Shown in pieces: positions 1 through 24,000 of a stretch of DNA of 24,000 nt. The notes under the pieces were generated by a model that was not told where the DNA came from, searched no databases, and saw only the letters and a list, made by a program, of their open reading frames with translations. Position numbers and translations under genes: made by a program. Location of the stretch: positions 1,686,190 through 1,710,189 of the forward strand of contig NZ_JQLG01000004.1 in the NCBI RefSeq assembly GCF_000744115.1, in the 5' to 3' direction. Position 1 is the first letter of the stretch, and each line of letters opens with the position of its first letter. The stretch comes from Carnobacterium alterfunditum DSM 5972 (GTDB taxonomy: Bacteria > Bacillota > Bacilli > Lactobacillales > Carnobacteriaceae).

Positions 1-373
1 CCAGTTGAGAATGGTCGGCATAAGCGGCAACAACCGTTAATGGACCAAAATAACTTCCGGTTCCGACTTCATCGCTGCCAATAACTGACCAGTTGCTAAA
101 ATCTTTTGGTAAAGGGGTATTCAAAGATGAAGCGGACGATTCTTTTTTTTTTGGTGCGACAATGGAGGCTTTGGATTTCCAAACAGCCGCTTCTTTTTCA
201 GAATTTGCACCTTGAAATAATACTTTGCCGGAATTATACCCCGTTATATTTACGGCTTCTTTTTTAGCAGCAAAAAAACCGCCAGGAGGAGTAGATGATT
301 TCAAATAATCAGTGTAATACTGTTTCATATCTATTAACGTTTTTTTGGAAACTAAGAGTACTTCATTAGACAT
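1..373 (-). CDS. rnhC: Ribonuclease HIII, N-terminal part (gene continues beyond the left edge of the window)
   Basis: Reverse-strand translation reads MSNEVLLVSKKTLIDMKQYYTDYLKSSTPPGGFFAAKKEAVNITGYNSGKVLFQG...SVIGSDEVGTGSYFGPLTVVAAYAD. This matches the RNase HIII N-terminal domain followed by the GSDEVGTG catalytic start. An alternative in-frame ATG lies at 385. It is missing from the ORF track because it is truncated by the window edge. Confidence 0.8.
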   Translation of the reverse strand, partial: MSNEVLLVSKKTLIDMKQYYTDYLKSSTPPGGFFAAKKEAVNITGYNSGKVLFQGANSEKEAAVWKSKASIVAPKKKESSASSLNTPLPKDFSNWSVIGSDEVGTGSYFGPLTVVAAYADHSQL

Positions 374-529
374 TGTGTCACTCATTTCTTATTATTAATG
401 CATTAGATAATAGTTTACCATATAATTCCAACCATTATAGGAGTGATATTAAAATGAAACGAAAAAATGTGCAACTATTAGGTGATTCATGGTAAAATAA
501 GGGAAATGTAATTTTTAGGAGGGGCGGCC

Positions 530-826
530 ATGTCAAAAGGGAAAATTCGGTATAAAACTACTATAGCAGGAAGACCTTACACGATTATCGGAGCTAGACC
601 CGAAGAACACATGAGGTCAGTGTCTAAAATGGTAAATGAGCAAATGCAACAGATTGAATCATTATCAAAAGGGTTGGACTCCGAACGTAGAGCAGTTTTA
701 GTAGCGGTAAATGCTGTATCGGATCAAATTAATATGCAAATAGAATTAAATACTTTGCAAAAACAAATAGTAGAATTAGAAAAGAAATTAGAGAAAGCTC
801 AGGAATTGAAAATAAGCGAAGAATAA
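530..826 (+). CDS. zapA: Cell division protein ZapA
   Basis: 98 aa with SD AGGAGG upstream. The N-terminal beta region (KTTIAGRPYTIIG) plus a C-terminal coiled coil is typical of ZapA. The rnhC/zapA/cvpA/mutS2 order is conserved in Firmicutes. Confidence 0.85.
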   Translation: MSKGKIRYKTTIAGRPYTIIGARPEEHMRSVSKMVNEQMQQIESLSKGLDSERRAVLVAVNAVSDQINMQIELNTLQKQIVELEKKLEKAQELKISEE

Positions 827-849
827 ATTCCTGAATAAAGGTGATAAAT

Positions 850-1401
850 ATGTTGATGACAGTTCTTATAATAGTTGTTTTGGCCATAGGAGCTTACAGT
901 GGAGCTAGAAGAGGTTTGATTCTTCAATTCGTTTTGACAGTAGGTTACTTTGTTTCATACTTATTGGCAAGTCAGTATTATCAAATACTGGGACCACATT
1001 TAGAATTGATCGTCCCATATCCGTCTGCATCTGAAAGTAGTCAATTCGTTTTTTATGATCAAGCATTAGCTTTTAATTTGGATGGTGCTTTTTATAATGG
1101 TGTTGCATTTATCATCATCTTATTTATTGGGTGGTTGATCACACGGTTTATTGGCGGGTTATTAAATGTTGTAACAGTTATTCCTGTCATAAAGCAGTTG
1201 AATGCTTTAGGTGGGGCATTGTTGAATTTTATCGTTTCATACGTTGCTGTATTTTTAATTTTATTTTTATTGACGATGCTTCCGGTAGATGCAGTACAAG
1301 AAGCATTTAAGAATAGCTGGTTAGCACGTACGATTTTAGAAGACACACCAGTCATTTCAACACAATTGTATAACTGGTGGATAGAATTATCATTAAAGTA
1401 A
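850..1401 (+). CDS. cvpA: CvpA-family membrane protein (colicin V production protein homolog)
   Basis: Polytopic membrane protein in the position of B. subtilis yshB/cvpA after zapA. ATG at 850 is preferred over the track GTG at 841 because of the AAAGGTG SD spacing. Confidence 0.75.
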   Translation: MLMTVLIIVVLAIGAYSGARRGLILQFVLTVGYFVSYLLASQYYQILGPHLELIVPYPSASESSQFVFYDQALAFNLDGAFYNGVAFIIILFIGWLITRFIGGLLNVVTVIPVIKQLNALGGALLNFIVSYVAVFLILFLLTMLPVDAVQEAFKNSWLARTILEDTPVISTQLYNWWIELSLK

Positions 1402-1549
1402 GCAATCAGTTAAATAGTTTTAAAAAAATCGTTTCTCTTAAATTAGGGGGACGATTTCTTGATGTCAGCCAGATAATCATAACTTTCAACAGAAATAAGT
1501 TTAGAAAAATGAAACTTAATTAAATAAAATTAAGTACGAGGTGGAACAG

Positions 1550-3916
1550 ATGAATAAAAAAATCCTTCAAACACTAGAATTCAATAAAATTATCCAAGCT
1601 GTCGTAAATCTTGCAGCATCTGATTTAGGGAAAGAACACGTCTTATCTTTAGCTCCTTCAATCAATAAGGAAGAAGTAGAATCGTGGCAAGATGAAACAG
1701 AAGACGGAACAAAAATTTTGAAATTACGAGGTAGAATGCCGATTCCAAAATTACAAAATGTTCGTCCCCATCTAAAACGTTTGGATATCGGTGCTAGCTT
1801 AAATGGATTAGAAATCGCACAAATCGGAAAAATTTTGCGTACAACTTCTGAAATAAATCGTTTTTTCGAAAAATTAAAAGAATCTGGAATTGAAATGAAA
1901 CGGTTATATGATTTAGCTGAAAACTTTATTACAACACCTGCTTTGAATCAATCGATTCGTGAAAAAGTAGATGAAGACGGCCTTGTTATGAGTGATGCAA
2001 GTCCTGCTTTAAAAGGAATACGCACGGGCATTAAACGAGGGGAAAATAACGTTCGTGAAAAATTAGATGGGATCGTTCGCGGAAAAAGTGCGCAGTATTT
2101 AAGTGATACGATCATAACGATCCGCAATGATCGGTATGTCATCCCTGTGAAACAAGAATACCGCAGCCATTTTGGCGGCGTGGTACATGACCAAAGCTCG
2201 ACAGGTCAAACCTTATTTGTTGAGCCGCAAAGTGTAGTAGAATTGAATAATCGCTTACGTCAGCTTCAAATTGAAGAACGTCGTGAAATCGATCGTATCT
2301 TAGCTGAAATTTCAAATGAAATCGCCCCATATAGCAAAGATATTTTAAATAATATGTTTTTATTAGGGAAATTAGATTTTATTGGTGCAAAAGCAAGTTA
2401 TGCTAAAACAATTGCTGCTAATCGTCCATTTATCAATGATGAAAATGAAGTGAAATTATTAAGTGCACGCCACCCTTTACTGGATCCTGAATCTGTTGTA
2501 GCGAATGATATTTTAATTGGCGGAGAAAATCAAGCAGTCATTATCACAGGCCCAAATACCGGTGGGAAAACCATAATCCTAAAAACATTAGGATTATTGC
2601 AATTGATGGGACAATCAGGGCTGCAAATACCTGTTGCTCCAGATAGTCAAATCGGCATATTTACTGAAATATTTGCTGATATTGGAGACGAACAATCGAT
2701 CGAACAAAGCTTAAGCACCTTTTCTTCACATATGACAAATATCGTTTCTATTCTAGACCGGATGGACAACAAAAGTTTGATTATTTTTGATGAACTGGGA
2801 GCAGGAACAGATCCACAAGAAGGCGCTGCTCTGGCAATAGCTATTCTGGATAAAGTAGGTACTGTCGGTAGTTATGTTATGGTAACGTCGCATTATCCTG
2901 AATTAAAAGCCTATGGCTATAATCGCCCACAAACAATCAATGCTAGTATGGAGTTCGATGTAGATACATTGAGTCCAACTTACCGTTTATTGATTGGCGT
3001 CCCAGGACGCAGTAATGCTTTTGAAATCTCTAAGCGATTAGGTTTAAGTGAAGAAGTGATCGATTCGGCTCGCCAATTGATTGATGGAGAAAGTCAAAAT
3101 TTAAATGAAATGATCACCGATTTAGAAAATAGACGTAAAATGGCTGAAACGGAATATCTTGAAGTACGTTATTATGTAGATGAAGCTGAACAACTGTATA
3201 TTGATTTACAAACAGCTGTGCAGCAGTTTTATACAGAACGTGAAGAACTAATGAAAAAAGCTCGTAAAAAAGCCAATAGTATTGTCGAAGAGGCAGAAGA
3301 GACAGCAGATCAAATTATTAAAGAGCTACGTAAAAAACAAATTTCAGGCCAGTATGAAGGTGTAAAAGAACATGAACTGATCGATGCTAAAAAGCAACTG
3401 TCTGGATTAAGACAAGAAGAAGCTTTAGCAAAAAATAAAGTGTTGAAAAAAGCCAAAGCGAAGCAAGTTATGAAACCAGGTGATGATGTTATGGTACAGT
3501 CATTTGGGCAAAAGGGCGTTTTAATGGAAAAAGCAGACAAAAACTTTTGGGTCGTTCAAATGGGTATGTTGAAAATGAAACTTAAAGAAAGTGATTTAAC
3601 TCTGACTGAGCCAGAAAAAGAACCTAATCGTAAAATGATCACTTCAGTACGTTCAGAATCAAGCAGTCATGTTTCGCCTCAATTAGATTTAAGAGGTGAA
3701 AGATATGAGAATGCTCTAGCAGAACTAGACAAATATTTAGATGCAGCTCTTTTAGCTAATTATCCTCAAGTTACGATCGTACATGGAAAGGGAACTGGAG
3801 CTATCCGCCAAGGCGTGACTGATGCATTAAAAAAACATCCTTCAATAAAAGAATTCCATTATGCTCCACCTAATCAAGGAGGAAATGGCGCAACGATAGT
3901 AGAATTCAAATCATAA
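1550..3916 (+). CDS. mutS2: Endonuclease MutS2 (MutS domain plus C-terminal Smr domain)
   Basis: Walker A GPNTGGKT and MutS ATPase motifs (STFSSHM, DELGAGTDP). The C-terminal Smr region reads LDLRGERYENALAELDKYLD...VTIVHGKGTGAIR. ATG 1550 follows a GAGGTGG SD; the track GTG at 1541 overlaps that SD. Confidence 0.95.
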   Translation: MNKKILQTLEFNKIIQAVVNLAASDLGKEHVLSLAPSINKEEVESWQDETEDGTKILKLRGRMPIPKLQNVRPHLKRLDIGASLNGLEIAQIGKILRTTSEINRFFEKLKESGIEMKRLYDLAENFITTPALNQSIREKVDEDGLVMSDASPALKGIRTGIKRGENNVREKLDGIVRGKSAQYLSDTIITIRNDRYVIPVKQEYRSHFGGVVHDQSSTGQTLFVEPQSVVELNNRLRQLQIEERREIDRILAEISNEIAPYSKDILNNMFLLGKLDFIGAKASYAKTIAANRPFINDENEVKLLSARHPLLDPESVVANDILIGGENQAVIITGPNTGGKTIILKTLGLLQLMGQSGLQIPVAPDSQIGIFTEIFADIGDEQSIEQSLSTFSSHMTNIVSILDRMDNKSLIIFDELGAGTDPQEGAALAIAILDKVGTVGSYVMVTSHYPELKAYGYNRPQTINASMEFDVDTLSPTYRLLIGVPGRSNAFEISKRLGLSEEVIDSARQLIDGESQNLNEMITDLENRRKMAETEYLEVRYYVDEAEQLYIDLQTAVQQFYTEREELMKKARKKANSIVEEAEETADQIIKELRKKQISGQYEGVKEHELIDAKKQLSGLRQEEALAKNKVLKKAKAKQVMKPGDDVMVQSFGQKGVLMEKADKNFWVVQMGMLKMKLKESDLTLTEPEKEPNRKMITSVRSESSSHVSPQLDLRGERYENALAELDKYLDAALLANYPQVTIVHGKGTGAIRQGVTDALKKHPSIKEFHYAPPNQGGNGATIVEFKS

Positions 3917-4032
3917 ACGTATGTGTAAAATAGTTCTCGAGATGATTTTATTTTTTACTAGCAAAATGAAAGAAGGCGTTCTATCATAAATGTATGCTGA
4001 GCGGCAAATACATAGATGAAAGAGGCCTTCTT

Positions 4033-5442
4033 ATGGATAGAATTATAACAAAATTATATGAAATAATAAAGGAATCGAGCGATTTAATCGCTACAGAGGA
4101 GTCTATACAACTCTATATGTATGAAGTATTCACTGAATTAGTAGGAGATATCTTCACCCATATGAATCAAGTGATCAAAGAACAAAAACAAGGCGAAGGC
4201 TGGAAAGTGAAACGAGACGATTGGAAAACCGTTCAGTTTATTTTTGGTCCTGTTCGTTATCGCCGTACCTTAATGGTCGATCAAGAGAGTCAAAATCATT
4301 ATCCGCTAGATGACTGGTTAGGCATTCGAAACTACCAACGCCATAGTCCACTCGTAGAAGTGAAAGTAGCAGAACTAGCTAGTAAGTGTACCTACCGGGA
4401 CACCGCTGAATTATTGAAAGAATGGACGGCAGTCACTATTAGTCACCAAACAGTCGGCAGTCTTCTTAAACGAGTTGGAGGAGCACAAGCACGTGAAGAT
4501 GAAGAAATGGTAGTAGAACTAGACGAAGCCGTCGAGTTGCCAGAAGGTAAAAAAGTGGACTATTTTTACGCCGAGGCTGATGGCATTTTTGTTCGTGGGA
4601 CGGAAAAGAGAAAAAGCTTAGAAGTTCGTCATGCGCTACTTTACGAAGGCTGGGAGAAAAATGGAAAGAGAGTCTCCTTAAAGGAGCCTAAAGCGATCAT
4701 GACGACTAAAAAAACGGCTGGTTTTTGGGCAGAAGTTCAAGCCTTTACTGCGAGTCATTATGCGTTACAACAAGCTCAAGTCATTACCAATAGTGACGGT
4801 GGACAAGGCTATACCGCAGACAAATTTCAAGAAGCCTTTTCTCAGTCGAACTATCCTGTAGTCAATCAGTTAGACTCTTATCACATCTTCCAAGGCTTAA
4901 ATCGCGCGTTTGGTTCACAGACTAGCCTCTTTAAACAGAAGGTCAATCAAGCTTTAAAAACACATGATTTAAATGAGTTAACAATCTGGTTGGATACTTA
5001 TGAAAGCACACTAGACGAGACACCAGCAGTGGAAAAACTGACTACCTTTAGAACATACGTATTACGGAATTGGGATCGAATTTTCGATTGGCGTGAAAAA
5101 GTAGAACAGGTTCCGCAGGACGCAAGAGGTTTAGGCGCAATGGAGTCGAATCAGCGGCATATTTCTTTTCGGATGAAAAAGCGTGGGATGCATTGGAGCG
5201 AAGAAGGCTGTGAAGCCATGGTAAAGGTAAAACAAGGCATCTTAAATCACACGTTACGTGACGCCTATCTTCACCAACAAAATAGGAGTACGAGACAACA
5301 ACGCAAGCTGAAACAAACGGTTCGTTTATCGTCGCTATTGCATCAGAAGACACGTCAGTCGGTTGGTGCAAAGGATGGGACAATGCCGTTGTATGCTTCT
5401 CATTCATCAGCAATGGGGAAACTCATAAAAAGTTTTCGTTAA
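4033..5442 (+). CDS. Transposase, probably ISLre2 / UPF0236 family
   Basis: About 469 aa from ATG 4033, which follows an AAAGAGG SD; the track start at 3994 lacks an SD. Size, the basic C-terminal tail and my recollection of the ISLre2/UPF0236 N-terminal pattern support the call, as does the IR-flanked context. The family assignment is from memory, not from a search. Confidence 0.6.
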   Translation: MDRIITKLYEIIKESSDLIATEESIQLYMYEVFTELVGDIFTHMNQVIKEQKQGEGWKVKRDDWKTVQFIFGPVRYRRTLMVDQESQNHYPLDDWLGIRNYQRHSPLVEVKVAELASKCTYRDTAELLKEWTAVTISHQTVGSLLKRVGGAQAREDEEMVVELDEAVELPEGKKVDYFYAEADGIFVRGTEKRKSLEVRHALLYEGWEKNGKRVSLKEPKAIMTTKKTAGFWAEVQAFTASHYALQQAQVITNSDGGQGYTADKFQEAFSQSNYPVVNQLDSYHIFQGLNRAFGSQTSLFKQKVNQALKTHDLNELTIWLDTYESTLDETPAVEKLTTFRTYVLRNWDRIFDWREKVEQVPQDARGLGAMESNQRHISFRMKKRGMHWSEEGCEAMVKVKQGILNHTLRDAYLHQQNRSTRQQRKLKQTVRLSSLLHQKTRQSVGAKDGTMPLYASHSSAMGKLIKSFR

Positions 5443-5452
5443 TTCCCTTCTG

Positions 5453-5490
5453 TTTGGGGAAGGTTCCTTGTTTTAGGAACCTTCTCCAAA
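5453..5490 (+). other. Strong 15-bp stem hairpin just after the transposase stop, with no U-tract
   Basis: TTTGGGGAAGGTTCC (5453-5467) pairs with GGAACCTTCTCCAAA (5476-5490) including one G-U pair, around an 8-nt loop. It is followed by CGGATGG, so it is not a canonical intrinsic terminator. Confidence 0.5.
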
Positions 5491-5633
5491 CGGATGGGCC
5501 AGCAAACGGCGGAGCCGTGCGGTAGTAGACGAGTGTACAAAAGTAGAACGCCTAAACTAGCAGGATAATAGGACGACCGAGAAAAACTTGACACAGACTC
5601 ATAAACCTTTTGGTAGATATTAAAAGAAATTTT

Positions 5634-5642
5634 TGCTATAAT
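5634..5642 (+). promoter_or_regulatory. Extended -10 promoter element (TGcTATAAT) upstream of trxA
   Basis: Perfect TGnTATAAT about 60 nt upstream of the trxA start codon, with only a weak -35. Confidence 0.5.
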
Positions 5643-5702
5643 AAACTGATGATGCAGCTTACTATTAATAAGCTGTAAAAATAGTTTTTGGGAGGAATAG
5701 TA

Positions 5703-6014
5703 ATGGTACAAGCAGTAACCGATGCAAATTTTGAAGCAGAAACAAAAGATGGTTTATCAATAACAGATTTTTGGGCAGCATGGTGTGGCCCTTGTCGCAT
5801 GCAATCACCAGTATTAGAAGAACTAGATGAAGAAATTGGGGATAAAGTAAAAATAGTGAAGATGGATGTTGACGCTAATTCTGAAGTACCAAGCTCTTTT
5901 GGTATTATGAGTATTCCTACGTTATTAGTTAAAAAAGACGGTCAAGTTGTTGAAAAGTTGATTGGTTATCACAATAAAGAACAAATCGAAGATGTTATCG
6001 CAAAATATAAATAA
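5703..6014 (+). CDS. trxA: Thioredoxin
   Basis: 103 aa from ATG 5703, 7 nt after a GGAGG SD. It has the WCGPC active site and typical thioredoxin length and fold pattern. Confidence 0.95.
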   Translation: MVQAVTDANFEAETKDGLSITDFWAAWCGPCRMQSPVLEELDEEIGDKVKIVKMDVDANSEVPSSFGIMSIPTLLVKKDGQVVEKLIGYHNKEQIEDVIAKYK

Positions 6015-6046
6015 TCAAAAATAATAAAAACAGGATTGGGACATTT

Positions 6047-7540
6047 TGAATTACTACCTTTAAACTAGACACTTAAAAAAACGATATTATGCAGTCCATA
6101 GAAGATGATCCCGATAAGCAACGGGGGTCATCTTCTTTAATTTTTTTTGATAACGACTATGATTGTAAAACGAAATATATTCTTCTACAGAATTCCACAA
6201 ACCCTGAAGGCTTTCATGTCTTTCTGAGAGGATTACGTCCTTCATATGACCAAAAAAGGACTCCATTGGGGCATTATCCCAGCAGTTACCTCTTCTAGAC
6301 ATGGATTGTATAAATCCCATTTTTTCAACATTACTTTGATATGTAGGATTGGTGTAGTGGAAGCCTTGATCAGAATGCAAGTATCTTTCTGTATAAGGCA
6401 TATCACTTGTGATGCATTCTAATTTTCCCAAAGTTTGATAAACCAAATTCATCTTTAAAGAAGTAGCGAAGTGGTGGGCAACGATCTCTCCTGTTGCACC
6501 ATCCTTAACGGCAGAGAGGTAGGCCATTTGGCTATTACCGTAAGGTAAATATGTAATATCAGTAAGCAATACTTTATAAGGCGTTCCTCTATCAAAATCA
6601 CGATTAACAAGATTTTTCTTGGTTTTGTGTTCTTGTGTTGCCTTCATCATTTTCTTGTAAGGTTTAGCTTTTCTAATGGGCGACATGATACCGTAGATTC
6701 GAAGGATTCTTCGAATTTTTTTATGGTTCATTACGATATCATATTCAGCTTCTAATGCCATCTTTATTTCTTCTACACCACATTTGTTTTTCTCAATGTA
6801 TACTTGATAAAGCAATTCGAAATCATTGCTGTCCTGTTCGTACCTCTTATAACGTGTGGCCTCATTGTTCTTCCAATAATAATAACCACTACGACTAACT
6901 TCGGCAATTTCACACAAAGACTTAACCATGCCTTTAAGACTATATTCTCGTATGATTGAATTGATTAATTCATACCGCTCACAGGTTTTCAGAACGTTTC
7001 CTTTCTCGTTTTTCACGCTCCTTCCTTGAAATTCTAATTTTTTTACTAAATCTAAATTGCCTTCCAGATACGCTATACGTGCTTTTGCTTCTTCCAGCTG
7101 CTCCTCGATAGATCCCATTTTTCCGCCTTCTGATCGTGTACCTTTCCCGCGAGTTTCGGTATGGAAGCCTTCTTGTCCTCTTATTGCCATACTATTTTTC
7201 CAACGACGCACACATTGATGAGCTTTTCCTTTGCCTAGAAGATCTTCAGGCAGACCAGCATTTTCAAATATGGCCGTTGAGGTCATTCCACTCTTACTTT
7301 CCTTTACTACTTTAATTTTAAAAACAGGCGAGTAGGTAATGCTTTTTGAAGATGCTGATTTTACATTAGGATTTTTTTGCAATATCTCTATTTCATATTC
7401 TGTATATAATTTTTTGCTCATCAAAGAAACCTCCACTTAGAAACAATTCTATTAAAGTATAACGAAAATAAAATAAAAAAATAACCCAAAAACTAAAAAC
7501 ACTCTTTTTTTTGAGTGTCTAGTTTTCGGGTAGGGTATCA
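6047..7540 (-). mobile_element. IS3-family insertion sequence
   Basis: Terminal inverted repeats: TGAATTACTACCTTTAAACTAGACACT at the left end (6047 onward) against the reverse complement of the right end, TGATACCCTACCCGAAAACTAGACACT (ending 7540). It has TG...CA termini. TTT is present on both flanks (6044-6046 and 7541-7543) as a possible 3-bp target duplication. Confidence 0.8.
6087..7421 (-). CDS. IS3-family transposase, OrfA and OrfB in one continuous frame
   Basis: N-terminal HTH region, leucine-zipper-like segment (IEEQLEEAKARIAYLEGNLDLVKKLE) and DDE/rve core (LLTDITY..., HSDQGFHYT, RRGNCWDNAPMESFF). ATG 7421 follows a GGAGG SD. An A7 run lies at the usual OrfA/OrfB junction (7038-7044). 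Confidence 0.9.
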   Translation of the reverse strand: MSKKLYTEYEIEILQKNPNVKSASSKSITYSPVFKIKVVKESKSGMTSTAIFENAGLPEDLLGKGKAHQCVRRWKNSMAIRGQEGFHTETRGKGTRSEGGKMGSIEEQLEEAKARIAYLEGNLDLVKKLEFQGRSVKNEKGNVLKTCERYELINSIIREYSLKGMVKSLCEIAEVSRSGYYYWKNNEATRYKRYEQDSNDFELLYQVYIEKNKCGVEEIKMALEAEYDIVMNHKKIRRILRIYGIMSPIRKAKPYKKMMKATQEHKTKKNLVNRDFDRGTPYKVLLTDITYLPYGNSQMAYLSAVKDGATGEIVAHHFATSLKMNLVYQTLGKLECITSDMPYTERYLHSDQGFHYTNPTYQSNVEKMGFIQSMSRRGNCWDNAPMESFFGHMKDVILSERHESLQGLWNSVEEYISFYNHSRYQKKLKKMTPVAYRDHLLWTA

Positions 7541-8431
7541 TTTTGATTCTTCCCCCGAATAATGATCTAAATAATAAACAATTTCTTTTTTGAGTTCTTC
7601 CTTTAATGAAAAATCTTCAATGGCTTCCAATAAATAAAAACCTTTTTTGATCCATAGTTCTGATTCAGTTTTACCTAATTTAGTTAAAACAATACCTTTT
7701 CGTACATACAGTACGCCAAGCATGCGGTACCTTCCATTTTTTTTACTTAATGCGATTAAATTATCTGCTTTTTCAAGAGCTTGTATATAGTTTTTATTTT
7801 CCATTAGCAAGTAAATTAAATTCATGGAGTATGCCAACTTTAATGCTGTTGCCTCATGAAAATGATCGTAATTTTCTAATTCTACTAAGGCACGTTTTGA
7901 AATGAGAAGAGAAGTATCAAAATCAAAGAAGAAAAGGATATTATTCAATAAATGTAATTCTGTTAAGTACCACTTATCGAGCTGAGCAATTCGATGCCAA
8001 ACTTTTTCGGCATGAGGTGCTGCTTGTGTTAAGTCATTGGTTTTTGAAAGTGTAATAAGAGCACTACAAATGTCAAAAATATCTTGTATAACATTATCTT
8101 TGTGTTCGGTTAAATAGATTTTCGCTGTTTCTTTAACTTTAAACAGAATCTTTAAATCACTATTTATGGCAATCGTTCTAAATTGATAGAGTATGGCATC
8201 TTTTCCCTGTAATTGATAGTCGTTATGAATGTAGTTGAATTCTTCATGGCTCATATCTAAATTATTTAAAACTTCAAAATATTTAGTGATGGTTGGAACA
8301 ATACTGCCCATTTCAAACTTAGTGTAGGTCGAGCGTGCCATTGCATCTTTTGCAACATATTGTTGGGTATAGTTTTTATTTTCTCTTATTTTTTTAAAAT
8401 CTTCACCAAAAGTTTGACAGATATATGTCAT
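7538..8431 (-). CDS. rgg: Rgg/GadR/MutR-family (RRNPP) transcriptional regulator
   Basis: N-terminal XRE-type HTH (FGEDFKKIRENKNYTQQYVAKDAMARSTYTKFEMG) followed by about 230 aa of TPR-like helical repeats, total about 297 aa. A divergent short hydrophobic peptide gene lies upstream. The stop codon coincides with the last 3 nt of the IS3 element. Confidence 0.8.
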   Translation of the reverse strand: MTYICQTFGEDFKKIRENKNYTQQYVAKDAMARSTYTKFEMGSIVPTITKYFEVLNNLDMSHEEFNYIHNDYQLQGKDAILYQFRTIAINSDLKILFKVKETAKIYLTEHKDNVIQDIFDICSALITLSKTNDLTQAAPHAEKVWHRIAQLDKWYLTELHLLNNILFFFDFDTSLLISKRALVELENYDHFHEATALKLAYSMNLIYLLMENKNYIQALEKADNLIALSKKNGRYRMLGVLYVRKGIVLTKLGKTESELWIKKGFYLLEAIEDFSLKEELKKEIVYYLDHYSGEESK

Positions 8432-8496
8432 TAATAAACCTTCTTCCAAAAAAAAATGTGATTATATGAACATTATATAGGAAAGTATAAATCATT

Positions 8497-8505
8497 TGCT
8501 ATAAT
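8497..8505 (+). promoter_or_regulatory. Extended -10 promoter (TGcTATAAT) for the SHP-like peptide gene
   Basis: Perfect TGnTATAAT 25 nt upstream of the peptide ATG, within the 98-bp rgg/shp divergent intergenic region. Confidence 0.55.
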
Positions 8506-8529
8506 GAAGTCAAAGTTAGGAGGGATTAC

Positions 8530-8598
8530 ATGAAGAAGATGTTGAAAAGGTTGGTAGCATTTTTGCCAGTAATCTGGTTCGTTGGCGGCGGAGGCTAA
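8530..8598 (+). CDS. shp: Short hydrophobic peptide (SHP-like) pheromone precursor, 22 aa: MKKMLKRLVAFLPVIWFVGGGG
   Basis: Not in the ORF track because it is too short. An AGGAGGG SD lies 6 nt upstream of the ATG. The peptide has a basic N-terminus, a hydrophobic core and a C-terminal VGG(GG). It is divergent from the rgg-like gene. This layout and the ...VGG ending resemble streptococcal SHP2/SHP3. Confidence 0.7.
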   Translation: MKKMLKRLVAFLPVIWFVGGGG

Positions 8599-8919
8599 AG
8601 CAAGTCTAAGTTTGTCTTTCATTGCTTTGACCTTAGCTGGTTTTTTGAATGAGTAAGAGTTGGATAATCTACTGACGGCTTCTTGCTCATCTTTGGATCA
8701 TAACAAATAGGCCTGTCGTTTTAAGAGTGGGAGGGACATTATGGAAGCAGATGTATTAGGAGTAAGAAATAGCTATGCTTATATTCTTGAGGGGAAAAAT
8801 ATTTTCAATACTTTACCTGTAGATGAAGATGATTTGATTGAAAATGCTGATGGAATTCTTGATTGTCCTTTTGACGGAGTTCTAAGAAAACATAAATTAT
8901 CTTTAAGAGATTTAAATGA

Positions 8920-9983
8920 TCTGATTTGTCAAATTAAGCTATACAAAATATCTTCATCCATGTAACTCATAAAAACTTCCAGCGGTGTTTGGTAATTTAA
9001 TGACTTTCTTGGAATTATATTCCGTTTGTGTGCAACAGACGATACGAAAGCCTGATCAACTTCGTTGAAATCCATTTCTTTTGGCAATCCATCTTTTCGA
9101 AGAAGCCCATTAGAATTCTCGTTTAAAGCTCGTTGTGAAGGCGTTCCAGGGTCAGCGAAGTAGATAGCGACATCATGCTGGTTGCACAAAGATTTCCAGT
9201 TGGAGAACTCCTTACCGCAATCAAAAGTAATGGATTTGAATAATTTTTTTGGTATGGATTGGAACCATTGATTCATAGCACTCTCAATGTCGCAGGCTTT
9301 ACGCCCTTTGGGCTTTAAGGTAATGATAGCTTTCGATAAAATCTCTACTAGAGTAATGACCGCACTTTTGTGGCGGACACCTACAATGGTATCTCCTTCG
9401 ATATGACCAAATTCTTCTTTAAATGTTGGATAATCTATTATTCTTTCAGAGATATTTCGTTTATAAGCTTGTCTACCTCTACGTTCTTGATGTCCGTTAG
9501 GCTTTCTTTTCCCTTTCATTGGAAGGGTAGCTTCATCGAATGTTTTTTCTTTAAATTGTCTATAAAGTGTTCGTACGGAACAGTCTATTGTCATTTCTTT
9601 ACGGCCAATAATGACATCAGGCGTCCAGCCTTCAGCTACTTTTTCCTTGATATAAAGATGTTGTTCTTCTGGTAAAACAACTTTTTCGCGTCCACACTGC
9701 TTCTTGTTTTTCTTATACCGTAGGTAATACTCGAAAGCTGTATGTCCTGCTCTGAAGAACCTGATAACATTATTAATCGGTGTTCGAGTACGATTCAAGT
9801 AAGCAGCTATTTTAGCAACTGGAATACCTTGATGGTAATAAGCTTCTATCATCACTAGTTCATCCATGGTAATATGGGTATAGGTCATTTGTGATCACTC
9901 CTTGTTTTCTATGGTTGGAAATACAATTAGAGTGTATCACGAATGGCTTTTTTATTTGTATAGCTTAATCTTACAATCCACGT
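8920..9983 (-). mobile_element. IS30-family insertion sequence, copy A (1064 bp)
   Basis: The region of identity with copy B ends exactly at 8920 and 9983. Imperfect terminal IRs share ATTAAGCTATACAAA. It is flanked by GA/GA (8918-8919 and 9984-9985), consistent with the 2-bp duplication typical of IS30. Confidence 0.9.
8929..9888 (-). CDS. IS30-family transposase
   Basis: 319 aa with an N-terminal HTH and DDE motifs (GHIEGDTIVG, ITFDCGKEFS, FADPGTPSQRALNENSNGLLRK). AAGGAG SD upstream. Confidence 0.92.
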   Translation of the reverse strand: MTYTHITMDELVMIEAYYHQGIPVAKIAAYLNRTRTPINNVIRFFRAGHTAFEYYLRYKKNKKQCGREKVVLPEEQHLYIKEKVAEGWTPDVIIGRKEMTIDCSVRTLYRQFKEKTFDEATLPMKGKRKPNGHQERRGRQAYKRNISERIIDYPTFKEEFGHIEGDTIVGVRHKSAVITLVEILSKAIITLKPKGRKACDIESAMNQWFQSIPKKLFKSITFDCGKEFSNWKSLCNQHDVAIYFADPGTPSQRALNENSNGLLRKDGLPKEMDFNEVDQAFVSSVAHKRNIIPRKSLNYQTPLEVFMSYMDEDILYSLI

Positions 9984-10100
9984 GATATGAAAACCACAAA
10001 ATTACTATTTGTAAAATTAGAGGGCGAAAAAACCATAGTTTTGAATACGATTTGTCTTAATTTAAATATGTAAGTACTTAAAATTAAATAAATGGACCGT

Positions 10101-10130
10101 AAAGCGTTGATCCTAAATTAACGCTTTTTA
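10101..10130 (+). terminator. Intrinsic terminator after the reconstructed shp-downstream ORF
   Basis: AAAGCGTT (10101-10108) pairs with AACGCTTT (10120-10127) and is followed by a T-run. Confidence 0.55.
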
Positions 10131-10220
10131 AACTGTTCAATTAAAAATATTGTTATACTTAAAGGGAGTACTTAGTATTATTTTCTAATAGACAAAATTA
10201 TTAAGGGGTGGGTAGTTTAG

Positions 10221-10943
10221 ATGAGAGCGATGTATATCCGATCAGAAGATGAGTACCTCTACTGCAGAGTTTTAGGAGATGGGGAACCTTTATTATTACT
10301 TCATGGAAATGGCGAAGATCATCAAATATTTGAGCAACAATTGCTGTATTTTAGTAAAAAATTTAAAGTCATCGCATTAGATTCGAGAGGACATGGATGC
10401 TCCAATCATGGGGAAAAGCTGTTAACATTTCAAAGAATGGCTCAAGATATCCTTGTAGTTCTACGCTACCTTAATGTATCAAAAGTAACGATCATGGGTT
10501 TTAGTGATGGAGGAAATTTAGCACTGTATTTCGCTAGTCATTATCCAGAAAAGGTAAACAAACTTATTGTGGTTGGTGCTAATTATAAAGTAGATGGATT
10601 AGAAAAAAAATCATTAACTGAAGTGAAAAGAGACTACATTTTATTTGCTATTTTAAGTAAATTTTCTTCGAAAGCTGAGAGAAAAAAACAAGTCATTGAT
10701 CTTATGTGGCATAAATTAGATTTGAAATCTGTTGATTTAATAACCATAAAAGCTCCTACATTGGTAGTAGCGGGTGAGTATGATGTTATTGAAGAAAGTC
10801 ATACTAAAAAACTGCATAAATTGATCAGCACCAGTAAGCTAGTCATCGTACCAAAAGCAAGTCATTTTTTGATGGTTGAAAAATATAAAGAATTCAATCA
10901 ACTCGCAGAGAATTTTTTGTACGACAAAACCAGATTTTCTTAA
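10221..10943 (+). CDS. Alpha/beta-fold hydrolase
   Basis: 240 aa with HG oxyanion motif (LLLHGNG), nucleophile elbow GFSDG and a C-terminal catalytic His (KASHF). A TGtTATACT extended -10 lies about 55 nt upstream. Confidence 0.8.
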   Translation: MRAMYIRSEDEYLYCRVLGDGEPLLLLHGNGEDHQIFEQQLLYFSKKFKVIALDSRGHGCSNHGEKLLTFQRMAQDILVVLRYLNVSKVTIMGFSDGGNLALYFASHYPEKVNKLIVVGANYKVDGLEKKSLTEVKRDYILFAILSKFSSKAERKKQVIDLMWHKLDLKSVDLITIKAPTLVVAGEYDVIEESHTKKLHKLISTSKLVIVPKASHFLMVEKYKEFNQLAENFLYDKTRFS

Positions 10944-11019
10944 CTCATTTGAGCGTGTGAATAATTAGGAAGCAATCATATAGAAAGTCAGAACTAATTT
11001 CTTGAATAGTTTCGATGAT

Positions 11020-11060
11020 ATAAATTATACTAACAATGTAGAACTGTTAGTATAATTTAT
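11020..11060. repeat. Perfect 16-bp-arm palindrome (ATAAATTATACTAACA / TGTTAGTATAATTTAT) with a 9-nt spacer
   Basis: Read directly from the sequence. The arms at 11020-11035 and 11045-11060 are exact reverse complements and carry TATACT/TATAAT-like hexamers on both strands. Confidence 0.9.
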
Positions 11061-11082
11061 TATGAGTTGAAATTTTGCTTAA

Positions 11083-11131
11083 TCAATTACTATTCAAACT
11101 AGTTTCGATAACTAGGTTGAATAGTAATTGA
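11083..11131. repeat. Long palindrome/hairpin: 15-bp perfect outer arms plus 6-bp inner arms with one mismatch
   Basis: TCAATTACTATTCAA (11083-11097) pairs with TTGAATAGTAATTGA (11117-11131). The inner CTAGTT (11099-11104) pairs with AACTAG (11110-11115) around a 5-nt loop. Confidence 0.9.
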
Positions 11132-11227
11132 AACTGTGTTAATCTAATGTTAAATAGAAAATAAATGACAAAGATTTTTTTCAGCAATAGTGCTTATTTG
11201 CCATGGGTTTTCAAGGAGGAAATAAAT

Positions 11228-11875
11228 ATGAGAGAAGAAACAATGTATACAAAGAAATACTTAGTCACCAATGAAGTTCTGAATGCAATCACTCATGGCA
11301 TAGGAGCTATTCTAAGTATAGTAGGAATGGTATTACTCATTATGAAAGCTGTGAACACAGGAACCACTTTAGAATTGGTTTCTTATTGTATATATGGCTT
11401 TTCACAATTTTTACTCTACTTAAGTTCAACACTTTACCACAGCCTTATTTTTACACGTGCAAGAAAAATTTTTAAAATCTTTGATCACAGCAGCATCTTT
11501 CTGTTGATTGCTGGGGCATATACGCCTATCGCTCTGATCACGATCGGTGGGGCAATAGGATGGACCTTATTTGGGATTGTTTGGGTAATTGCTATTTTTG
11601 GAATTATTTATAAATGTCTCTGGATTGAAAAATTCAAAAAAATGTCGACTCTTTTATATATTGGTATGGGGTGGCTCAGTATATTTGCTGTCAAACCAAT
11701 GTATATCGGATTAGGTTTTGAGGGATTTGCTTTATTGTTAGCTGGAGGACTCTCATTTACAATTGGGACCATTTTTTATAGTATGCGTAACGTTAAGTAT
11801 ATGCATGTCTTATGGCATTTATTTGTTTTAGCAGGTACTGGATTTATCTATTTTTCAATCTTGCTCTATGGATAA
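11228..11875 (+). CDS. hlyIII: Hemolysin III / PAQR-family membrane protein
   Basis: 215 aa from ATG 11228, which follows an AGGAGG SD. It has 7 TM segments and PAQR motifs (NAITHGIG, LYHS, FDHSSIFLLIAGAYTP, HLFVLAG). Confidence 0.88.
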   Translation: MREETMYTKKYLVTNEVLNAITHGIGAILSIVGMVLLIMKAVNTGTTLELVSYCIYGFSQFLLYLSSTLYHSLIFTRARKIFKIFDHSSIFLLIAGAYTPIALITIGGAIGWTLFGIVWVIAIFGIIYKCLWIEKFKKMSTLLYIGMGWLSIFAVKPMYIGLGFEGFALLLAGGLSFTIGTIFYSMRNVKYMHVLWHLFVLAGTGFIYFSILLYG

Positions 11876-11880
11876 AAAAA

Positions 11881-11921
11881 AGTTTGAGGAAAGCAGATTG
11901 CTTTCCTCAAACTTATTTTTT
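11881..11921 (+). terminator. Intrinsic terminator after hlyIII
   Basis: A perfect 14-bp stem, AGTTTGAGGAAAGC / GCTTTCCTCAAACT, is flanked by an A-run and a T-run. Confidence 0.85.
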
Positions 11922-12012
11922 GTTGCTAACTAATACATATGGCTTTAAGTGACTGGCTAGCCGCTAGAACTTTTCTTGTGTTTTTTTTAAAATAAGTTGT
12001 ATAATTAGACAG

Positions 12013-12030
12013 TTGAATAAGATTATTCAA
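12013..12030. promoter_or_regulatory. Operator-like palindrome TTGAATAA-GA-TTATTCAA between the uvdE -10 (TATAAT 12000-12005) and SD
   Basis: Perfect 8-bp inverted arms with a 2-bp spacer, positioned at about +1 to +18 of the predicted uvdE transcript and abutting the AGGAGG SD. Confidence 0.45.
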
Positions 12031-12041
12031 GGAGGAATGAG

Positions 12042-13298
12042 ATGAGTATTGGCTATGCTTGTTTAACAATAGGAATTCCAGGAACAAGTATTAGAACTTG
12101 TCGGAAAGTAAATGCAACAGAAGAAAAACTAAAAGAATTGATTCTTTTTAATTTGGAGTCACTTGAAAATATTATAGATTACAATATAAAAAATAAAATC
12201 AAATTATTTCGTATTAGCTCAGATATCATCCCTTTTGGTTCAAGTCCGGTCAACACATTAGCATGGTGGGAACTATTTAAACCTCAATTTGAACAGATCG
12301 GACAAAAAATCAAAGCTGGTGGAATGCGAGTATCGATGCATCCTGGACAATATACGGTATTAAATTCACCAGATGAAGATGTTGTATCGAGAGCGATTGA
12401 AGATTTAAATTATCATGCACGCTTTTTAGATAGTCTTGGAGTCGGTTCCGAACATAAAATAGTGTTGCATATTGGTGGTGTCTACCAAGAAAAAGAGATT
12501 GCTGTGAAGCGTTTTGTCAGCAGTTATCAAATGTTATCAGATACAATAAAAAAAAGACTGGTAATTGAGAATGATGACCGTTCTTATACCGTTTCTGATG
12601 TATTATCTGTTAGTCTAACGACAGGAGCTCCGGTTATTTATGATAATCTTCATAATGCTATCAATACAAGTGATGTAACAAAAGATGATGCTTATTGGAT
12701 CGAACTGACCCGCAAAACATGGAAGCCTGAAGATGGTCCTCAAAAAATACATTATTCTCAACAAAGTGCAATGAGCCGAATAGGGGCACATACGCGAACA
12801 ATTTCACTTGATCCATTTATGGATTTTTATCATCAGGTCTCAAGAGAAGACTTGGATATTATGTTAGAGGTAAAAGATAAGAGTCTTTCTGCTATAAAAT
12901 GCATTATTGCGACAACACCGCAGCAGCATGTCAAATTATTGGAAAAAGAATGGAGTCTTTATAAATACAGTGTTTTAGAAAGATCACCAAAGCTATATGA
13001 TAAGATACGTCAATTATTAAAAGATAAAAATAGTTTTCCTGCACTAGATTTCTATCGTTTAGTGGATCAATCATTAGAAATGGAAGTGACAACAGGAACT
13101 GCGGTGAATGCTGCTGCTCATGTTTATGGTTATTTTAAAAATAAAGCAACAGAAAAAGAAAAAATTGCTTTTTTCAAACAATTAGATAAAGTTGAAAAAA
13201 ATGATGGCTCACTAAAAACATTAAAGAAAATGTTGTGGAAATTAGCTGTAAACTACAATGAACCTTATTTGCTTGAATCATATTATTTTATACTTTAA
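12042..13298 (+). CDS. uvdE: UV damage endonuclease UvdE/UvsE with a ~100-aa C-terminal DUF1722-like extension
   Basis: The N-terminal ~310 aa match the UvdE TIM-barrel pattern (GYACL..., FRISSDIIPF, HPGQYTVLNSP, VLHIGG, ENDD). The tail (AAHVYGYFKNKATEKEKIAFFKQL...NEPYLLESYYF) resembles the YbgA-type DUF1722 domain. The tail assignment is from memory. Confidence 0.85.
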   Translation: MSIGYACLTIGIPGTSIRTCRKVNATEEKLKELILFNLESLENIIDYNIKNKIKLFRISSDIIPFGSSPVNTLAWWELFKPQFEQIGQKIKAGGMRVSMHPGQYTVLNSPDEDVVSRAIEDLNYHARFLDSLGVGSEHKIVLHIGGVYQEKEIAVKRFVSSYQMLSDTIKKRLVIENDDRSYTVSDVLSVSLTTGAPVIYDNLHNAINTSDVTKDDAYWIELTRKTWKPEDGPQKIHYSQQSAMSRIGAHTRTISLDPFMDFYHQVSREDLDIMLEVKDKSLSAIKCIIATTPQQHVKLLEKEWSLYKYSVLERSPKLYDKIRQLLKDKNSFPALDFYRLVDQSLEMEVTTGTAVNAAAHVYGYFKNKATEKEKIAFFKQLDKVEKNDGSLKTLKKMLWKLAVNYNEPYLLESYYFIL

Positions 13299-13404
13299 AT
13301 TAAATAATGCTTGAAAAATGATTGATGATGGGTAAAAATTGCAGTATACTACTTTATTGGATCAAGAAAAATTCTATTAATTCACATATGAAAGAGGTTA
13401 AAAT

Positions 13405-13566
13405 ATGAATATACAAAAAATTGTCGCCTTAGTTATTTTACTTTCAGGAGTTATTTTACTTGTTTACGGATTTGTAGAGAGCAATCAGGTTTCATTTATT
13501 ACGGGAATTGTTCTGATCGTGATCACGATTTTAGATTATATGAAATTAAAAAACAAGGAAAAATAA
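13405..13566 (+). CDS. Small two-TM membrane protein, 53 aa (MNIQKIVALVILLSGVILLVYGFVESNQVSFITGIVLIVITILDYMKLKNKEK)
   Basis: Not in the ORF track. An AAAGAGG SD lies 7 nt upstream. A plausible TTGATG-17-TATACT promoter sits near 13323-13351. Two hydrophobic helices are present, and a strong terminator follows. Confidence 0.55.
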   Translation: MNIQKIVALVILLSGVILLVYGFVESNQVSFITGIVLIVITILDYMKLKNKEK

Positions 13567-13642
13567 CGGTAATAAGTCACTATCCATTAATTAACATATG
13601 AAAAAATGCCTAGTTTTTTTAACCCTTCTTTGACACTTATAG

Positions 13643-13687
13643 AAAAAACCAATAAACGCTGATGGTACAGCTTTTATTGGTTTTTTC
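13643..13687. terminator. Bidirectional intrinsic terminator-like hairpin
   Basis: AAAAAACCAATAAA (13643-13656) pairs with TTTATTGGTTTTTT (13673-13686), with an additional inner GCTG/CAGC stem. Confidence 0.7.
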
Positions 13688-13946
13688 TATGTAGTTAAAA
13701 AGGGTGCTTTTTTTTCGAAGATAAAATTTTCTTTCAACAGTCAGTATGTAATGTATACTGCGATTTATTTCTTTAAGGGGCATTACAGTAAACAAATGGA
13801 GTAGTAGGTGTGGAGTGTACTTAATGATTGGGTCATTCTGGTGGAAATAACCATCCGAATAGAATATAATAAAATTAATAAATAGGATAGCGGTCCACAC
13901 TTGCTTGAGAGACATTTTATTTTAAAAGAGAGAGGGGTTTTAACTG

Positions 13947-14738
13947 ATGAGAGAGATTACACATGCTAAATTAAGGAAATTCAACATGATCATGGGAGGC
14001 CTTCATTTGCTTCAAGGGCTTGCAATGCTTTTTCTGGCGACAAGCGTGATCCAAACAATTGGAGAATTTTCGCCACAAATCACGCAAAATTATTTGGCGT
14101 TCAATCAAGAGACGAGTTCACTTGAACTGGAATCAAAAGTATTGTTCGACTTGCCGTTCGGTATTTTAGTGGCTTCATTTTTATTCATCTCGGCTGGTGC
14201 TCATGCACTTATTTCGATACCAAAAAAACTGAATGATATTTACAATTCAGATTTGGAAAAGGGTATTAATAAATTCCGTTGGTTTGAGTACGCGATTAGT
14301 TCTTCTATTATGATTGTTTTGATTGCGACGTTGTTCGGAATCTATGATATTGCATCGCTTGTATTAATATTCGCAGTCAATGCGACGATGAACTTATTTG
14401 GTTTAGTCATGGAACAATTGAATACTGGTAAATCAAAAGGAAACATCATCTGGGGGCCGTTCATTTGGGGTTCAATTGCCGGTATCGCACCTTGGATAGC
14501 CATCCTGTTGTACATGTTCGGCAATGGTAATTTTGATCAGGTCCCTTGGTTCGTATGGGCCATCGTCGGGACGTATTTTGTGGCATTCAACACATTCCCC
14601 GTAAACATGATTTTACAATACAAGAAAATTGGGAAATGGAAAGATTATGTCTATGGTGAAAGAATTTATATCATCTTAAGTCTTGTTGCCAAATCTATTT
14701 TGGCTTGGCTGGTTCTTTTCGGAGCGATGCAGCCTTAA
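13947..14738 (+). CDS. Heliorhodopsin (HeR), 263 aa, 7 TM
   Basis: Signature blocks are shared with the prototype HeR 48C12: GGLHLLQ (TM1 His20), SAGAHALIS (His86), FRWFEYAISSSIMIVLIA (counterion Glu114), NATMNLFG, IAGIAPWI and GERIYIILSLVAKSILAW. The retinal Schiff-base Lys249 is codon 14691-14693. Confidence 0.9.
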   Translation: MREITHAKLRKFNMIMGGLHLLQGLAMLFLATSVIQTIGEFSPQITQNYLAFNQETSSLELESKVLFDLPFGILVASFLFISAGAHALISIPKKLNDIYNSDLEKGINKFRWFEYAISSSIMIVLIATLFGIYDIASLVLIFAVNATMNLFGLVMEQLNTGKSKGNIIWGPFIWGSIAGIAPWIAILLYMFGNGNFDQVPWFVWAIVGTYFVAFNTFPVNMILQYKKIGKWKDYVYGERIYIILSLVAKSILAWLVLFGAMQP

Positions 14739-14825
14739 TTTATAAAGATTGAAAAATTGAGTGTTACTTCATTTACGATTTTTTCTGTATAAGGTACTTT
14801 GATGAATCCGAAGGAGTGATCAAGT

Positions 14826-15464
14826 ATGAGAAGTCAGATGAAACAGCTGCTTGCGTGGTTTACCTTGATTTTGAGTTTGGGCTTAATGGCAGGTTGTTCC
14901 AACACCGACGAGGGAATATCAGGTGATTCTTCAGCAACGCTATCATCCACAGGGTCTGAAAAGAGTGCGACAGAATCTAGCAGTGCTGACATTTCATCCG
15001 AAAGCTCTAGTTCTGAACCTTCAGCCGCAGAGAAGGCCGGCTATGGAGCAGTTGGAGCGCTTGCGGATTCGGAGATGACAATAGAGGATATGCTGGTATA
15101 CGCCATCCAAGATGAGCATTTGGCGCACGGGGAATATGCTCTTGTACTAGAAAAATTTGGTGACCAAAATCCGTTTAATAATATCGTACTTTCTGAAGAA
15201 CAACATATAGCCGAATTGACCGCCATTTTTGAAAAATATGGTTTTGCGATTCCAGCAGATGAATCGGCTGAACATGTTTTTGTTCCTACGACAGTTAAAG
15301 AGGGATTGGAAAATTGCGCAGACGGTGAAGTCGATAATATTGCGATGTACAATAAATTTTTAGAGCTAGAAATTCCCGAAGATGTTCGGATGGTATTTAC
15401 CTCTTTGCGGAACGCTTCTGAGGGACATTTGAAATCTTTTCAGCAGAATCTCGAAAAATATTAA
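14826..15464 (+). CDS. Lipoprotein with DUF2202 (ferritin-like) domain
   Basis: Signal peptide with lipobox LMAGC, then a Ser-rich linker. The region DMLVYAIQDEHLAHGEYALVLEKFGDQNPFNNIVLSEEQHIAELTAIFEKYGF matches the remembered DUF2202 four-helix ferritin-like pattern. AAGGAG SD. No terminator is seen between it and the HeR gene. Confidence 0.7.
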   Translation: MRSQMKQLLAWFTLILSLGLMAGCSNTDEGISGDSSATLSSTGSEKSATESSSADISSESSSSEPSAAEKAGYGAVGALADSEMTIEDMLVYAIQDEHLAHGEYALVLEKFGDQNPFNNIVLSEEQHIAELTAIFEKYGFAIPADESAEHVFVPTTVKEGLENCADGEVDNIAMYNKFLELEIPEDVRMVFTSLRNASEGHLKSFQQNLEKY

Positions 15465-15476
15465 AAAAAATCAAAT

Positions 15477-15528
15477 AAAAATAAGAATGAAAGCCTGCTA
15501 TTTGAGAGGTCTTCGTTCTTATTTTTTT
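15477..15528. terminator. Intrinsic terminator between the convergent DUF2202 and CMD genes
   Basis: ATAAGAATGAA (15481-15491) pairs with TTCGTTCTTAT (15512-15522) including one G-U pair, flanked by an A-run and a T7 run. Confidence 0.75.
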
Positions 15529-15617
15529 AGGAAATGATAAATTTTCTAAGTGTAAAATTACTTTTTAGGTCAAATAGTATCCTCGTTAAACATTGCTAAA
15601 CGAATCAAGACAGCCTC

Positions 15618-16217
15618 TCATGAAAAACGGATGATTGGCTTTTTCAAAAAGTCAGCAATAATTGCTTGAAAGATAGCCACAGGAAGATAAATGATGAGGC
15701 TGGAAATCATGCCCAGTTCATAGAACAGGCTGCTTTTCTTGATGGCCTTGCCTTTTATGCGACTAAATAAAGCGCTCAATGCGATGCCGTGGACATTCCC
15801 AATCATGATGGAACGGATCGCCCCTAAGATTCCTGTTGCTTTATTTTCTCCATATAGTGACACGATACGGTTCCATGATTCTTCAGTGGGGTTGCCACGA
15901 GTATCTGCATAGTGTTGAGCAAACAGAAAGGCAGGCATTTCATCGGAAGGGATATCATCAGCTGTTCCGGTCAATAGATTCTGTATTTCCTGATTGCTAA
16001 AACCTTGTTCAAGAAGAGCCATCTTTGTGTGGGCATAAGAACAAACTTCGCAACCGTTGACCTCCGTCACACCCAACATGATCCTTTCAATGAGTTCAGA
16101 TTGCAATGATTTGTCTTTTTTGGCTTTGATCATGTATTTCATTGTCCGTATCCCTTGATAAAGAATGGGATAAAACTCTTGGATTGAATAGTTTTTTTTG
16201 TAGAATTCTTGTGCCAT
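15618..16217 (-). CDS. Carboxymuconolactone decarboxylase (AhpD-like) family protein with a C-terminal membrane segment
   Basis: The motif VTEVNGCEVCSYAH (CxxC of AhpD/CMD-like proteins), 199 aa, a hydrophobic C-terminus, an AAAGGAG SD and TATAAT boxes upstream on the minus strand. Confidence 0.7.
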   Translation of the reverse strand: MAQEFYKKNYSIQEFYPILYQGIRTMKYMIKAKKDKSLQSELIERIMLGVTEVNGCEVCSYAHTKMALLEQGFSNQEIQNLLTGTADDIPSDEMPAFLFAQHYADTRGNPTEESWNRIVSLYGENKATGILGAIRSIMIGNVHGIALSALFSRIKGKAIKKSSLFYELGMISSLIIYLPVAIFQAIIADFLKKPIIRFS

Positions 16218-16535
16218 TTCAGTCTCCTTTTACTTTGTCATCGTCACATTATAGTCTTACCAGTAATCATTATACCCCGCAGCGTATATGTTGTACATTA
16301 TTATGTTTAACTATAAAAAGTAAAATAAGAATTTGATGCTTTTAAATGCATAAGAATATTTTTTTATCATAGTAGATCACGTGAAATAGCGTCATTTGCA
16401 ATAAAGGAGTTTGTCAAAAGATAAGCTATTTCGATTCTTAAGCTATTGTTCGATAGATAAATACTGAAATATCGCGTCTATATCTACTAGTTAGTGAAAA
16501 AGAGCAAAGTAATTAGTGCTTTTAAGAACTAAGTG

Positions 16536-16544
16536 TGGTATACT
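16536..16544 (+). promoter_or_regulatory. Extended -10 promoter (TGgTATACT) driving the tRNA-like RNA
   Basis: A TGnTATAaT-type element lies 7-8 nt upstream of the first base of the acceptor-like stem. Confidence 0.55.
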
Positions 16545-16550
16545 ATTGGA

Positions 16551-16679
16551 TGTAGATGTACGTGGTGTTTCACTTTTTAGAGGTCAAACGATTGTTTTTT
16601 CTTGTGTTTAAATAAGGTATAGGTTCGAATCCTATCTTCTACATTCTCAACTACCTTAACTAAAGGTAGTTTTTTTTTT
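16551..16679 (+). ncRNA. Candidate small RNA or cis-regulatory leader with a tRNA-like acceptor/T-arm module
   Basis: It is delimited by the extended -10 promoter and a perfect terminator. It contains a canonical T-arm, ATAGG-TTCGAAT-CCTAT (16619-16635). An acceptor-like stem, GTAGATG (16552-16558) / CTTCTAC (16636-16642), pairs at 6 of 7 positions. I could not fold a convincing D-arm or anticodon arm. Confidence 0.4.
16651..16679 (+). terminator. Intrinsic terminator
   Basis: CTACCTT (16651-16657) pairs with AAGGTAG (16663-16669) around a 5-nt loop, followed by a run of 10 T. Confidence 0.8.
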
Positions 16680-16818
16680 ACTTTATAAGGAATTAATACA
16701 AAAGCTATTTATGGTTTTGTAAGGTTAAATAAATTTTAAACCGTATTATTTGGGAACGCCTTCTTTATTTGGTACTATTATGTTGTAGAAATTAAATATG
16801 ATAGGAGGGCAAATAAGT

Positions 16819-17403
16819 ATGGTGAAAAAATTCAAAGGTGCTTACCAATCAGTTGAGGAAGCTGCAGCTCAAGTTGAACATTTGATTATAGAAGGTTATC
16901 AGCCTGAAGATATAACTGTTGTTACTCATAAAGAAAATAAAGGTACGATTGAAAGTTTAACTATTGCAGAAGTGGACCCTATTCTTAATAAACAAAATAA
17001 ATCAGTATGGGATCGTGCCAGAGATACGTTTAGTGAATCAGAGGTCGAGAACCCGCTTAAAAAATATAAATTAGATTTTGGAATTACCGAACGATACAAT
17101 AAAACAATAAAGCATGGTGGTTATGTGATCATCACTGAGGAAACAGAAGCGAACCAAGTGGATCATCATCCAAGAAATAGATCGATAAAAGATAAAGATG
17201 ATCCCACTTTGCCGACTATTGGTGAGGTATCAGCATCTGTTAAAGGAAAAATCCCGACTGGAAGTAACAAAGGACCTTCGATAGAAGGGATTCCTCTAAA
17301 AGAATCTGATGGAACATTCGGTGGGAATCATCCAATCGACAATCCAAGTATGCCTAGAGCACCAGGAACAGACTTGCAACGGGATATTCAAGTAGATAAA
17401 TGA
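16819..17403 (+). CDS. General stress protein (YflT / GSP17M-like N-terminal domain) with a disordered C-terminal half
   Basis: ATG 16819 follows an AGGAGGG SD. The N-terminus (FKGAYQSVEEAAAQVEHLIIEGYQPEDITVVTH) resembles the general stress protein 17M-like domain. The C-terminus is Pro/Gly/Asp-rich and low-complexity. Confidence 0.6.
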   Translation: MVKKFKGAYQSVEEAAAQVEHLIIEGYQPEDITVVTHKENKGTIESLTIAEVDPILNKQNKSVWDRARDTFSESEVENPLKKYKLDFGITERYNKTIKHGGYVIITEETEANQVDHHPRNRSIKDKDDPTLPTIGEVSASVKGKIPTGSNKGPSIEGIPLKESDGTFGGNHPIDNPSMPRAPGTDLQRDIQVDK

Positions 17404-17413
17404 AAGTGTACCG

Positions 17414-17451
17414 AAAAGCGAATTGAGACAACTGTCTCAATTCGCTTTTTA
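17414..17451 (+). terminator. Intrinsic terminator after the stress protein gene
   Basis: A perfect 17-bp inverted repeat, AAAAGCGAATTGAGACA / TGTCTCAATTCGCTTTT, followed by T residues. Confidence 0.85.
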
Positions 17452-17554
17452 GCTTTGATCAAGAAGAACAAAAGCTCCTTAGTTATTGATAGTTTATTGG
17501 TAGAAAGTCTGTTAAACTTAATGTCTAAATACATAGATATTAGGGGGAAAAGTT

Positions 17555-18454
17555 ATGCTAGAAGTTAAGAATTTGAAAAAAACTTTCGGAGCACTGACAG
17601 CTGTTGATGATATCAGTTTTACGATTCCGGATGGTCAAATTCTAGGTATGATCGGTCAGAATGGAGCAGGAAAAACGACAACTTTTCGGTTGATATTAAA
17701 CTTTTTAACAGCTGATTCTGGGGAAATTTTATGGAATGGACAACCAATAAAAAAATCAGATTATGATATTATCGGTTATTTACCAGAGGAACGTGGCTTA
17801 TATCCTAAAGTTTCAATAGAAGATCAAATTATTTATTTTGCACAATTACGAGGGAAATCTAAAAAAGAAATCAAGCCTCAAATAGATAAATGGATGGAAA
17901 AGTTTCAAGTTAAAGGAAAGAAAACGGATAAAATCAAATCGTTATCTAAAGGCAACCAACAAAAAATCCAGTTGATTGCTACTCTGATCCATCAGCCTAA
18001 GCTCGTTATTTTGGATGAACCGTTTAGTGGATTAGATCCCGTTAATGCTAGTTTATTAGAAGCAGGGATCAAAGAATTGAAAAAGCAAGGAGCATCCGTT
18101 ATTTTTTCTAGCCACAACATGAATAACGTTGAAGATATCTGTGATCATTTAGTTATGTTACGAGATGGTAAAATGGTATTAGATGGAACAGTTCGCGAAA
18201 TCAGAGAGCAGTTCGGACGGAAAAAATTATTTTTGGAAACACTAGTTTCTAGTGATGAATTAAAAAAAATGCCAGGAGTATTGAAGGTCGAAACGACAAA
18301 GGATGGTTTAAAAGTTCTTGATTTAGAACATCCTGAAGATGGAAAGGCAATTTTTGGAAAAGTGACAAAAAATGGGTATATCACTACTTTCAGTCAGCAG
18401 CCACCCACTATAGAAGAAATCTTTAAAATGAAAGCTGGTGAACCTATTGAATAA
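17555..18454 (+). CDS. ABC transporter ATP-binding protein (NatA/YhaQ-like)
   Basis: Walker A GQNGAGKTT, signature LSKGNQQK and Walker B LVILDEPFSGLD. It is 299 aa with a C-terminal accessory domain, as in the NatA subfamily. Confidence 0.9.
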   Translation: MLEVKNLKKTFGALTAVDDISFTIPDGQILGMIGQNGAGKTTTFRLILNFLTADSGEILWNGQPIKKSDYDIIGYLPEERGLYPKVSIEDQIIYFAQLRGKSKKEIKPQIDKWMEKFQVKGKKTDKIKSLSKGNQQKIQLIATLIHQPKLVILDEPFSGLDPVNASLLEAGIKELKKQGASVIFSSHNMNNVEDICDHLVMLRDGKMVLDGTVREIREQFGRKKLFLETLVSSDELKKMPGVLKVETTKDGLKVLDLEHPEDGKAIFGKVTKNGYITTFSQQPPTIEEIFKMKAGEPIE

Positions 18455-19706
18455 GTTTTGGGTGATCGTGAGTGATGTCTACAAAAAAAATGTTAAGTCC
18501 TTTAGTTTTTTAACAATGGTACTTTCACCTATAGTGATGCTCTTGATCATTGGTGGAGTTGTCTACTTTATCGACCAAACTGAAAATGATACGCCTGAAA
18601 TTGCTATTTTAACAACTGACCAAGAAGTACAGACGCTATTAGCAACAGAAGAAAATCAATTTACCATCAATAAAGAAATTACAACTAAAGAAGCTGCAGA
18701 AGAAGCTATGAAGCAAGAAGAGTTAGATGGTTATTTAGAAGTCAGCTCTGAAAATCAACTCGTTACCGCTAAGTATGTGGATACGTCGTCCAGTGATACT
18801 TTGGATGTGACTGTTTTAAGCGGTCTTTTGACAGCTATTCAGTTAAATAGAAAAGCTGCGGAATATGGATTGACACAACAAGAAACCAAGGAATTAATAT
18901 CGCCAGCTAATTTAGCAACTGAAACGATCGATTTTGAAAATGGCGAAATAACAAGCAAAGACAGTACTGCTGAGACCATCAAAATGTGGAGCTCCTATAT
19001 TGTTGGGATCGCAATTTTTATTTTTATTATTAATTATGCAAGCATTATTGGGACAGAAATTGCATCTGAAAAAGGGACACGGATCATGGAAGTTATTTTA
19101 TCAAGCGTTTCTTCAACTGTTCATTTTTTCGGGAAATTATCAGGTATTTTATTGGTTTGTCTGACACAAATCATTATCTATGTTATTTTGATCTTGATTG
19201 CTTATCCTTTTGTGAAAAATATGGAATTTATTCAAGAATTCTTGCAAGGCATTGATCTTGGAGAGTTGTTGAGTAATTTAATTGGCACAACACTTATTTA
19301 CTTTGTATTAGGGATCATTCTGTATGCTGGATTAGCAGCCTTCTTTGGTTCACTAGTAACTAAAATCGAGGATGTCAATAAAGCTGTTACACCTTTGATT
19401 TTCTTGGCAATGATTGGATTTTATGGTGGGTTATTTGCTTTTGCTAGTCCAAATCAACTTATTGTTAAGGTTGGTTCATATATTCCTTTTTTCACACCAT
19501 TCATTATGCCGTTTAGGGTAGCAAGTGAAACGGTCTCAACTGCTGGAATAGGGATTTCTATCATAGTGATGATTGTGTTCACTATACTATTTACCTTGTT
19601 ATCGCTAGTTATGTACCGCTCAAATGTGCTAGTCTACTCAGATGCTGGAATGATGAAAACGATGAAAACATCTTGGAGTATTTTAAAAAATGAACGAAAA
19701 AAATAA
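18438..19706 (+). CDS. ABC-2 type transporter permease (NatB/YhaP-like)
   Basis: An N-terminal TM segment, an extracytoplasmic domain of about 150 aa, then 5 TM segments. It is translationally coupled to the ATPase gene by overlap. The exact start is uncertain; GTG 18438 is from the track. Confidence 0.8.
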   Translation: MNLLNKFWVIVSDVYKKNVKSFSFLTMVLSPIVMLLIIGGVVYFIDQTENDTPEIAILTTDQEVQTLLATEENQFTINKEITTKEAAEEAMKQEELDGYLEVSSENQLVTAKYVDTSSSDTLDVTVLSGLLTAIQLNRKAAEYGLTQQETKELISPANLATETIDFENGEITSKDSTAETIKMWSSYIVGIAIFIFIINYASIIGTEIASEKGTRIMEVILSSVSSTVHFFGKLSGILLVCLTQIIIYVILILIAYPFVKNMEFIQEFLQGIDLGELLSNLIGTTLIYFVLGIILYAGLAAFFGSLVTKIEDVNKAVTPLIFLAMIGFYGGLFAFASPNQLIVKVGSYIPFFTPFIMPFRVASETVSTAGIGISIIVMIVFTILFTLLSLVMYRSNVLVYSDAGMMKTMKTSWSILKNERKK

Positions 19707-19710
19707 AATC

Positions 19711-19748
19711 AAAAAAAAACTGGGCTATTTGCATCCCAGTTTTTTTTG
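19711..19748. terminator. Bidirectional intrinsic terminator between the convergent permease and yslB genes
   Basis: ACTGGG (19719-19724) pairs with CCCAGT (19735-19740), extended by an A9 run and a T-run on either side. Confidence 0.75.
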
Positions 19749-19754
19749 CTTCGA

Positions 19755-20366
19755 TCATAATTTATGCCTGGAAGATCTTGAAGGTAAAGCTTGTTCATCT
19801 GATTCAGTAAGTTCATCATTCATCAGACCATCTTTTTCATCTCGATTATCATTATGATCATCCAAAATAAAATGAGTCAGTGGTTCTTCAATTGATAAAC
19901 GGTCTTGTGCATCTGATTGCACGATAAAAGTAATGATTTTTGTTTTCTTATTGACTTCAGTTAGAGCTTCAGTATACAAACTATCTTGCATTTGAATTTG
20001 TTCAGCTAGAAATCCAGCTTCTAAATTAAAACTAGACTGTACGTGTTCTAAACGAGCCTGCACAATTTCACCGGACAAAGTATAAATCTGTTTGTTGTGT
20101 TGATCCTTACTCAATTTTAGTAGGCCAAAACCGGCTTTATCAAAAAAATGAATAATATCTTGTCTGTTTTTAAGTGGGTATTGTCTAGCCAATTCTTTGC
20201 CAGCCCAATATAAAATTTCATGTGTATCTGCTCCTAATAAATTGGGTATCAATATATCTCTGATCAATTCGTATCCAAACAAGGAAGGCATATCATTAAA
20301 TTTTTCTAGATCCACTTGTTGTTCATTTTTGCTTCTACTCACTTGCTCATTCACCTCTTCTGTCAT
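19755..20366 (-). CDS. yslB: YslB-like protein (DUF2507) with an acidic C-terminal extension
   Basis: The blocks FGYELIRDILIPNLLG...ILYWAGKELARQYPL...FNLEAGFLAEQIQ closely parallel B. subtilis YslB. Confidence 0.75.
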   Translation of the reverse strand: MTEEVNEQVSRSKNEQQVDLEKFNDMPSLFGYELIRDILIPNLLGADTHEILYWAGKELARQYPLKNRQDIIHFFDKAGFGLLKLSKDQHNKQIYTLSGEIVQARLEHVQSSFNLEAGFLAEQIQMQDSLYTEALTEVNKKTKIITFIVQSDAQDRLSIEEPLTHFILDDHNDNRDEKDGLMNDELTESDEQALPSRSSRHKL

Positions 20367-20443
20367 TGAAGATTTATTATAACGTGATTTGAAACAGAAA
20401 CCTACACTTTTACAAAAAAATACGATTCAGTGGTTTTTAACAA

Positions 20444-21507
20444 ACGTGGATTGTAAGATTAAGCTATACAAATAAAAAAGCCATTCGTGATACACTCTAA
20501 TTGTATTTCCAACCATAGAAAACAAGGAGTGATCACAAATGACCTATACCCATATTACCATGGATGAACTAGTGATGATAGAAGCTTATTACCATCAAGG
20601 TATTCCAGTTGCTAAAATAGCTGCTTACTTGAATCGTACTCGAACACCGATTAATAATGTTATCAGGTTCTTCAGAGCAGGACATACAGCTTTCGAGTAT
20701 TACCTACGGTATAAGAAAAACAAGAAGCAGTGTGGACGCGAAAAAGTTGTTTTACCAGAAGAACAACATCTTTATATCAAGGAAAAAGTAGCTGAAGGCT
20801 GGACGCCTGATGTCATTATTGGCCGTAAAGAAATGACAATAGACTGTTCCGTACGAACACTTTATAGACAATTTAAAGAAAAAACATTCGATGAAGCTAC
20901 CCTTCCAATGAAAGGGAAAAGAAAGCCTAACGGACATCAAGAACGTAGAGGTAGACAAGCTTATAAACGAAATATCTCTGAAAGAATAATAGATTATCCA
21001 ACATTTAAAGAAGAATTTGGTCATATCGAAGGAGATACCATTGTAGGTGTCCGCCACAAAAGTGCGGTCATTACTCTAGTAGAGATTTTATCGAAAGCTA
21101 TCATTACCTTAAAGCCCAAAGGGCGTAAAGCCTGCGACATTGAGAGTGCTATGAATCAATGGTTCCAATCCATACCAAAAAAATTATTCAAATCCATTAC
21201 TTTTGATTGCGGTAAGGAGTTCTCCAACTGGAAATCTTTGTGCAACCAGCATGATGTCGCTATCTACTTCGCTGACCCTGGAACGCCTTCACAACGAGCT
21301 TTAAACGAGAATTCTAATGGGCTTCTTCGAAAAGATGGATTGCCAAAAGAAATGGATTTCAACGAAGTTGATCAGGCTTTCGTATCGTCTGTTGCACACA
21401 AACGGAATATAATTCCAAGAAAGTCATTAAATTACCAAACACCGCTGGAAGTTTTTATGAGTTACATGGATGAAGATATTTTGTATAGCTTAATTTGACA
21501 AATCAGA
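20444..21507 (+). mobile_element. IS30-family insertion sequence, copy B (1064 bp), inverted relative to copy A
   Basis: The transposase and the antisense ORF translations are residue-for-residue identical to copy A. The non-coding ends that I compared by eye also match. It is flanked by AA/AA (20442-20443 and 21508-21509). It is inserted between yslB and murI. Confidence 0.9.
20539..21498 (+). CDS. IS30-family transposase
   Basis: Identical 319-aa product to the ORF at 8929-9888. Confidence 0.92.
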   Translation: MTYTHITMDELVMIEAYYHQGIPVAKIAAYLNRTRTPINNVIRFFRAGHTAFEYYLRYKKNKKQCGREKVVLPEEQHLYIKEKVAEGWTPDVIIGRKEMTIDCSVRTLYRQFKEKTFDEATLPMKGKRKPNGHQERRGRQAYKRNISERIIDYPTFKEEFGHIEGDTIVGVRHKSAVITLVEILSKAIITLKPKGRKACDIESAMNQWFQSIPKKLFKSITFDCGKEFSNWKSLCNQHDVAIYFADPGTPSQRALNENSNGLLRKDGLPKEMDFNEVDQAFVSSVAHKRNIIPRKSLNYQTPLEVFMSYMDEDILYSLI

Positions 21508-21628
21508 AAATAAAAAAGGGGTATTTAAATATTTATCAAAGTTAATTTACTTAATCCCTTGAATTTAAGTGTAAAAAAAGGGAAAATAAGAAGAGTGTAC
21601 AAATGAAACTAAATTGAGGTTGTTAAAA

Positions 21629-22447
21629 ATGAAAAAACAAGCGATAGGTTTTATAGATTCAGGAGTTGGTGGTTTAACTGTAGTGAAAGAGGCTATGCGA
21701 CAACTTCCAAATGAATCCATTTATTATGTAGGAGATACTGCTCGTTGCCCTTATGGCCCAAGACCTGAAGAACAAGTTAGACAGTTCACTTGGGAAATGA
21801 CGCATTTTTTATTGAATAAGGATATTAAAATGCTCGTAATTGCTTGCAATACTGCTACTGCAGTAGCTTTAGAAGATTTGAAAAAGAAATTAGCTATACC
21901 AATCATCGGTGTTATCTTACCCGGAAGCCGTGCTGCCATCAAGGCAACAAAAAATAATCGCATCGGAATCATTGGAACTGAAGGTACGGTAAATAGCGAT
22001 AAATATAAAAAAATGATTCAATCAAAAGACCTTTTGACATCCGTGAATAGTTTAGCTTGTCCAAAATTTGTCCCTTTGGTTGAAAGTAATGAATACAGAA
22101 GTTCGATTGCTAAAAAAATTGTCGCAGAAACTTTGAAACCGATCAAAAATAAAAAAATCGATACATTAATTTTAGGCTGTACTCATTACCCTTTGTTGAG
22201 CTCTATAATCCAAAACGTGATGGGAGATTCAGTGACATTGATTGATTCAGGTGCGGAAACGATCAGTGAAGTGAGTACTATTTTAGATTACTTTAATCTT
22301 GCAGAATTAAGTGAAAACAAAGAAGTTTCCGAACGAAAATTTTTCACCACAGGATCTACCCACATGTTTAATGATATTGCCTCTCAATGGTTAGGCGATG
22401 AGGCATTAGATATTGAACATATTAAGTTAGGAACAGAAAAAATTTAA
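21629..22447 (+). CDS. murI: Glutamate racemase
   Basis: [33 protein letters not shown] and LGCTHYPLL, which carry the two catalytic Cys motifs. ATG 21629 follows a GAGG SD. Confidence 0.95.
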
Positions 22448-22487
22448 ACTAGAGCTAAAAGCTCGACTAAAAAAGTGAGGTTCAAGT

Positions 22488-23852
22488 ATGCGTGCAGATG
22501 GTAGAAAAAATGACGAAAATCGATTGATGACAATAGAAACCAATTATTTGAAAAATCCTGAAGGATCGGTATTAGTTTCTTTCGGTGATACGAAAGTAAT
22601 TTGTAATGCGACAATTGAAACTAAAGTTCCACGTTTTTTAAAGGGAATGAAAAGCGGCTGGGTCCATGCTGAATACAGTATGCTGCCTAGGGCTACTAAT
22701 ACGCGAAATATTCGTGAAGCAGCTAAAGGTAAACTAAGCGGCCGTACAATGGAAATCCAACGGCTGATTGCTCGTTCATTACGCTCAAGCATCGATTTAG
22801 AAGCGTTAGGAGAACGTTCTATCACGGTAGATTGTGACGTGATCCAAGCAGACGGTGGAACGCGTACTGCTAGTGTGACAGGCGCATTTGTAGCTTTGAA
22901 ATTAGCTATTCAAACATTGTTAGATAGTGGTGAATTGGCACTTAGTCCTATAAAAGAAAATGTAGCCGCTATAAGCGTAGGAATTTTAACGGATGGACAA
23001 GCTGTGTTAGATTTAAATTATTTAGAAGATAGTGCAGCAGATGTGGATATGAATTTAGTTATGACTTCTGGCGGACAATTTGTTGAAATTCAAGGTACAG
23101 GTGAAGAAGCTACCTTTTCTGCCGATCAACTTTCAGTATTATTAGAATTTGGGAAAAAAGGAATCAAAGAATTGATACAAATACAAAATGACGCTTTTGA
23201 TCAAGCGGTCGCTTTAAAAAATGAAGAAGTAACGATTCATCCGGCGGTTGCCAAAGATGAAATTTTAATTGCGACAAATAATGTTGGCAAAGCAAAAGAA
23301 TTCGAAGCGTTGTTTGCTGAAAAAGGATTCAAGGTGAAAACATTGCGTGATTTCCCAGAGATTCCTGAAGTTGAGGAAACAGGAATTACATTTAAAGAAA
23401 ATGCACTATTAAAAGCAGAAACGATTGCCCATACACTCAATATGGTAGTGCTAGCTGATGATTCAGGATTGAAAGTTGATGCACTAGATGGTGCACCAGG
23501 AGTGTTTTCTGCTCGTTATGCTGGGGAATTTAAAAGTGATGCCGCGAATAATGCAAAATTATTGCATGAATTAACAGATATACCCAAAGAAAAGCGGACT
23601 GCTCAATTTCATTGTACTCTTGCACTTGCTTTGCCAGGGAAAGACAGCTTGGTTGTTGAAGGCGAAGTAGAAGGATCCATCTTGACCATTCCTAAAGGGG
23701 AAAATGGTTTTGGCTATGATCCGTTATTTTTTGTTGAAAGTAAAGGCAAAACAATGGCCGAGTTGTCTCAAGAAGATAAAAATACTTTAAGTCATCGTGC
23801 AGTAGCATTAGAAAAATTAGATGAAGTATGGGATGAATGGATAAACCGTTAA
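22488..23852 (+). CDS. rph: Bifunctional RNase PH / non-canonical purine NTP pyrophosphatase (Rph-RdgB fusion)
   Basis: The N-terminal ~240 aa match RNase PH ([33 protein letters not shown]). The C-terminal ~200 aa match HAM1/RdgB ([39 protein letters not shown]). One continuous frame. Confidence 0.92.
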
Positions 23853-23880
23853 CATAATGCATCATTAATGGGGGTAAAGC

Positions 23881-24000
23881 ATGAAAGTATTAGTTATAAG
23901 CGATAGTCATGGGGATCGGGAGATTTTAGTTGAACTCGTTGAACGCTATAAGGATAAAGTGGATCAAATCTTTCATTGCGGTGATTCCGAATTGGAAGCA
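23881..24000 (+). CDS. ysnB: YfcE/YsnB-type metallophosphoesterase, N-terminal part (continues beyond the window)
   Basis: MKVLVISDSHGDREILVELVERYKDKVDQIFHCGDSE carries the DxHG...GD phosphoesterase motifs. A GGGGG SD lies upstream. The rph-rdgB-ysnB order is conserved. Confidence 0.8.
   Translation, partial: MKVLVISDSHGDREILVELVERYKDKVDQIFHCGDSELEA

Follow-up and report, generated by a model that had tools for sequence, protein, structure and literature searches.

The open reading frame studied here, in a 24 kb stretch of Carnobacterium alterfunditum DNA (hereafter the window, meaning the whole stretch that was analysed), is a real, intact heliorhodopsin gene and an ordinary member of that known family, within a clade that is well populated and has been sampled by experiment. 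The exact protein already carries a RefSeq name, 'MULTISPECIES: heliorhodopsin HeR [Carnobacterium]' (WP_034547816.1), so that the gene has to be regarded as already known, and its sequence has no unusual feature; among the papers searched, none names both Carnobacterium and heliorhodopsin. The product is probably functional, acting as a retinal-binding, non-pumping and light-dependent helper of a cytoplasmic partner, with protection from light damage as its output.

A first-pass annotation, made from the letters and their open reading frames, had proposed a complete heliorhodopsin gene in a Lactobacillales chromosome, and the family profiles agree with it. Over their full lengths, both Pfam PF18761 (E 1.2e-98, 329.7 bits against a cut-off of 26.7 bits, profile positions 1-242 of 242) and the NCBIfam equivalog NF038020 'heliorhodopsin HeR' (301.9 bits, the cut-off being 100 bits, positions 1-244 of 244) match the 263-aa product, and the host, C. 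alterfunditum, belongs to the Carnobacteriaceae. One by one, the genes of the window are 100% identical to those of contig FSRN01000001.1 of assembly GCA_900143105.1. The product can be aligned over its entire length with 7TM heliorhodopsins of known structure (6is6, 7clj, 6su3 and 6uh3), the best of these being TaHeR (6is6, E 9e-57), with 48C12 (6su3) at E 7e-49. The coordinates of the gene and of the features around it are collected in the table.

Features of the heliorhodopsin locus, in window coordinates
Feature	Position	Strand	Details
IS30-type copy	8911-10002		1092 nt; inverted relative to the second copy
Alpha/beta hydrolase	10221-10943		
UvdE/UvsE with C-terminal DUF1722 (fusion), 418 aa	12042..13298	+	PF03851 E 2e-67; PF08349 E 6e-21; TIGR00629 194 bits
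sm53, 53-aa ORF with two hydrophobic helices	13405..13566	+	between uvdE and heliorhodopsin
Hairpin with A-run and T-run flanks	13638..13691	.	MFE -29.9 kcal/mol, z -8.3 vs shuffles
Promoter-like TGGAAA-17 nt-TATAAT	13842..13870	+	about 77 nt 5' of the start codon; consensus scan 10/12
Ribosome-binding site GAGAGGGG	13930..13937	+	9 nt 5' of the ATG; read from the sequence
Heliorhodopsin ORF	13947..14738	+	ATG start; 263 aa; key residues H20, S82, H86, W112, E114, Y115, N215, Q224, S245, K249
E114, predicted counterion			RWFEY, helix 3
K249 codon, predicted retinal Schiff-base lysine	14691-14693		helix 7; 13947 + 744 = 14691
DUF2202 (ferritin-like), lipoprotein-like N-terminus	14826..15464	+	PF09968; 88 nt downstream of heliorhodopsin
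CMD/AhpD-like protein	15618..16217	-	PF02627; convergent with heliorhodopsin
ABC-2 transporter (DrrA-like)	17555-19706		
IS30-type copy	20425-21516		1092 nt; 99% complementary to the first copy

The diagnostic motifs lie where the first-pass annotation had placed them: GGLHLLQ begins at residue 17 (His20), GAHALIS at 84 (His86), RWFEY at 111 (Glu114) and SLVAKSILAW at 245 (Lys249, codon starting at 14691). The HMMER alignment to 48C12 pairs H20 with H23, H86 with H80, S82 with S76, S245 with S237, E114 with E107 (RWFEY against RWVEY) and K249 with K241, the lysine and the counterion thus falling in register as had been anticipated; K249 pairs as well with the lysine of the SLVAKS motif of TaHeR. 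The key residues listed in the table are invariant in 81 members of the clade, with the single exception of S245 (80 of 81). Hydropathy recovers the seven hydrophobic segments that had been claimed. Lysines and arginines number 15 in the N-terminal tail and the loops of the same side, against one on the opposite side, and the positive-inside rule predicts from this distribution an inverted topology with a cytoplasmic N-terminus, the arrangement by which the family is defined.

The first reading had called the host unexpected, a judgement that does not hold. Heliorhodopsins are nearly confined to monoderm prokaryotes, and Firmicutes are among their published hosts (Bulzu et al. 2021, PMC8612252). 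Moreover, TfHeR, which is 84% identical and comes from the same family, Carnobacteriaceae, was characterised in 2022 (PMC9769723), so that, with a RefSeq name also in place, this host is not surprising. A scan with one genome per species retrieved 508 relatives, the best 80 of which are 74-89% identical to the protein. These 80 include Enterococcus aquimarinus, six named Trichococcus species, Jeotgalibaca and Halolactibacillus, together with many Clostridia, Anaerolineaceae, Izemoplasmatales and Acholeplasmataceae. Most hosts in the clade bear the names of taxa that are fermentative or anaerobic.

The gene sits in a chromosomal backbone, zapA-cvpA-mutS2-trx ... murI-rph, and seems to form a transcription unit of its own, because a conserved hairpin and, after it, a conserved promoter-like block both lie upstream. 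The hairpin looks like a bidirectional intrinsic terminator between uvdE-sm53 and heliorhodopsin, and its stem is maintained in C. pleistocenium by paired changes in the two arms (CCAATAAA/TTTATTGG becoming CCGATAAA/TTTATCGG). An Rfam scan of 13290-13960 gave no family at the gathering score, and its weak matches all fell on this hairpin. The promoter-like block, which is probably the promoter of heliorhodopsin itself, is kept in C. pleistocenium with a -10 element of TACAAT, and the ribosome-binding site GAGAGGGG is unchanged both there and in a second C. alterfunditum strain. Downstream, no terminator is visible in the 88-nt gap, so that transcription may read through from heliorhodopsin into the DUF2202 gene. 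The small ORF sm53 was found in all Carnobacterium loci examined; it has no family match in Pfam or NCBIfam at the curated cut-off, and its dN/dS of 0.11 against C. pleistocenium indicates that it is itself under purifying selection. SOS control was considered and rejected, no Cheo-box-like GAAC-N4-GTTC being present near uvdE or heliorhodopsin; one-mismatch sites elsewhere in the window number 4, against 7.8 expected by chance.

It could be argued that the gene is an inactive passenger, either an opsin that never meets retinal in a fermentative host or a decaying gene acquired horizontally. The window has no gene for chromophore synthesis, and the heliorhodopsin GC3 of 0.43, compared with 0.20-0.32 in other genes, suggests acquisition from outside. 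This reading is scarcely credible, however, since a neutral gene would not stay so well preserved. Against C. pleistocenium, dN is 0.016 at a dS of 0.53 (dN/dS 0.03), both species retain an intact reading frame, ribosome-binding site and promoter-like block, and the key residues are kept. The gene of the second C. alterfunditum strain differs by synonymous changes only, at 100% protein and 98.6% nucleotide identity. Because of this low dN/dS, and because 101 of the 263 positions are invariant and 62 more at least 90% conserved among the 81 clade members, the substitution pattern marks a gene under strong purifying selection, and no remnant.

An outside origin may nevertheless be shared by a small group of genes. 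DUF2202 (GC3 0.37) and CMD (0.435) resemble heliorhodopsin in composition, the range given above being that of the other 15 genes, and homologues of both accompany the Trichococcus heliorhodopsin (67-73% identical in the best segment), those of CMD lying just downstream of it (70-73% identical, tblastn). Heliorhodopsin, DUF2202 and CMD may therefore have a common foreign origin of higher GC, perhaps Trichococcus-like. The DUF2202 and CMD/AhpD-like genes are variably present among strains and species, DUF2202 being found in some strains only and missing from strain L001 and from C. pleistocenium. The present strain carries four IS insertions that are missing from strain L001 and from C. pleistocenium (L087), and two inverted IS30-type copies flank the heliorhodopsin region. 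A composite transposon made of this pair was considered and rejected: L001 and L087 have the same gene order and are free of the IS copies, so that the elements are recent insertions and not the vehicle of heliorhodopsin.

The surroundings of the related genes were analysed by calling ORFs in the 80 related loci and clustering them. The context is highly variable, 135 Pfam families being found over the 120 immediate neighbours. The neighbour that recurs most often is a DNA photolyase, which 17 of the 80 loci carry, 14 of them within 1.5 kb. By Pfam family, the immediate neighbours are led by tocopherol-cyclase-like proteins (7), photolyase (5), Old Yellow Enzyme (4) and ADP-ribosylglycohydrolase (4), followed by MsrB (3), DUF2238 (3), histidine kinase (3) and MsrA (2), with glyoxalase also among them. 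The theme that recurs is the repair of damage from light and oxidation, which agrees with the UvdE, AhpD-like, ferritin-like and YflT genes of the window and with the published proposal that heliorhodopsins are light switches mitigating light-induced oxidative stress (Bulzu et al. 2021, PMC8612252); a role in light damage has also been proposed in PMC9585477.

The favoured model, of a light-dependent helper, proposes that the gene would be transcribed from its own promoter and its product inserted as a seven-helix retinal protein with the N-terminus in the cytoplasm; its K249 would form the Schiff base with retinal, and E114 would serve as the counterion. By analogy with TfHeR, it would absorb green light (about 540 nm), pass through a slow photocycle and pump no ions; binding of all-trans retinal, a slow photocycle and the lack of ion transport are properties established for relatives (TfHeR, PMC9769723). 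Its basic cytoplasmic loops would bind a cytoplasmic partner, whose activity would be changed by light, and the most likely output would be protection from light damage, that is, the repair of UV or oxidative lesions.

The model also needs a source of chromophore. No family of carotenoid or retinal synthesis was found among the 22 ORFs of the window that were scanned, which bears out the first-pass annotation on the absence of crt and blh genes from the window. These 22 comprise 21 of the 28 ORFs of at least 90 aa plus the 53-aa ORF; the seven left out (5048-5413, 5439-5711, 9370-9675, 15041-15352, 20752-21057, 22544-22825 and one other) are each overlapped by a longer ORF that was scanned, in five cases from the opposite strand. 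In the related loci, the 25 commonest immediate-neighbour families likewise include none for such synthesis. The oxidative cleavage of beta-carotene requires O2, and Carnobacterium is not known as a producer of C40 carotenoids. By default, an environmental supply is therefore to be expected, the cell taking up from its surroundings either retinal or a precursor that can be cleaved to it.

The nature of the partner is where the readings diverge, and the nearest candidate is encoded next door. C. alterfunditum and C. pleistocenium share the conserved trio of uvdE-DUF1722, sm53 and heliorhodopsin, and consecutive accession numbers suggest the same trio in Carnobacterium sp. ISL-102. Heliorhodopsin could thus modulate the adjoining UvdE-DUF1722, placing an excision-repair enzyme that works in the dark under the control of light. 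Adjacency to UvdE/UvsE arose independently in Znf-HeR loci (PMC8612252) and in Thermoprofundales (PMC9585477), and the authors of both papers have proposed a light sensor tied to the repair of light-induced damage. In addition, an Anaerofustis metagenome assembly (L073) carries the same fusion 4.2 kb from its heliorhodopsin, but it is the only one of the 80 related loci with UvdE nearby. A metagenome scan for UvdE-DUF1722 gave 80 loci with full-length relatives of the fusion (median locus 8 kb), of which L093 and L094 were set aside as sharing the HlyIII-UvdE-sm53 gene order of Carnobacterium; within the available flanks, heliorhodopsin and class II photolyase are both missing from all of the other 78. 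On this count heliorhodopsin was judged not to be generally linked to UvdE-DUF1722 and, given the single case among the heliorhodopsin loci, the link is specific to the Carnobacterium lineage; it could be mere inheritance within one small lineage. It is weakened further by the apparent terminator between the genes, which would keep them from forming one transcript. Modulation of the adjoining endonuclease is therefore unlikely. An elaborated form of it, in which cold-adapted Carnobacterium would have swapped a photolyase partner for UvdE-DUF1722, with sm53 possibly as an adaptor and green light stimulating an enzyme of DNA excision repair whose work is normally done in the dark, in a host that makes no retinal, is decidedly improbable.

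It has also been reported that heliorhodopsins bind an ABC multidrug exporter and glutamine synthetase, and that ABC transporters and alpha/beta hydrolases are among their neighbour classes (PMC11109279). The Carnobacterium protein might then regulate another partner of this kind, such as an ABC transporter, glutamine synthetase, or a two-component or oxidative-stress pathway. An ABC-2 transporter and an alpha/beta hydrolase are indeed encoded at most 3.5 kb away, and histidine kinases lie beside three related loci. However, the transporter and hydrolase genes are set apart from heliorhodopsin by intervening and opposite-strand genes and are part of the conserved trx-murI backbone, and the transporter is ABC-2/DrrA-like, unlike the heterodimeric exporter that was studied. 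A partner from these classes is improbable.

The third candidate is the partner of TfHeR. This protein of Trichococcus flocculiformis (Shim et al. 2022) absorbs at 542 nm, does not pump, and binds a class II CPD photolyase (Kd ~22 uM) through residues E97, R162 and K227, raising repair about 3-fold (PMC9769723). A job of the same type would have the Carnobacterium protein bind and stimulate a CPD photolyase whose gene lies elsewhere in the genome, so that green light too would serve photoreactivation. It is 84-86% identical to Trichococcus heliorhodopsins and keeps the charges at the three binding positions, since D97, K162 and K227 stand in place of E97, R162 and K227; photolyase is, besides, the commonest neighbour in the clade, and the position of K227 is basic in all 17 photolyase-linked heliorhodopsins. 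As predictors of the partner, however, these residues were rejected, for they did not separate photolyase-linked from unlinked loci. Among the 17, A97 occurs in 11 and H162 in 7, so that the binding positions, variable even there, have no diagnostic value. Against this job stands the want of a photolyase gene in the window, or in the Carnobacterium loci L001-L006 and L087-L089, and no Carnobacterium-named protein appears among the 120 best relatives (at least 60% identity) of the Trichococcus photolyase. Two 71%-identical photolyase candidates were rejected as the Carnobacterium partner, because they lie on contigs of 45-50% G+C, compared with 35% in this genome. The known partner may thus be missing from C. 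alterfunditum, although the window and the relatives give but a weak hint of this, and stimulation of a distant photolyase is a rather doubtful reading of the light-dependent helper.

The result matters little beyond confirming the RefSeq annotation. It does add another cultured, oxygen-tolerant lactic acid bacterium with a heliorhodopsin very near TfHeR, whose function is among the few that have been published; heliorhodopsin physiology could therefore be tested by knock-out in C. alterfunditum and C. pleistocenium as native hosts. The repeated presence of UV-repair genes beside heliorhodopsin (UvdE here, photolyase in Trichococcus, both in some archaea) is consistent with the idea that light is sensed to limit its damage. 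What is left of value is the conserved, lineage-specific pairing with UvdE-DUF1722 and the question of the source of retinal, which is common to the whole clade.

Among known systems, TfHeR (locus L012, NZ_FOQC01000073.1) is the closest: it is also a Carnobacteriaceae protein of 263 aa, it is aligned without gaps at the identity given above, it has the same key residues, and in both Trichococcus and Carnobacterium a CMD/AhpD-like gene lies just downstream. The Trichococcus gene is clustered with a class II CPD photolyase, DUF2238 and a Cdd1/HhH protein, whereas the Carnobacterium locus has none of the three and UvdE-DUF1722 is its upstream neighbour. In this last respect it resembles the clusters of Thermoprofundales subgroup E and of Znf-HeR (PMC9585477, PMC8612252), in which heliorhodopsin also adjoins a UV-damage endonuclease gene. 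Those clusters include, in addition, carotenoid synthesis genes and a photolyase, and some of their heliorhodopsins are extended at the N-terminus by a zinc finger; neither those genes nor the zinc finger occur in the Carnobacterium locus, whose own UvdE carries the extra DUF1722. TaHeR, from a Thermoplasmatales archaeon (PDB 6is6, 7u55), is aligned over residues 3-263 and shares RWFEY, SLVAKS, the two histidines and M221, although it is archaeal and far less similar over the aligned length than TfHeR; the Carnobacterium protein has 7 additional residues in the extracellular loop that joins helices A and B. The prototype 48C12 (PDB 6su3, 6su4) comes from an actinobacterial metagenome clone and differs at Q213, which corresponds to M221 in the Carnobacterium protein, as in TaHeR.

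The clade to which this heliorhodopsin belongs spans hosts from the Bacillota, the Chloroflexota (Anaerolineaceae), Mollicutes-like lineages and the Limnochordia, as well as a metagenome-assembled Sumerlaeota genome. Protein identity is 74-89% over the 80 loci compared (the best 80 of 508 relatives, one genome per species), and the gene contexts differ almost wholly from one locus to another. Such similar proteins in unlike genomic surroundings across phyla suggest that single-gene transfer between phyla is frequent among sediment and digester organisms.

In DSM 5972, the heliorhodopsin gene opens a stretch (13947-16217) that looks like a small foreign block, differing from strain to strain. 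GC3 is 0.43 for the heliorhodopsin gene, 0.37 for that of the ferritin-like DUF2202 protein and 0.435 for the CMD/AhpD-like (CMD) gene; in the remaining 15 genes of the window it is 0.20-0.32. The DUF2202 gene is missing from the locus of the second C. alterfunditum strain, and C. pleistocenium lacks both this gene and the CMD gene. The window also harbors four transposase insertions in 24 kb, none of which is found in the second C. alterfunditum strain or in C. pleistocenium. Beyond the CMD gene lies a tRNA-like element, whose acceptor stem and T-arm are good (GGTTCGAATCC), with oversized D and anticodon regions. Its Rfam tRNA score is 29.1 bits (gathering score 29.0), and ARAGORN finds no tRNA at this position. 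The element may have arisen by decay of a tRNA, or may be what is left of an integration site.

Features of the DSM 5972 window and of related heliorhodopsin loci
Feature	Position	Strand	Details
UPF0236-type transposase	3994-5442		
IS3-type transposase	6087-7436		HTH and rve domains fused, 449 aa
IS30-type copies	8911-10002 and 20425-21516		1092 nt each, inverted, 99% complementary
DUF1722 domain of UV-damage endonuclease	gene at 12042-13298	+	C-terminal, residues 308-416
53-aa ORF	13405-13566	+	two hydrophobic helices; between uvdE and heliorhodopsin gene
tRNA-like element	16552-16643	+	92 nt; in 580-nt gap between CMD and YflT genes
RNase PH-Ham1/RdgB fusion	22488-23852	+	one 454-aa protein; Ham1/RdgB is a non-canonical NTP pyrophosphatase
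Cyclase-like gene	loci L048, L050, L055, L068, L070, L074, L086	same as heliorhodopsin gene	~40-50 nt downstream of heliorhodopsin gene

In some related loci, from Izemoplasmatales, Acholeplasmataceae, Peloplasma and some other Bacillota, the heliorhodopsin gene is directly followed on its 3' side by a gene for a tocopherol cyclase-like protein of ~320 aa (PF14249, with E values as low as 4e-21). Upstream there is often a divergent photolyase, so that the genes run in the order photolyase, heliorhodopsin, cyclase-like protein. It is conceivable that the latter is tied to lipid or carotenoid chemistry, and hence to the chromophore.

The 53-aa ORF is kept in every Carnobacterium locus examined, and its dN/dS of 0.11 against C. 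pleistocenium indicates purifying selection. No family matches it above the curated cut-off; membrane segments of HdeD and DUF4401 resemble it weakly. The RNase PH-Ham1/RdgB protein, named 'Multifunctional fusion protein' in UniRef, is likewise kept in C. pleistocenium and Carnobacterium sp. ISL-102.

The UvdE-DUF1722 fusion is widespread: 80 full-length relatives were found on metagenome contigs, at 51-97% identity, and one further copy in a metagenome-assembled Anaerofustis genome. DUF1722 is otherwise known from YbgA, whose gene in E. coli sits before that of photolyase.
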